DNA of 55,765 nt from a virus (Duplodnaviria; Caudoviricetes). The notes under the pieces were generated by a model, which worked only from the letters and a program-made list of their open reading frames with translations, searched no databases and was not told the DNA's origin. The stretch covers positions 1 to 55,765 of the IMG/VR virus record IMGVR_UViG_3300008110_005672; one strand, 5' to 3'. Each line of letters begins with the position of its first letter. The first letter of the stretch is position 1. Positions 1-55,765 of the stretch are shown one piece after another. The position numbers and the translations under genes were made by a program.

Positions 1-18
1 ATACTTATATAATGTTTA

Positions 19-93
19 TGGTACACCGTAGGAGAGTCGAACTCCTCTTACCGGGATGAAAACCCGGTGTCCTAACCGATAGACGAACGGTGC
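19..93 (-). tRNA. tRNA-Glu(TTC)
   Basis: Cloverleaf on minus strand; anticodon arm CCGGG-tt TTC at-CCCGG; GTTCGA T-loop; encoded CCA. Confidence 0.95.
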
Positions 94-101
94 AAATTGT
101 T

Positions 102-175
102 TGGCGTACCCCCAGGGACTCGAACCCCGACTAACGGTTTTGGAGACCGCAGTACTGCCATTATACTAGGGATAC
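102..175 (-). tRNA. tRNA-Trp(CCA)
   Basis: Anticodon arm GCGGT-ct CCA aa-ACCGT; T-loop GTTCGAG; encoded CCA. Confidence 0.95.
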
Positions 176-180
176 ATAAC

Positions 181-255
181 TGGCTCCAGAGGCAGGGATC
201 GAACCTACGACCAATTGATTAACAGTCAACTGCACTACCGCTGTGCTACTCTGGA
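181..255 (-). tRNA. tRNA-Asn(GTT)
   Basis: Anticodon arm GTTGA-ct GTT aa-TCAAT; T-loop GTTCGAT; encoded CCA. Confidence 0.95.
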
Positions 256-261
256 ATAACT

Positions 262-337
262 TGGCGCCTCGTAGGGGAGTCGAACCCCTGTATTCCGCTA
301 GACAGGCGGATATAATAGACCGTTATATGAACGAGGC
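262..337 (-). tRNA. tRNA-Asp(GTC)
   Basis: Anticodon arm TCCGC-ct GTC ta-GCGGA; T-loop GTTCGAC; encoded CCA; atypical U37. Confidence 0.92.
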
Positions 338-344
338 AAAATTG

Positions 345-539
345 TTAAGCAACGCCACGGAAGGTGACACGGCACCGTTCCTGGCCACCATATTGGGCTT
401 CTGCAATACGCACAGCATCGCCTGATGACTGAGCATTTACCACAGTTTCAAATTGTCTAAGACTCTCAGTTTGGAAAGCACCACTAGTACCTTCACCTGC
501 ATAAGAACCTACTTCAACATAAACACGATACGATTGCAT
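345..539 (-). CDS. hypothetical protein (64 aa, MQSYRVYVEV...) within tRNA array
   Basis: AAGGA SD upstream of ATG at 539; own promoter at 570-598. Confidence 0.7.
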   Translation of the reverse strand: MQSYRVYVEVGSYAGEGTSGAFQTESLRQFETVVNAQSSGDAVRIAEAQYGGQERCRVTFRGVA

Positions 540-569
540 TTGATTTCCTTTCAAGTTCACAGTATTAAT

Positions 570-598
570 AGTATAACACCGATCCAAAAAAAAGTCAA
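570..598 (-). promoter_or_regulatory. sigma70-type promoter
   Basis: TTGACT-17 bp-TATACT. Confidence 0.75.
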
Positions 599-607
599 TC
601 ATTATTT

Positions 608-696
608 TGGTGGAAGCGGTAGGATTCGAACCTACAGTGTTTCTTATGTGGCGGATTTACAGTCCGTTGCCTTCAACCAATTCAGCGCACACTTCC
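608..696 (-). tRNA. tRNA-Tyr(GTA)
   Basis: Anticodon arm CGGA-ct GTA aa-TCCG; long variable arm; encoded CCA. Confidence 0.95.
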
Positions 697-699
697 AAT

Positions 700-925
700 T
701 TGTTCACACTCTCCGCTATGCTTTTAGACACCGTTCAAAGGTGAATGGAGAATGTGTATTAAAGCATACTCAGCTTGTGGCCTTATCCCCTAAACATTCT
801 AGTTTCGGAATATGCTTTAATACGCTGTAATTTTTCACACTACAAATAGTGCTCCATCCTACAGGCCGCCCGTTCGTCTATGTTTTAAGTGCAGACTGGG
901 ACCTCGTTTCCCTTAACACTTTTGC
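700..925 (-). ncRNA. unassigned structured RNA upstream of tRNA-Tyr
   Basis: No credible ORF; stems 705-714/747-756 and a ~16 bp stem at ~756-771/808-823, with G.U pairs consistent with the minus strand. Confidence 0.45.
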
Positions 926-927
926 TA

Positions 928-1101
928 TCAGTTTACACTAAACGTCGGTGATTTAGCTAACGCTTCGCGATATATTCTAGCACGTTCAAACTTATCTTGA
1001 ATAAGTTTTTGAAGCTGTTCTTGAGTCATTTCTCCAAAAGCAGTTTCATAAGCCTGTTCAACAATTCGTTCGTTTAATTTTTCGTAATTTATATCTGTCA
1101 T
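928..1101 (-). CDS. small hypothetical protein (57 aa, MTDINYEKLNERIVEQAYE...)
   Basis: Open frame read by hand; AAGGA SD directly after the terminator U-tract. Confidence 0.7.
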   Translation of the reverse strand: MTDINYEKLNERIVEQAYETAFGEMTQEQLQKLIQDKFERARIYREALAKSPTFSVN

Positions 1102-1115
1102 TTTTTTCCTTTTGT

Positions 1116-1150
1116 AAAAACAAAAACCCCAGGGTGTTTAGTCCTGGGGT
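1116..1150 (-). terminator. intrinsic terminator of putative attenuator
   Basis: ACCCCAGG-9 nt loop-CCTGGGGT followed by TTTTGTTTTT. Confidence 0.85.
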
Positions 1151-1205
1151 CCTTTGAAGTTTATGTGTGTTTTTTTGTTTACACGAACATCTCCACGGAC
1201 CCCGG
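1143..1205 (-). promoter_or_regulatory. putative antiterminator hairpin
   Basis: GGGGUCC/GGACCCC + UGGAG/CUUCA + AUGU-GUGU/ACAC-ACAU; sequesters the 5' arm of the terminator; leader stop codon at the apex. Confidence 0.7.
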
Positions 1206-1322
1206 CTCTAGCTCTGGTGTGCGATCATATGATAGACCATTAATCACGGACCAGCAAGAGGCTATAAAGCCTACCTGTTTTGGCATAGGATTAAAATGAC
1301 TATGTAATGACGCTAATTTCAT
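1179..1322 (-). CDS. putative attenuator leader peptide (47 aa) containing all 20 amino acids
   Basis: MKLASLHSHFNPMPKQVGFIASCWSVINGLSYDRTPELEPGSVEMFV*; AAGGA SD; lies between promoter and terminator. Confidence 0.7.
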   Translation of the reverse strand: MKLASLHSHFNPMPKQVGFIASCWSVINGLSYDRTPELEPGSVEMFV

Positions 1323-1369
1323 TTGTTTTATTTTCCTTTTATAGACAACACCTTGCTGTCTATGTTTTA

Positions 1370-1398
1370 ATTATACAGTTATTTAGTTGTCTTGTCAA
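1370..1398 (-). promoter_or_regulatory. consensus sigma70 promoter (with TAAATA in spacer)
   Basis: TTGACA-17 bp-TATAAT; 10-bp hairpin at 1341-1363 at the predicted transcript 5' end. Confidence 0.9.
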
Positions 1399-1456
1399 CT
1401 TCTATTTGTCGTTTTGGCAAAATAAATTTTTGACCTTTTCCTAACCAACTGTGTGT

Positions 1457-1485
1457 ATTGTATTGTCTTTTTATTTATGTGTCAA
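1457..1485 (-). promoter_or_regulatory. second tandem sigma70 promoter
   Basis: TTGACA-17 bp-TACAAT. Confidence 0.75.
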
Positions 1486-1541
1486 CAGAAATATGATCGT
1501 ATTATGTGGCTTTTTTACCACAGTTTAGATTAAATAGTTAT

Positions 1542-2096
1542 ATGAACTTATTTCATTATAATTTAAACATACCAGAAATTTTTCTTCCTTACAAGTTTGT
1601 AGATGACAACAAGTTTCAAGAAATTATTTTAAATCACGAGTTCATCAATCCAAAGTTTCACAAATGGTTGGAAAGTTTTGATTTAAAAATTCTGTCATGG
1701 GGTACTAGATTTTTTTCTAGTCCTCCGTACATGAAATACAACTTACATGTTGATTGGAAAGACGGACCAGTAACTAAAATTAACATTGTCTTTAATAGCA
1801 CAGACACTGTAATGAATTGGTATAAATTATTACCGGGCAAGAGTCCAATAGTTTATCGAAATCAATTAGGTCAGCCAGTCAACGGATACAACATTGACGA
1901 TTGTCAAAAAGTTTACACAGTTCAAACTAATACTCATTGTTTAATTAACGGCAACGAAATTCATGATCTCATTAACGGCTCAAACAACGGAAAAAATAGG
2001 CACTGTTATTCTATGGTTTTAGGTTATAAAAAAACTAATGAAAGACTTCCGTGGAATCAATCGGTAGAAATTTTTCGTGATTATTTAATTCTTTAA
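1542..2096 (+). CDS. putative 2OG-Fe(II) oxygenase-like protein
   Basis: HxD (LHVD)...H (IHDL)...R (RHCYS) pattern; TAAATA just upstream of the ATG at 1542. Confidence 0.5.
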   Translation: MNLFHYNLNIPEIFLPYKFVDDNKFQEIILNHEFINPKFHKWLESFDLKILSWGTRFFSSPPYMKYNLHVDWKDGPVTKINIVFNSTDTVMNWYKLLPGKSPIVYRNQLGQPVNGYNIDDCQKVYTVQTNTHCLINGNEIHDLINGSNNGKNRHCYSMVLGYKKTNERLPWNQSVEIFRDYLIL

Positions 2097-2714
2097 CTAG
2101 ATTATTCCCGGATCTATCTTTTCAAGTTGATCAAACGCCCACTGACGTTCATTGCAACCGTTACAGGTTTTGCATCGAGTGATTTCCCAGGCTGCACAAC
2201 TATGAGTAATATAAAATAAACCTTCTTGCTGATGCTGCACACACAGATCAATAATATGACTCTTGTTAAGTTTTTTAAATGGTGCTTTAAATCGAGATGA
2301 TTCTTGATAAGGAATAGGAGTCCAATCTACCATGTGCATTGGTAACTGTTCTATCAATCCTGTGTAAGCAATATCTATGCCTTTATCAAATGCTTCATGA
2401 ACACCAGATTTAACCTGTTCAATTTCTGGAAGCGAAGGATCACCTACTATAGTAGTCTCAACGTAGTGCAAATTAAAATGCCAAATCATATGTGCTACCA
2501 CAAGTTTGGCAAAATGTTTAGATCCTTCTTTTCTAAGCACAGTGAGCGGAACAATCTTATGTATATTGCCCATTTTTTGATTCTCTAGTAACATCATATA
2601 ATAGAGAATAGCACTGTCAATACCACCACTGACAAAAATTCCAAGAGTCTTTGGTTCAGCAGGCAGTTCTACTCTCACAGATCGCCTATCGTATGCTGGG
2701 CCGCATTCAATCAA
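2097..2714 (-). CDS. QueC-like PP-loop ATPase
   Basis: SGGIDS PP-loop; C-terminal HSC...CxxCxxC zinc motif. Confidence 0.7.
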   Translation of the reverse strand: MIECGPAYDRRSVRVELPAEPKTLGIFVSGGIDSAILYYMMLLENQKMGNIHKIVPLTVLRKEGSKHFAKLVVAHMIWHFNLHYVETTIVGDPSLPEIEQVKSGVHEAFDKGIDIAYTGLIEQLPMHMVDWTPIPYQESSRFKAPFKKLNKSHIIDLCVQHQQEGLFYITHSCAAWEITRCKTCNGCNERQWAFDQLEKIDPGII

Positions 2715-2961
2715 ATGTTGTTTCTCCGCTAATTAGAATGTGCTTGCCAATTTCGAATAGGCCAATACTGCCAGGCAGGTCCATTGCTGCCACGTGTATT
2801 TGGCACTCTCCGTCATTGCCAATTGAGCAGGCTACAAATTCTTTAATGCTGCCATTTTCAACTGAATCTTTTATAAAATCAATAACTTCAAGCATGGCCT
2901 TCTTTTGTTCTTCTTCTTGAATTTGTTCTTTGCGTCTAGAATTAATACTTACAATTTCCAT
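2707..2961 (-). CDS. hypothetical protein
   Basis: ORF in tight operon context. Confidence 0.7.
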   Translation of the reverse strand: MEIVSINSRRKEQIQEEEQKKAMLEVIDFIKDSVENGSIKEFVACSIGNDGECQIHVAAMDLPGSIGLFEIGKHILISGETTFD

Positions 2962-2969
2962 AATTGACC

Positions 2970-3530
2970 TTAAAGTAAATGATCAGCAACTCCTAACTCA
3001 ATCAGCTCGTCGGCTGTGAGATAAACATCGCTAGCTGGTAATAATTTTTTCTTGATTACACTCGGAGCCATACCTGTAGCTTCTTTAAGAATGTCAACCA
3101 TTTTTTGATTGCAAAGATCGTTCTCACGCATCGTGGCTTTAAGATCATGATACTTGGCATCCATGTTTTCTGTAAACTGATGACACATGAAGCTGGCATT
3201 CCTAGAAGCATATCTTTCACCTGGTGAGCCTGCGGCAAAAATTAGAAAGGCTGCACTCATGGCGGTACCAATACTGATAGTTCTAACAGGATGATGACTG
3301 GTGCGCATTACATCGATTAAAGCAAATGCATCGTATAAATTTCCACCCGTAGAATTTATATACAAGGTTAAAACTTTGGATTTTGCAGTGTCAAAATTTT
3401 CATAAACAATCCATTTAACACACTCTGCGATATTTTCTTCGGCAATTTCACCCACCAGAAAATGAACCGAATTTTCCAGTAATTTTATGCCAATCCGATC
3501 GCTGGCGTTAAACTCGTCTATCTTTTTCAC
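2970..3530 (-). CDS. clpP: ClpP-like ATP-dependent protease proteolytic subunit
   Basis: YINSTGG, GxAMSAA catalytic Ser, MCHQ His, C-terminal YLTADE..GVAD; start uncertain. Confidence 0.85.
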   Translation of the reverse strand: MKKIDEFNASDRIGIKLLENSVHFLVGEIAEENIAECVKWIVYENFDTAKSKVLTLYINSTGGNLYDAFALIDVMRTSHHPVRTISIGTAMSAAFLIFAAGSPGERYASRNASFMCHQFTENMDAKYHDLKATMRENDLCNQKMVDILKEATGMAPSVIKKKLLPASDVYLTADELIELGVADHLL

Positions 3531-3607
3531 TACTGCTCCTTGGACACTATTACTTATCACATTAATAATTATACTATCAGTTAATGGTAAAAGAACTTAG
3601 ACAAACG

Positions 3608-3826
3608 TTATTGTTTATAATCAATGTCAAGGGTCTTTCTTAAGTGATTAATATATGCATATGCAAAAACTGGATCTTCGTTTCCTACGCTAGCATATGT
3701 GATTTCTTTGCAACATTCCCGCACAATCAACTCGGCGAACTTTTCTAAAGGTATAAATGTATCATCTGGTAATTCATCTAATTTTAGATTGGCCTGTTCA
3801 GCAAGTTCTTTAATTCTTTTGTTCAT
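3608..3826 (-). CDS. hypothetical phage protein (MNKRIKELAEQA...EKFAELIVREC)
   Basis: ORF with SD; resembles a common small phage family. Confidence 0.75.
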   Translation of the reverse strand: MNKRIKELAEQANLKLDELPDDTFIPLEKFAELIVRECCKEITYASVGNEDPVFAYAYINHLRKTLDIDYKQ

Positions 3827-3853
3827 AACTTTTTCCTTCTAATAATTATACTA

Positions 3854-4234
3854 TCAGTTAATAGCAACTGCACCTACAGTCCAGCCGATAATAGCAATAT
3901 AGGTAAGATAGTGTAGGGCCTGATCTAGCCCAAACCAAGTCCAAAATTTTCGATCTGCAGGGGTCAATCCTTTATTCAACTGTTGTTTTGCCCAATCCAC
4001 ATGATAGTGTACAGCCATATCAAATAGTGCGGCAAAAACTGCCATTGACCCTAAAATTGGCATGAGTATTAGCCATGTAAAAATAGCGTGGAACAGAGCA
4101 TGATCTACGCCGCCGCGGGCACCGTAGATGCCCTTCTGCTCTAGCATATAGGGAAATTGCAGTAGAAAATCACATACAAAATGCTTGATGCCGAAGAGAG
4201 CCAACAGCAGTATGATCAGCTGTATTTCAGTCAT
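3854..4234 (-). CDS. DUF3307-like membrane protein
   Basis: KHFVCDF.LQ, H..FH, HYHVDW.K, DQALH motifs. Confidence 0.75.
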   Translation of the reverse strand: MTEIQLIILLLALFGIKHFVCDFLLQFPYMLEQKGIYGARGGVDHALFHAIFTWLILMPILGSMAVFAALFDMAVHYHVDWAKQQLNKGLTPADRKFWTWFGLDQALHYLTYIAIIGWTVGAVAIN

Positions 4235-4416
4235 ACAAAATCTTTAAACATTTGTTTACGACCATCTTTGCCGATATGAAGATCAAAAATATCCTTAACT
4301 GTGGTCAACATGGCGCAGGCCAACATCAGCTGATCATGCCTATCGTCACACATCATGATCTGGCGATCAATTGGTTCCATCAGTTCTATCATTCTTTCTT
4401 TTACAGGTTTATTCAT
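4231..4416 (-). CDS. hypothetical protein
   Basis: Overlap-coupled ORF. Confidence 0.7.
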   Translation of the reverse strand: MNKPVKERMIELMEPIDRQIMMCDDRHDQLMLACAMLTTVKDIFDLHIGKDGRKQMFKDFV

Positions 4417-4870
4417 GTTTTTCCTTGGTAAGTTCGCACATCAATTGAAAGTGATCATAGGCTTTTCGAACGCTGGCGTGCTTCATTAATTTATCTGCTT
4501 CTTCCTGCATGGCCTTGACACCGGCTTCCGCATGATCTCTATAACTACCATAGGTCAACGGACACAATTCATCACCGAACTCTTTGGCCAACTTTTCCCA
4601 GGCTTTCTTTTGTCCGGGAGTAATCGGAGTTCGCTGTGGCTTCATCTCGCTGGCTTTGGATATGGCTCGACAGATGGCATCTTCAGCCACACGGCCTGCC
4701 GCAATCATGGCAGCATAGTTAGGATCAATATTAAAACAGCGAGACTGCCCTCCGGGGTAAGACATAACCAAGTGAGTACCTTTTGTAAAGCTATCCAACA
4801 GGTCATTATCATACTCTGCCACAGGGACATAACGTCTTCCAAGTTTTTCATAATAGATCTTTTTAGTCAT
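4409..4870 (-). CDS. hypothetical phage protein
   Basis: ORF in operon. Confidence 0.75.
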   Translation of the reverse strand: MTKKIYYEKLGRRYVPVAEYDNDLLDSFTKGTHLVMSYPGGQSRCFNIDPNYAAMIAAGRVAEDAICRAISKASEMKPQRTPITPGQKKAWEKLAKEFGDELCPLTYGSYRDHAEAGVKAMQEEADKLMKHASVRKAYDHFQLMCELTKEKHE

Positions 4871-4876
4871 GCTGTA

Positions 4877-5098
4877 TTAGACGAAATCGTATGAACGTTC
4901 AAAGATAGGACCATCACAAATATACAGCTCGCCATCGATGCCACGCATTAGGTAGTCACCGGGCTTGCCCTGTTTGTAATTGCCTTCCAATGTGTTGACA
5001 CGGAATTCCTCATCAATTTTTTTAGCATGAACAACAATAGGACGCTTAACACAGGCACCCATGTCCGCTACTTGTTCAAATGTATCAAATGTTTTCAT
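4877..5098 (-). CDS. PGDYG-like small phage protein
   Basis: TLEG...PGDYL..G.DGE.Y motif. Confidence 0.7.
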   Translation of the reverse strand: MKTFDTFEQVADMGACVKRPIVVHAKKIDEEFRVNTLEGNYKQGKPGDYLMRGIDGELYICDGPIFERSYDFV

Positions 5099-5100
5099 AA

Positions 5101-5268
5101 TTAATGTACCGCCTCTTTTGCATCTACTTCACATTCCACAACCCAATTATTGAATTGTGTAAATTTATTAACTTCGACTCCTAGGCCAACTGCTTCATTT
5201 ACAAAATGTTGTAAGAGTGCGTTGTAAAGTTCGTCGGGCATGGTATCTTTATCAAATCGAATCTTCAT
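5101..5268 (-). CDS. hypothetical protein
   Basis: GGAAG SD before ATG at 5268. Confidence 0.65.
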   Translation of the reverse strand: MKIRFDKDTMPDELYNALLQHFVNEAVGLGVEVNKFTQFNNWVVECEVDAKEAVH

Positions 5269-5536
5269 ATTTCTTCCAAGAGTTAGTGTCTGTGTCCCAA
5301 TGTCTACGATCATACAAATTGAAATGTATATTATAGCCTAACAGGCCCAATGACAATTCGCATCCTGCATGATCTTGTCTAATAGTAAAGTTAAATTCAA
5401 ACTCAACTATACCGCCTGAAAGATACTGTTCTATCTCCCAGCATTTATTTTCAGTAAGCTGTCCGTTGATGTTGCCAAGATAATAGAATCTTGATCGTCG
5501 CAACGGATTGTCTATACTAAAATTTAAGTGTATCAT
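5252..5536 (-). CDS. hypothetical protein
   Basis: ORF in operon. Confidence 0.7.
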   Translation of the reverse strand: MIHLNFSIDNPLRRSRFYYLGNINGQLTENKCWEIEQYLSGGIVEFEFNFTIRQDHAGCELSLGLLGYNIHFNLYDRRHWDTDTNSWKKYEDSI

Positions 5537-5718
5537 TCTGGTAGTGGAGTAAATCTAGAAAGAAAACTTTCTTGATAACAACTGTATTCTCGATTTTCGT
5601 TTTCTTGCAAACTATCGTTGATATAATGAATCCACGTATGTCCTTCTATTTGTACAATCTGTATGACTCTAAATATCTTGCCTTTGCCGTCGTCCCACTT
5701 GCTACCTTGTTTAATCAT
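5533..5718 (-). CDS. hypothetical protein
   Basis: ATGA overlap with the next gene. Confidence 0.7.
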   Translation of the reverse strand: MIKQGSKWDDGKGKIFRVIQIVQIEGHTWIHYINDSLQENENREYSCYQESFLSRFTPLPE

Positions 5719-5719
5719 A

Positions 5720-6127
5720 TTAAGTTCCTTTCCAATTTTCTTTTACATCTTCTGGCACCTGTACTGTCATATGTAGCATGAATCTATAGGCTTCCCATGC
5801 TGTTTTGGCTGAATGATTATTGGCCATATTGGTAGGAAACATGTCTGCCCATACAGCACCTTCGGGTATGCGGAATGCTCGAATTTCTTGTAGACGAGGT
5901 TGGAATACCTTGCCTTCTTTGAATAATCGCAGGCCTATGTCAATACACGTTTCTTCGTCTAGACCTTCTAGATAATCACGACGATAAAGATAATCTTGAA
6001 TACAGAATCTAACTGCTTCTTCATCGCGAAGTGCAGTACCCGAAATGATCCAAGCAACATCGTCGTAGCTAACTTCATCATTGACAATGTCGCGTATGCA
6101 GCGACCAAAACTGAAACCTATTTTCAT
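5720..6127 (-). CDS. hypothetical phage protein (MKIGFSFGRCIRDI...)
   Basis: ATGA overlap with the upstream gene defines the start. Confidence 0.75.
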   Translation of the reverse strand: MKIGFSFGRCIRDIVNDEVSYDDVAWIISGTALRDEEAVRFCIQDYLYRRDYLEGLDEETCIDIGLRLFKEGKVFQPRLQEIRAFRIPEGAVWADMFPTNMANNHSAKTAWEAYRFMLHMTVQVPEDVKENWKGT

Positions 6128-6351
6128 TTTTGTGTTCTCTGGAGTTCTTGAAGAAGTTCGTTCATCATTTTGAATTGCGATTGTATCTGTTTCTTCAATT
6201 CTTCGGGACTCTGAGTGGGCAAACACTCTGCTGAATACTGTGCTGATTTTGACATCATTGCACGTTGTTGCAGGCAAGCAGTGAGATCGTTGTAAGACAC
6301 TAAAGGTGTGATAGCACCTAGATTAGTAATTAGTACCAATTGATAAAGCAT
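6124..6351 (-). CDS. hypothetical protein
   Basis: GGAG SD; first gene after promoter. Confidence 0.7.
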   Translation of the reverse strand: MLYQLVLITNLGAITPLVSYNDLTACLQQRAMMSKSAQYSAECLPTQSPEELKKQIQSQFKMMNELLQELQRTQK

Positions 6352-6379
6352 TTCGACTCCTAGTAGTAGATGATATAAT

Positions 6380-6408
6380 ATTATAGCATTTATTGGTAAT
6401 TAAGTCAA
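6380..6408 (-). promoter_or_regulatory. sigma70 promoter
   Basis: TTGACT-17 bp-TATAAT with extended -10 TG. Confidence 0.8.
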
Positions 6409-6662
6409 GCCCACTTCATTGCAAACATAGTTGCATCCTGTTCGTTTTGAAAATACCAAGCACGACCGTTTGGATCGCTGAGATCGCGGAATTTATTTTG
6501 GCAATTTTCCAAACACCATGTGAGTTTTTCGGCAAAGTCATCATCCCGCAACACTATGGCATGATAGGTACCTAATAGTGTCATTAGCTTGTTATCTACC
6601 TTGAGATGTTCTTCTGCCCGTTGAGCCCTCATAATAGTTGGAGTTGGGTCCGGATCTACCAT
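6405..6662 (-). CDS. small paralogous-family protein (C-term F.nE.DA..F.lkW)
   Basis: WCLENC...WYFQNEQDATMFAMKWA. Confidence 0.75.
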   Translation of the reverse strand: MVDPDPTPTIMRAQRAEEHLKVDNKLMTLLGTYHAIVLRDDDFAEKLTWCLENCQNKFRDLSDPNGRAWYFQNEQDATMFAMKWA

Positions 6663-7015
6663 TTACCGTTCCTTAACAACCATTCTGTTAGTCTAGCACC
6701 CTGCAGCCTGGCTCGGACCTGGTACTTGTAACCACGATCAAAATGATCTACCATTCTATGCCAGCTAGGAGTTTCAACTGCATGTTCCATTATCCATTTG
6801 CCTTGTTCGCTCTGCTGCCAGTCCCAAAGCGGTTGGGCAGCATATAGGTCTGGGTCTTCTACATCTCCCATTGTAAATGTATATACTACGATTTCTTTGG
6901 TTTCTTCTACTCGATCGTCGATTATCATATATCTATATGTATCTAGTCTAGGTCCGCGACCTATATAACCTCGAGCGGGCTCAAATTGATAGCCTTTGAT
7001 TTTTGTTATTGCCAT
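6656..7015 (-). CDS. hypothetical protein (GDVEDPDLYAA motif)
   Basis: Overlap-coupled ORF. Confidence 0.75.
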   Translation of the reverse strand: MAITKIKGYQFEPARGYIGRGPRLDTYRYMIIDDRVEETKEIVVYTFTMGDVEDPDLYAAQPLWDWQQSEQGKWIMEHAVETPSWHRMVDHFDRGYKYQVRARLQGARLTEWLLRNGKW

Positions 7016-7266
7016 CTTAGGGTAAAATTTACAGCATCTATTTCAGATTCAAAGATAAAATCTGCACCTCTTCGTTCAAAGGCATGATTACAGTGTTCTG
7101 CAAGCCAATGTGTGATATCAACAGCATGATTATTATCTGTAAATCTATCCAACATGACTCTGCGCCAACCCAACGATTTGAGCATGCCCCACATGACTTC
7201 TCGATCTATTTCACTCTGCATCTTTGTGCCGAGTTCATCTAAGATTTCTTTTTCTAAATTTTTCAT
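7006..7266 (-). CDS. small paralogous-family protein
   Basis: WLAEHC...FIFESEIDAVNFTLRWQ. Confidence 0.75.
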   Translation of the reverse strand: MKNLEKEILDELGTKMQSEIDREVMWGMLKSLGWRRVMLDRFTDNNHAVDITHWLAEHCNHAFERRGADFIFESEIDAVNFTLRWQ

Positions 7267-7508
7267 ACGTTACCTCTGCCCCCAAATTTCAGCATGAACA
7301 TCACAGCATCACGTTCATCTGTAAACTGAAAATACAAGGCATGATAGTGCTCTTCACGCCATAGTTCTTTACAGTTGTTTATACACCAATCTGCCATTTC
7401 TGTAATTTGAGAAAGTTGTATTTGATCAAAGTTTACTCTGTAGGGAAACACAGCTCTAGCCCTAGTGCTGAGAACTTCATTGATTGTACCTACTCTAGTC
7501 TTGGCCAT
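7263..7508 (-). CDS. small paralogous-family protein
   Basis: WCINNC...FQFTDERDAVMFMLKFG. Confidence 0.75.
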   Translation of the reverse strand: MAKTRVGTINEVLSTRARAVFPYRVNFDQIQLSQITEMADWCINNCKELWREEHYHALYFQFTDERDAVMFMLKFGGRGNV

Positions 7509-7806
7509 TACCATATTTTAACAAGAACATTGTGCGTTTTTGATCATCATAAAAATCCAATCGAACGGTATGCTGTGATTTTTTGCCTTCGTACCATCCT
7601 AGCTCTACCACCGGCCACCATTCGCCTCCTTGTGGAGGCCTCACATAGTCAGTATCATTTACGTATTCTCTATGATCACGTAGCGTAAAACCTAAGACAT
7701 CTTTCATCTTTGTTCGTGAAAGATACACAGAGGGTTTTTCACGCTGTTTAATACGCTCAAGCACACCTGCCCATTGACCGGGAGTCATCACAATTGGTTT
7801 ACTCAT
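7495..7806 (-). CDS. small paralogous-family protein
   Basis: LDFYDDQKRTMFLLKYG. Confidence 0.7.
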   Translation of the reverse strand: MSKPIVMTPGQWAGVLERIKQREKPSVYLSRTKMKDVLGFTLRDHREYVNDTDYVRPPQGGEWWPVVELGWYEGKKSQHTVRLDFYDDQKRTMFLLKYGNGQD

Positions 7807-8029
7807 TTAACCACTTTTGTATAATGGTGTTAGCTTCTTTCGAGTCTTTGGTATTCCAAAGCCTATATTCCTCGTTCGCCCCGTGATCACCGCCATCGAG
7901 ATAGATTTTACCAATCTCTGGAAAATAATTCAAGAACGCCTGTCCAAGTCGATAGTCAGGATTACGCATGTATTCCATAATCCAATGCTGTTCAAATTCC
8001 TTGTACTGTTCTTTTGAAATCACATCCAC
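7799..8029 (-). CDS. hypothetical protein
   Basis: YRLGQAF.N motif; overlap-coupled. Confidence 0.7.
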   Translation of the reverse strand: MDVISKEQYKEFEQHWIMEYMRNPDYRLGQAFLNYFPEIGKIYLDGGDHGANEEYRLWNTKDSKEANTIIQKWLNE

Positions 8030-8286
8030 ATCAACTGGAACACAGTTGCCTCAATGTCGTCCTGAATGTAAACAGTCCACATGGGACTGCCACTATTAAA
8101 ACGATGACACATATCCGCCGTCGGACAGGTACGCTTCATCCATTCTTCAAACGCATGATCATCCTCGGGGTATACCCAGCAGTACCAGCCACGTGGAGGC
8201 GGATCCAATGGAAAAGGATTTCCTGGATTAGGACTGGTGTCGCCGTCTTCAAATCTCCAATGATGCACACTGGCTTTCAAGACCAA
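8020..8286 (-). CDS. small paralogous-family protein
   Basis: WMKRTC...VYIQDDIEATVFQLMWM. Confidence 0.7.
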   Translation of the reverse strand: MVLKASVHHWRFEDGDTSPNPGNPFPLDPPPRGWYCWVYPEDDHAFEEWMKRTCPTADMCHRFNSGSPMWTVYIQDDIEATVFQLMWM

Positions 8287-8597
8287 GTCCTATGTTTTTC
8301 AGCCACCCATTCGTTGCCGTCATATTCTGCAATTTCCCATTCAACATCACCAGGCACCTCAACAATCTTTAGATTGGCGTGGGCACCGTTTGCTGCCATG
8401 CCCAAGTCTCTCACAATCTTTACAAGGTAGGGATCGTCTCTAGGAACGTCTCGATCAAACCATTTTGGATCGGTAATGCCGGCCATTTGTTTGTATTCTT
8501 TTTTAGCACGGCTGCTGAGTCCAAAACCGCCATAGCAGGTATTGATTACAATAAATTGAATACCCTTGAGAGTTTTAATCAGTTGTTCGTGTGTCAT
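8277..8597 (-). CDS. conserved hypothetical phage protein (VINTCYGGFGLS...EYDG.E)
   Basis: GGAG SD before ATG at 8597. Confidence 0.75.
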   Translation of the reverse strand: MTHEQLIKTLKGIQFIVINTCYGGFGLSSRAKKEYKQMAGITDPKWFDRDVPRDDPYLVKIVRDLGMAANGAHANLKIVEVPGDVEWEIAEYDGNEWVAEKHRTWS

Positions 8598-8634
8598 AGT
8601 TTCTCTCCGCAATGTGGACACAGTGATGAGCTCA

Positions 8635-9486
8635 TTATACTTCCAATACAATATTAGGATTCCACCCGGTATCCTCAGTATAGCCATCGCTTTCATAACC
8701 TCTAGGATTACAAACTACACGAGTGCTACCTAACACATAATCAAAAGGATGATGAGTGTGACCGTGAGTCCACAGTTTGATCTGTGGATGATCAAGAATA
8801 AACTCACTTAGGTCACTGTGATAACCACCGTTCATGATATAGTCATGTGCATACTGAGGATGACAGCTCAAGTGACTGGGAGTGTGATGTCCCACTACCA
8901 CGAACTTCTGCTCCTGAGGATAACCATCCATCACAGTTTTAAAATATTGTAGAGTCTTGCGATGACGGTCTGCAATGTCAGCAGGCTTAAGAGTTCTATA
9001 ACCTGCATCATCATTGCGAATAATTCTAAAATCATTCATCATGTCCGCAAGCGCATGAAGCGTGAACGGGTCATGCTTGTTGCAGTCGGTCCAAAGTGTT
9101 GCACCCATGAACACGATATCGTTGATCACTTTGACATCATTTTCTAAAAAATAAACGTTAGGATACTTGGCACACTCTTCACGAAGGTGATCAATGCTGG
9201 CAAAAAATTTGCCATGGTAAAATTCGTGGTTGCCTGCAACATATATCACATGAGGAAATTGAAAACTGCAACGCTTTAAGAAATCACGGAATCTCTGTGA
9301 CTTGAGTTGTCTACTGCCTAACATCTCTAGCATGGCCGCAGTTCTAACATTTTCGTCCTGATGGTCGTGCAGGTCTTGAGCAACCATGATGTCGCCCGAG
9401 AGAATCAGTAGGTCATAGTCAGCATCGTTGGGGATCATTATGTCCGAGAACTCTAAATGCAGATCTGAAACCAATTTAATTTTCAT
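8635..9486 (-). CDS. calcineurin-like metallophosphoesterase
   Basis: SDLH, GD, GNHE, HH, HGHTH motifs. Confidence 0.9.
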   Translation of the reverse strand: MKIKLVSDLHLEFSDIMIPNDADYDLLILSGDIMVAQDLHDHQDENVRTAAMLEMLGSRQLKSQRFRDFLKRCSFQFPHVIYVAGNHEFYHGKFFASIDHLREECAKYPNVYFLENDVKVINDIVFMGATLWTDCNKHDPFTLHALADMMNDFRIIRNDDAGYRTLKPADIADRHRKTLQYFKTVMDGYPQEQKFVVVGHHTPSHLSCHPQYAHDYIMNGGYHSDLSEFILDHPQIKLWTHGHTHHPFDYVLGSTRVVCNPRGYESDGYTEDTGWNPNIVLEV

Positions 9487-9511
9487 GATAATTTTCCGGT
9501 AATGTACATAT

Positions 9512-9540
9512 ATTATAGCACCAGTTTAAGAGTTTGTCAA
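9512..9540 (-). promoter_or_regulatory. consensus sigma70 promoter
   Basis: TTGACA-17 bp-TATAAT with extended -10 TG. Confidence 0.85.
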
Positions 9541-9580
9541 ACGGTTAAATACTCATATTAACTAACCCGGGAGCGAAACG

Positions 9581-9862
9581 ATGGGCGACATATTCAAAAT
9601 CATAGGTGATCTGGGCATGCCAGTTGCCGCGGCATTGGCGGGCGGCTACTTTGTCTACCTGACTATCAAGCTGTTGCTACAGGGTGTTTTGGGCAGCATC
9701 AACGGCATGAAGGGCATTATTATTGCTCTAGACAATCGTGTTAAAACCATGAACCACGACGTTATTCGCATTGATACCATTGTGTCAAACGCATTGGGTC
9801 TACGTCCAGATGCAGATCGTATAGCTCGTGCAGACGGCAAGAACGATGCAAGGAGAGACTGA
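9581..9862 (+). CDS. small membrane protein (paralog of 10351-10662)
   Basis: N-terminal TM G.P; IIALDNRVKTMNHDVIRID. Confidence 0.8.
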   Translation: MGDIFKIIGDLGMPVAAALAGGYFVYLTIKLLLQGVLGSINGMKGIIIALDNRVKTMNHDVIRIDTIVSNALGLRPDADRIARADGKNDARRD

Positions 9863-10068
9863 TGTTGTACTTTGACTATTCTTGGGACTGTAGTCCTAGC
9901 GGTATTATATTAGATCAAGAATTCAATGTGGATAAACTAGGATGGCAAGGCGGTGACTACTTTCAACTGGTTAACATTAACGGTAGGTGCTATCTCAAAA
10001 AAGTAGATCCTTTAGTAAAATTTATCAAAGACGGAGAGCGAAATGGACAAATGGATCAAATGGTATGA
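9862..10068 (+). CDS. hypothetical protein
   Basis: TGATG coupling to the upstream gene. Confidence 0.65.
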   Translation: MLYFDYSWDCSPSGIILDQEFNVDKLGWQGGDYFQLVNINGRCYLKKVDPLVKFIKDGERNGQMDQMV

Positions 10069-10189
10069 CAGTTTGCCAGAACATACTAGAGAATATCTAA
10101 AACATCAACCGTTGTGGCATGACAGCGATCTTGCCAAGGCGGGACTGGTAGGATTTGTAATAGGATTGATATTGGGATTAACAGTGTAA
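10043..10189 (+). CDS. small C-terminal TM protein (48 aa)
   Basis: MDKWIKWYDSLPEH...GLVGFVIGLILGLTV; GGAG SD. Confidence 0.65.
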   Translation: MDKWIKWYDSLPEHTREYLKHQPLWHDSDLAKAGLVGFVIGLILGLTV

Positions 10190-10209
10190 TCAACAAATAG
10201 GAGCGAACT

Positions 10210-10350
10210 ATGTTGTTTGAAGCATTTCTAGTGTTTTGGATGCTAGAAGTTTTAGTTCTAGCATCAGTGGCAGTATGGTATTATTATGAACCCATAGAAA
10301 AAGAAAAGAAAATCTGGGATCCTTGGGGAATCTGGAAGGAGGTAAAATAA
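10210..10350 (+). CDS. small TM protein (46 aa)
   Basis: MLFEAFLVFWMLEVL...WDPWGIWKEVK; AGGAG SD. Confidence 0.6.
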   Translation: MLFEAFLVFWMLEVLVLASVAVWYYYEPIEKEKKIWDPWGIWKEVK

Positions 10351-10662
10351 ATGGATGTCGTAGAACTTATAAACAAATATGGATTCCCAATTGTTATGGC
10401 AGTTGGAATGGGCTTCATTATCAAGTATGTTTGGGAATGGGCCACCAAAGAAGTCAAGCCTGTTATCTCAGAAGCCAACACTGTGCTTATCGCTCTCATT
10501 GATCGTATCCGAATGTTAGACAACGATTTGATTCGACTTAACCAAAAGGTTAATACTGTATTACACCTGCGTGGTAAAACGATCGAATATGAACGTGTTG
10601 AAGCTGAAAAGAAAATCAACGAACATGCAGACGACAAAGAAGCAAAGGGCGGTAGTTCTTAA
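10351..10662 (+). CDS. small membrane protein (paralog of 9581-9862)
   Basis: N-terminal TM GFP; LIALIDRIRMLDNDLIRLN; GGAGG SD. Confidence 0.8.
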   Translation: MDVVELINKYGFPIVMAVGMGFIIKYVWEWATKEVKPVISEANTVLIALIDRIRMLDNDLIRLNQKVNTVLHLRGKTIEYERVEAEKKINEHADDKEAKGGSS

Positions 10663-12631
10663 TCACTTGCTTGTTGCTATAAAGATGCCATCCCAATCAG
10701 CAGGTAAGTCTTGAGTTAGTTGGAATTCGCAACGTTCAATCCACATGTCGTAGTACTTGTCCATTTTACCATCAAACTCGCCTTTTAAAGAATTACATAG
10801 TTCAATAGCACCTTTAAAATCTTGAGCACGATATAAACTGTGCATCCTGTCATGTTCAGGTTGTGTTTGCAAATATTCAGACATAGCACCTACATCTGTG
10901 TCTAGTACTGTATAGATAGCGATACCCACACTCTTGCCTTTAACTGCTAGATCATCAATCTTTAAAAAGAAAAAGTCATCTTTACAGCGTTCAACAGTTG
11001 CTCCGCCTACCAGTAATACACATCCGTATTCTTTACACTTGCTTTCGATACGTGCGGCTGTTGAAACAGCATCTCCTAAAATATCGTAGCTGTGCCTTGC
11101 ACTAGAACCCATCTCTCCAATGTAGCCTAGGCCCGTGTTGATACCTGCACCCATGGCAATAGCAGGACGACCTTCTGCTACAATTTTATCGTTAAATTTC
11201 TCTACTGCTTTCAACATGTTAAGACCTGTACGCACTGCTGTTTTTGGATGATCAGCATCGTCGATAGGAGCATTGTGTATGTGCATACTTGCATCACCAA
11301 TGTACTTGATTACCATTCCGTTTGCATCTAGAATAGGCTGTGTAATAGCATCCATGTATCCGTTCATGATACGTGTAAGTCCTTTAACGTCATCACCAAA
11401 ACTTTCACCTAATGGTGTAAAGCCTCGTAGATCACTAAAACAAATTGACACTTCACGCTTCATACCATCTTTGATGAGTGCAGGATTTTCTGCTAGCATA
11501 CGAACTACAGTGGGACTGGCATAGCCAGCAAACTGTTTCTTTATGGCCTGCTTCTGCAGGAACTCACTTACAAACTTGACACCATAAGTATGAAGAGCAA
11601 CGATAATAAGCCCAAACGCGATTGCAGTCGCATCTGATAGGATGAGCCAATTATTGAAAGCGTAGATAGTACCAGGAACGACGGCACCAACAATAACCAC
11701 AGCAGCACAAATTCCAACATAAGTCCACCTCGATAAGAAAATTAACAATATGCCGAATGCTAGTAATGCTAGGATTTCAACGCCGTCGGCATAATCGGGA
11801 CGTTGAATTACCACTCCATTAATCATAGTACCTATTGCTGCCGCTTGTACATCCTGCGGCCATACTGCACCTTTACTTGTAGGCAAAGGATTAGCAATGC
11901 CTGCGGCTGTCGGACCTACTATAACTATAGCACCATTAAAGTTTTTGGGCAAGTCCAAAAGGCTTGCCTGTTGGTTCTCTTGACTCCAATCGATCCATAC
12001 ACGACCTAGGTTATCTGTAGTAATAGGACCAAACTTAGGTATGCGCATTTTCTCAACACCGTTCTCGTTGAGCTTTACTTGGAATGTGGAGTCGCCGGCA
12101 GCAGCACGAAGTGTTTCCATAGACATACTAGGATACAATTTACCGTCAACAGATACAATCAACGGTAGTCTACGATTAACACCGTCTACTTCTGGTAGTG
12201 TGCTAACTATCCCAATGCCTGCCGCTGCATTTTCTAATTGTGGTACGTTGGCAATAAGTCCGGGATATTGTACGATTTGGTCCTGCCACTCTGGTCCTAG
12301 TACTGCTGATCCTGGATTACGTGGTGTATTTTTAGTTTTTTGTGCCGGCACGCTGCCTAGTACAACTGGATATTGTTTTAGAGCCGTTGCGAGAATACCA
12401 TCACCACCAGTGCGGTCAGGCTCATGGCCACTGGCCATATTTGTCTAAGGCTGCTTCATCTATGTTGACCGTATAGATGTTATTGGCAGTTGGAGTTTTT
12501 TGTGTAATCAGTGTGTCAAAGTATCGTAGTCTTACACTTTCTACAAAGCTAGGATCGGCAATTCTTATACTTAATATAAGTGCCAATGTCAGTAGAGCGG
12601 TCCACGGACTAGTTAGTATTTTTTTCATCAT
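10663..12631 (-). CDS. CHASE2-domain membrane adenylate/guanylate cyclase (class III), split by a frameshift/deletion near 12425
   Basis: N-term TM + VNIDE..L..YGQWP (CHASE2) in one frame; DGV.RR, 3 TM, FSDLRGFT, KYIGDA, YDILGDAVSTAARIES in another. Confidence 0.9.
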
Positions 12632-12921
12632 ATAGGCGTGCCAAAAGTTGAAACGGAGTCGGAGCCTGTGCCCAATATGCACGTAGTGGTTGGAGTCATT
12701 TTAAGCAATGTCCAGTTTTGAGTTTTTTCATTGATCCAAAGAGAATATACAGATTTATCGTTGACGTGTAAACCTTTCCAGGATAATTTTTCTTCAAATT
12801 CTTTCTCCAGCACTGAGATAACTTTTTGAGTATCGTCACAGACGATAGGATAGTCATATCTAAATTGGGCGTTGACTAGGCTGGGTGAGCAGACGAGGAA
12901 CGCCAGTAGCAGTGAACGCAT
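12628..12921 (-). CDS. secreted hypothetical protein
   Basis: Signal peptide; two mature Cys regions. Confidence 0.7.
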   Translation of the reverse strand: MRSLLLAFLVCSPSLVNAQFRYDYPIVCDDTQKVISVLEKEFEEKLSWKGLHVNDKSVYSLWINEKTQNWTLLKMTPTTTCILGTGSDSVSTFGTPI

Positions 12922-12950
12922 TACCGGCTCCTTAAAATAATATTTACCAG

Positions 12951-13433
12951 TTATCTCACCAACATGGCAAAGCTAAACATCACTGTAGGCACAGCTATGG
13001 CCATGAAACTTATACCTATCAACACTCTATCTATCATATCAGAATGTGCCTGTATCCTGGCATTTTTTATGTCTGCTTCTAGTTTAGCACGTTCTTTATA
13101 CATACGCACTCGTTCAGCCATCATTTGTTCCCAGACATCACCATTACCACTGTATATCAACAGTTCTTTGAGTTGTTTTTCTGCATCCCTAAGTGCCTTA
13201 CTCTGCATGGCAATTTCTATTGACATGGCCCTAATCTGTCCGTCAGTAAGAATTTTTTTGCTTGTTTGTACCGCTACGTTAGCACCGTGAATCTTGTCGC
13301 TGTTTTCAAAGAATTTGGCAAACTGTCCGTAGAGGCTATTGACATCTTTGCCTAGAGCAATGGCTTTTTTGATATAGCTCACTGACTGCTGTGCGGCGGT
13401 GAAGGCAAGACCAATTGTGATAGGATCGATCAT
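12951..13433 (-). CDS. hypothetical membrane-anchored protein (MIDPITIG...)
   Basis: Coiled coil plus C-terminal TM. Confidence 0.75.
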   Translation of the reverse strand: MIDPITIGLAFTAAQQSVSYIKKAIALGKDVNSLYGQFAKFFENSDKIHGANVAVQTSKKILTDGQIRAMSIEIAMQSKALRDAEKQLKELLIYSGNGDVWEQMMAERVRMYKERAKLEADIKNARIQAHSDMIDRVLIGISFMAIAVPTVMFSFAMLVR

Positions 13434-13585
13434 GTTTTCTTAGGATCCTTGGGTTTTGGGGGAGGTTTAGACCACTCTACACATACGACCTTGCGATTGT
13501 AGACATCACCAGTCCAAGTCCATTTTACACACCGAGGCTCATCGGGGTTGAATCCAGCCAGAAATATGCTTAGAATTAGGTCCAT
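13430..13585 (-). CDS. small secreted protein (51 aa, CVKWTWTGDVYNRKVVCVEW)
   Basis: GGAG SD; ATGA overlap; Cys pair. Confidence 0.65.
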   Translation of the reverse strand: MDLILSIFLAGFNPDEPRCVKWTWTGDVYNRKVVCVEWSKPPPKPKDPKKT

Positions 13586-13618
13586 TGTCGCTCCGTACCT
13601 GTATGGTATTTAGCGGTA

Positions 13619-15268
13619 TTATTGGCCCTGCGTCACTGTGATTTTGGCACATCCGCCTGCTGTGGTGCAGTTATGTGTAATTGAGTAGTAGTTCTGTGTG
13701 CTGCCGCTTTGTGTTAGGCTTAGATCAGTGGGTGTGCCGCTGAGATTGACTTTGGCCATATGACTGGCTGAACCTTGCTGTGTAATATCAACGTTTTTGT
13801 TTCCACCACTTAGGGTAACTTCTGCATAATGACTTCCACTGTCTTTTTGTTGTACGATTAGACTGTTGTTGTTTCCGCTGACATCAGCAAATATTCCTTT
13901 AGAACCACCTGTGCTGGTCTGTTGAAGATCTACTGTATTGAAATTGCCCACTACTCTAAGATCCGTATAATTGACCTGCGTTGAGGCATTGCCCTGTTGC
14001 ACAATGTCGATGTCGTTGCTTAGGCCATTGCCGTAGTAATTAACATAGTTGTTTTGTGTGCCGGACTGTGTAACGGTAATAGTGTTTTGTGTTCCGATCT
14101 GTTCTATATGTACTTGACTGTCTGCTGTGGTTCTGTTAGTGAATGTCATAACTTTGGCTGTGTTTGCTGAGTTGGCATTAAATGCGGCAGCACTCCCGCC
14201 ACAGCACAAAGGAGGAGGAGTATATATCCCGCCACCTGCTAATGTTCCTTGTGGATCATCTACATCGTAAAGCAATCTAATCTCAGCCACTTGGAACGCA
14301 TCGCCGCCGTCTCTGGATCCGGTGAATTCTATTTTGTAATAACTGTAAGCAGTGACATTGCTTAAACTATAAACAGTACTGGCTGTAAGCCTGCCAGTAG
14401 GCAATGATATTGCTTGATGTGACACCAGCACCCAGTCAGTGCCATTAATGCTGCCCCATACTCTAAATCCTGTTGGGTCACGGTTAGATGCGTCATTGGC
14501 TGTGACAAACTGAATTTTTTGTACGGCTCTAGTTGGAGAATATGTGCCATCTGTGACAAATTGCACCACAGCCCAAGCACCTTGACTTCTAAGTCCAAAC
14601 CATTTACTGCCGTTGTTGTTGTCAAATGCTTCGTGTGCTTGTTCACTGCCAATAGGTTGACTGCCTGCTGTATATGTTTTCCATTCATAACTAGTGACTC
14701 GTGTAAAGTTCGTACCGTAAGTGGGAGGCGGAGGTGCCGCATTACTAGGAGTAGATGTGGCAGTCTGCCCTGAACTTAACGGGACTGTGGAATAAGATGC
14801 ATTAGCATAAGTGTCGGCCTGTTGTATAGTTGGATTAAGTGTACCAGTCCACGATACTCCGCTGGTATTTGACATACCCGAGCTGCCACTGAATAGCTGT
14901 CCTGTATTGTTGTCATTGCCTACAAAGAAGAAATAATCCGGACCCATGTTGACAATTTTACCTGTGCCTATGGTTCCTGCTAGTGTGCCGTTGCTGTTGT
15001 AAACTTTGCCTTCGTAGGGAAAGCTAGCATTGCCAGTTAAAGTAAACTGGACATACTGTCCAGTTTGCCACGACCATTGTCCAGCGGTCCAGGGTATTTT
15101 ATACATAATGCCTGGATTCTTACTGTAGATTTGGCAGGTTGTTGTGTTCAAACAGGCATTGACATTCCATTGGCTGTCTGCAATTTGGTATTGCCCAAAC
15201 TTTATATCGGTTAAGGCACCAAAGGCATTAGAGCAGAACAATAACATCAAAAAAATTATTCGTTTCAT
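13619..15268 (-). CDS. secreted curlin-repeat protein with discoidin/F5-8-like carbohydrate-binding insert
   Basis: Signal peptide; AFDNNNGSKW...GSINGTDW..YYKI..QVAEI domain; C-terminal Q.G..N repeats. Confidence 0.75.
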   Translation of the reverse strand: MKRIIFLMLLFCSNAFGALTDIKFGQYQIADSQWNVNACLNTTTCQIYSKNPGIMYKIPWTAGQWSWQTGQYVQFTLTGNASFPYEGKVYNSNGTLAGTIGTGKIVNMGPDYFFFVGNDNNTGQLFSGSSGMSNTSGVSWTGTLNPTIQQADTYANASYSTVPLSSGQTATSTPSNAAPPPPTYGTNFTRVTSYEWKTYTAGSQPIGSEQAHEAFDNNNGSKWFGLRSQGAWAVVQFVTDGTYSPTRAVQKIQFVTANDASNRDPTGFRVWGSINGTDWVLVSHQAISLPTGRLTASTVYSLSNVTAYSYYKIEFTGSRDGGDAFQVAEIRLLYDVDDPQGTLAGGGIYTPPPLCCGGSAAAFNANSANTAKVMTFTNRTTADSQVHIEQIGTQNTITVTQSGTQNNYVNYYGNGLSNDIDIVQQGNASTQVNYTDLRVVGNFNTVDLQQTSTGGSKGIFADVSGNNNSLIVQQKDSGSHYAEVTLSGGNKNVDITQQGSASHMAKVNLSGTPTDLSLTQSGSTQNYYSITHNCTTAGGCAKITVTQGQ

Positions 15269-16362
15269 GGACGTCTCAACACCCCAGTCTTCTGTACAAT
15301 GTTTACAACGTTGCCTCCCGGGTCTCCGCTGCCAATAACTGTATATGCATACTGATCATCATGACTGATGGAAACAAATGTGTTGGAATTGTAGCCCGAT
15401 GTTTTCACTTCAGCATAGTGATCAATGTTGGTACGATAAGCTATACCGCGTCCTCGACTTTCGATGTCCGGCGAATCTGACTTTTCCCAGGCCACACACA
15501 CTGCTGTGCTGGCATTACAACCTGCTCGACCTAGGGATTCTTCCAATATTAATAGTCTAGCACGTTCGATAGATTCGTCAGCTTCACGTGCTCGCTGTGC
15601 AATTTGTCGCTGTGCTTCAGCTTCAGCTTCATCGGCTTCTTGATCTCGTTTGCTGCGTGCCTGTTCTCGGATGGCCTGTGTGATTTCAGGTGGTGCCAGC
15701 AAGATCATGTTGTTGCTGATTTTGCTCTCTACAGTGTTGATCACTGTGGGTGCAGTGGGCATGTTGTTGGCACTGCCCACAAATGTAGCTTCAAATGCCT
15801 TATCTAATGTGACTGTACCTGCGTCCGTGGTGACCAAAATACTGCCCACTTTGCAACGGTTTTCCTCCAGCTCATAGGTCTTGATGTCGCGATCATCCTT
15901 GCAACTAGGCACCAACACAATTAGACTCTGGCCAGTTTCGTCCACAGTCATGGTAAAGTCAGTGCCTCGTACCGCCACTGTGGCTGTAGGAGTTTTGATG
16001 TTGACCTGTTGTGGATTGTTTTTGGCTATCTGACCTGACGCATAACGCACAGTGCCCATCCCCACCTTCATGGCCAGTTTGCCTGCGTCTGAGTTTTTTG
16101 GATCGTATACAAAATCGTCAATCACCAGTCTAGAATTTTCAGTTACCTTAACTTTGGTTTCATCACGAAATGTAATGCTGCTGGCACATGCACCAGTGGT
16201 ATAGGTGTCCATGCTTTCAATAGCTGCACCTTTGATACCAGACAATTTTTTCTTGTTACGTTCAACTTCGCAGGCAGTGCCCTTGTTTTCGCTAACCGTG
16301 CCAATGGCAGCCCATGCAGGACTCACTGCGGACAACAACAGTGCCAGCATCAGCCACCGCAC
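15265..16362 (-). CDS. FecR-domain periplasmic protein
   Basis: Signal peptide; IKTPTATVAVRGTDF motif. Confidence 0.85.
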   Translation of the reverse strand: MRWLMLALLLSAVSPAWAAIGTVSENKGTACEVERNKKKLSGIKGAAIESMDTYTTGACASSITFRDETKVKVTENSRLVIDDFVYDPKNSDAGKLAMKVGMGTVRYASGQIAKNNPQQVNIKTPTATVAVRGTDFTMTVDETGQSLIVLVPSCKDDRDIKTYELEENRCKVGSILVTTDAGTVTLDKAFEATFVGSANNMPTAPTVINTVESKISNNMILLAPPEITQAIREQARSKRDQEADEAEAEAQRQIAQRAREADESIERARLLILEESLGRAGCNASTAVCVAWEKSDSPDIESRGRGIAYRTNIDHYAEVKTSGYNSNTFVSISHDDQYAYTVIGSGDPGGNVVNIVQKTGVLRRP

Positions 16363-16364
16363 AG

Positions 16365-17169
16365 TTATCTCGCTATGGCTGACACAGGTGCCACAATAGC
16401 TGAACTGCTGGTTCTCACAGTGACAGTGTTGTTGCTGCCTTGTGTTTGGATATTCACTGTGGTGTCATTGGTACCTTGTTGCTGAGTGGTAATGCTGTTG
16501 AAATCGCCCACTGTGGCCATGGCCAACACATGCCCATTAGCTCCGGCAGCATCAATTTGCTGTATGTTGAACACATTGCTGTCGCCTGTGATAGCGTTGG
16601 TCACTGTGCCACGGCTGCTGAGCAGGTCACTGGTGATTTGATTGCTGTTGCCAGTGATTGTGGTAGTAGTAACAATTTCGTTGCCCACTAGATTCTGTAT
16701 GATCATGTTGCTGTTACCAGTGATAGTTTCTGTGATCACATTGTCCTGGTTGGCAGCCGCATTGGCATTGCCCACGGTTAATCTAGTTTGATTGCTGTTG
16801 CCTGTCACAGTGCTGTTGTAGGTGTTGAGGTTGCCCATGATGTTGTACTGCGCGGAGTTGGCATTGCCAGTCTGCGTGATGCCTACAATGTTGTTGCTGC
16901 CTGTAATAGTGCCATAGTTGCTGGCGCTAGGTGCGTCTGGAGTCAGTGTAGTGATACCTGTGCCAGCCACTACTGTGGCAGTGGTCGTGGTCACTCCACC
17001 AACATTGTTGGTACCACCAACTTGTTCAATGGTGATAACGTTGCTGCTACCAACCTGTTCAATATAGACCTTATTGGGTCCTGTGGCAGACTGCGCCCAG
17101 ACTGTGCTGGCGCCCATGAGCATTGCCACTGCAAGTAATTTTCTCGACAACTCGCCACTGCCTGTCATT
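16365..17169 (-). CDS. secreted curlin-repeat beta-solenoid protein
   Basis: Signal peptide; repeated I.Q.G..N / ITGNSN units. Confidence 0.8.
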
Positions 17170-17358
17170 CTTTTTTTCATCTTGTGTCTAATGTTGGTTT
17201 ATTGTTTGCCAACAAGTCCTTGGTCTTAAGACCGTTAATGTTCCTTATAATTTATTTAAGTCACTGCATACAGAAATTATATACCGCTGTTAAATTGTTA
17301 ACATGTTAAAATTTTTACATGTTTAAATTACAACACCTTTTTGAACTGACAATTCTTC

Positions 17359-18384
17359 TTACCAACTAGGTTCAACATCATTTTTAGGTGCCTGTTTCTT
17401 TACTTCTTGCTTGATTTCTTGCTTGATTTCTGATTCGGGCTCGATAGCTTTGCCTGTTCCATTGCCTTGTCCGCCATTGGGCTGCTGTGGTGCGGGGTTA
17501 GGTGCACTTTTGGCAGGGGCGGATTCTTTGGGGGTTTGTGTTTGAACCAACTCATTCTTTTCCTCCTTGAAACTCCAATGTCCTTTACGGGCGCCTTCAT
17601 TAATAGTCTGGACCACTGCGGCCTGCACAGCCACGTCCACTGCTCTGTTGATACTTTCGTTAATGCTGCCGCCAATCTCACCTTCCACGGCATTGGCATT
17701 GGCTCCCAGGGTGGTGCCATCGCCTATGAAACGTAGCAGGGTCAATTTGTCCATGTAACTCAACACAGTTTTAGTCACGGTAACAGTTGTGAGTATTTCA
17801 CCAGTGGCCACACTGACTGCTCTTAGAGTCACTGTTACAGTGTCACTTTGATATTGTGTTGATGCACCGATACCAAAAATTCTCACTCCCGACCCGCCTG
17901 TGAGTGTATTTGAATCGTAGCCAACAATACCACCTTCCATTATGATACCAGCAAACAACATTGGCGGTAGAGGTTTGGCATCCTTGCCTTGATACTGTTC
18001 ACGCATCTGACGTATCATCTGTCGTTCTTTGATCAGATTGTCCAGGCCCCCACGTTCCAGCACAGTGAACCAACGTTGATCACCTACATCTTGTAGAGCT
18101 TTGATTAGATAGTTGTCAGCACCCTGTGTCACAGCTGAACTCAGCGATGCAATCAAGGGCTGGCTTTTACGTTGTCCTGTTAGATCACGGAATCCATAGA
18201 CAGCTACAGCCACTGGTCCGCCTTGTGGTGGGCGTAGTTTGTTTTGTTCTTGCTTTAGAAACTTGCTGGCTTCGACTCGAGGCGCATCAAATTGATTGCC
18301 GGTTATTTTTTCACGTAAGGCCGAGCTTGATGCGCAACCAGATAAGACTGCCACTACCGCTAGAGATAACAATGTGTGTTTCAT
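17359..18384 (-). CDS. csgG: curli assembly/transport lipoprotein CsgG-like
   Basis: Lipobox LSGC; VAVYGFRDLTGQRK; WF.VLER.GL.NL..ERQ.IR; EGGIVGYDSN. Confidence 0.9.
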   Translation of the reverse strand: MKHTLLSLAVVAVLSGCASSSALREKITGNQFDAPRVEASKFLKQEQNKLRPPQGGPVAVAVYGFRDLTGQRKSQPLIASLSSAVTQGADNYLIKALQDVGDQRWFTVLERGGLDNLIKERQMIRQMREQYQGKDAKPLPPMLFAGIIMEGGIVGYDSNTLTGGSGVRIFGIGASTQYQSDTVTVTLRAVSVATGEILTTVTVTKTVLSYMDKLTLLRFIGDGTTLGANANAVEGEIGGSINESINRAVDVAVQAAVVQTINEGARKGHWSFKEEKNELVQTQTPKESAPAKSAPNPAPQQPNGGQGNGTGKAIEPESEIKQEIKQEVKKQAPKNDVEPSW

Positions 18385-18387
18385 TGC

Positions 18388-18870
18388 TTATCCCCCAAAT
18401 CCAAACGTACCACTTGGCACAGTTATTTCTGTATACTGTCTTGGATCCAAGACGTTTTCAATTCTAACAACAATATTAGTTCCCACTACTTTCCAAGTGA
18501 TGTTGTTGCCGGCTACTTCCATTTGACCGCAATTGCCTGCACTATTTGCTGAACACACCGGCACTCCGTTGACTCCAAACAGACTATCTGTGATCTGTTT
18601 TGCCAACTGTGAATAGATGCGGCTTTCCAAGTTGGCTTGAAACTTGGCTTGTGGTGTGTTTAATGCATCGCTTTCTGCTTTGGCTTTGAGTGCATCGGCA
18701 GCATTTTTGTTCTTGTCTCTGGCCTGAGTTTCTAGTTGGTGTATTGTGAGTACGTGTGAACTATAGCCAATGCCACTAAAGGATGGACTATTAAAACTGT
18801 GTTGTAATTCTGCTGCGCCGACCATTGATGCTGCAATAATCAACATGGCGGCGGCTATAGATTTAACCAT
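18388..18870 (-). CDS. csgF: curli assembly component CsgF-like
   Basis: Signal peptide followed by ELQHSFNSPSFSG; LESRIYSQLA; adjacent to csgG. Confidence 0.85.
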   Translation of the reverse strand: MVKSIAAAMLIIAASMVGAAELQHSFNSPSFSGIGYSSHVLTIHQLETQARDKNKNAADALKAKAESDALNTPQAKFQANLESRIYSQLAKQITDSLFGVNGVPVCSANSAGNCGQMEVAGNNITWKVVGTNIVVRIENVLDPRQYTEITVPSGTFGFGG

Positions 18871-18941
18871 CGATTCGCTCCCGGTAGTTACTGTTAGTAT
18901 TTACGTGGGGACGAACTAGAATTATGTGCTGCGAGAATTAT

Positions 18942-20378
18942 TTACGTAGTTGGGAGGCTGAAACTAAAGCCGCCTTTGATTTGTCTACCTGAGTACCAGT
19001 TGGCTTCCATCTTGGCTTTATCTTTAAAATTTGGGGGATAAACAACGTTAATTGTTTTTACTGTTGCATCATCACCCGATGCACCTACTGCACTCTTTAC
19101 CTGAACCATTGCAGAACTATTTAAAAAACTACGAATAGCTTCTCCAAAGTCGATTGCAGGATCTGAATTTACTTTGTTTGCTACTAATGCAGCCACTCTA
19201 GCAATACAAATAAATCCTACAAAGCTACCGCTTTTATAACCTCCCATGGTAAAAATACGTTGTAATATCTTGGGAACTTTTACAATGTCTTCTGGGGTGG
19301 CAGTTTTGACCACTGCCGAAGGGTTGGTTTTATCTCCTGAGAGCTGTTGTTTAGGATCTCTAGGATTAGACAACAATTGTTTAATGGCATCTGCTTCTTG
19401 TTGATCGATTAATGCAAGTTCAACTCCTAGCACTAAAGGAGCATAACGCTGATGTTCTTTGCAAACATCTAGAATTCTAGCTGCTTCCGCAAACTTTTTA
19501 ATGTATGCTTGTCCTGTAGAAGATTGTGCAGAATCTTCTTTGGCCTTGTGTATGTTGCCAATAGAGCCTTTAGCGCCTTGTTTGCCTTTTGAACTTACTG
19601 CCAGTTCAATTCCACCTTTTTGTATGTAGCTGTCAACAAGACCATTAATTAAAGATACGGGATAACTGATGGTTGCACCAGATAAATCGCCACCTTTGAA
19701 TACGTCGGCAATTGCCTCTTGCATTTGTCCACTTACCTGTGGATGACCAGAAATCATTGCGATTGGAGCAAACACTTCTCCAAAGTCATCTTGAATAGCA
19801 GGTACTATTTTTCCTGCTCCAGGAAATACAATAGGTTCACCGTTGACCGCAGCATTTAAACCAGCAACTAGCATTGCACCGTCTTTATGGGCCGATATAG
19901 TTTTAATAACAGATTGTGCTGTGCGAGATCTTGAATCTCCAATACCTACGTCTAGGGGTTTTAATGCTGATTCGGATTTAACCGCAGAACTTGTTTTCTT
20001 GTCTTTGCCACCTGCCGTTAATCCGGCAACGGTTCTAGCTTCGGTATCAGAAATTGTATTATTAGGGTTTTTACGATCGTAGAACTTGCCAATCAGGATT
20101 TCTTTTCCGTCATCTGCTTCAAATCTTGCATAGGCAAAAGATTTGCTTCTATTTTGAGGTTTGTTAATCCAGATAATTTTGCCCTTGTCACCACCGGCCT
20201 GTTCAAGTGCTGCGGCTTCCATGTCTTGCATGGTAGGATATTGTTGTTCTTCCCCGGCAGGAAATTCCCAATTCCAGTTTTGGAATTTAAATTCAATACC
20301 ATTAGGGTCTGTATAAATTTCGCCGGGAGTTCCGCCTTTTAGGCCTACTGCTTCGATTAAAAATTCAAATACTCTCAT
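18942..20378 (-). CDS. hypothetical protein, possible PD-(D/E)XK-fold; probable virion internal protein
   Basis: N-term MRVFEFLIE; GLVDSY...AVSSKG motif; TAAATA upstream. Confidence 0.55.
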   Translation of the reverse strand: MRVFEFLIEAVGLKGGTPGEIYTDPNGIEFKFQNWNWEFPAGEEQQYPTMQDMEAAALEQAGGDKGKIIWINKPQNRSKSFAYARFEADDGKEILIGKFYDRKNPNNTISDTEARTVAGLTAGGKDKKTSSAVKSESALKPLDVGIGDSRSRTAQSVIKTISAHKDGAMLVAGLNAAVNGEPIVFPGAGKIVPAIQDDFGEVFAPIAMISGHPQVSGQMQEAIADVFKGGDLSGATISYPVSLINGLVDSYIQKGGIELAVSSKGKQGAKGSIGNIHKAKEDSAQSSTGQAYIKKFAEAARILDVCKEHQRYAPLVLGVELALIDQQEADAIKQLLSNPRDPKQQLSGDKTNPSAVVKTATPEDIVKVPKILQRIFTMGGYKSGSFVGFICIARVAALVANKVNSDPAIDFGEAIRSFLNSSAMVQVKSAVGASGDDATVKTINVVYPPNFKDKAKMEANWYSGRQIKGGFSFSLPTT

Positions 20379-20387
20379 AGCTAATAT

Positions 20388-21080
20388 TTAGCTGATTTCT
20401 GGGAACAGGCATTCTTGAATAAACACCCTTACATCCTCTTCTGAAAGTCCTAAACTAACCATTACACGTGGTGTATGTGGGTTCTGTTTTTGATTTTCGC
20501 AGTAGAAATTCTGTGCAGATCTAGTGTCGTTTGCAGTATTGTTAGTTTCAGCTACTGTACCTAGATAATGATGTATGCCCGCTTTTGCCATGGCAATAAT
20601 CTGTGCTAATTCTTCATCATCACTAACGTTGCCTGCAGCCACCATACTTGGACTGAAAATACGTTCTGCCCAGTCGGGTAATTTGCGAGTCTTATTCCAT
20701 TCTAACTTTTGTGCTTCGTCTGCAAACCAATCCATCATGGCATGCTCTTTATCGCCTGCGGCTGAATAATCGTAGAAGCAGCCCGTAATCTTGTTCTTGC
20801 CAGCAATAACATCAAATCCAAAAATAGGAGCAGGATTATGTGTATGCGGAAAAATGCAACAGTGCATCATCCAAAGACCTTTGGTCTCACGGGCATCTAC
20901 TACGTCCACGTGAGCTCTACGATAACTGTCACTGGTCCAAACACGATTAACCCATCCGGGACTGTTAAAGCGATCCATTCCAGGTTCGAATACTTCTGTT
21001 CCTGTTTTAGTAAACTGATCTATGAATAGCGTTTGCACTTCGATCAGTGTGTCCCAAACTTTACTTGTTGATGTTTGCAA
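20388..21080 (-). CDS. pcyX: ferredoxin-dependent bilin reductase, PcyX/PcyA-like
   Basis: RRAHVDVVD, MHCCIFP, PIFGFDVIAG, LPDWA..IFS, QKQNPHT; overlaps heme oxygenase gene. Confidence 0.8.
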   Translation of the reverse strand: MQTSTSKVWDTLIEVQTLFIDQFTKTGTEVFEPGMDRFNSPGWVNRVWTSDSYRRAHVDVVDARETKGLWMMHCCIFPHTHNPAPIFGFDVIAGKNKITGCFYDYSAAGDKEHAMMDWFADEAQKLEWNKTRKLPDWAERIFSPSMVAAGNVSDDEELAQIIAMAKAGIHHYLGTVAETNNTANDTRSAQNFYCENQKQNPHTPRVMVSLGLSEEDVRVFIQECLFPEIS

Positions 21081-21612
21081 TTTCCATCATCTCTTTAAAA
21101 AATTGTGTAGCAAAATCAAAACAAACCTTGGCTTCGTCTGCCATACTGTCGTCGATTTTTAAACGGACTGCTGCTTTTAGGCTATCGGCATCTTCGAAAT
21201 GATAGTATTTGCCAGAACCTGGAACTTTCTTAGCAATCATCTGTCCGCCAGCAAGATCACCCATGTGTCGTACATAGATGTGTGCCATCAGCAGTTTAGG
21301 ATCATCTTTAATTTTCATGATGTGATCCATATACTGCTTTGTCACTGCACACATTTTGGGTCTATCTTCATCGTCTGATCCCCACAATTCTTCGAAGTCA
21401 GCTCTAATGGCCTTGGCCCGTAGGATTCCCGGCATGTCAGACAGTAGTCCGTGCGGCATGGCACACACTTCTAACAGCTCATACATGGGAAATTGATTGT
21501 AGAGATAGGTGGCATACAGTTTTGGATCTATAGTTCCTGAAAACAGGATTTTTACAAACTCCTGTCTTTCGGCATTGGTGTGATTGTCTTTGGTTAATTC
21601 TCGTAGGCTCAT
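21061..21612 (-). CDS. heme oxygenase (biliverdin-producing)
   Basis: LRELT...H..AE; AHIYVRHMGDLAGGQMI; EA..CF. Confidence 0.9.
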   Translation of the reverse strand: MSLRELTKDNHTNAERQEFVKILFSGTIDPKLYATYLYNQFPMYELLEVCAMPHGLLSDMPGILRAKAIRADFEELWGSDDEDRPKMCAVTKQYMDHIMKIKDDPKLLMAHIYVRHMGDLAGGQMIAKKVPGSGKYYHFEDADSLKAAVRLKIDDSMADEAKVCFDFATQFFKEMMEIANINK

Positions 21613-21627
21613 TATATGGTTCCGTTA

Positions 21628-21888
21628 TTATCTGAAACGTAGTATCAGCATGACAAGATCCTGTTCACTATTGAGTTTGAGAATGTAATCGTTGACATTG
21701 AATCTTTGATACTGCCAACGTGTTCCCAGTGGACCAAAAGCTGATTCTACAAATCGTATTATACTTAGTTTGCCGGACTTGCCACTAGCCTGAGAACTGG
21801 GACGCTGATCTCTAAAGTGTACCCAGTAACCAAATCTACGTGCTCCTGTAAATTGATGTTTGATTAATCGCACATCATCAAAGGTCAT
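21628..21888 (-). CDS. hypothetical protein, distant member of the small paralog family
   Basis: LKLNSEQDLVMLILRFR C-terminus. Confidence 0.65.
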   Translation of the reverse strand: MTFDDVRLIKHQFTGARRFGYWVHFRDQRPSSQASGKSGKLSIIRFVESAFGPLGTRWQYQRFNVNDYILKLNSEQDLVMLILRFR

Positions 21889-22187
21889 TCTTCTTGTTCT
21901 AGTGTGATACGCAACGGAAACCCATTGCTTCGTGCCAGTTGAGTTGATTCTATGCCTTTGGTCTCAGCAATTTCATGCGTGTATACTCCCGCCACAGCAC
22001 TACCAGAATTATGTATTTCTAGAGTGATATCTTTGGCTGCACTTACACTGTGTTTGAATATGTCTGTCAACAATTCTATCACAAACTCCATGGGCGTTTG
22101 TTGATCATTGAGCACGATCACTTTCCACATTTTAGGTGGCTGTAAACTTGTTACAATTTTTTCTTCTATTTGAATTTCGGTGGTCAT
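21885..22187 (-). CDS. clpS: ClpS adaptor protein
   Basis: KVIVLNDQQTPMEFVI; IH..G.A..GVY..EIAETK; GFPL. Confidence 0.9.
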   Translation of the reverse strand: MTTEIQIEEKIVTSLQPPKMWKVIVLNDQQTPMEFVIELLTDIFKHSVSAAKDITLEIHNSGSAVAGVYTHEIAETKGIESTQLARSNGFPLRITLEQEE

Positions 22188-22224
22188 TTTTGTTTCTCCA
22201 AATGGGGGATTTCTCCCCCATTGA

Positions 22225-22671
22225 TTATTTAACTTCCACAATGTCAATTACACGTGGCTTTTCAGACTCAGGAATGTTGCGGATCAATTTCACAATCAGC
22301 ATGCCATTACGAATTTCTGCACCTGCAACTTCAATGTGTTCGGCAAGTGGAAACTCACGAACAAAGTCACGGGTAGCTAGACCGCGATGTAGATAAACAA
22401 TCTCAGGCTGTTCGTGACGAACAGATTCTGCTCCCTCGCCTTTTACTGTGAGAACATTTGATTCTACAGTTACGGCAATTTCCGATTTTTCAAACCCGGT
22501 CACAGCAATTTGAATCTCGTACTGATTTTCACCAGTCTTGAGTATATTGTGTGGGGGATAGTTGTTGGACACACTGTTGGCAAATCTGCGTTCCATTTGG
22601 TCGAACACGGTGTCGAATCCAATCAGTGCTCTATTAATAGCTTCAATTCTCTGTAATGCGTTATTGTTCAT
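22225..22671 (-). CDS. small heat shock protein (IbpA/Hsp20)
   Basis: YPPHNI; YLHRGLA.R.F.R.F.LAE; NGML. Confidence 0.92.
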   Translation of the reverse strand: MNNNALQRIEAINRALIGFDTVFDQMERRFANSVSNNYPPHNILKTGENQYEIQIAVTGFEKSEIAVTVESNVLTVKGEGAESVRHEQPEIVYLHRGLATRDFVREFPLAEHIEVAGAEIRNGMLIVKLIRNIPESEKPRVIDIVEVK

Positions 22672-22728
22672 AATAGTCTCCTTATAAAGTAAGAACAATT
22701 GGGGCCCCTAAGGTGCCCCTATTGACAA

Positions 22729-24472
22729 TTAGTTGGGTTTGGTCTCCGTGAAGGTAGCATCAACTACATTGTCATCTGCTTTGGCTTCAGGTTGAGGCTG
22801 TGCTGCTGCCTGTTCCTTGGCCTGTTTTTTATCCAACAATGTTTTCATTGCAGGATAAACCTTTTCAAGTTCAGATTTGATCTTGTCAGCATCATTTTCT
22901 TTCATAGCATCTTCTACTGCTTTAATTGCTGTTTCGATGTCTGTTTTTTCTGTGTCTGTAAGATCATCTTTGAACTCTTCAAGATCTTTCTTGGGTGCCT
23001 TTGTCTTTAGCACTGATATGCATGATACCGTTAGCATCGATATCGAATGTGACCTCGATCTGTGGCTGTCCGCGACGTGCTGGAGCGATACCTTCAAGGT
23101 TGAATTCTCCTAACAGTTTGTTATGTTGTACAAGCTCACGTTCACCTTGGAACACCTTAATGGTCACGGCAGGTTGATTGTCTTCTGCTGTTGAGAACAC
23201 CTGCTGTCCCTTAGTAGGAATAGTTGTATTCTTTTGAATAACCTTGGCAAACACACCTCCCATAGTTTCGATACCTAGACTCAACGGAGTCACATCTAAC
23301 AACAGAACGTCATTGCGATCACCGCCTAGAACAGCACCTTGTACTGCGGCACCAGCGGCCACTGCTTCGTCTGGGTTGACATCTTTACGAGGAGCCTTAC
23401 CAAACAACTTTTCTACAGTTTCCTGCACCTTTGGCATACGTGTCATACCACCAACAAGAATCACTTCATCAATGTCGGCAATATTAATGCCTGCGTCCTT
23501 GATAGCAGTTTTACATGGACCAACTGAACGTTGGATCAATTCATCTACCAGCTGTTCTAGTTTAGAACGACTGAGAGTAATGTTCATGTGCTTGGGACCA
23601 CTGGCGTCTGCTGTGATATAGGGCAAGTTTACAGATGTTTGGGTAGAACTAGATAATTCAATCTTGGCTTTTTCAGCAGATTCTTTTAGACGCTGGATTG
23701 CCAAAATATCCTTGGTTAGGTCGACACCCTGATCTTTCTTGAACTCTTCAACTAGGAAGTCCATGATGCGTTGGTCAAAGTCTTCACCACCTAGGAAAGT
23801 ATCTCCGTTAGTGCTTAGTACTTCGATCTGTTTATCGCCGTCGACGTTGGCTATCTCGATGATGGAAACATCGAATGTGCCGCCGCCGAGGTCGTAAACA
23901 GCAACTTTGCGATCTCGCTTATCAGCTTTATCAACGCCATAGGCAAGAGCTGCCGCAGTAGGCTCGTTGATAATACGGAGTACCTCCAAGCCTGCGATCT
24001 GGCCAGCATCCTTGGTAGCTTGTCTTTGGCTATCGTTAAAATATGCAGGAACTGTGATAACAGCTTGTGTAACTGTTGTACCAAGATAATCCTCTGCGGT
24101 CTTTTTCATCTTGCGCAGGACTTCTGCTGAAATCTGTGGAGGGGCAAGTTCTTGATCGTTGACGCGAACCCAGGCATCTCCGTTCTTGGCTTCCATGATT
24201 TCGTAGGGCATGAGGTCAATGTCTTTCTGGACAGCTTCCTCTTTGAATTTACGACCAATCAAACGCTTTGACGCATAGATTGTGTTTTTGGGGTTTGTAA
24301 CTGATTGACGCTTTGCACTTGCACCTACAAGAATTTCATCTTTGCCATAGGCCACGATTGAAGGTGTAGTTCTAGCACCTTCTGCATTTTCAATTACTTT
24401 GGCTACGCCGTTTTCAATAACGGCTACACATGAGTTTGTGGTACCTAAATCGATACCAATGATCTTAGACAT
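22729..24472 (-). CDS. dnaK: DnaK/Hsp70, with an internal deletion and frameshift near 22990
   Basis: [26 protein letters not shown]; frame ends at SAKDKGT and the DnaK lid/C-tail (…[11 protein letters not shown]) resumes in another frame. Confidence 0.93.
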
Positions 24473-24561
24473 AATTATCTCCTTATAAAGTAAGATCTAG
24501 ATTGTGAGCACTTTGCTCTATAAACCGCCCGCTTTGGTGCAGCTTACGATTTTTATTTATA

Positions 24562-24846
24562 TCAAATATTCTCTAAATTCTGAATATTTGACCATTTTTT
24601 AAGTTTTTCTATTTTGGCAGCCTGCGCCCGCTCGATATTAGAATATGATACAATATCCATACTTTGTAAGATATCAATCATAGCCAACATATCGCCCAGC
24701 TCTTCTTCCAGGTGTTCCCTATTAGTTTTAGGTTTTCCTGGTTTATAGTTATCCAATCCAAAGCGGCTGATTTTACTAACTGCTTGAATTACTTCTGCAC
24801 ATTCTTCTTGAAGAATGTCCATTACTTCTTTGATTTGTGTGTCCAT
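24562..24846 (-). CDS. MazG-like NTP pyrophosphohydrolase
   Basis: EECAEVIQ...EEELGD motif. Confidence 0.8.
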   Translation of the reverse strand: MDTQIKEVMDILQEECAEVIQAVSKISRFGLDNYKPGKPKTNREHLEEELGDMLAMIDILQSMDIVSYSNIERAQAAKIEKLKKWSNIQNLENI

Positions 24847-24849
24847 ATA

Positions 24850-25431
24850 TTATCGTGTGCTCGCAAATGGAGCGATATAACTACCGTTGCTCATTGTGCT
24901 GGTGCGCAGAGCCTTGTAGACATTTTGTACACCTACCGCTTGATTCCAAGCGTCTTCCAGAGCGTGATGTTTTAGCACAGGAGGACGATTGGGATTGATA
25001 CCCACATCAAAAATTGTACGAGTATCTCTAACTTCCCAAAAACTCCAAGGAATAGCTTTACCAATTTTACGGAAATACCATTCTAGAATAGTAACGTCAA
25101 ATCCAGCACCGTGACTCCATACTCGTTTAGCACCCCAACAGAATTTGTATAGTTGGTCTAAAGCAATATGGATATTAATCCTATCATCGGGATTAAACGC
25201 TTCATCTTGAGCAGCCTGGCTTTGACTGGCCCACCAATCCAATGTACTTTGACTGACGGTTGCCCCTATGTGGTCACAACTGTCAATGTCTACACGGGTG
25301 TAGAATTTAACAGCAGAAGATTCATTGACTTCATCACCAAAGGGATCAAATTTAACTGCTCCAATTGACAAAATAGTTGCTGAGGGGAGTACATCAAGTG
25401 TCTCCAAGTCGATCATAATATCTGTGTTCAT
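24850..25431 (-). CDS. DEDDh 3'-5' exonuclease (RNase AS/Rv2179c-like)
   Basis: MIDLETL; FD; RDTRT; HHALEDA. Confidence 0.85.
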   Translation of the reverse strand: MNTDIMIDLETLDVLPSATILSIGAVKFDPFGDEVNESSAVKFYTRVDIDSCDHIGATVSQSTLDWWASQSQAAQDEAFNPDDRINIHIALDQLYKFCWGAKRVWSHGAGFDVTILEWYFRKIGKAIPWSFWEVRDTRTIFDVGINPNRPPVLKHHALEDAWNQAVGVQNVYKALRTSTMSNGSYIAPFASTR

Positions 25432-25437
25432 ACAGTT

Positions 25438-25466
25438 ATTATACTACCTTTCTGACAGAATGTCAA
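25438..25466 (-). promoter_or_regulatory. consensus sigma70 promoter
   Basis: TTGACA-17 bp-TATAAT. Confidence 0.85.
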
Positions 25467-25470
25467 TAGA

Positions 25471-25707
25471 TTAAAACATTTTCTTGGGAAGTTGATTTTC
25501 ACGTAGTTTCTTGCGCCATCTGGCCACTGCTGCACCTTTGAGACGCTTGCGCATGGTTGTGGGTTTTTCGTAAAACTCTTTTTGTCTTAATTCATCGAGA
25601 ATACCACTTTCTTCAACTTTCTTTTTGAATCGGCGGAGAGCTTGATTGATATTTTCGTTTTCTTTAAGAACCACTGTTCTTCCTAGAGTAACTCTTGATT
25701 TATTCAT
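25471..25707 (-). CDS. rpsU: ribosomal protein bS21
   Basis: ALRRFKKK...GIL.E.R..EFYEKPT..RKR. Confidence 0.92.
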
Positions 25708-26083
25708 AATTTTCTATGGTTAGGTTAAGTAAAGATTCACAATCTTCACTAGCATATATAGCCTTTGCATTGGCACGTGATAAATTTCTTAGTGTTCCAA
25801 AATAGTGTGAATTTTTTTGAGCGCAGATGTATCCTATGATAAGACTGTTTGCGCTATCTGCGTTGAATATGATTAGATTGCTCTTGGATTTTTTGTCCAA
25901 CAGCCAATCCGTGTCGTGATCAGATGACCAAAGATAGGTTATGATATCATGTTGAGATTTCAAATTCAACAGACTGTCTGAAATGATTTTGGTTTGTTCA
26001 GTATTGAGATCTACTAACAACAATCTAAAACCATCAATCAATACATCGTCAGGCGCAGTGACCACAACTACCTTGGCTGTCAT
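25700..26083 (-). CDS. hypothetical protein
   Basis: Overlap-coupled ORF. Confidence 0.75.
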
Positions 26084-27483
26084 CCTTGTCCTTTGACTTG
26101 TTTGACCTTTTGCCAGATTGTAGATTCATTCTGCTCGGCATTTTGAACATAGCCCACTAGCTTTCCTGAATCTTGCGAATCTGTTGACCCTGTTCCCGTT
26201 CCATCCATGCTGTTATCTTTTTTTTTAGTTTCTTCAACTTGTTCCAGAGCCCATTTCGCTGCTTCTTCTGCGGCTTCGTTGTCTGTGAAGTCGGGGGCAG
26301 CTTTTAGATACTCTTCCCAAGGAAGACGATCAATAGAACCATTTTCTAAAAGACGTCTGTGTCTTTTTAAAGAATCGTTCGGATGATCGTGTTTCCAGTT
26401 TCTCTTGGCTTCTCTAATCTCAACAGTGTCATTTTCGTCGTAGTCGTCATCGTCATCATGCAGTTCCTCAGACGCCGTTATATCACCTCCTAGTGCGGTC
26501 GGCTGTGTTGTGAAAGGATCTACGACAGGTTCTGTGTGTGTTGTTTGTATATATGCGGCTGCAGGAAACGGCCATAAACTTGTGGCAGGCGATATAAAAG
26601 GTTCTGATTTCGGAGTGTCTTCTTCATCAACAGTAAGGCTATCATCTTTGCTATCTGTTGGTATGTTATTTTCTAGAGATTCTTTAGATTCTTCTTCGGC
26701 TCTGCGAAACCACTGGAAACTGTATTGGCTGGCCAGCAGCAATATCACTGCCAACGGGTCAAATACTGAGACGATAATAATAATCACCCAGGTAACTGCT
26801 TTTTCAAGAATATTGGCATCGGGATTGCTGCCATACACAAAGGCAGCTATGTATTTGATAGGACCAACTTCGGCTTCAACCTTGCGTATTTCTGCCGCGA
26901 TTGGAGCACGTTCTTCATTGAGTGTGGCTATGGCCTTTTGCGATTTAGCAATGTCTGAATTTATCTGAGCTCGTTCTTTGGCCTGACGTTGGCGCATGGC
27001 ATTGGCATTAACAGCCCCTTGATCTGTTTTACTGCGGGCGATGGTTTCGTCAATGGTGGCATCCATCTGCTTCAGGGCCTTGCGGCCTGCTTCGATGTTT
27101 TCACGTTCAGTTTTTATTTTTTCGTCATAGATAGCAATTTTACTCTGCACATCTCCAGACACCAATGTTTGATCACTGTGTGCTTTTGATAGAAAACCAA
27201 AGATGCCCATGGAAGTGATTACCATAAGGATGGCAATGGCGCCTATGAGATAGCTTCTAATATAGATAGGAGCTCTATCCCAATTAATTTTTAACCACAC
27301 AGTGGCAATTAATTTACTGACTTCCAGTACAACACCCATAACAATAATAGGGATGGCGGCTGCTGCAAAAATGCTGACAAGACCCGCCACGCTGTACCAA
27401 ATGGCCACCGCAGAAATGGTCAGCCCGCTGAGCAGGGCCAGCCAGGCAATAATTTTATCGCTGAGATTTACTTTCATGTACAA
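26080..27483 (-). CDS. membrane coiled-coil protein
   Basis: 3 N-terminal TMs, SMGIFGFLSKAH, coiled coil, EVGPIKYIA, FDPLAV TM, acidic tail. Confidence 0.8.
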   Translation of the reverse strand: MYMKVNLSDKIIAWLALLSGLTISAVAIWYSVAGLVSIFAAAAIPIIVMGVVLEVSKLIATVWLKINWDRAPIYIRSYLIGAIAILMVITSMGIFGFLSKAHSDQTLVSGDVQSKIAIYDEKIKTERENIEAGRKALKQMDATIDETIARSKTDQGAVNANAMRQRQAKERAQINSDIAKSQKAIATLNEERAPIAAEIRKVEAEVGPIKYIAAFVYGSNPDANILEKAVTWVIIIIVSVFDPLAVILLLASQYSFQWFRRAEEESKESLENNIPTDSKDDSLTVDEEDTPKSEPFISPATSLWPFPAAAYIQTTHTEPVVDPFTTQPTALGGDITASEELHDDDDDYDENDTVEIREAKRNWKHDHPNDSLKRHRRLLENGSIDRLPWEEYLKAAPDFTDNEAAEEAAKWALEQVEETKKKDNSMDGTGTGSTDSQDSGKLVGYVQNAEQNESTIWQKVKQVKGQG

Positions 27484-27486
27484 TAT

Positions 27487-27957
27487 TTATTCCCTTATCC
27501 AGCGCCAATTACTGCTCGCATTTGAGAAACAGGCTGTGCTACTCAATGTTTTTTGTACACCATACGCTATGGCCTGCACATGCATCCTCCTACAATAACC
27601 CGATCCGGGGGGCCATGTCATCACAGGCACCGCAACACCGCTGGCATCTCGTTTGTACCATTCAACAGCCTCACCATTTTCTGCAAACATCACAGCATGG
27701 TACAGCGCCTGAGTGTAAGAATCTTTTTGATCATTGTCCAGCGTTTTGAACCATCCAAAAGATAATTGCGTAACTTCATTGATAAACGAACCTGAGCGAT
27801 ACTCGAAAAATCTAGGATTACTGATTTCACTAGCCAACGCTGGGCTAGTTGCGACCAGTATTAACAATTTCCCAGCTACCATCCAACTTTTGACAACTGA
27901 CGCCTTTGCGTTGAACATCACGGCCTCCAATTTGCATCCAATAAGTAAATTCACCAC
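27487..27957 (-). CDS. 17 kDa surface-antigen-like (RT0821/Lpp0805) protein
   Basis: G..V.W...SG...P...YCR...AC...W pattern; true start probably downstream. Confidence 0.55.
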   Translation of the reverse strand: MVNLLIGCKLEAVMFNAKASVVKSWMVAGKLLILVATSPALASEISNPRFFEYRSGSFINEVTQLSFGWFKTLDNDQKDSYTQALYHAVMFAENGEAVEWYKRDASGVAVPVMTWPPGSGYCRRMHVQAIAYGVQKTLSSTACFSNASSNWRWIRE

Positions 27958-28171
27958 AATTAGCTGACATGCCTAATCGTGCAGTGGTAATTCGTTTGAC
28001 ATCATCGTCCGTGCATTCTAACACAGTTTTACTATCAACAGTTTCTCGATTTTGAGTAGTGATAGTTTGACTGGTATAACAGTACTGCGGCTTGTTGGCT
28101 GCAACCTTAGGAGAGGAACTACAGCCAAACAACGATACCGCAAGGATCGTTAGAGCTAGAATTTTCATCAC
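27845..28171 (-). CDS. lipoprotein
   Basis: Lipobox LFGC. Confidence 0.75.
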   Translation of the reverse strand: MMKILALTILAVSLFGCSSSPKVAANKPQYCYTSQTITTQNRETVDSKTVLECTDDDVKRITTARLGMSANCGEFTYWMQIGGRDVQRKGVSCQKLDGSWEIVNTGRN

Positions 28172-28647
28172 TGTGCCTTGGCCTGTTTAGCTTCAGCGAT
28201 CAATTGATCAAACACAGGCTTTGGCATTTCTAGACGCACAAAGGTATAGTGACGACCTTGCATGGTAAAATGTGCAGTCTCAGTTTTCAGATGTTCGCGA
28301 ATAGTGGTGCTCTTTACCACATATGAGATCGATGTCTTTGTAGACTTTTTGTCATTGACAAAATCAATCTTGGTTTCGCTGTTGACTTCTGAATTGATGC
28401 GTTTTGCAAAGTTATTCATTGCAATAGCATACATCTGTTCTTCAGCCGCCTGTGCATGAACGCTTTCACCACCACCGCAGGCATAGGCGAACTCTTTCTT
28501 CCACCAGAACCAACCTTTAACGCCTGCCTGTTGACATTCTTGATACCAATCCGGCTGTGCATAAGTCTTACGATCATCAATAGTCTTCATTGAAGAACAG
28601 CCAGTAATGGCCAATGCCATTAGACCAACCACAAGTGCTTTTTTCAT
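28168..28647 (-). CDS. LPP20-like lipoprotein
   Basis: Lipobox ITGC; PDWY; AAGG SD. Confidence 0.7.
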   Translation of the reverse strand: MKKALVVGLMALAITGCSSMKTIDDRKTYAQPDWYQECQQAGVKGWFWWKKEFAYACGGGESVHAQAAEEQMYAIAMNNFAKRINSEVNSETKIDFVNDKKSTKTSISYVVKSTTIREHLKTETAHFTMQGRHYTFVRLEMPKPVFDQLIAEAKQAKAQ

Positions 28648-28681
28648 CGTGTACCTTTCTGTGTGTGTTAACGATAATACT

Positions 28682-28710
28682 AGTTTAGCACCAAGTTTAC
28701 TCAACGTCAA
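28682..28710 (-). promoter_or_regulatory. sigma70-type promoter
   Basis: TTGACG-17 bp-TAAACT with extended TG. Confidence 0.6.
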
Positions 28711-28727
28711 CCGGGTGCCTAACCAAT

Positions 28728-29063
28728 TTACTTAAAATAGATCAAGGCCATCAGTGCGGATTGCACAATGAAACCAAATCCAATTGTGACCACATTAAGC
28801 ATGTCTTTCTGTACAGCAGCCTTGACAAACAACAGAGTCAAACCACTCCATACCAAAAGCACCAGATCCACTGCAGGCATCTTGTCAGTGAGTCCGCTCA
28901 TCACAGCCAAAAGACTGGGAATGGTAGCAGCATGTAATACAATAACTGCTAGCCAACCAAATGTTTCTGCTGATATGTGGCTAACTTTGGCAGTGGCCCA
29001 AGATTTGAATTCCTCCATGGAATCAAAATTGGGGATGGGATTGTATTTTTTGAAGTCTATCAT
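28728..29063 (-). CDS. small 3-TM membrane protein
   Basis: Hydrophobic segments; follows the cell wall hydrolase. Confidence 0.75.
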   Translation of the reverse strand: MIDFKKYNPIPNFDSMEEFKSWATAKVSHISAETFGWLAVIVLHAATIPSLLAVMSGLTDKMPAVDLVLLVWSGLTLLFVKAAVQKDMLNVVTIGFGFIVQSALMALIYFK

Positions 29064-29064
29064 T

Positions 29065-29610
29065 TTATTTCTTTCCTCTGTAAAAGATATGATTGCCAAT
29101 TGTTCCAATTTTTTCTAGATTCCATTGCGGATTCACATAGTTTGCATGATAATACAGGGCTTCTTTCATTACGTCAAGTCTGAAGCCTTCCAATAATACC
29201 TTTTTAGCCACTGCCATGCTTTCATTGTAGGCAGTTTGGTTAACAGGTCTTGCTTTGTGGGCAGTGTCGCAGTACCATGAGAATTGGCAAATGACTCTGT
29301 CCATGATCACAGACTTTTGATAAACCACGGCACAGATATCTTGGGGGAACGAGGGATGAGACGCCCTGTTCATGGTGACCTGTGCCACTGCTACTTTGCC
29401 TTCAAAATTTTCGTGTCCTGCTTCACGGTAAACGTTCATGGCAAGACATTCCAACTGCCGTTCTCTAGTTTTGATACTGACTACATCTTTAGACGATAAC
29501 ATCTGTCCGTCACGCAGTTTTTCCATTTTGGCAAAAGTCACATTTTGTACCAATAGGCATACTGCAATTAGGCCCATAACATAGGCTGAAAATCTAATAA
29601 ATTTTTCCAT
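29065..29610 (-). CDS. SleB/CwlJ-like cell wall hydrolase (Hydrolase_2)
   Basis: CLA.NVY.EA; AVAQV..NR; CQFSW; YYHA.YV.P.W; IGNHIFY; GGAGG SD. Confidence 0.9.
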   Translation of the reverse strand: MEKFIRFSAYVMGLIAVCLLVQNVTFAKMEKLRDGQMLSSKDVVSIKTRERQLECLAMNVYREAGHENFEGKVAVAQVTMNRASHPSFPQDICAVVYQKSVIMDRVICQFSWYCDTAHKARPVNQTAYNESMAVAKKVLLEGFRLDVMKEALYYHANYVNPQWNLEKIGTIGNHIFYRGKK

Positions 29611-29860
29611 AAGTCCTCCTTTGACTTGGTGTGATACAAATTTCATATCACATTACATAAAGGGAGTTAACTTCACGAGGCTCTGAAAGAACCCTACTTT
29701 CGTGTAGTTGTCTCCATTAGCCACCACAGCTCATAATTTGTGGTACCTTTGGCGACCCTTGGCATCCCGAAAATACGGGTTTCTCATTGGCCAAGACCCG
29801 CGGAACCGTTTCTGCTTTTGACATACTTTGGTTCTACTATCTTAGTTTCTTTGCGAAACG
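29611..29860 (-). ncRNA. multi-hairpin 5' leader, riboswitch-like (unassigned)
   Basis: Non-coding ~250 nt with at least six stems upstream of the cell wall hydrolase. Confidence 0.45.
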
Positions 29861-29906
29861 TTTAATATATACCTTATAAATCTTAAATCTCCCGAGAAAC
29901 CGGTGA

Positions 29907-30302
29907 TTATCGACGCATTTTGGAGATATCTTGTGCTTCTTCGTCCGAAAATACAGGCACGGCGTTGCTCTTGTGCATTGTAGCAATGCCTTTGACTTTG
30001 GTTCCTGTATAGATTGGACTGGCTTTTAACACAGCATTGCCACCGGTATCTACACTTTTTATATGCGCAGTGGTATTTCGACCTTCGGGGATCTTAAGCG
30101 AGTACGATTTACTCAAAGACTCTGCTGCCAGACCACGACGACGTTTCTTGTCTTCAAGTTCTACAGCCCATTTTTTCTGTAGTTCTTTCCACGATTCGTC
30201 CAATTCACGGGCCTTACGAGCATGATCTGCAGAAGCAAATTTCTTCTTGCCTTTGGGCTTGCCTGTGGTGCTAAGCCACGGACCTTCTAGGTGCATTGTC
30301 AA
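29907..30302 (-). CDS. conserved hypothetical phage protein (YTG...GIATMHKSNAVP)
   Basis: GGAGG SD; TTG start; promoter upstream. Confidence 0.8.
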   Translation of the reverse strand: MTMHLEGPWLSTTGKPKGKKKFASADHARKARELDESWKELQKKWAVELEDKKRRRGLAAESLSKSYSLKIPEGRNTTAHIKSVDTGGNAVLKASPIYTGTKVKGIATMHKSNAVPVFSDEEAQDISKMRR

Positions 30303-30335
30303 AAGAAACCTCCAAACTTGTTATACTATACAACT

Positions 30336-30364
30336 AGTATAGCATCTAGAGTGGAGGCTGTCAA
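30336..30364 (-). promoter_or_regulatory. sigma70 promoter
   Basis: TTGACA-17 bp-TATACT. Confidence 0.8.
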
Positions 30365-30400
30365 CTGCTTATTATTCAATTTATTGCAAGGAACAACGTC

Positions 30401-30769
30401 TTATGGAAGATACCTGCTGATGATTTCGTTCTGCTCTGCAGTCAAGGCAATTTCATATTGGTAGTCTGGATGATCAACTCCTAGATAAGGTTGTCCACCA
30501 ACTTGCCATAAACGAGCTTCATGTTGAGCCAGTCTCCAACTGACGTGATTGTCAGTTTTGTTCCTGTCTGGCATGTCTTCGGGATAATTGCCGTTGCCAG
30601 TCTGGCACCGAAGTTTTGGTCCAGTATCTACCTTGAAATAGAGCTGGTTGGCTATGTTGTCAAGCACCGGCATGGCAGTGATGCTGGCAGCGATGCCAAT
30701 TCCCATATCTCTTGCCGGCTCTTCAAATGCCAGTGTTAAATCTGGTCCTAGTTTAATTTCTATAATCAT
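30401..30769 (-). CDS. hypothetical protein
   Basis: GAGG SD. Confidence 0.7.
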   Translation of the reverse strand: MIIEIKLGPDLTLAFEEPARDMGIGIAASITAMPVLDNIANQLYFKVDTGPKLRCQTGNGNYPEDMPDRNKTDNHVSWRLAQHEARLWQVGGQPYLGVDHPDYQYEIALTAEQNEIISRYLP

Positions 30770-30813
30770 GATGTTCCTCGTGTTTTACTTATCTGTATTA
30801 TGCTCGACAGATT

Positions 30814-31233
30814 TTATTTTATCTGCTCTGCTATTTGTTTATAACCTGCCCAACTGGGATGGATACCGTCAGGTTGCAATTTGGTAATTGGCAACACAGT
30901 ATCACCAAAGTTTTTGGCAATGATATTCACAAGATCCTGTATGTGTTTGATGTCAACACCGCTGGCCTTTAGATTTCCTGCCGGCAGTATCCAAAACACT
31001 CGTTTACCTTCAACTCGCTGCCGCGTGGCCATGAGCTCTCGGAAGGTATGCACTCCACTGTGATCATTTGAACCCAGGCTGATAATCACAGTATTGGCTG
31101 GTTGAATTTTTTCTGCGTAATTTTTATTAAACTGCCAAGTATTGATTCCGCCCTTGCCTACAAGAACACATTCTTTGGCAAACATGTGTGTACCCACTGC
31201 TATACTGTCGCCTACAATCAAACACTCTAACAT
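30814..31233 (-). CDS. SGNH/GDSL hydrolase
   Basis: GDSIA; SLGSND; DGIHP. Confidence 0.85.
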   Translation of the reverse strand: MLECLIVGDSIAVGTHMFAKECVLVGKGGINTWQFNKNYAEKIQPANTVIISLGSNDHSGVHTFRELMATRQRVEGKRVFWILPAGNLKASGVDIKHIQDLVNIIAKNFGDTVLPITKLQPDGIHPSWAGYKQIAEQIK

Positions 31234-31247
31234 GATTTTTCCTATTA

Positions 31248-31754
31248 TCAACTGTTTAACACTTTGGCCACAGAATTCATAACTGCGGCAATGCGCCCAA
31301 TGTCACGTAATTGTTCTACTGTGTATCCTTCCTTCTTCAGTGTCTCATAATGTGCTTTCACACAGAAGTGGCATTTGCCCACGATACTGGCGGCAAGGCT
31401 AAACGCTTCGAAGTTTGACTTGGTAGTTCCGCCATGTGATGCAATAGCGTTCATACGTAACTGTGCTGGCAGACCTTTCATTGCTGGATCATCTGCCATT
31501 TCAACGTAAGGATACCATACATTGTTCTGTGCCATAATACTTGCGGCTGTCATTGCTGACTCTGCATGCACTGGAGCATCTGCTAATAGGGTACTTAAAA
31601 CCTTGCCGTTGCCAGTTGCGGCCAAGGCAGCTACAGCACAACCCATGGCTACGTCTGCGTCTAATGTGCTACGAAGCAATACTGCGTCCAGATTTAATTT
31701 TGTATCTTTGGCGTAGTCTGGTAACGCACTTTTTACTGTTTCGATAAAACTCAT
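31248..31754 (-). CDS. ahpD: alkylhydroperoxidase AhpD
   Basis: LPDYAKD.KLNL; M..NNVWY; LRMN; CHFCVKAH. Confidence 0.9.
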   Translation of the reverse strand: MSFIETVKSALPDYAKDTKLNLDAVLLRSTLDADVAMGCAVAALAATGNGKVLSTLLADAPVHAESAMTAASIMAQNNVWYPYVEMADDPAMKGLPAQLRMNAIASHGGTTKSNFEAFSLAASIVGKCHFCVKAHYETLKKEGYTVEQLRDIGRIAAVMNSVAKVLNS

Positions 31755-31755
31755 T

Positions 31756-32391
31756 TTAATATTTCCCTGATGCTAGAACGATTTGACAGATATGTTCTAA
31801 TCGTTCAATGTGTTCAAATGCTCGCCACGGGCTTGTGTCAATGGCCACAACACCATGACCCTTGATACCTACAATATCGTAGGCAATATTGCCTTCACTA
31901 TCTAATCGCAAGTTCTCATGACAACGATCGGCAAGTTCTTGACTGATAGGAGCCACATCACCCACGTTAGGTGCTACCTTGGTATAGCGATTAAGTTCCG
32001 GAAACTCCGCACTCACCGTACCCAAATCAATACCGGCATGCATGGCAGCGATACAATACGTGGGATGTAGATGAACCACTACCCTAACTTCATTGCGGTG
32101 CTTGCCCATAGCTCGTTGCAAGCCAAAGTGTAAGGGAATTTCTCCTGACGGTTTTAGATTAGCACTGATGTCAGTATATGACAATTCTTCCCACAAATAA
32201 CCTCTATTAGGTTCCCAAGATATTCCAATCTTCTTGAACTGGTCAGGTTGCATGGTCTGCTTACGGACGCCACTGGGTGTGATATAAAAGTGATCACGGT
32301 CGTGATGACGAATTGACACATTACCATCACGACTGGTAATCCAGTTACGTCTATATGCTTCAACGAGCGTGTCGCATATAGTTTCTAACAT
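31756..32391 (-). CDS. class II aldolase/adducin family protein
   Basis: DGNVS; ITPSG; PSGE...H; VHLHP; GHG. Confidence 0.88.
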   Translation of the reverse strand: MLETICDTLVEAYRRNWITSRDGNVSIRHHDRDHFYITPSGVRKQTMQPDQFKKIGISWEPNRGYLWEELSYTDISANLKPSGEIPLHFGLQRAMGKHRNEVRVVVHLHPTYCIAAMHAGIDLGTVSAEFPELNRYTKVAPNVGDVAPISQELADRCHENLRLDSEGNIAYDIVGIKGHGVVAIDTSPWRAFEHIERLEHICQIVLASGKY

Positions 32392-32930
32392 TACAGAGTC
32401 TCGCCGCCAACAGTACGGTTACAAGCACATAGTTCGCCAGTTTGTAGCGCATCCAACACACGAAGTGTTTCTTCTGGTGAACGACCAACGTTCAAGTTGT
32501 TTACAGTAACGTGCTGGATAACGTTCTCTGGGTCAACAATAAATGTTGCGCGAAGTGCGGCACCCGCCGGAGCATAGAACACACCCAACTGATTGATTAG
32601 ACTCAACTCACCACGCTGTGTGTCAGCAAATTGGTTGTGTGTAATCTTCTTTAGATCAGCGTGAGCCGTTTGCCATGCTGTCTTACAGAACTCGTTGTCT
32701 GTGCTACCAGTGAGCAATACTGCATCACGGTCGGCGAAGTCGCCTGCTAGTTTGTCGTAGGCCACAATCTCTGTAGGGCACACAAATGTAAAGTCTTTTG
32801 GGTAGTAAACAATTACTTTCCACTTGCCAGCAAAACTCTCGTCTGTAATTTCAAAGAACGCATCTTCTAGCTGTCCTGGCTTAACGCCTGTTACCGCAAA
32901 TTTTTCTAACTTATCGCCAACTGTTTTCAT
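32391..32930 (-). CDS. ahpC: peroxiredoxin AhpC
   Basis: YPKDFTFVCPTE; RATFIVDP; VGR; LCACN. Confidence 0.93.
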   Translation of the reverse strand: MKTVGDKLEKFAVTGVKPGQLEDAFFEITDESFAGKWKVIVYYPKDFTFVCPTEIVAYDKLAGDFADRDAVLLTGSTDNEFCKTAWQTAHADLKKITHNQFADTQRGELSLINQLGVFYAPAGAALRATFIVDPENVIQHVTVNNLNVGRSPEETLRVLDALQTGELCACNRTVGGETL

Positions 32931-32985
32931 ATCTTCTCCTTGTGTGTGATAAAAACTAATAACTCAGTGTTTATACTGATATTAT

Positions 32986-33014
32986 ATTGTACGTTTATTT
33001 AACCTATAGGTCAA
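32986..33014 (-). promoter_or_regulatory. sigma70-type promoter
   Basis: TTGACC-17 bp-TACAAT. Confidence 0.65.
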
Positions 33015-33075
33015 GTGATTTTAATAGATTTTTCAACAATTTTTTTAATGATACATATAGAAATTTTTAATAATG

Positions 33076-33100
33076 AAAAGAAACCCGCCGAAGCGGGTTC
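33076..33100 (-). terminator. intrinsic terminator after tmRNA
   Basis: AACCCGC-TTCG-GCGGGTT followed by TCTTTT. Confidence 0.85.
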
Positions 33101-33442
33101 TGCTATTTTGGATGACAAGGTATAACTACCTCGGACCGCTGTTTTTTAGGCAGCTAGGGCAACTTTGCTTTTGCCGGAAACAGTGTTTCCAGTGAAGCTC
33201 ATTGCGCTGAAGTCAAATGTATCTGCGTTTGCATTTACGATTTTTGCTTGATTTACGGTCATCGCCTACCGTGTTGCCGTCTCTATTATCTCACCCTGTC
33301 GAAACCATGGCAGGCCCATTATGAAGTATACTCAGCTTTCGCTTTGCTTCCAGAATACTCGGATCGGAGTATACTTTATGGTGGACCTGGCGGGAGTCGA
33401 ACCCGCGTCCAGAATGCCTTCACTTTGAAGGGATTACAACAA
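33101..33442 (-). ncRNA. ssrA: circularly permuted (two-piece) tmRNA
   Basis: Acceptor piece ending GGTTCGACTCCCGCCAGGTCCACCA (33379) precedes the coding piece starting GGGCCTG...TTCGAC (33317); G3.U70; tag ANADTFDFSAMSFTGNTVSGKSKVALAA* at 33146-33232. Confidence 0.92.
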
Positions 33443-33447
33443 TTCTT

Positions 33448-33651
33448 TTAGGCAGCTTGGATATTGCTAGCCTGCTCGCCTTTTTGACCCTGAGTCACTT
33501 CAAACCTTACACTTTGTCCTTCTTGTAGGCTCTTGAAGCCACTCGAATTAATCTGTGAAAAGTGAGCAAATAAGTCTGCGCCACCATCGTCCGGAGTAAT
33601 GAATCCAAAACCTTTGGCGTCGTTAAACCATTTTACTTTTCCTGTTACCAT
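33448..33651 (-). CDS. cold-shock protein (CspA family)
   Basis: GKVKWFN..KGFGFI; LFAHFSQI. Confidence 0.95.
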
Positions 33652-33655
33652 TTTA

Positions 33656-33904
33656 CTATTTTTCCTTGTTTGTAAATTTAAGCTGTCTGTGTGTGTTTTC
33701 AACTGTTAGTTTAGTAATAGTTGCCAGCATTATTAGCTTATCATCATCAGTATACACTTCTTTGTCAAACATGTCAAGTATACTTGTGCCAATCATTTTG
33801 AATGCCTGTTCTTGCCCAACAGCAAGTTTGCCCCAATCTGCGGGATCGCCTGCTTCTACTTCCGCTGCAATTTCTACCAATTGGTCCAGGGTTATTTTTT
33901 TCAT
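33656..33904 (-). CDS. hypothetical protein, C-terminus possibly truncated by a deletion junction
   Basis: ORF runs abruptly into the csp leader (ACACACAGACAG). Confidence 0.6.
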
Positions 33905-33908
33905 AGTG

Positions 33909-34559
33909 TTACACTGTTAGGGTATTGATTACACCACCGGCTGTGCCTCGGGGGAATAGGTTAAAGGCCAAACTGTATCGTACCTTTGACGATTGATTTT
34001 CTTCAACTGAATGAGTCATCATTGAAGGGAACATGATTAAATCATTTTTGGCAGGAAATATGCCCCAAGCATCTGCATTGAAGAAATTTAATTTGGAATC
34101 ATCAGCATGGTCTTGATAATTGAAATCTACTCTCACAGTTTCAGTCCACAGATTGTAGTTGCCTTTGTCTTTATGGCAGACGAATGCCCCAGTGTCACCG
34201 TCGGTATCAATATAGTAAACACCGCTGATTAGGCTGTTACCGTGGTAATGTTGACCCGAGTAGTCTCCAGTATAGTGTCTATTGACCCAACTGTTTTCCA
34301 TTTGAAAATCCATGTTGCTCTTTACATCTAGCACTGTATAGATAAAATTATCTGCGGCTTTCATGATCTTGGTTCTTAATGGCGCTAGCTCTGGAGTATT
34401 CAAAATGTATTTGTTTACAGAATAATCGCCGTTGTCAGCAGGCATGCGTTCATATTCTTGACTTTCAATGAAGTCACGCATGCCTTTATCTAATGACCCA
34501 ATGTTGGTCTGATACAAAGGCACGCCGAACAACGGAGTGACTTTATAGGTAGGTGTCAT
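33909..34559 (-). CDS. putative 2OG-Fe(II) oxygenase (TIGR02466-like)
   Basis: SWVN; HYH.N..ISGVYY; FPS...HSV; R.SLAFN. Confidence 0.85.
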   Translation of the reverse strand: MTPTYKVTPLFGVPLYQTNIGSLDKGMRDFIESQEYERMPADNGDYSVNKYILNTPELAPLRTKIMKAADNFIYTVLDVKSNMDFQMENSWVNRHYTGDYSGQHYHGNSLISGVYYIDTDGDTGAFVCHKDKGNYNLWTETVRVDFNYQDHADDSKLNFFNADAWGIFPAKNDLIMFPSMMTHSVEENQSSKVRYSLAFNLFPRGTAGGVINTLTV

Positions 34560-34845
34560 TTAATCCATCCAATTTTTTTACCTTGTGCTTTTCTACTATC
34601 ATACTCTTCAACTGAACTGGGGAATCTCCAAGCCCATATTGCTACCAGCATCATGAACATTGCTGTGTATATTATACCACGAACCGGCACTGCTGTCAAC
34701 CACATGGTGATCAAACTGGTTGTCATCATGAACAACATGAAGTATTTCATCTTAAGATTGAGTAAGGAATACCAGGAGTAATCACACCAATGTAGGCCAT
34801 TCCCAAACTAAGGAAACCTAGTATTTTCCAAAATAATTTTTTCAT
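34556..34845 (-). pseudogene. YbaN/DUF454-like membrane protein interrupted by a deletion/frameshift near 34752
   Basis: MKKLFWKILGFLSLGMAYIGVITPGIPYSI then stop; LKMKYFMLF... continues in another frame. Confidence 0.6.
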
Positions 34846-34846
34846 T

Positions 34847-35812
34847 CTATTCCTTTACTGGTCTAAATATTCCAATCAAGGAATTGTCGCCGGGTGTTCG
34901 ATAGCCACTGGGCCATGATCGTGTAACTGATCCGCTTGACGGGTTATTAACATTTTTTGCCGCCGAACTTTGATTTCCGCCTACAAATGAGTAAGTTCCG
35001 CTGCTGGCAGTATAGATAAAATTCACATGACCATAACTCCATAGAGCAATGTCGCCAGGCTGTCCTTGATTCAACGGAAGTTTGGCTGCTTTATACGCAG
35101 CAGTCTTGTCTCTAATATCAAAGGCCCATGCGGTTTGCACAAATCTGTAGCCACATCTTTTTAAAACCCAATTTACATAGCCCATACACCATGCGGTTTG
35201 ATCAGTGAGCCATGCGCCTGACTGCGGATATCCAAGTTCTTTCCATATACCCGTAATTTTAGAGTTACTGGCACGGCCGCCCATACCTGTTTCTTCCCAA
35301 ATACCTTTAGCAGCTTCATCAAGGTTCTGTGAAAGTAGACTAGGAATATCACTGGCCAACACTACATCAGTGTCAATTAAACTTTCTCCGTCTGCACCTT
35401 GTGGAGTTCCAGGAAAGTTTTGTTTGACCTGGTCGTTGGATGCAACCTTATAAGCACCAGGATTAGCAACATATGCACTTGTTTGTCTATTAATGGCTGC
35501 TTGCGTTGCTGGATCAATTACTACAGGCGGAATTTTAAAAGATGCAAAGGTTCCTGAAAATACATTGGGGCTACCTGAAGCAACGTGTCCGCAAGTGGCA
35601 GTATCGCCTTGTCTACATATCAAAATATTATTAGCATATACTGTAGAACTACTACCGGACATTACTGGGCTAGAATGTGGACTGCGGCCATGACCATCAA
35701 CAGTGGCACCTTTCACAACAATTGGTTTACCGTTAACAAATACTGTAGGTGCAAGATTGCCAACTATTGTGCCGCCTGCGGCATCTGCTCCTACTCTACT
35801 TACTCCTTGCAT
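34847..35812 (-). CDS. PAAR spike-tip protein fused to a CHAP/NlpC-like amidase domain
   Basis: N-term SRVG.D...H...H...CRQGD.ATCGH; C-term DQTAWCMGYVNW.L, GHV.F, GGNQS. Confidence 0.8.
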   Translation of the reverse strand: MQGVSRVGADAAGGTIVGNLAPTVFVNGKPIVVKGATVDGHGRSPHSSPVMSGSSSTVYANNILICRQGDTATCGHVASGSPNVFSGTFASFKIPPVVIDPATQAAINRQTSAYVANPGAYKVASNDQVKQNFPGTPQGADGESLIDTDVVLASDIPSLLSQNLDEAAKGIWEETGMGGRASNSKITGIWKELGYPQSGAWLTDQTAWCMGYVNWVLKRCGYRFVQTAWAFDIRDKTAAYKAAKLPLNQGQPGDIALWSYGHVNFIYTASSGTYSFVGGNQSSAAKNVNNPSSGSVTRSWPSGYRTPGDNSLIGIFRPVKE

Positions 35813-35821
35813 ATACGTTCC

Positions 35822-36505
35822 TCAAAATGCTTTTGGTAAATCGTTTATCTTAGAAAGATAATCTGAAATTCTCTTACGAGCCTTGTCTAATTGTTTTTCA
35901 GTTAACGGCTCGGTCTCTGATGTAATCTCACCGCCTTCGATCAAATATCTATAACTAGAAATAAAATTAATAAACTCTAAAGGACTTATTGTATGAATAC
36001 CGTTGCCTTCGCTTAATTCTTTTATTTTCTTAAAGTGTGTTTCCATAGCAGTCTGTTTATCTGCTATTGTATTTGAATGTCCTGAGATAGCACCTAATGA
36101 ATTTTCAATCATACCTAAGGAATATGCAATACTAACAATACCCTGAGTGGAGTCGTTGTTGACCGCAATTTCTCTGGCAACATTAGAATTGTGCGCTGAA
36201 ATGATACTTGCAGCAGTATCTAATATATTTGCCCAAACTATAGCGGCTGAATCTTTGTCAGTACCAGTACCGCTAGAACTCCCGCCAGTTGGCGTTGCAC
36301 CACCTGTCCCGCCCGTTCCTGAAAAACTAGTTGTGCCCCCACCAAAAAATTCTTGTTCTGTTATACTAGAATTAGCTGTAATTTCCGTTGATAAATTAGT
36401 AAGTGCAGTGGCTAAAGATGTTAGACCAGCAGATGTTGCTTCAGCTGCCAACGATGTAGCCTGAATTGCTAATATTGCTCTAGTACTGGTGAAAGTAACG
36501 GCCAC
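35822..36505 (-). CDS. hypothetical protein (possible virion component)
   Basis: A/T/G-rich ORF; GTG start inferred. Confidence 0.65.
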   Translation of the reverse strand: MAVTFTSTRAILAIQATSLAAEATSAGLTSLATALTNLSTEITANSSITEQEFFGGGTTSFSGTGGTGGATPTGGSSSGTGTDKDSAAIVWANILDTAASIISAHNSNVAREIAVNNDSTQGIVSIAYSLGMIENSLGAISGHSNTIADKQTAMETHFKKIKELSEGNGIHTISPLEFINFISSYRYLIEGGEITSETEPLTEKQLDKARKRISDYLSKINDLPKAF

Positions 36506-36509
36506 TACA

Positions 36510-36827
36510 TCAACCTTTGATAATACTACCAGCACTTACTGGCTGAATGCCTGTGGTCTGATATACATACTGTTTACCAATTTCAGCATCACTCTCTGCC
36601 ATCACTGTAATTGCCTGTGTGTTGAAGGTTAACTTTGAATCGGGATTCACAGTAACTAACACGGGTGCCATTGCTGGTCCTTTCTGTGTCATGGCCAACA
36701 TAACCGGACGATCTAAGGTAATACTACCCATAGCATCTTCGATAAACTTGCCCATGATTTCATCACCTGAAATCAATTTGATTGTGACAATATCACCTAC
36801 TGCGAATTTGTGTTTATTTAATAACAT
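36510..36827 (-). CDS. Sm-like hypothetical phage protein
   Basis: GDIVTIKLISGDEIMGK. Confidence 0.65.
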   Translation of the reverse strand: MLLNKHKFAVGDIVTIKLISGDEIMGKFIEDAMGSITLDRPVMLAMTQKGPAMAPVLVTVNPDSKLTFNTQAITVMAESDAEIGKQYVYQTTGIQPVSAGSIIKG

Positions 36828-37084
36828 TATATTGGTCCGTCTCCATATCCCTGTCCATCCCACTGTTCGAAAAGTTTTTTCAATTCTGTAAATCCGCCAA
36901 TTAATTTTCCATCTAGAAAAATTTGTGGAACTGTTCTAGCTGTCGGTACTGCTTCTAATAATTCTTCTCGAGTATACCCATCACCAATTTTCTTTTCTTC
37001 AAACTTGATACCCTTTTGCGTTAGCAATGCTTTTGCTTGATCACAATAGGGGCAATGATATTTGCTCCATACTACAGCTTTCAT
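36827..37084 (-). CDS. glutaredoxin
   Basis: CPYC; TVPQIF; GGF. Confidence 0.95.
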   Translation of the reverse strand: MKAVVWSKYHCPYCDQAKALLTQKGIKFEEKKIGDGYTREELLEAVPTARTVPQIFLDGKLIGGFTELKKLFEQWDGQGYGDGPI

Positions 37085-37106
37085 TCTTATTCCTTTCTAA
37101 TATCTA

Positions 37107-38207
37107 TTATATAGCCGGCAATTCAGCATAGTCGATATTTTCGCCCATGACACCGATAACATAGTTTGTGCTTTCTGTTTCTTGTAGAGCAGATTGCTTT
37201 TTACTGGTATCTGTGTGCTTGTTGAACCACGGAATTGGTGTTGATTTTGGCGCAGGCTGCAGATACTTGATACCAATATCTTTCAATGCGGCAACGGCTG
37301 TATAGTCTACAAAATCACGTAGAATATTAGCGTTCAATCCGATAACAGGACCTAACTTAAACAAATAGGTTGCCCACTCTTTTTCTTCGCGTATGACATC
37401 CATATAAAGTTGGTAGACTTCTGCTTGACATTCGTCTCGAGCTTCGACAAATCGAGCGTCCTCTTTGACCACTTGATTGATCATATAGGCAGTCCATCCT
37501 TTGTGTAAGAGTTCATCTTGCAGGATCAAACTGATAATGTTACCATTGCCAATAAAGATTTTATTCTCTACCATGGCCAGGCTTGTGGCAAAGCTAACCA
37601 TAAAGCGGAAGGCTTCTAGAGCATAACTTGCGTGTAGGGCCAACCATACTGCTCGAACATGTTCTTTTTCTGTGACTGCTTGTCCAAGTTCTTTGCGGCA
37701 GTTGATAACGTGCAGCTTGTCATAGTAGTTCCCTACTGAACTGGCCATGTCTATAATTTCTTTAGTATCGTGAATAGTGGCAAACACATCCTTTGGCACG
37801 TTGTAGATATTGCGGATGATGTGGCTGTAGCTCTTTGAATGAATGTTGGTTTCAAAGAAACCCCAATTGTACATCAAGGCTTCTACTTCAGGGAGACTGC
37901 AAACAGGAGTGAATACCTGTGTTGGTCCGCGACCTTGTAAACTGTCTAGTGCTGTCTGACGTAGTAGGTTACTGGTAAAGATATGTTTTACAGCATCACT
38001 AGCATCTTTAAAGTCATTTGAATCTTTAGTAAGACTAATCTCTTCTGGTTGCCAAAAAAATCCACGTGCTGTGGCATCAAAGTCTGCAATCTTTTTATAT
38101 TTTACTTCTTCAAAGCGTTGGATAGTAACTGGACCTGCTGGATCCAAGAACATCTTGCGATTGAGATAATCTGTTTTTGTTGTTAGGTTGTATTGTTGTT
38201 TGCTCAT
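37107..38207 (-). CDS. nrdB: ribonucleotide reductase class Ia beta subunit
   Basis: FFWQPEEI; LDSLQGR; ETNIHSKSY; DELLH; QETE...Y. Confidence 0.95.
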   Translation of the reverse strand: MSKQQYNLTTKTDYLNRKMFLDPAGPVTIQRFEEVKYKKIADFDATARGFFWQPEEISLTKDSNDFKDASDAVKHIFTSNLLRQTALDSLQGRGPTQVFTPVCSLPEVEALMYNWGFFETNIHSKSYSHIIRNIYNVPKDVFATIHDTKEIIDMASSVGNYYDKLHVINCRKELGQAVTEKEHVRAVWLALHASYALEAFRFMVSFATSLAMVENKIFIGNGNIISLILQDELLHKGWTAYMINQVVKEDARFVEARDECQAEVYQLYMDVIREEKEWATYLFKLGPVIGLNANILRDFVDYTAVAALKDIGIKYLQPAPKSTPIPWFNKHTDTSKKQSALQETESTNYVIGVMGENIDYAELPAI

Positions 38208-40540
38208 AGTTTACATGCCTCGCAGTCTTCACTGTCTTCGATTAATTCTCTTTCGTTATGGAACCCGTTGTAATGTACTTCGGGGGTGGCTTCGGCCATT
38301 GCTTTACTGCCTGCTTTGTTTATTAGGCTGTAGTAGAATGTCTTCAATCCCCACACATGTGCCTGCATCAAGTTGCGAGCAATTAATGTGGTTGGTACTT
38401 TACGATCTGCCCAATGCGCTGGATTGTAGAATGTGTTGGTTGAAATTGATTGATCAACATAGGCAGCAAGGACTGCGGCTGTTTTCAAATAGCCGTCACA
38501 GTCTTTCTGTTCCCACATCATTTGATATTTGTTTTTTAGTTTATGGTACTCAGGAACCACTTGTACAAATGATCCTGCTTTGCTTTCCTTAACTGAAATA
38601 AGACTCATAGGCATTTCAATGCCATTGGTTGAGTTAATGACAACGCTTGAACTTTCTACTGGAGCAATGGCCATTAATGTGGCATTGCGTACACCGTGCT
38701 GCTTCATGTTGCCACGTAGTGTTTCCCAATCAAGTTCAGGAGCAAAGTCTGCAAGTTCATTCACACCCTTGGCACGTAGTTCCCAGGGGAATACTCCTTG
38801 ACCGTATCGTGTTTTGGCACTCTCGCTACAGGCTCCTCTTTCTTTAGCCAGTTCCACCGTGGCTTCTGTTAGATAGTAGGCTTGGTGTTCTATCCACGAC
38901 TTAACTTCTTGTAGAGCATCTTTTTCGCCATACTTGAGTCCACGCTTGGCATGCCAGTAGGCAAGATTGGTTACACCAATGCCCAATGGCTGTATCTCAT
39001 CATTTGACAACTTGCTCTGTATACTCAAGAAGTCTTGATAGTCAAGAATGTTACACAGGCTACGCTGTAGAATCCTACAGGCTCTACGCATGTCCTCTGG
39101 ATTACGGAACGATCCCCAGTTGATAGATCCCAGTGTACATAACGCTATGCGTCCACTATCGTCGTCTAATCGCTTAAATGAACGTGTGGGTAATAGGATC
39201 TCACAGCACAGGTTACTTTGATAAATCGTATGGTACTCGGGATCAAAAGGTCCTTGGTTCATGACATTATCAATGAATACGAGATATATTCGACCCGTAT
39301 CTGTGCGTTCTTTTAGTATACCACTCTTGAACACTTCCTCGGCGCTCATCGTTTTCTTACGGAGGCCTTTTTGTTTTTCGTATTTGACATAGAGCTCTTC
39401 AAATAGTACTGTGTTTTGGTAAAACGCTTCGTACAAATCCGGTACTTCGTTGGGATCAAAGAAGGTTATGTCTTCTCGGTTTCTAAATCGTCTCCAGAAG
39501 AAAGCACTAAGCACAACCCCATAATCCATATGACGGACTCGGGTTTCTTCGGTTCCTTGATTGTTTTTAAGTACAATAAGATCATCAAACTGATGATGCC
39601 AAATAGGATAGAATACAGTAGCACTTGCATTACGAATACCTCCTTGACTGCAACTACGCAGGTCACCAAACCATTTTTTCAGGAATGGTATCATGCCGGT
39701 GTGCATGATCTCACCACCTCTGATGGGACTACCTAACGGACGAAGACGTCCAATCTCTAGACCAATGCCAGCTCGCTTGCTGGCATACTTGGCCATCATC
39801 TCACCAGAAGCAAATATGCTATCCAGATCGTCGTCACTGCGGATAAGAACACAACTAGAAAACTGTTTAGTAGGAGTGCCGAGCCCAGCCAACACAGGTG
39901 TAGCAAGAGTAAACAAACCATCGGATGCCGCACCATAGTATTCTTTAATGTAACGCATTCTTGCGCTATTCGGCTCCTCTTTATGGAACACAGTTGCTGC
40001 CGCAACCATGTATCTAATTTGTGGAGTTTCATATGTCTGTTTTGTACTACGGTTCTTAACCAAGTACTTCTCAATTAACTGTTCAATAGCAGCGTATGAA
40101 TATGTTTCATCCTTTTCATGATCTAACATGTCATTCATCTTGTTCCAGTCATCCTCTGTGTACCACACAAGTAGTTCTGGAGTGTACAGACCAGTGGCCA
40201 CATTTGTCTTGACTATTTCATATAGGCTAGGAGGCGTATAACTTCCATAGACATCTTTACGCAACATGCTGACTCTTTGCTTACCTGCTACATACTGGTA
40301 ATTAGTATGACCTACATCTGGATTATTTTCTACGTCGATGAGATCAACAATGGCTCTTAGAGTAATTTCGTCTACTTCTCTAGTTGTGATGCCATCATAA
40401 AAATGTGGCTGTGCTTTGATCTCGATCATGCTTTGGCTAACATCTGCGATACCGCTACATACTTTTGCCACCTGTGCCTGCCATTTCTCAATGGTGAGTG
40501 GCTCTCGGTCACCATTTCTTTTGATTACTGTTATTTCCAT
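38204..40540 (-). CDS. nrdA: ribonucleotide reductase class Ia alpha subunit
   Basis: ATP cone VIKRNG; QFSSC; SNLCCEI; KTFYY; C-terminal CEACKL. Confidence 0.96.
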   Translation of the reverse strand: MEITVIKRNGDREPLTIEKWQAQVAKVCSGIADVSQSMIEIKAQPHFYDGITTREVDEITLRAIVDLIDVENNPDVGHTNYQYVAGKQRVSMLRKDVYGSYTPPSLYEIVKTNVATGLYTPELLVWYTEDDWNKMNDMLDHEKDETYSYAAIEQLIEKYLVKNRSTKQTYETPQIRYMVAAATVFHKEEPNSARMRYIKEYYGAASDGLFTLATPVLAGLGTPTKQFSSCVLIRSDDDLDSIFASGEMMAKYASKRAGIGLEIGRLRPLGSPIRGGEIMHTGMIPFLKKWFGDLRSCSQGGIRNASATVFYPIWHHQFDDLIVLKNNQGTEETRVRHMDYGVVLSAFFWRRFRNREDITFFDPNEVPDLYEAFYQNTVLFEELYVKYEKQKGLRKKTMSAEEVFKSGILKERTDTGRIYLVFIDNVMNQGPFDPEYHTIYQSNLCCEILLPTRSFKRLDDDSGRIALCTLGSINWGSFRNPEDMRRACRILQRSLCNILDYQDFLSIQSKLSNDEIQPLGIGVTNLAYWHAKRGLKYGEKDALQEVKSWIEHQAYYLTEATVELAKERGACSESAKTRYGQGVFPWELRAKGVNELADFAPELDWETLRGNMKQHGVRNATLMAIAPVESSSVVINSTNGIEMPMSLISVKESKAGSFVQVVPEYHKLKNKYQMMWEQKDCDGYLKTAAVLAAYVDQSISTNTFYNPAHWADRKVPTTLIARNLMQAHVWGLKTFYYSLINKAGSKAMAEATPEVHYNGFHNERELIEDSEDCEACKL

Positions 40541-40553
40541 CTATGTCTCTAGT

Positions 40554-40988
40554 TTATTTGATATTTATTGGTAATGCCGCACTGGACCACACTATGTCGG
40601 TTTTGATTTGATGTAACACATTAAGATCATGAGCTATCCTCGGTTCGTAATTTAACACAGCATTATCTGCTACTAGAAAGAATTTCGAATCATGATCTTT
40701 GGGAAGCATAGACTTATGTATCTCACAAACGGTATCCATAAACCGCTGCGTTAATTTAATAGTATACAGCATGCCGAGACAAATAGCAAGATCATCTAGC
40801 TTGCCGTCGATAACCAAATGCCACGGGTCAGGCCAAGTGTTTGGTTGTTGGGGGTCTAAGAAAGGATTAACAAACGGAGCATGACTCCAGAGTTTAGCAA
40901 CGTCACTCCATGGGGTGGCGCTAACTTCTAAACTATCTCTGAACTGCTTCCATTTGAATAATCTTTCGTTTCCGTAAAGATCAAACAC
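40554..40988 (-). CDS. hypothetical phage protein
   Basis: WPDPWHL motif; GTG start overlapping the upstream stop. Confidence 0.7.
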   Translation of the reverse strand: MFDLYGNERLFKWKQFRDSLEVSATPWSDVAKLWSHAPFVNPFLDPQQPNTWPDPWHLVIDGKLDDLAICLGMLYTIKLTQRFMDTVCEIHKSMLPKDHDSKFFLVADNAVLNYEPRIAHDLNVLHQIKTDIVWSSAALPINIK

Positions 40989-42573
40989 CGTACGATATCG
41001 AATATGATATCGTTCCGGTTTGACCGGAAGACAGCGGGTTTCGATATGACAGTAACAGTGTTTCAATACCACTGTCGCCATCGTTGTCTTTTAATTCTAC
41101 ATTAAAAACAAAATCTGTCATAAGAATCCCCTCCGGTGTAGATGAACTGGGCGATGAATACACGTAGTTGTCGGAGAATGTAAATTCGCCCACTGACTCA
41201 GTGACCATTACTACTATTTGTCCTGCTCGTGAATGATCGCCTAACTGTAAAACATAATCTATATAGGTATATCTGTTGAATGCTGCAAAAACCGACAGTG
41301 GTTTAAAACCGTCTGACAGATAGATTATTTCATAATTCATATCTATCAAACTGACCCTGGAGGCGTTTTCAACTTCTGTAATTGCTGGTCTAGTACTCAC
41401 TGCGGTGAATCCCGCTGCTTGATGCCTATTGCTGGTACTGTCAATCACAGCATTGCCATTTTTTTCTCCAAACTTCACAATGCTGGATGTTGGAGTGGCT
41501 GCGTTGTTGGTGTTGTTGCCGCAGTTAATAAATCTGGCACGTTGTATCACTGTGCCTGTGCCGTTGTCAGATATAAAGGCATGTGCGGCAATTTCTTCAA
41601 ACTCACAGTCAAAGATACGCCATAGGTTGCCTTGTCCAGGCACGCCGTTGATCACTATTGCAGTGTTGCAGACAAAAAATCTGCAGCCGTCAAATTTCAC
41701 GCTGGAATCAAAATTAGGCGGAGCACTAGAATCTATAGTAATCTGATCAGATCTCACTGCCAACGGAGTTGATTGCCACTCACAGTCTTTGAGAGTGATG
41801 TTGGTAACCTTGGTACCATCGAGACTGTTTTCCCAATACAATGATGGATTGGAATTTTCTATATCGCCAACAATGGTATCTCCTAACACGTAGTTACTGG
41901 TCCATTTTACATTGGTGAATGCACTATCCGCCACTCCGGTCAACACCGTTTGACCTTGATTGTGATTGATTGTTAAATTACTGATGTTAACATCGGTCGG
42001 TCTATTGCCGCTGGTAAATTCTGCAACTTCTTGGCCGGTAGCAGTAACAAATAAAATACTGTTGTTGCCTATCTGCAGAATAGCACCGTCTTTGGTTTCA
42101 CCTTGTATCTTTGACGTGCTAGGAATTTTTAAGTTACTGCTGAAAAAATATGTGCCGTTGGGGATCAGCAGAGTTTTTTTGAATCTAGGATCTATGTTTC
42201 TAAATAATTCATCCAAGGCATTTTGAAAAAATGGCGTACAGTCTGTGCTGCCATCCGGTATGGCTCCAAAGTCCAACACGCTGACATATTCATCCAGCTT
42301 GGTCTGAAGCGACCTAGCAACACTTTGCGCTATGGATGGTTCAGTTTCACCGAATCTATAACTGGCCGCGAGATCTAGTATGTTATCATGCTCCGTGAGC
42401 ACCTTGGTATTGCCCACATAAGGGGCACCGTCGGCCACGCTGCCGTTGCCTATAAACAGTTCCTGGGAATCTACTGCCCATGCAAATTCTGCCGCGCTCA
42501 GTTGAGGAACTCCGATTCCTGCATTCTTAAGGCCTCTTCTGACCTGGATTTTTGATATCTGGACAACAGCCAT
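40981..42573 (-). CDS. virion structural protein with pectate-lyase-like beta-helix
   Basis: MAVVQISKIQVRRG...AEFAW..D..ELFIG; VSVLDFGA..DG..D; IP.GTY. Confidence 0.75.
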   Translation of the reverse strand: MAVVQISKIQVRRGLKNAGIGVPQLSAAEFAWAVDSQELFIGNGSVADGAPYVGNTKVLTEHDNILDLAASYRFGETEPSIAQSVARSLQTKLDEYVSVLDFGAIPDGSTDCTPFFQNALDELFRNIDPRFKKTLLIPNGTYFFSSNLKIPSTSKIQGETKDGAILQIGNNSILFVTATGQEVAEFTSGNRPTDVNISNLTINHNQGQTVLTGVADSAFTNVKWTSNYVLGDTIVGDIENSNPSLYWENSLDGTKVTNITLKDCEWQSTPLAVRSDQITIDSSAPPNFDSSVKFDGCRFFVCNTAIVINGVPGQGNLWRIFDCEFEEIAAHAFISDNGTGTVIQRARFINCGNNTNNAATPTSSIVKFGEKNGNAVIDSTSNRHQAAGFTAVSTRPAITEVENASRVSLIDMNYEIIYLSDGFKPLSVFAAFNRYTYIDYVLQLGDHSRAGQIVVMVTESVGEFTFSDNYVYSSPSSSTPEGILMTDFVFNVELKDNDGDSGIETLLLSYRNPLSSGQTGTISYSISYGV

Positions 42574-42599
42574 AGTAGTAAATTCCCGTTATAGAGTAT

Positions 42600-43295
42600 T
42601 TATCTTCCTAGACTGTAGTACTCCTCTACCTTTGTGAGCCAAGCGTCCTGCCACTTGTTGAACTCTTTGGGTTCTAGTGTAAACTGTTGATACTCAAAAG
42701 CACGTGAACACATGAATATTACACCTTTTTTAATTTCTGTGCCGTAGACTTCATTATGTGCTAGTATATAGGCCATTAGCTGTAGATAGTAATCTTCAAC
42801 CCACTCTGCTTTCTTGGGCTTGTTGGTCTGCTTGTAATCCATTACAGCAGGCTCGTCCTCGTGTACGCCCACTAGGTCAGTGGTTCCCGAGAACAGGCCG
42901 GGAAAGTATAGACTCTGTTCCATGGCCCATATTTCGTTTACCTTGCTGAGACCGTTTTCAATGATGACGTCTGCCATTTTGTTGGCCTGTATGTGTACGG
43001 GATTATTTCCAGGCTGACGTTGCATGCCACATACAAAACGTTCTAGGTTGCCGTGCATGGCTGTGCCAACGCCGGCGGCTTCTGTGGTAATCTGCTGTGC
43101 CTTGGCATGTCCAATTCTATCACGCCATTCATTTAAATGGGTCATGTCTTTGGTAGCTGAAAGAATTGTAGTCACTGACGGAAGTCTTTCGCCGTCTGGA
43201 GTAAGATACACTCGCTTGCGAGTAACAGGATCATTGACCTGTTGACAGGGCTTATATTGAAATTTTTCTACAAATGGAGGTGGTAATATAGTCAT
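42600..43295 (-). CDS. PD-(D/E)XK exonuclease (Cas4/RecB-like, phage type)
   Basis: PSVTTIL; GT.MH; E; GTTD; MDYKQ; Q..AY. Confidence 0.85.
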   Translation of the reverse strand: MTILPPPFVEKFQYKPCQQVNDPVTRKRVYLTPDGERLPSVTTILSATKDMTHLNEWRDRIGHAKAQQITTEAAGVGTAMHGNLERFVCGMQRQPGNNPVHIQANKMADVIIENGLSKVNEIWAMEQSLYFPGLFSGTTDLVGVHEDEPAVMDYKQTNKPKKAEWVEDYYLQLMAYILAHNEVYGTEIKKGVIFMCSRAFEYQQFTLEPKEFNKWQDAWLTKVEEYYSLGR

Positions 43296-43327
43296 ACTGT
43301 ATATATTACAGGAAAACTACAGCTATG

Positions 43328-43714
43328 TCAAGCCTGGGGAGTTGCTTGTGATTGTGCTAATTGTCCAGCTGCGGCTGAAGCTGCTGTTTGGTCTACTGCG
43401 GCTTGGCTGTCAGCAGCAGTTTGGGTGCCGTCACCTTGTGGTTCTTCGTCTGGCGCACCCGGAACATTGAGTTCAATTCCGTCAGCATTAAAATTCTTAA
43501 CCATCTGTTGAATAGACGGAATTGAGTCATACATGGCCTTGAATGTTTCATAGTCTGCCGTTAACTCAAATCCATTCATAGCTAGAACTTTATTAAGACC
43601 GTTCCAATTTAATTTAGCAGGTGCTTTTTTACTTGCGGCACGACCAATATAGTTACGGAGAACCATGACGAATCTATCGCCTTCATCATCGCCGCTGAAT
43701 TCAAAAAATCTCAT
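43328..43714 (-). CDS. hypothetical protein, probable virion protein
   Basis: MRFFEF N-terminus; coupled late operon. Confidence 0.7.
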   Translation of the reverse strand: MRFFEFSGDDEGDRFVMVLRNYIGRAASKKAPAKLNWNGLNKVLAMNGFELTADYETFKAMYDSIPSIQQMVKNFNADGIELNVPGAPDEEPQGDGTQTAADSQAAVDQTAASAAAGQLAQSQATPQA

Positions 43715-43989
43715 TTTATAGCTGCCAATTGTTTTTGTAGTTCAGCCAGTTCTTCTTGCTTTGATTTTATTTGATCTTGAATTTGTTTTTTTTGATTTAC
43801 ACGATCCAATGCCTGTTGCGCCATCATCTTTTGTTGATCCGCTGGATTCTGTGTAGGAGCAGCCGTAGGAGCTGGTCCTGCAGCCGGAGCCGCACCTAAA
43901 GGTGCGCCAGGAGTGCCTGGGGCCACTGCGGGAGCAAGTTCTCTAATTTTTAAGAAGTCACTCTCATTGGTGATATCAAAGAATTTCAT
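43711..43989 (-). CDS. hypothetical Pro/Ala-rich coiled-coil protein
   Basis: MKFFDITNE; ATGA overlap. Confidence 0.7.
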   Translation of the reverse strand: MKFFDITNESDFLKIRELAPAVAPGTPGAPLGAAPAAGPAPTAAPTQNPADQQKMMAQQALDRVNQKKQIQDQIKSKQEELAELQKQLAAIK

Positions 43990-45305
43990 CCAGCTAGAAC
44001 TTTTAACAAGCGGCTTTGACGATCAATACTTTCACGCTGTTCACGTCCTGCATCACCTAGCCCACCTGCTGCTGGTTCTGCTGCTGCAAAGTCATCACCT
44101 GCACCTTCGTCGCCCATATCCATTTCTGGCTCAGCATTCATAGCGTCTGGTTCTGCAGGAGCTGTCATATCAGCACCTGGTTCTGCACCTAGCATGTCTG
44201 CAGGTTGTTCGCCGCTAGCAAGACTGCGAACGCCGCTGGATAGTGTGTCACGTGTACCTTTTAGAGTTTCCAGTGCCTGTTGAATTGCAGGGGCCACAGC
44301 TTCTATAAAGGCCTTGGCCTGCTCTTGACTCATTTCGTCACGGATAGAATCGCCTAGCTGTAATAGAGTATCGTTCTCCATGCCAGAAAGCTCTTCAATC
44401 CAACGGCCAACTCTGTCAACCATTGTCTTTGCTGTGACAATCGCAGACGCTTGCTGGATTTCACCTTCTCTTAAATTACTCATATTGTCTCCTGTTTGTT
44501 CTATGCTTTCATTCTCTTTTTTGTAAATCTTATTGTCGGCTCGTTCACTGCCTTTCATACGATTCATAACTTTCTTTGCACTCTTGTCTGTGGTCATATA
44601 ATCACCGGAAGTCATTGTGTTTACAATATCTTTACCTGCTTTGTCTTGATAAGACTTTAGAGTGTTAGTGCTTAATTCTGTTTGAACATTTTCGCCTTGA
44701 TTGAAAGAGCCGTAGTCTTCATCACTACCATGTCCTGCTGATGCCATAGCATAGGCATCATCGGTTTCGCCGCCTTCGTCGTCTGAACCACGAGCGCCAT
44801 AATCAGCTTCAATGTTGTCTAACATACGATCATAAATTTGTTCAAAGTCATCGTCGCCGTGATAGCCGGTATCGATAGTGATATCGTCATACATTTCTTG
44901 TACAGCTTGTTCGATCTCTTTGCCATATTTGCCTTGTTGTGCATTGTATAGCATGTCAAACCCGTCATCACCGGATTGTGCAACTTTTGTCAAAAATTCT
45001 TCAACTTCTGGACTCTGACCTTCTAGTTGTGTATTGTCCACAATAGGCTCATCACGCTCTGCTAGTTCTGCAACAATAGCATCGTGCATGAACTGTGCCT
45101 GAGACAATGTGTCGTTGTCCACGGTTTCATTGAAATTCGAACTGCTACGTGCTGTGTAGATCTGTGTGCGCAGCTTGTTTCTGGCATCTTCCAGCTGTTC
45201 AACACTGAATGTTTCAAGGTTGATTTTACGCCCAAAAGTTTTGGCCAACGATTCGTTGAGTCTTTTAGATGATCTATTGAATGCAAAAAGGTCTGTGGTT
45301 TTCAT
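43986..45305 (-). CDS. acidic scaffold/head-associated protein (putative)
   Basis: Very acidic low-complexity sequence; TAAATA upstream. Confidence 0.6.
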   Translation of the reverse strand: MKTTDLFAFNRSSKRLNESLAKTFGRKINLETFSVEQLEDARNKLRTQIYTARSSSNFNETVDNDTLSQAQFMHDAIVAELAERDEPIVDNTQLEGQSPEVEEFLTKVAQSGDDGFDMLYNAQQGKYGKEIEQAVQEMYDDITIDTGYHGDDDFEQIYDRMLDNIEADYGARGSDDEGGETDDAYAMASAGHGSDEDYGSFNQGENVQTELSTNTLKSYQDKAGKDIVNTMTSGDYMTTDKSAKKVMNRMKGSERADNKIYKKENESIEQTGDNMSNLREGEIQQASAIVTAKTMVDRVGRWIEELSGMENDTLLQLGDSIRDEMSQEQAKAFIEAVAPAIQQALETLKGTRDTLSSGVRSLASGEQPADMLGAEPGADMTAPAEPDAMNAEPEMDMGDEGAGDDFAAAEPAAGGLGDAGREQRESIDRQSRLLKVLAG

Positions 45306-45338
45306 ATTAGTAAAGGTCCAGATTGATAGTATATTTAT

Positions 45339-45779
45339 TCAGATAGAAGCCAATCGTTGCACAATGTTTTTGGCATTTAGAGCACGATCACGGCTTTCAC
45401 AGTATCTAGCCCATAGGGTGTCTGCTCGATCATGATCCCGGTTGTTGATGGATCGTTGATACTGTGCTCGTAGCATCTGACTGTCATGGTACCAACGGCC
45501 GTATTCTTGATCCAGTCTGTATAGGTTATCTGCTTGCGCTGATTGTTTGTTAACTGCCAGCACGTTGGCAATACGTATGGCTGCTAAGTTTAAGTGTATG
45601 TCCTTGTAGAGATACTCGTTTTGATATTTTAGATGTTTGACTGTTCCTTCACTGACTATCAAAACATCACCTACAAGGATTCCTTCCGCAACTTTAATTG
45701 GAAGAATCTGATATTTTTCAATTAATTTTTGTTGTGCAGAACTAACTACTTGCTCTAAGCGTTTAGAAATGTTAGTCAT
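45339..45779 (-). CDS. hypothetical protein
   Basis: ORF with TAAATA upstream. Confidence 0.7.
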   Translation of the reverse strand: MTNISKRLEQVVSSAQQKLIEKYQILPIKVAEGILVGDVLIVSEGTVKHLKYQNEYLYKDIHLNLAAIRIANVLAVNKQSAQADNLYRLDQEYGRWYHDSQMLRAQYQRSINNRDHDRADTLWARYCESRDRALNAKNIVQRLASI

Positions 45780-45801
45780 AAAAAAAGGACCTATGGTCCT
45801 T
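45780..45801 (-). terminator. intrinsic terminator
   Basis: AAGGACC-ATA-GGTCCTT followed by T-tract. Confidence 0.65.
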
Positions 45802-45818
45802 ATTTAAGTGTGTCTAAG

Positions 45819-46139
45819 TTAAATTCCAAAGAACTTGGCAATAGTTAGAATGTTTAGTTCTCCGGTAAATCCCAGTCCTGCAATAAATGCCAGTCCCAGC
45901 ATGCCATATATCATCAATTTGTCTTTGGCCTTTTCCATTTCTTGGATCTTGGCAGATAGTGCTGAATGTTGGACACAACTTTCGTCATACATTTTGCAGA
46001 GCTGTGCTTTGAGATCTTCACCTGTGCGATCTAGACAGTCATGTACATCTCGGACGCTGACCTTGAGATCATCAATCTTTTCATCTAGGTTTGCTACCTT
46101 GGTCTCTACTACACCAAGTCGTTCTACGGTTGTGGCCAT
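45819..46139 (-). CDS. coiled-coil protein with C-terminal TM (XhlA/holin-like, tentative)
   Basis: Heptad region followed by a hydrophobic tail. Confidence 0.6.
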   Translation of the reverse strand: MATTVERLGVVETKVANLDEKIDDLKVSVRDVHDCLDRTGEDLKAQLCKMYDESCVQHSALSAKIQEMEKAKDKLMIYGMLGLAFIAGLGFTGELNILTIAKFFGI

Positions 46140-46224
46140 TAGGCTATTATCCTTTTATGTTAAGTCAAGTGCTCGCTCCGAGCCATGTGCCTAAGTTAGA
46201 AATGCCTAATATGTTTTGCCTGTT

Positions 46225-46316
46225 AAACTGTATTTATCCCGCTTGTGTGATTTCGTATATCCAAATGTTTAAACTGTATTTATCCCGCTTGTGTGATTTC
46301 GTATATCCAAATGTTT
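46225..46316. repeat. perfect 46-nt tandem duplication
   Basis: aaactgtatttatcccgcttgtgtgatttcgtatatccaaatgttt x2. Confidence 0.95.
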
Positions 46317-46684
46317 GCACGATCGCCCTTGCTGATAAATGCTGCCGGGTCTATATCAACTGAATTATTTAGTTGACCAGTTATGGGAACCCCATTGATA
46401 TCGTCAATTAATAGTCCAACTGGATCATTGCCTTTGAGGAAAACGCTATCTCGTTCTGTGTCAAAATTCCAGGTCCAATAGGTGGCACGGCCATCTAGAT
46501 CTCGCGGTAATATTCCGTCATGGCGCTGTGGGTCTGCGATAAAAACAAAATTGCTGCGCAGTCCAATGGCCTGTTGAAGGGCATTGAAATTGGCCTGTTG
46601 TCCCAATTTTATTTTGTCAGTTTCATATCTACTAGCGTGAGTTCTAGTAATATCAACGAGTGTGATAACTTGATAGCGTGCCAT
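46280..46684 (-). CDS. hypothetical phage protein (TLVDIT...QQANFN.L.Q.IGLRSN)
   Basis: ORF with TAAATA upstream. Confidence 0.75.
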   Translation of the reverse strand: MARYQVITLVDITRTHASRYETDKIKLGQQANFNALQQAIGLRSNFVFIADPQRHDGILPRDLDGRATYWTWNFDTERDSVFLKGNDPVGLLIDDINGVPITGQLNNSVDIDPAAFISKGDRANIWIYEITQAG

Positions 46685-46722
46685 AATGTGCTACTATTTA
46701 CACTCTTGATTGACCAGCCAAC

Positions 46723-46745
46723 AAAAAAGCACCCGAAGGTGCTTT
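46723..46745 (-). terminator. intrinsic terminator
   Basis: AAAGCACC-TTCG-GGTGCTTT followed by T-tract. Confidence 0.85.
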
Positions 46746-46773
46746 AGTGCTTCCCATCCCTGAGAAAAAACTA

Positions 46774-47133
46774 TTATAGTGCGTACAATGTTGTAGGCTC
46801 TGTAACTGTTAGTGTACCAGTTGCTGTGAATGTCCAAACACCTGTACCTGTTAAAGAACCAGCACCGATGATACGACCAGCACGGATAGCCAACGTGTTG
46901 ACGTCTAGTGCGTGTCTGTCGCCGTAAGCGATGATAGCTAGACCGTCGCTCTTAACTTGAAAAACTGAACTAGTTGTACCGATTTCGTCAGTTACTGGTG
47001 CTGCTGTAGATGCTGTTAAAGCAACTGCGCCGCCGCCGCCGCTCAATACATATTTGAATACTGTCTGTTGGAATGTACGTTGTACTGTACCTAATGCTAC
47101 TGCTGTAGGGTTAACTCTTGTTACTGCTGCCAT
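46774..47133 (-). CDS. small A/T/G/V-rich protein, probably an abundant structural (decoration-like) protein
   Basis: Strong AAGGAG SD, biased codons, own TAAATA promoter and terminator. Confidence 0.65.
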   Translation of the reverse strand: MAAVTRVNPTAVALGTVQRTFQQTVFKYVLSGGGGAVALTASTAAPVTDEIGTTSSVFQVKSDGLAIIAYGDRHALDVNTLAIRAGRIIGAGSLTGTGVWTFTATGTLTVTEPTTLYAL

Positions 47134-47246
47134 GATGTTTTCTCCTTATCAATGATCCCGCTCCGGGACCGGCAATATTAAGAATCTTCCTGATTCTTAT
47201 ACAGTATTTATATTGGATTGGAAAAATCACGCCAATACGGCTGATT

Positions 47247-48347
47247 TTAGTCGGCTCTGAAAGGAGTCCAGCGGTCTCTAGGAACCAGTTTTGATCCGCC
47301 TGCAACATAGCCTTCACCGCCTGGCTTGCCGCCTGTGGTAGCTGTGATATCGCCCTCTGCTTGATCAAGTTCACGGATCACTTCATCTTTGGCAGCCATG
47401 ATCTCACGCACCAGTTCAAACAGTTTGTCCATAACGCCAGGATGCTGTTCACTATGAGCTTGTATCTTGGCAGCTTTTGCAGGAGCCTTTTGCACAAAGG
47501 CCATAAAGGCGTCAGTGTTGATATCATCTAGCTGTTTGTCTTTTGATTTGGTATTTACAAAGGTATAAATTTCCGTTTGCAAATAGCCCATACCTGCAAC
47601 AGGTGCTAGTAAATTATTAATTGCTGATTGATTTTTAGCTAGAGCTTCAATTTTTGCAAGATTTTCAGCACCTACGGCAGGACGATGACTAACTGAAGTC
47701 AAGCCAAATACTTTGAGTTCTGGATTGCCACCAAACTGCTCAGGATCCGTAAAGTCCTCACCGCTCTTGTCTCCAAAGTAGCTGAATACTTTGTGTGCGG
47801 CTACTGCTATTTTGGCTTTAGCCAACTGACGTCCAACTTCACTGTTGCCTGTAACAGAGTAGGTTGTTTGGTTAGGAGTGAACGAAATTCTACCATCACC
47901 ACCTTTATAAGGTTTGCCTGGATGGAATAGAATATCTCCATATACATAACCACGGAACTCTGCAGGAGTTGCTTTTTCAAATACGGGCCACAGTGCTGCC
48001 ATATCACCAGCAAACTTGGCACGCCATTCTTCGCCCTTACCTCGGCTTAGAATAAATTGTTTGAGTTCCTCTGGACTAGAGCTTTTGCCTTCTTCACGTC
48101 CCCAGTTGTTCTTGCCCACCATGCGGAATGTGCCATCTTCTTCACGTCCCCAATAGACTGTGGGATTGCCGTCCCACTTGATAGTGATACTGGTATCGGG
48201 GCTGGCTAGATCTTTTAGTATCTTGATAGCCTTCACAGCACCGTTGGCTTCTGTGAATACAAGATCTTCTAGGTGGTTAAACTCTCTGCCAACTTTCTTG
48301 GGAGCAGGTGCTGCTTCAGCTTCAGTAAGGAATTCAAATGCTCTCAT
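47247..48347 (-). CDS. ATP-dependent ligase/nucleotidyltransferase-like protein (DUF6267-like)
   Basis: HLEDL; TIKWDG.P (KxDG motif I); GD.LF; GEGYV; KLV.R. Confidence 0.65.
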   Translation of the reverse strand: MRAFEFLTEAEAAPAPKKVGREFNHLEDLVFTEANGAVKAIKILKDLASPDTSITIKWDGNPTVYWGREEDGTFRMVGKNNWGREEGKSSSPEELKQFILSRGKGEEWRAKFAGDMAALWPVFEKATPAEFRGYVYGDILFHPGKPYKGGDGRISFTPNQTTYSVTGNSEVGRQLAKAKIAVAAHKVFSYFGDKSGEDFTDPEQFGGNPELKVFGLTSVSHRPAVGAENLAKIEALAKNQSAINNLLAPVAGMGYLQTEIYTFVNTKSKDKQLDDINTDAFMAFVQKAPAKAAKIQAHSEQHPGVMDKLFELVREIMAAKDEVIRELDQAEGDITATTGGKPGGEGYVAGGSKLVPRDRWTPFRAD

Positions 48348-49159
48348 TTTGTTAGGTCTATCATTCTGCGCATCCAACCTATTGTTCCAGGTTGATAGCT
48401 TTCAAAGGCTTCTTTCTTGGGGAGTTCGACGCCTTGCTTACCTAATGTTTCTCTTGCACCTGCAACTAGTTCTTCGTAGTTAGGCAGTTTTTTAATATAA
48501 TTTAGAATTGCATCAACTGACTTTATGTCTTTGACTGCGGCTGTTTGGCCCAGCAGTTGCTTGGCAATGTTATTCCAATCGTTGCCGTCGGGCAGTAGTT
48601 CATCTGTGGTAGCATTCAATAAGCCATGCTTGGGACTGTACTTCATACCGCGAGCACGAGCAATTGAACTCAATACAATATGGCGATGCTCACCGCGATA
48701 CTCGCCTTGTCCGCCAATCATGCTACCCTGTTGGAATTTGGGATTAGCCGAAAACATAAAGTCTGCCTGTACAAATCCATTAACCGGATCACCTTTAATG
48801 GGGGTTTTCCAATGTACATTGTCGCCGCTTAGTTTGACATTTTCTTTGCCAAATTGGCTAATCAACTTTTCTGCAAATGATTTCTTATCTACTTCGTTGG
48901 CATCTACAGAAAGATCTAGATCGCCGGAACTGTTTCGTTCAAATGTGCCGTCCGGATCTTCTTTGCGTCCAGTAGTGCCTAGCCATTTAACAGGTTTTTT
49001 ATCATCTAGATCTTTTTCTTTAGTAAAGTCTAGGCCTGTGATCTTTTCAATGTAAAGAATGGTTTCTTCTACATCACCCGTAGCAATACGCTGTGTTAAC
49101 GGCTGCTTGTCGGGGCCTTTGAATACATTGCCCCCTTCGAATAGATTACTCGTTGTCAT
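48344..49159 (-). CDS. Pol-beta-type nucleotidyltransferase-like protein
   Basis: LGTTGRK...SGDLDLSVD...VQADFM. Confidence 0.65.
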   Translation of the reverse strand: MTTSNLFEGGNVFKGPDKQPLTQRIATGDVEETILYIEKITGLDFTKEKDLDDKKPVKWLGTTGRKEDPDGTFERNSSGDLDLSVDANEVDKKSFAEKLISQFGKENVKLSGDNVHWKTPIKGDPVNGFVQADFMFSANPKFQQGSMIGGQGEYRGEHRHIVLSSIARARGMKYSPKHGLLNATTDELLPDGNDWNNIAKQLLGQTAAVKDIKSVDAILNYIKKLPNYEELVAGARETLGKQGVELPKKEAFESYQPGTIGWMRRMIDLTK

Positions 49160-49433
49160 TGGATTCTTCTAGTTTTCTTTTGGCTTTGCGTGATTCTGCC
49201 AGTCTTCGTACACCGCGGGTAAACTTGCTGGGATCTTGTCCTTTGATAGCATTAATAAGTCTGCGCTCAAGTTCATCCGCTGATTCAGCATCATAGTGCT
49301 TGTGTATGCTTTCGAGCAGATTAATAGCAGAATTAATGATATTGGTGGCGCGACTTTCGATTAACGAATCCGTATTGCGTACTTCGGCAATTTCATTAAG
49401 TTCCTGCAGAATTGATCTGGTACGAAGTTTCAT
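49146..49433 (-). CDS. conserved hypothetical phage protein
   Basis: TRSILQEL...ESRA.NII.SAINL. Confidence 0.75.
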   Translation of the reverse strand: MKLRTRSILQELNEIAEVRNTDSLIESRATNIINSAINLLESIHKHYDAESADELERRLINAIKGQDPSKFTRGVRRLAESRKAKRKLEESNDNE

Positions 49434-49549
49434 AAATTATTTCCTATTGTGTATTTAACTCATTTTAAACAATAATAACATTGTACTGAAAAATGTGCAA
49501 TCGCACAAGAGCAGACTAAATACTCAGTAGAAACACTGAGTCTACACAC

Positions 49550-49645
49550 GATCAATATCTAAACACCAAAGGCATTACCGATGCCGCTCAACTCGAAAAC
49601 TATGTTCGCGAGTTCAACTACTCTCACAAGGGGAATTATCTATGA
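49550..49645 (+). pseudogene. 5'-truncated small ORF (DQYLNTKGITDAAQLENYVREFNYSHKGNYL*)
   Basis: Protein-like frame lacking a start codon and SD; ends in an ATGA overlap. Confidence 0.4.
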
Positions 49646-49764
49646 AAAACTTTTTAAACACATTAAGCAGTCTTTTTGAAAGCCTAGGCAAGGCTAGAGC
49701 AGCAGCACACCTGGCTCGATGTGGATTACATAAACAAGCTAGAGATCTAATGCTGACCAAATAA
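49642..49764 (+). CDS. small hypothetical protein (40 aa)
   Basis: MKNFLNTLSSLFESLGKARAAAHLARCG...; AAGGGG SD. Confidence 0.6.
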   Translation: MKNFLNTLSSLFESLGKARAAAHLARCGLHKQARDLMLTK

Positions 49765-49782
49765 GTTCAAATAAATAATGGC

Positions 49783-50358
49783 ATGAACTTGGTGTACATT
49801 CATGGAGCTAATGCCACAAGCGAAAGCTTCAATTATATTAGAAGCAAATTAGGTAATGGTATCGATATCAATTACGACAGTCGTAATGGATTTGAAAATA
49901 ACCTAAAAGACATGCAGGCCGCACTAGACGGACATACTGATCTAGTGTTTGTTGCGCACAGTCTGGGTGGTATCTATAGCCTGCATTTGGCCAACTCAAT
50001 GCCAGAATCCGTTAAGGGTGCTGTGACTCTAAGCACACCCTATGGTGGTGCTGAAGTTGCTGACTATGCTCAATACTTCCTGCCATTCAGCAGATTGATG
50101 CGTGATATTGGGCCAAGCAGTTGGGTCATGAAGCAGGCCAGAAACATCAAGATTCGGCATCCTTGGACTAATATTGTCACGGTAAAGGGCCAAAGTCCGT
50201 TTATGCATGAACCCAACGATGGTGTTGTGACTATTGCCAGTCAGAAACATCATGAGGATATGGAATTAGTAGAGGTTGAATACAACCACTATGAAGTTGT
50301 GCTTAGTGATGAAGTGGTTGGACTTATCAAGGAACGAGTAAAAAAGTTCAAGAAATAA
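49783..50358 (+). CDS. alpha/beta hydrolase (lipase-like)
   Basis: IHG; AHSLGG; STPYGG; NDGVV; NH. Confidence 0.88.
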   Translation: MNLVYIHGANATSESFNYIRSKLGNGIDINYDSRNGFENNLKDMQAALDGHTDLVFVAHSLGGIYSLHLANSMPESVKGAVTLSTPYGGAEVADYAQYFLPFSRLMRDIGPSSWVMKQARNIKIRHPWTNIVTVKGQSPFMHEPNDGVVTIASQKHHEDMELVEVEYNHYEVVLSDEVVGLIKERVKKFKK

Positions 50359-50359
50359 G

Positions 50360-50388
50360 TTGCTTTTTTGTCTTTAGGCATATATAAT
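50360..50388 (+). promoter_or_regulatory. sigma70-type promoter
   Basis: TTGCTT-17 bp-TATAAT. Confidence 0.6.
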
Positions 50389-50412
50389 AAACTAACAGCG
50401 AAAAAGAAGTAG

Positions 50413-50598
50413 TTGTTAGCAACAGACATTAACGACTTCCATGCCAAATTCCAGGGCTGGGAAATGACTGCCACTCGTGACGAGAAGACTGGTCAAATCG
50501 TTAGTAAGGTTGAAATGCCACAGTTTCCAGGTCTAGACAAAGTACTAGAAACCGCCGAAAAGATGTATTCATTTGTTAACAGCGGCGTGAAGAAATAA
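50413..50598 (+). CDS. hypothetical protein, probably 5'-truncated
   Basis: Protein-like C-term (FPG...VL..AEKMYSFV); no SD or ATG. Confidence 0.5.
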   Translation: MLATDINDFHAKFQGWEMTATRDEKTGQIVSKVEMPQFPGLDKVLETAEKMYSFVNSGVKK

Positions 50599-50629
50599 TT
50601 ACGCTCGTAGAGCAATACAATTAGTGGTA

Positions 50630-50660
50630 AAAGAAAAGCACCTTCGGGTGCTTTTTCTTT
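50630..50660. terminator. bidirectional intrinsic terminator
   Basis: AAAAGCACC-TTCG-GGTGCTTTT between convergent genes. Confidence 0.88.
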
Positions 50661-51366
50661 ATGCGTTTCTAAGTTTTGCTAGACCTATATAGTTAAACAA
50701 TTTAAACCACATCCAACCCAAATCAAATTCAAACCAACGACGACTTAATCGAGGATTAGCAGGATCTAGGTGATGGTTGTTGTGTAGCTCTTCACCGCCA
50801 ATTAATATACCCCAAGGTACTATATTACGACTATGGTCCTTGGTTTCACCATTGCGATATCCCCACCAATGGCCTACACCGTTGATAAAACCAGCGGCCC
50901 AGAACGGTATCCATATCATTTGTACACCCCACACTAGAAATCCCCAGGACCCAAATAATACAAGATCTATGATCAACATTAAGAGAATGCCCAGGCGGCT
51001 ATGGGGTGTATAAAGTTTACGTTCAATCCAGTCTTTAGGAGTACCCATTCCATATTTCATAATCATGTCAGCATCTTTGCCGGCACGGTTATAAAACTTG
51101 ACTCCACCAAATACCAATGGCCAAATACCAAATACGTGGGGACTGTGTGGATCGCCTTCGACATCTGTGTTCTGATGATGCTTGCGATGGATGGCCACCC
51201 ACTGCTTGGTGGTCATTCCAGTTGTGAGCCATAACCAAAAACGCATAAAATGGCTTAAGATTGGGTGAAATTCAATACCTCTATGTGCTTGGCTTCTGTG
51301 TAGGTATAAGGTTACACAGACTATTGTAATGTGCGTCATTACCAACGTTGCGATTATCATATTCAT
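50659..51366 (-). CDS. membrane fatty acid (delta-9) desaturase
   Basis: His boxes HRSQAH, HRKHH, HNNHH; DPHSP. Confidence 0.92.
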   Translation of the reverse strand: MNMIIATLVMTHITIVCVTLYLHRSQAHRGIEFHPILSHFMRFWLWLTTGMTTKQWVAIHRKHHQNTDVEGDPHSPHVFGIWPLVFGGVKFYNRAGKDADMIMKYGMGTPKDWIERKLYTPHSRLGILLMLIIDLVLFGSWGFLVWGVQMIWIPFWAAGFINGVGHWWGYRNGETKDHSRNIVPWGILIGGEELHNNHHLDPANPRLSRRWFEFDLGWMWFKLFNYIGLAKLRNA

Positions 51367-51381
51367 TGTTTACTTATCCGG

Positions 51382-51410
51382 TTGACACCCTACCAAAATA
51401 ATGCTATAAT
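51382..51410 (+). promoter_or_regulatory. consensus sigma70 promoter; near-leaderless transcript
   Basis: TTGACA-17 bp-TATAAT with extended TG; ATG 5 nt downstream. Confidence 0.88.
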
Positions 51411-51415
51411 ATGGT

Positions 51416-52000
51416 ATGAAAAAGAAAATCATACTTACAGACGCAGACGGGGTGTTGTTAGATTGGGAATACGCATTTGACGTGTACATGCAACAACACG
51501 GATTTATCCAACAGGATGGCGGCAATCTAAAATATAATATCGGTAGCCGTTACGGCATCGATCCTGAACAGGGTAAAAAGCTAATCAAGATCTTTAACGA
51601 ATCAGCACACATGGGATTCCTGCCACCCTTACGTGATGCTATGTATTATGTTAAAAGGCTACACGAAGAACACGGCTATGTGTTTCATTGTATTACTTCA
51701 ATGAGTTCTGATGCTAATGCTCAAGAACTACGCAAAATGAACCTATGCAAACTGTTTGGCAAGACAGCTTTTGAAAAGTTTATTATCCTAGAAACAGGTG
51801 CTGACAAAGACGAAGCACTTGCTCCGTATAAAGGCAAAGGATATTATTGGATTGAAGATAAAATTACCAATGCTGTTGTGGGGCATGAATTAGGACTAAA
51901 GAGTCTATTAGTTGAACACGGACACAATATGGACTACGAGCATCCAGAAATTCCGCGTGTCAAGAACTGGAAAGAAATCTACGATATTATTGTAGACTAA
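51416..52000 (+). CDS. HAD-superfamily 5'(3')-nucleotidase-like protein
   Basis: DADGVLLDW; ITS; K; WIED. Confidence 0.8.
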   Translation: MKKKIILTDADGVLLDWEYAFDVYMQQHGFIQQDGGNLKYNIGSRYGIDPEQGKKLIKIFNESAHMGFLPPLRDAMYYVKRLHEEHGYVFHCITSMSSDANAQELRKMNLCKLFGKTAFEKFIILETGADKDEALAPYKGKGYYWIEDKITNAVVGHELGLKSLLVEHGHNMDYEHPEIPRVKNWKEIYDIIVD

Positions 52001-52218
52001 AGTTTCTCGCCACAATGAGGACAAGTTTGCTTGTGTTCTTCTCTACCTTGCTTTATTACTTTTTTTAACTTCCTAGCATCACGCAAACTACTCTTTATGG
52101 TTGTCCTACATCGTTCAGATTTTGTTTTTCCTAATTCAATTTTTAAATTGTTTCTTAGTTTTTGAAGTCTACCTTCAAAAATATCCAAGAAGCCCGAAAG
52201 AGTTTTATTAGTAGACAT
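51997..52218 (-). CDS. basic hypothetical protein ending CPHCGEKL
   Basis: ORF with TAAATA upstream. Confidence 0.65.
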   Translation of the reverse strand: MSTNKTLSGFLDIFEGRLQKLRNNLKIELGKTKSERCRTTIKSSLRDARKLKKVIKQGREEHKQTCPHCGEKL

Positions 52219-52317
52219 CTGCTATTCCCTATTACGACAAGTTTCTATAGCAATATTTAAGTGATATTTGATTACACTAATATTACAAATTCGTTAATTT
52301 GTTAGAAAAATTAGCCA

Positions 52318-52421
52318 AAAAAAGTGCTCACTTAAGGATGCCCTCGGGCACGACTCCTACTATCATCCTCGCCCAGCAGCCGGGCACACCAAGTAACGCA
52401 AGCGTTCCTAAGGTAGGTGTT
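52318..52421 (-). ncRNA. GC-rich structured intergenic element (unassigned)
   Basis: Stems ACACC/GGTGT, GCCCG/TGGGC, AGGATG/CATCCT, followed by a T-tract. Confidence 0.4.
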
Positions 52422-52961
52422 CTATCTCTTATCACTAGGAGTACTTGCTGGCAAATGATCTCTACCATAATGCAACTTACTGCCTAAAATCTTTTCTAGT
52501 GCTACCATTAACTCCGGGCCAACTAGATGCTTACGCAACCATTTCTCCGCTAGACTATTTACAATCTTTTCATTGCGGTAGACTCCGCCTTGGGATTTGT
52601 GGTTGGCATAGGCGTGATATGCTTCGTGAACAGCAATGGCCACTGCCGCTGCTTCGTGGCTTTCTAGATCTTTAACTTCTATGCTTCCACCGGGTTCATC
52701 ATCATTGGGAGTAAAGTGCCCGTCTCTTGAACCTTCCCATACTAGATACATACCTGATTGTAATTCATCCTCATCGTCTGTGACTAGATTTTTACCTAGC
52801 ACATCTTGTATAGCATCATACACTGACCAGGGTGTGGCTGCACGACCCCTAATCTCAGTGTTAGGCATCATGGGTTTATCTTCGGGATCAAAGTCTCCGT
52901 ACCGAGCTCTTAGAGCCGCGTCAGAAGTTTTGAGTTCCGAGATAAACTCATAGGATCTCAT
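52422..52961 (-). CDS. hypothetical protein with HExxH (zincin-like)
   Basis: VHEAYH...E; N-term MRSYEFISE. Confidence 0.6.
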   Translation of the reverse strand: MRSYEFISELKTSDAALRARYGDFDPEDKPMMPNTEIRGRAATPWSVYDAIQDVLGKNLVTDDEDELQSGMYLVWEGSRDGHFTPNDDEPGGSIEVKDLESHEAAAVAIAVHEAYHAYANHKSQGGVYRNEKIVNSLAEKWLRKHLVGPELMVALEKILGSKLHYGRDHLPASTPSDKR

Positions 52962-52964
52962 AGA

Positions 52965-53405
52965 TTAATTGCACCAACTTTGTTTAGCGTCACCGTAGTA
53001 TTCACGAGCCAAGCCGTTGCTAATAAGTCCTTGTCTAATGCTTTGTCCGTTTACCAAGATATCTCCCAATATACGGCCACCAAACTTATCCCATCCATAG
53101 ATAATAACCTGGTGCTTTGGGTGGGATTGTAAGGCTTGAGTTGTAAATTTACTCGCCAATTGCGCTCGCTGGTCTTCTTGTGGACATTGAGCTCGGTGTC
53201 CTTTTTCCGGTGTGTCAACTCCGTAGATTCTAACAGCCAGTTCGGGCTTGAGCGGTGCTGGTAGAAAGGGGGCGGCGATTACAATAGTATCGCCATCACT
53301 CACTCTAATGACCTGTGCATCGTAGGTCGCTGATTTTGCAGGCATCTTGCCCTGTGCTAATGCCAGTACTGGCACTAACAATAATACTGCTAACAATTTG
53401 TTCAT
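52965..53405 (-). CDS. secreted thermonuclease (SNase-like)
   Basis: Signal peptide; DGDT; RIYGVDTPE; DKFGGR.LG; GLAR.Y. Confidence 0.9.
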   Translation of the reverse strand: MNKLLAVLLLVPVLALAQGKMPAKSATYDAQVIRVSDGDTIVIAAPFLPAPLKPELAVRIYGVDTPEKGHRAQCPQEDQRAQLASKFTTQALQSHPKHQVIIYGWDKFGGRILGDILVNGQSIRQGLISNGLAREYYGDAKQSWCN

Positions 53406-53430
53406 TTTAGATCCTCAATATCTATGTAGT

Positions 53431-54039
53431 TTATTTATCGTGTATCCAAAATCCCAATCTGTCACCTCCGGGACTTTCATACCATTTGGTTCTAGGAGGT
53501 TGTGGTAGGGGATTGTCCCGCCATACTGGATAAATGACATCGCTGTTGTGATTACTGAAATCGTCGTTCCACCGTAGGTGTACTTCGATAATCTTGCCAT
53601 CCACGTACTCTACATTGACCCAGGGTGTTAGTCGCCATAGTTCACCTAACACTTCAGGAAACTTGTAGCGTTCTTCAATGCGTTCCCAGCGACTGAAACG
53701 ATCTAATCTGTCAGGATCATCTCTAAATCCTTCTACTGCTAGATGTTGTATGCCGTAGTGAAAGTCTACACTGGTATGCCGTCCTTCGAAACATTCGCAC
53801 CAAAAGTATCCGTCGGGTACTAGATCAGTGTCCTTGGGTGTTAGCCATTGTTTGCTAGCCCCTCTGCTCATCATGCGTATATTGGTGATAGGACGAACTA
53901 TATATTGTCCTGGTTTAGGTACAGCAATGCCAGCAGGACCAGCAATATGGTCCAACTTGCGGGCCAATATCAGTTTGTCGTAGATCCACAAGTAATCTGT
54001 AGGACAACTTGCCCATACATCTTTGTCATCGATGAACAT
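53431..54039 (-). CDS. ATP-grasp-like hypothetical protein
   Basis: YDKL; IVRP..N..M; E.FEG...SVD; NVE....IIEVHLR. Confidence 0.55.
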   Translation of the reverse strand: MFIDDKDVWASCPTDYLWIYDKLILARKLDHIAGPAGIAVPKPGQYIVRPITNIRMMSRGASKQWLTPKDTDLVPDGYFWCECFEGRHTSVDFHYGIQHLAVEGFRDDPDRLDRFSRWERIEERYKFPEVLGELWRLTPWVNVEYVDGKIIEVHLRWNDDFSNHNSDVIYPVWRDNPLPQPPRTKWYESPGGDRLGFWIHDK

Positions 54040-54047
54040 AGGTTAAT

Positions 54048-54680
54048 TTAGTCGTTCATTCGCCATTTGTTTTCTGGCAATCCGTAATCCCATTTAGGAT
54101 CCATCTCAACATTCCATCTAGTGGTGGCCACATGAAAGTCTGGTATCTTCATTTCTTTGGGATTACTTGCTGGTTCAAGGATAACAATGCGATTGTTTGG
54201 CTGTGCGGCAAATTGTCCATTGTCGCATTTGATAAAGTTAAAACTCTTGTGATCTTCGACATCTTCACTATGCCCACAATCTATAACATTGAAATCAGGA
54301 TGTGCAGAATCAACAGTGAAAAGATATTCACCCCCTAGCCAAGATCCATCTTTCATTTTGATTTTGCATCTCATATTGGCAATCATTGCTTTTCTAATCA
54401 CAGTGACGTCATAAGACATGCTGTTCCATAATTGTAAAAAATCTAAAGGATATGGATCACCTTCTATGGGTTTCCAACAGAATGCGTGTAATGGCAGCTT
54501 GTCATATAGCGCACCATATTGATTCAAGTATGCTTCAATGCGGAATGCCTGACTGCGTTGGCTTTTAAGTGTGATCCACCAACAGGGTTCTAATTCCCCG
54601 TGTCCTTTTTCAAAGTCGTAGAGAAATTCTTTACGAATAAAACATTTTACTGGTGGCAAGTTTGCAACTAGAAAACTCAT
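54048..54680 (-). CDS. conserved hypothetical phage protein (MSFLVANLPP...AAQPNNR)
   Basis: Long ORF; TGATG coupling. Confidence 0.8.
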   Translation of the reverse strand: MSFLVANLPPVKCFIRKEFLYDFEKGHGELEPCWWITLKSQRSQAFRIEAYLNQYGALYDKLPLHAFCWKPIEGDPYPLDFLQLWNSMSYDVTVIRKAMIANMRCKIKMKDGSWLGGEYLFTVDSAHPDFNVIDCGHSEDVEDHKSFNFIKCDNGQFAAQPNNRIVILEPASNPKEMKIPDFHVATTRWNVEMDPKWDYGLPENKWRMND

Positions 54681-54838
54681 CAGTTATAGACTCGTTGAAT
54701 ACCTTTGTCTACACAATCTGCACATTCACAGTCTGGGCAATCGCAGTCGTCTGTCATACAGCTGAATCCACAGTGTGCGGTACACCAGCAGATGCATTTG
54801 GGTTTTAATCTTTGATATGTTGTGTCATTGTCTTCCAT
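54680..54838 (-). CDS. Cys-rich metallothionein-like small protein (52 aa)
   Basis: CICWCTAHCGFSCMTDDCDCPDCECADC: 10 Cys + His; GAGG SD. Confidence 0.65.
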   Translation of the reverse strand: MEDNDTTYQRLKPKCICWCTAHCGFSCMTDDCDCPDCECADCVDKGIQRVYN

Positions 54839-54876
54839 TGTTCGCCTCTACAATGTTGATATATTTTCTGTACATC

Positions 54877-55593
54877 TTAATTCTCTATTAATAATAAATC
54901 AAAGGCTGCGGTATATCTACCGTTGTTGGTTCTGCCTGATACTCGCACATCAATATCCGACTTTTCTGGAATGGGTGGCGGAAATGTAAATTCATAAAGA
55001 TACTGTCCACCGGCTCCACTGACTTCAAAGGTATGCTGTGTTCTAAAACTTTCTTCGCCAAAGTATCTCACAAACATATTGCCTGTGGCATCAGAAGTAC
55101 TCTGCGCTGAAGCAGTACCTTTGTAAAGATAACCAGTGTATCCAGCAGGTACTGTGTACACAGCCATCAGTGTCTGTCCTTTGGTAGCAGTGATACGAGC
55201 CACTGTGGTTGAATTTCGTTGTATGTCAATGTTGCCTACATTTGTAGTGCCGTCTGCTACGAACGCTCTAAACACTCGCTTGAACACCACAGTACCAGTG
55301 TTGTTGCTGGCTGCGGTCAGTGTGATAGATTCTTGTGTTTGATTGTAGTCAGCATCTAGCCCTATTACTGTGACGACCTTGTCAGCATCATCGGTACTGG
55401 CTCTATCTAGATTAACAACTCCTGCTGTGTCAAACGCTGACCAAGGATACACAGTGTCGTTGACGTCCCATACACTGCCTGTGCTGTTTGTGCTCATTGC
55501 TGGCACAGCACCAAACTTGTGTACAAAGGAATGATCAGTGATGTTGCCTTCGGCAACCATTTGATTAAAAGGATGTTGTTTGCGATTGGCCAT
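54877..55593 (-). CDS. hypothetical protein, probably structural
   Basis: VHKFG; GLD.DY; GQTLMAVYTVPAG; EKSDI. Confidence 0.7.
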   Translation of the reverse strand: MANRKQHPFNQMVAEGNITDHSFVHKFGAVPAMSTNSTGSVWDVNDTVYPWSAFDTAGVVNLDRASTDDADKVVTVIGLDADYNQTQESITLTAASNNTGTVVFKRVFRAFVADGTTNVGNIDIQRNSTTVARITATKGQTLMAVYTVPAGYTGYLYKGTASAQSTSDATGNMFVRYFGEESFRTQHTFEVSGAGGQYLYEFTFPPPIPEKSDIDVRVSGRTNNGRYTAAFDLLLIEN

Positions 55594-55596
55594 ATA

Positions 55597-55765
55597 TTAG
55601 AATCCGTTAGTGGCTGAGTTATGGAATATTCTACCCGTCCATGTGGATGTTTTGGTAATAGTAGGTGTAGAGTAACTCACAACCATTGTGCCAGGTCCAG
55701 TGTTATTACCGAACATGATCCTAATTGGATAATAGATATTTTGTGTTAGGCTGATAGTGCCACTT
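55597..55765 (-). CDS. C-terminal fragment of a gene running off the window (PA14-like YYPIRI motif)
   Basis: Open frame to the window edge. Confidence 0.5.
   Translation of the reverse strand, partial: SGTISLTQNIYYPIRIMFGNNTGPGTMVVSYSTPTITKTSTWTGRIFHNSATNGF

What the first reader, a model, noticed from the sequence alone, without database searches (positions are those of the whole stretch)
1116..1485. Candidate pan-amino-acid transcription attenuator gating the phage tRNA region
Seen, on the minus strand in order: two tandem sigma70 promoters (TTGACA-17-TACAAT, TTGACA-17-TATAAT), a 5' hairpin, an SD, and a 47-codon ORF missed by the ORF track (MKLASLHSHFNPMPKQVGFIASCWSVINGLSYDRTPELEPGSVEMFV). 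All 20 amino acids appear within its first 37 codons. Codons ~40-47 form the 5' strand of a long hairpin (GGGGUCC/GGACCCC, UGGAG/CUUCA, AUGU-GUGU/ACAC-ACAU; UAA at the apex). Its 3' strand is also the 5' arm of a strong terminator (ACCCCAGG/CCUGGGGU + U-tract), so the two folds are mutually exclusive. Downstream lie a 57-aa ORF, a structured RNA and the tRNA genes. Established: this is the geometry of ribosome-mediated attenuators (trp, his, pheST), whose leaders are enriched for one amino acid. Inference: a ribosome reaching the stop codon melts the antiterminator and transcription ends. Stalling at any codon (starvation, or host anticodon-nuclease cleavage of any tRNA) would allow read-through. 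The phage would thus sample the whole tRNA pool and add its own tRNAs on demand. I do not know of this being described in phages. Caveat: an internal promoter at 570-598 can transcribe the Asp/Asn/Trp/Glu tRNAs independently.
Basis: partly seen in the sequence, partly recalled or inferred. Interest (0 to 1): 0.92.

Follow-up and report, generated by a model that had tools for sequence, protein, structure and literature searches.

The report
All-amino-acid leader gating phage tRNA genes
A short gene at the head of a giant phage's tRNA cluster uses every amino acid, and nearly every tRNA family, once or twice, and it ends inside an RNA switch that would let the phage turn on its tRNA genes whenever any one tRNA runs short.

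Summary
No experiment exists yet.

**Window anatomy (minus strand).** Two near-consensus sigma-70 promoters, a 5' hairpin and a 47-codon ORF (1322..1179). A long hairpin (1205..1143) has its 3' arm shared with an intrinsic terminator (1154..1116). Then follow a 57-aa ORF, a structured RNA and tRNA genes.

**Conservation.**
- 45 of 45 loci found through the 57-aa gene carry an ORF of 35-51 codons ending in the same hairpin.
- So do 117 of 117 usable loci found through a DNA motif.
- 103 of 125 distinct leaders hold all 20 amino acids. The figure is 1.7% for 47-residue windows of this phage's own proteins.
- A tree-aware simulation reached the observed retention in 0 of 2000 runs.
- 72 of 125 leaders cover all 24 non-interchangeable decoding families. 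The background is 0.0001.

**RNA switch.** Both the terminator and the competing hairpin show compensatory changes. The geometry predicts that a ribosome reaching the stop frees the terminator, and a stalled or absent ribosome allows read-through.

**New here.** The codon families missing from a leader tend to be those whose tRNAs are missing from the downstream array (24 overlaps against 9.7 expected; 0 of 20,000 permutations).

It is a new variant of ribosome-mediated attenuation.

The parts
1457..1485 (-). upstream sigma-70-type promoter (TTGACA-17-TACAAT)
   Evidence: 11 of 12 consensus positions. Conservation of this second promoter in relatives was not tested.
1370..1398 (-). leader promoter (TTGACA-17-TATAAT)
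   Evidence: 12 of 12; 38 of 38 distinct relatives have a 10-12 of 12 promoter with a 17-nt spacer upstream of the leader ATG.
1341..1363 (-). 5'-terminal stem-loop of the leader transcript
   Evidence: -10.8 kcal/mol, z -5.6. By eye, relatives have a stem-loop of different sequence at this place, or none where the ATG lies 6-10 nt after the -10 box.
1334..1338 (-). SD-like AAGGA, 11 nt before the ATG
   Evidence: GAG- or GGA-containing stretches occur at -16..-4 in most relatives. Not tested statistically.
1179..1322 (-). 47-codon leader ORF holding all 20 amino acids and 23 of 24 decoding families (lacks AGR-Arg); stop UAA at 1181..1179
1143..1205 (-). antiterminator hairpin. Its 5' arm is codons ~40-47, the stop codon sits at the apex, and the 3' arm contains the terminator's 5' arm.
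1116..1154 (-). intrinsic terminator: GC-rich stem, 9-nt loop and U-tract 1126..1116
   Evidence: (6 of 12 pairs with compensatory changes)
928..1101 (-). first gated gene: a 57-aa protein of unknown function, with its SD directly after the U-tract
697..927 (-). conserved structured RNA of unknown family between the 57-aa ORF and the first tRNA
   Evidence: 45 pairs, 24 with compensatory changes; no Rfam match
608..696 (-). tRNA-Tyr(GTA), first tRNA of the array. No promoter-like site lies between it and the terminator.
570..598 (-). internal promoter-like site (TTGACT-17-TATACT, with a TG extension)
   Evidence: 10 of 12
19..337 (-). tRNA-Asp, -Asn, -Trp and -Glu. The array is cut by the end of the record.

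Best explanation
This is a ribosome-mediated transcription attenuator at the head of a jumbo-phage tRNA operon. Its leader ORF acts as a set-cover probe of the tRNA pool.

The proposed sequence of events is as follows.

1. A strong sigma-70 promoter starts a transcript whose first feature is an ORF of 35-51 codons. The ORF contains every amino acid and usually every decoding family that one tRNA cannot share with another: Leu UUR and CUN, Ser UCN and AGY, Arg CGN and AGR, Ile AUA and AUH, and an internal Met.
2. The last ~8-10 codons and the stop codon form the 5' arm and apex of a long hairpin. The 3' arm of that hairpin contains the 5' arm of an intrinsic terminator.
3. If the lead ribosome keeps pace with RNA polymerase and reaches the stop codon, it holds the 5' arm open. 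The 3' arm then pairs with the terminator's 3' arm and transcription ends before the 57-aa gene.
4. If the ribosome stalls at any earlier codon, or never loads, the long hairpin forms first and sequesters the terminator arm. Polymerase then reads through into the 57-aa gene, a conserved structured RNA and the tRNA array.
5. The leader's codon families track the array's tRNA families. The circuit is therefore best read as negative feedback: shortage of any tRNA the array can supply turns the array on, and sufficiency turns it off.

**Shown:** the sequence anatomy, its conservation, the compositional constraint, the covariation of both stems, and the link between leader and array. **Inferred:** translation of the ORF, termination at this site, the kinetics and the sign of the response.
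For: 1. **The ORF is universal.** It is present in the window plus 45 of 45 loci and in 117 of 117 usable loci found by an ORF-blind DNA motif. The stop lay 44-54 nt before the U-tract in the 45 of 46 rows where it was located. Other ORFs of 25 codons or more in the same 333 nt occur in only 4 of 46 loci.
2. **All 20 amino acids are covered.**
   - 34 of 38 distinct peptides, 69 of 88 new ones and 103 of 125 distinct leaders hold all 20.
   - Background is 1.7% at 47 residues and 0.05% at 35 residues.
   - A simulation on the peptide tree used the same number of changes per column. It gave 4.4 +/- 3.9 of 37 tips (maximum 25), against 33 observed; 0 of 2000 runs reached 33.
3. **The peptide itself drifts fast.** Mean pairwise identity is 0.34, against 0.72 for the adjacent 57-aa protein in the same 25 loci. 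The leader is the less conserved of the two in 294 of 300 pairs. Single Cys, His and Tyr residues move between columns. The conserved GGGUCC stem is read in different frames in different loci.
4. **Coverage reaches tRNA level.**
   - 122 of 125 leaders have an internal Met.
   - The mean is 23.2 of 24 decoding families; 72 of 125 have all 24 and 100 of 125 have 23 or more.
   - Among 46-codon gene windows P(24) is 0.0001 and P(23 or more) is 0.004. Gene windows that already hold all 20 amino acids average 21.8.
5. **The switch is conserved.**
   - Terminator: 6 of 12 pairs have compensatory changes.
   - Antiterminator: 94.8% of cells are paired and 7 of 11 pairs have changes on both sides. 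0 of 500 shuffles reach the covariation score. Slid controls give 22-68% paired.
   - In 38 of 38 folds made before the terminator's 3' arm emerges, 7-10 nt of the terminator's 5' arm are sequestered. With the mRNA forced open up to stop+14, the full terminator forms in 38 of 38. Without any constraint, 28 of 38 minimum-energy folds have no terminator pair.
6. **The amino-acid set is complete before the hairpin.** The median distance from the set-completing codon to the G-run is 10 nt. It is 9 nt or more in 80% of the 101 all-20 leaders whose G-run could be located, and the set is completed inside the arm in only 9%.
7. **Context fits.** A 10-12 of 12 promoter stands upstream in 38 of 38 loci. 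In 7 lineages the ATG lies 6-10 nt after the -10 box, which is the leaderless type. Between 9 and 24 tRNA genes were found in each of the 24 loci scanned, which hold 4 kb on each side of the 57-aa gene. All lie downstream except five in L016/L017.
8. **Leader and array vary together.** Among 35 distinct leaders with 5 kb or more of downstream sequence:
   - A family absent from the leader is absent from the array in 24 of 36 cases. A family present in the leader is absent from the array in 142 of 804 cases.
   - Permuting the pairings gives 9.7 +/- 2.8; 0 of 20,000 reach 24.
   - For 14 cluster representatives the figures are 15 against 6.75 (14 of 20,000).
   - A within-locus identity test on the representatives gives 15 against 7.3 (7 of 20,000).
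   - In a 100%-complete 400-kb genome, 4 of the 5 families missing from the leader have their tRNA outside the array or absent. 17 of the 19 families present in the leader have a tRNA inside the array (tallied by eye).
Against: - **No measurement exists.** Translation, termination and regulation were not observed. The host is unknown and no cultured relative was found.
- **Coverage is not universal.** 22 of 125 leaders lack at least one amino acid; one clade lacks both Leu and Val.
- **The link between leader and array has exceptions.**
   - 12 of 36 families missing from a leader are present in the array.
   - L045 lacks UUR-Leu codons although Leu(TAA) is in its array. L036 lacks AGR although Arg(TCT) is at the end of its array.
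   - For unsplit amino acids alone the signal is modest: 6 against 3.0, 687 of 20,000.
   - Arrays are truncated by locus ends, and related loci are not independent.
- **No anti-antiterminator or pause hairpin is established.** Mid-ORF hairpins show little covariation. How the ribosome catches up with polymerase is therefore unexplained.
- **The terminator is sometimes favoured.** In 8 of 38 sequences it is already present in the unconstrained minimum-energy fold, so the balance differs between lineages.
- **Codon adaptation is not clearly different.** Leaders score 0.73 against 0.79 for gene windows, and 21% of gene windows score as low.
- **Part of the array may escape the switch.** An internal promoter-like site (598..570) could transcribe it independently.
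- **The covariation alignment was fitted to the structure** by the covariance model, which favours pairing.
Confidence: 0.75

Rival explanations
1. The hardware is the same attenuator, but it is a generic sensor of translation stress. It would respond to amino-acid starvation, ribosome shortage or inhibitors of translation, and it would not be tuned to the phage's own tRNAs. The match between leader and array would then reflect shared ancestry or genome-wide codon usage.
For: The geometry responds to any delay, including failure to initiate. Many leader codons have no Watson-Crick cognate tRNA among the arrays. In one complete genome no CGN-reading Arg tRNA exists, yet the leader uses CGC. The co-variation signal for unsplit amino acids alone is modest.
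Against: Families missing from a leader match families missing from its array well beyond permutation. The matches include whole amino acids (Glu and Tyr in L076, Cys in L136, Trp in L093 and L126), which codon usage cannot remove from a genome. Split codon families and an internal Met are covered far more often than in all-20 gene windows. This points to tRNA species rather than amino acids.
Confidence: 0.12
2. The long hairpin is mainly an RNA-processing or stability element, such as an RNase III site or a 3' protective stem of a short transcript, or it controls Rho access. Translation of the ORF would then modulate that process rather than intrinsic termination.
For: The hairpin is long and irregular like many processing stems. 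Its 3' half is A/C-rich and G-poor. One metatranscriptome contig spans only 1324..1126, which could be a stable short RNA.
Against: In 38 of 38 sequences the hairpin's 3' arm overlaps the 5' arm of a canonical terminator, and the overlap is kept through compensatory changes. A processing stem does not require that. The stop codon's position within the 5' arm or apex is conserved.
Confidence: 0.06
3. The ORF encodes a functional small protein with its own promoter and a leaky terminator. The peptide is the product, and the overlap of its 3' end with the hairpin is incidental.
For: The ORF is conserved in all loci. It has a conserved Trp and a recurrent Asp-Arg-Thr-Pro-Glu-like stretch.
Against: No known protein function demands all 20 residues in 35-51 positions, yet that property is what is conserved while identity falls to 0.34. 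The C-terminal part changes reading frame relative to the conserved RNA stem. No family matches it. The conserved nucleotide stretches can pair with each other.
Confidence: 0.05
4. The transcript is a non-coding small RNA that runs from the promoter to the terminator. The open frame is not translated.
For: It has a strong promoter, a 5' hairpin and a strong terminator ~240 nt downstream. The SD spacing in the window is long at 11 nt.
Against: An open frame from an ATG to a stop inside the hairpin is kept in 162 of 162 usable relatives of an AT-rich phage, despite indels and frame changes. In 7 lineages the ATG sits where a leaderless mRNA would start. The compositional constraint has no meaning for an untranslated RNA.
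Confidence: 0.02

Closest known systems
Leader-peptide attenuators of amino-acid biosynthetic operons (trpL, hisL, leuL, thrL, ilvL, pheL of enteric bacteria; recalled textbook knowledge, not read here)
   Same: Both have a short translated leader, an intrinsic terminator before the first structural gene and an alternative hairpin that shares a strand with the terminator. In both, the position of the lead ribosome decides which hairpin forms. A ribosome at the leader stop codon favours termination and an upstream stall favours read-through.
   Different: Those leaders carry runs of codons for one to three cognate amino acids; this one carries all 20, mostly once or twice. Those have a third (1:2) pause or anti-antiterminator hairpin, so an untranslated leader terminates; here none is established and the default fold is read-through. 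Their targets are biosynthetic enzymes; here the target is a tRNA array in a virus. No Rfam leader family matches.
pheST (pheM leader) attenuator of E. coli (recalled)
   Same: It is an attenuator with a leader peptide that controls a gene of the translation apparatus rather than a biosynthetic pathway.
   Different: It senses Phe only and controls a tRNA synthetase, not tRNA genes.
Ribosome-stalling attenuators upstream of antibiotic-resistance genes, such as ABC-F and erm-type genes found by 3'-end mapping (recalled)
   Same: They are a generic reading of 'the ribosome did not get through the leader', converted into terminator read-through.
   Different: Their trigger is a drug-arrested ribosome at particular peptide or codon contexts. 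No compositional set-cover constraint has been described for those leaders.
T-box riboswitches (recalled)
   Same: They couple the state of a tRNA to read-through of a terminator upstream of translation-related genes.
   Different: They bind one specific uncharged tRNA directly, without a ribosome or an ORF. No T-box match was found.
pyrBI / pyrE coupling-dependent attenuators (recalled)
   Same: The outcome depends on how closely the lead ribosome follows RNA polymerase.
   Different: The sign is opposite: there a close ribosome blocks the terminator hairpin. Their signal is nucleotide-dependent polymerase speed.

Membership tests
Ribosome-mediated (leader-peptide) transcription attenuators | Short ORF with a start signal at the 5' end of the transcript, upstream of the regulated genes | tested here: met
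   47 codons in the window. Present in 45 of 45 and 117 of 117 related loci. A promoter stands upstream in 38 of 38 distinct loci, counting the window's, and the start has either an SD-like stretch (seen by eye, not tested statistically) or is of the leaderless type (7 lineages).
Ribosome-mediated (leader-peptide) transcription attenuators | Intrinsic terminator between the leader and the first structural gene | tested here: met
   -18.6 kcal/mol stem plus U-tract. 6 of 12 pairs have compensatory changes.
Ribosome-mediated (leader-peptide) transcription attenuators | Alternative hairpin that shares a strand with the terminator (antiterminator) | tested here: met
   38 of 38 folds sequester 7-10 nt of the terminator's 5' arm. 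7 of 11 pairs have changes on both sides; 0 of 500 shuffles reach the covariation score.
Ribosome-mediated (leader-peptide) transcription attenuators | Leader stop codon placed so that a terminating ribosome disrupts the antiterminator | tested here: met
   The stop lies 11-31 nt after the start of the 5' arm and 33-43 nt before the end of the 3' arm. With the mRNA open to stop+14 the terminator forms in 38 of 38.
Ribosome-mediated (leader-peptide) transcription attenuators | Read-through responds to translation of the leader | not testable with these tools
   This needs a reporter or an in vitro coupled assay. Metatranscriptome contigs give only a weak hint.
Amino-acid operon leaders (trp/his/leu/thr/ilv/phe type) | Cluster of regulatory codons for the cognate amino acid(s) | tested here: not met
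   No run is present. All 20 amino acids occur, most once to three times.
Amino-acid operon leaders (trp/his/leu/thr/ilv/phe type) | Upstream 1:2 pause or anti-antiterminator hairpin, so that an untranslated leader terminates | tested here: inconclusive
   Mid-ORF hairpins are predicted in most sequences. The consensus has only 2 of 12 pairs with compensatory change. The unconstrained fold favours the antiterminator in 28 of 38.
Amino-acid operon leaders (trp/his/leu/thr/ilv/phe type) | Match to a curated Rfam leader model | tested here: not met
   cmscan of 1..3000 at E up to 1 found only five tRNAs and one chance-level hit.
T-box riboswitch | Specifier loop and T-box sequence (Rfam model) | tested here: not met
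   No match at E up to 1.

The most novel reading that the evidence does not exclude
The leader is a self-tuning pan-tRNA homeostat. Its codon repertoire co-evolves with the tRNA repertoire of the array it gates. The phage would thus test, family by family, exactly those tRNAs it can supply. It would switch on the whole operon when any one of them limits elongation, for example after host tRNA decay or an anticodon-nuclease attack. The operon comprises the tRNAs, a highly conserved 57-aa protein and an undescribed structured RNA. Leaders lose a codon family when the matching tRNA gene leaves the regulated unit.
Probability: 0.5. Interest if true: 0.95.

Novelty: new variant of a known kind. 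Interest (0 to 1): 0.9.

Why it matters
- **A different sensing principle.** Known attenuators sense one, or at most three, amino acids through runs of codons. A leader selected to contain every amino acid and nearly every non-interchangeable codon family would be a one-transcript probe of the whole decoding capacity of the cell. I found no description of this in seven full-text searches (listings only, and subscription journals are not held).
- **A regulatory logic for phage tRNA arrays.** Their control is largely unknown. Supply on demand with negative feedback would fill that gap, and it would link the arrays to host tRNA decay and to tRNA-cleaving defence systems.
- **A searchable signature.** Short ORFs with improbable set-cover composition that end in a terminator-overlapping hairpin could be sought elsewhere.
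- **A compact natural part.** The element could report tRNA or amino-acid sufficiency in synthetic systems.
- **Directly testable.** The predictions can be checked with a cell-free system in which single amino acids or tRNAs are omitted.

Tried and rejected
- **Cultured relatives.** blastn (distant mode) of 900-1560 against GenBank phages found no match. tblastn of the 57-aa protein against the same collection found no match. No cultured relative is therefore at hand.
- **Known RNA families.** Rfam at E up to 1 found no leader, T-box or other family.
- **Known protein families.** Pfam, PHROGs and NCBIfam gave nothing above their cut-offs for the 47-aa or 57-aa products. The ESM Atlas gave no usable hit for the 57-aa protein.
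- **Neighbouring gene as a handle.** The QueC-like neighbour gave only one related locus, which was not used.
- **MAFFT plus RNAalifold on the antiterminator.** This recovered only its base stem. A covariance-model alignment was therefore used. That alignment leans towards the structure.
- **Rare-codon hypothesis.** A CAI-like index gave 0.73 for leaders and 0.79 for gene windows, and 21% of gene windows score as low. This is inconclusive. The single-codon skews (GAG, GAT, TAT, CAT) may be inherited or imposed by RNA structure.
- **Pause hairpin inside the ORF.** One is predicted in most sequences, but covariation is weak. It is not claimed.
- **Metatranscriptomes**. Contigs from four RNA runs of four studies hold parts of 300-1700.
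  - One 199-nt contig (X3) covers 1324..1126, that is, from 2 nt before the leader ATG to the first U after the terminator stem.
  - No listed contig has 31 nt on both sides of the U-tract; 68 pieces were not shown.
  - Contigs cannot show RNA ends or levels, and DNA may be present in such libraries. I treat this as a weak hint only.
- **An unrelated cultured phage with a tRNA array.** In Stenotrophomonas phage Moby the 39-aa ORF just upstream of the array has 13 residue types by my count. No similar switch was seen by eye. This is one negative example, and no wider survey was made.
- **Leader and array in five large records.**
  - G004 supports the link clearly: 4 of its 5 missing families fit.
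  - G003 supports it clearly: 3 of 3 fit.
  - G002 fits for Lys but not for Phe.
  - G001 fits for Phe but not for AGR.
  - G005 contradicts it for UUR-Leu.
  - These tallies come and were made by eye.
Full report
**What the window is.** The window is an entire IMG/VR virus record of 55,765 nt. CheckV estimates it at 16% of a genome, which implies a phage of roughly 350 kb. Almost all long ORFs lie on the minus strand. ARAGORN finds tRNA-Glu, -Trp, -Asn, -Asp and -Tyr at 19..696 on the minus strand, and a tmRNA at 33055..33471.

**The observation.** Read on the minus strand, the region holds the following.
- A TTGACA-17-TACAAT promoter at 1485..1457 (11 of 12) and a TTGACA-17-TATAAT promoter at 1398..1370 (12 of 12).
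- A 5' stem-loop at 1363..1341: -10.8 kcal/mol, z -5.6.
- An AAGGA 11 nt before an ATG.
- A 47-codon ORF at 1322..1179, in which all 20 amino acids have appeared by codon 37.
- A 63-nt imperfect hairpin at 1205..1143: -23.9 kcal/mol, z -4.6. Its 5' arm is the last eight codons and its apical loop opens with the UAA.
- A terminator at 1154..1116: -18.6 kcal/mol, z -3.1.

The terminator's 5' arm lies inside the hairpin's 3' arm. The minimum-energy fold of the whole stretch keeps the long hairpin and leaves the terminator unformed. The simple terminator scan missed the site because its loop limit is 8 nt and this loop has 9.

**Relatives.** Nothing similar exists among 50,697 GenBank phage records, at either DNA or protein level. 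The 57-aa gene just downstream of the terminator retrieved 45 loci from IMG/VR. An 18-nt motif at the junction of hairpin and terminator retrieved 120 more. That second search is blind to the ORF.

- Window plus first set: 46 of 46 have an ORF of 35-51 codons. The stop lay 44-54 nt before the U-tract in the 45 rows where the tract was located.
- Second set: 3 loci lie too close to a contig end. The other 117 of 117 have such an ORF.
- Other frames carry an ORF of 25 codons or more in the same 333 nt in only 4 of 46 loci.
- All 38 distinct first-set sequences have a 10-12 of 12 sigma-70-type promoter with a 17-nt spacer upstream of the ATG.
- In seven divergent lineages the ATG follows the -10 box by only 6-10 nt. 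The mRNA there would be leaderless or nearly so.

**The compositional constraint.**
- In the window's own long ORFs, all 20 residues occur in 1.7% of 47-residue windows and in 0.05% of 35-residue windows.
- Among the leaders, all 20 are present in 41 of 46 loci and in 34 of 38 distinct peptides.
- They are present in 69 of 88 further distinct peptides; 15 more have 19, three have 18 and one has 14.
- Overall, 103 of 125 distinct leader sequences hold all 20. One 35-codon leader does so.

This is not inheritance of a conserved peptide.
- Mean pairwise identity of the leaders is 0.34, against 0.72 for the adjacent 57-aa protein in the same 25 loci. The leader is the less conserved of the two in 294 of 300 pairs.
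- The single Cys, His or Tyr sits in different alignment columns in different lineages.
- I tested retention on the peptide tree. The same parsimony number of changes per column was placed at random on the branches, starting from the window's sequence. Replacements were drawn from the leaders' own composition.
- On average 4.4 +/- 3.9 of 37 tips keep all 20 (maximum 25). The observed 33 was reached in 0 of 2000 simulations.

**Coverage at the level of tRNAs.**
- The start codon is read by initiator tRNA, yet 122 of 125 leaders also contain an internal Met codon.
- I split Leu, Ser and Arg into their two codon families and Ile into AUA and AUH. That gives 24 decoding families that no single tRNA can share.
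- Leaders cover 23.2 families on average. 72 of 125 cover all 24 and 100 of 125 cover 23 or more.
- Among 46-codon windows of the phage's genes the mean is 18.3, P(24) is 0.0001 and P(23 or more) is 0.004.
- Even the 137 gene windows that already hold all 20 amino acids average only 21.8.
- One 38-codon leader covers all 24.
- Leader stop codons are TAA (117) or TAG (8) and never TGA. Long genes in the window use 27, 3 and 10 respectively. I did not pursue this.
- A codon-adaptation index does not separate leaders from genes.

**The RNA switch.**
- On the plain MAFFT alignment, RNAalifold picks the terminator. It finds 12 pairs, 6 of them with compensatory changes.
- Each of the 38 distinct sequences folds into a long imperfect hairpin before the terminator's 3' arm is available. 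The apical parts differ in sequence while the pairing is kept.
- The base stem varies between lineages and stays complementary. One pair is AU in 22, GC in 13 and GU in 3. Another is CG in 31 and UA in 5.
- A covariance model of the base stem and the second helix found exactly one site per locus, and one in the window at 1143..1206.
- On the 99 distinct aligned rows, 94.8% of cells pair, 7 of 11 pairs have changes on both sides and 89 cells carry double changes.
- 0 of 500 shuffles reach the covariation score. Sliding the partner by 1-3 columns drops pairing to 22-68%.
- Five antisense rows are included in that alignment, and the alignment is fitted to the model. Both are caveats.
- The conserved GGGUCC motif is read in different frames in different loci. 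It is therefore conserved as RNA, not as peptide.

**Geometry and predicted logic.**
- In 38 of 38 sequences the hairpin sequesters 7-10 nt of the terminator's 5' arm.
- The stop codon lies 11-31 nt after the start of the 5' arm and 33-43 nt before the end of the 3' arm.
- If the mRNA is held single-stranded up to 14 nt past the stop, as under a terminating ribosome, the complete terminator forms in 38 of 38.
- Without a ribosome, 28 of 38 minimum-energy folds contain no terminator pair, 2 contain three pairs and 8 contain the terminator.
- The amino-acid set is normally complete before the hairpin. Its last member is Glu in 61 of 103 leaders. That codon starts a median of 10 nt before the G-run of the 5' arm. 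The distance is 9 nt or more in 80% of the 101 all-20 leaders whose G-run could be located, and the set is completed inside the arm in 9%.
- The inference is that a ribosome that gets through opens the hairpin and transcription ends. A ribosome stalled at any informative codon, or absent, leaves the hairpin intact and polymerase continues.
- I found no convincing third hairpin of the trp 1:2 type. Mid-ORF hairpins are predicted in most sequences, but only 2 of 12 consensus pairs show compensatory change.

**What is gated.**
- Directly after the U-tract comes an SD and the 57-aa ORF. Its mean column identity is 78% across 25 loci. It forms 533 clusters in the large protein collection. Most carry no name; those named are nearly all called hypothetical, and none has a Pfam domain.
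- Next comes a structured RNA of ~200-230 nt with 45 predicted pairs, 24 of which have compensatory changes. It has no Rfam match.
- The tRNA array follows. Between 9 and 24 tRNA genes were found in each of the 24 loci scanned, which hold 4 kb on each side of the 57-aa gene. All lie downstream except five in L016/L017.
- In the window no promoter-like site lies between the terminator and tRNA-Tyr.

**Leader and array vary together.** I ran ARAGORN on up to 12 kb downstream of each switch. I then compared the families present in the leader with those present among same-strand tRNAs.
- Among 35 distinct leaders with 5 kb or more of downstream sequence, a family absent from the leader is also absent from the array in 24 of 36 cases. 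A family present in the leader is absent from the array in 142 of 804 cases.
- Permuting the pairings keeps each family's frequency. It gives 9.7 +/- 2.8 overlaps, and 0 of 20,000 permutations reach 24.
- With one representative per 60%-identity cluster (14 loci) the figures are 15 against 6.75 +/- 2.3 (14 of 20,000). Without the ambiguous AUA family they are 11 against 4.8 (44 of 20,000).
- A second null randomises identities within each locus. For the representatives it gives 15 against 7.3 (7 of 20,000). For the 16 unsplit amino acids alone it gives 6 against 3.0 (687 of 20,000).

Worked examples:
- One leader lacks Glu, Tyr, AUA, AGR, AGY and CUN. Its array lacks Asp, Glu, Tyr, AUA-, AGR- and AGY-readers and UUR-Leu.
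- In its relative (L016, record G003) the Glu, Tyr, Asp and Ser(GCT) tRNA genes lie upstream of the leader promoter.
- In a 100%-complete 400-kb genome the leader lacks AUA, UUR, CUN, AGR and Val. That genome has no Ile(TAT), and its Leu(TAA), Arg(TCT) and Val tRNAs sit in distant clusters. Only Leu(TAG) in the array contradicts the pattern.

Counter-examples exist. L045 and L036 are two, and 12 of 36 missing families are present in the array. The arrays are truncated by locus ends, and the loci are related to one another. The association is therefore well supported but not final.

**Expression.** Four metatranscriptome runs from four studies hold contigs matching parts of 300..1700. One 199-nt contig covers 1324..1126, which is the leader ORF through the terminator stem. 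No listed contig bridges the U-tract with 31 nt on each side. Contigs cannot show ends or levels, so this is a weak hint.

**Comparison with what is known.**
- The hardware is that of ribosome-mediated attenuation. Four structural features that define that class are met here; see the membership table. The functional one cannot be tested with these tools.
- The element is not a member of the amino-acid-operon leader families. It has no run of cognate codons, no Rfam match and no demonstrated 1:2 hairpin, and its targets are tRNA genes.
- In what it senses, it resembles the drug-responsive leaders that report a ribosome that did not get through. In purpose, it resembles T-boxes, which couple tRNA state to terminator read-through. 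It shares neither mechanism.
- These comparisons rest on recalled knowledge.
- Seven full-text searches returned no paper on a leader containing all amino acids or on an attenuator before phage tRNA genes. I saw only titles and the starts of abstracts. Subscription journals are not in the library.
- One cultured phage with a tRNA array (Stenotrophomonas phage Moby) has no comparable leader.

**Verdict.** The finding is real, widely conserved and statistically far from chance. It is a new variant of a known kind of regulator. It has a new sensing principle and clear cell-free and reporter tests.

Noticed in passing
window 697-927 (-), and the same place in L002-L046: A conserved structured RNA of ~200-230 nt lies between the 57-aa ORF and the first tRNA. 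RNAalifold on 14 sequences gives 45 pairs, 24 of them with compensatory changes, and a covariation term of -7.8 kcal/mol. It has no Rfam match. Together with the 57-aa protein it may form an RNP co-regulated with the tRNAs.
   Followed up: partly
window 928-1101 (-): The 57-aa protein is highly conserved: 16 invariant columns across 25 loci and 533 clusters in the large protein collection. It has no family, no informative name and no match in GenBank phages. It always sits directly after the terminator.
   Followed up: partly
window 33055-33471 (-); L011 1902-2318, L014 1049-1447, L018 2565-2981: The phage encodes a tmRNA. In several relatives it lies 1-3 kb upstream of the leader, so two translation-rescue functions are neighbours there.
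   Followed up: no
e.g. L002 7690-7781, L004 4625-4716, L169 8130-8224: ARAGORN calls a 90-95-nt 'tRNA-Ile(TAT)' in most arrays. That is unusually long for an Ile tRNA. Most leaders contain an AUA codon: 81% have both AUA and AUH.
   Followed up: no
L041 5105-5173: ARAGORN reports a tRNA with a four-base anticodon (ttga) inside one array.
   Followed up: no
window 1204-1298 (-) and homologues: Hairpins are predicted inside the leader ORF just before the conserved Trp codon. The TGG...CCA and GCGATT...GATCGY stretches can pair. These are candidates for a polymerase pause signal, but they show almost no covariation.
   Followed up: partly
125 distinct leaders (window 1179-1181 and homologues): Leader stop codons are TAA (117) or TAG (8) and never TGA. 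By contrast, 10 of 40 long ORFs in the window end in TGA.
   Followed up: no
window 1506-2096 (+): A 196-aa ORF lies on the opposite strand, divergent from the leader promoters and convergent with the QueC-like gene. It has no Pfam, PHROG or NCBIfam match. It may be an inserted gene.
   Followed up: no
window 2097-2714 (-) and 2970-3560 (-): Upstream genes encode a QueC-like PP-loop protein (Pfam E = 1.8e-7 over its C-terminal part only) and a ClpP-family protease (E = 5.7e-31).
   Followed up: no
window 1234-1342, runs X1 and X2: RNA contigs of relatives match the conserved flanks but replace 107 nt of the leader's 5' half with 122 other letters. This fits the fast drift of the leader's first codons.
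   Followed up: no
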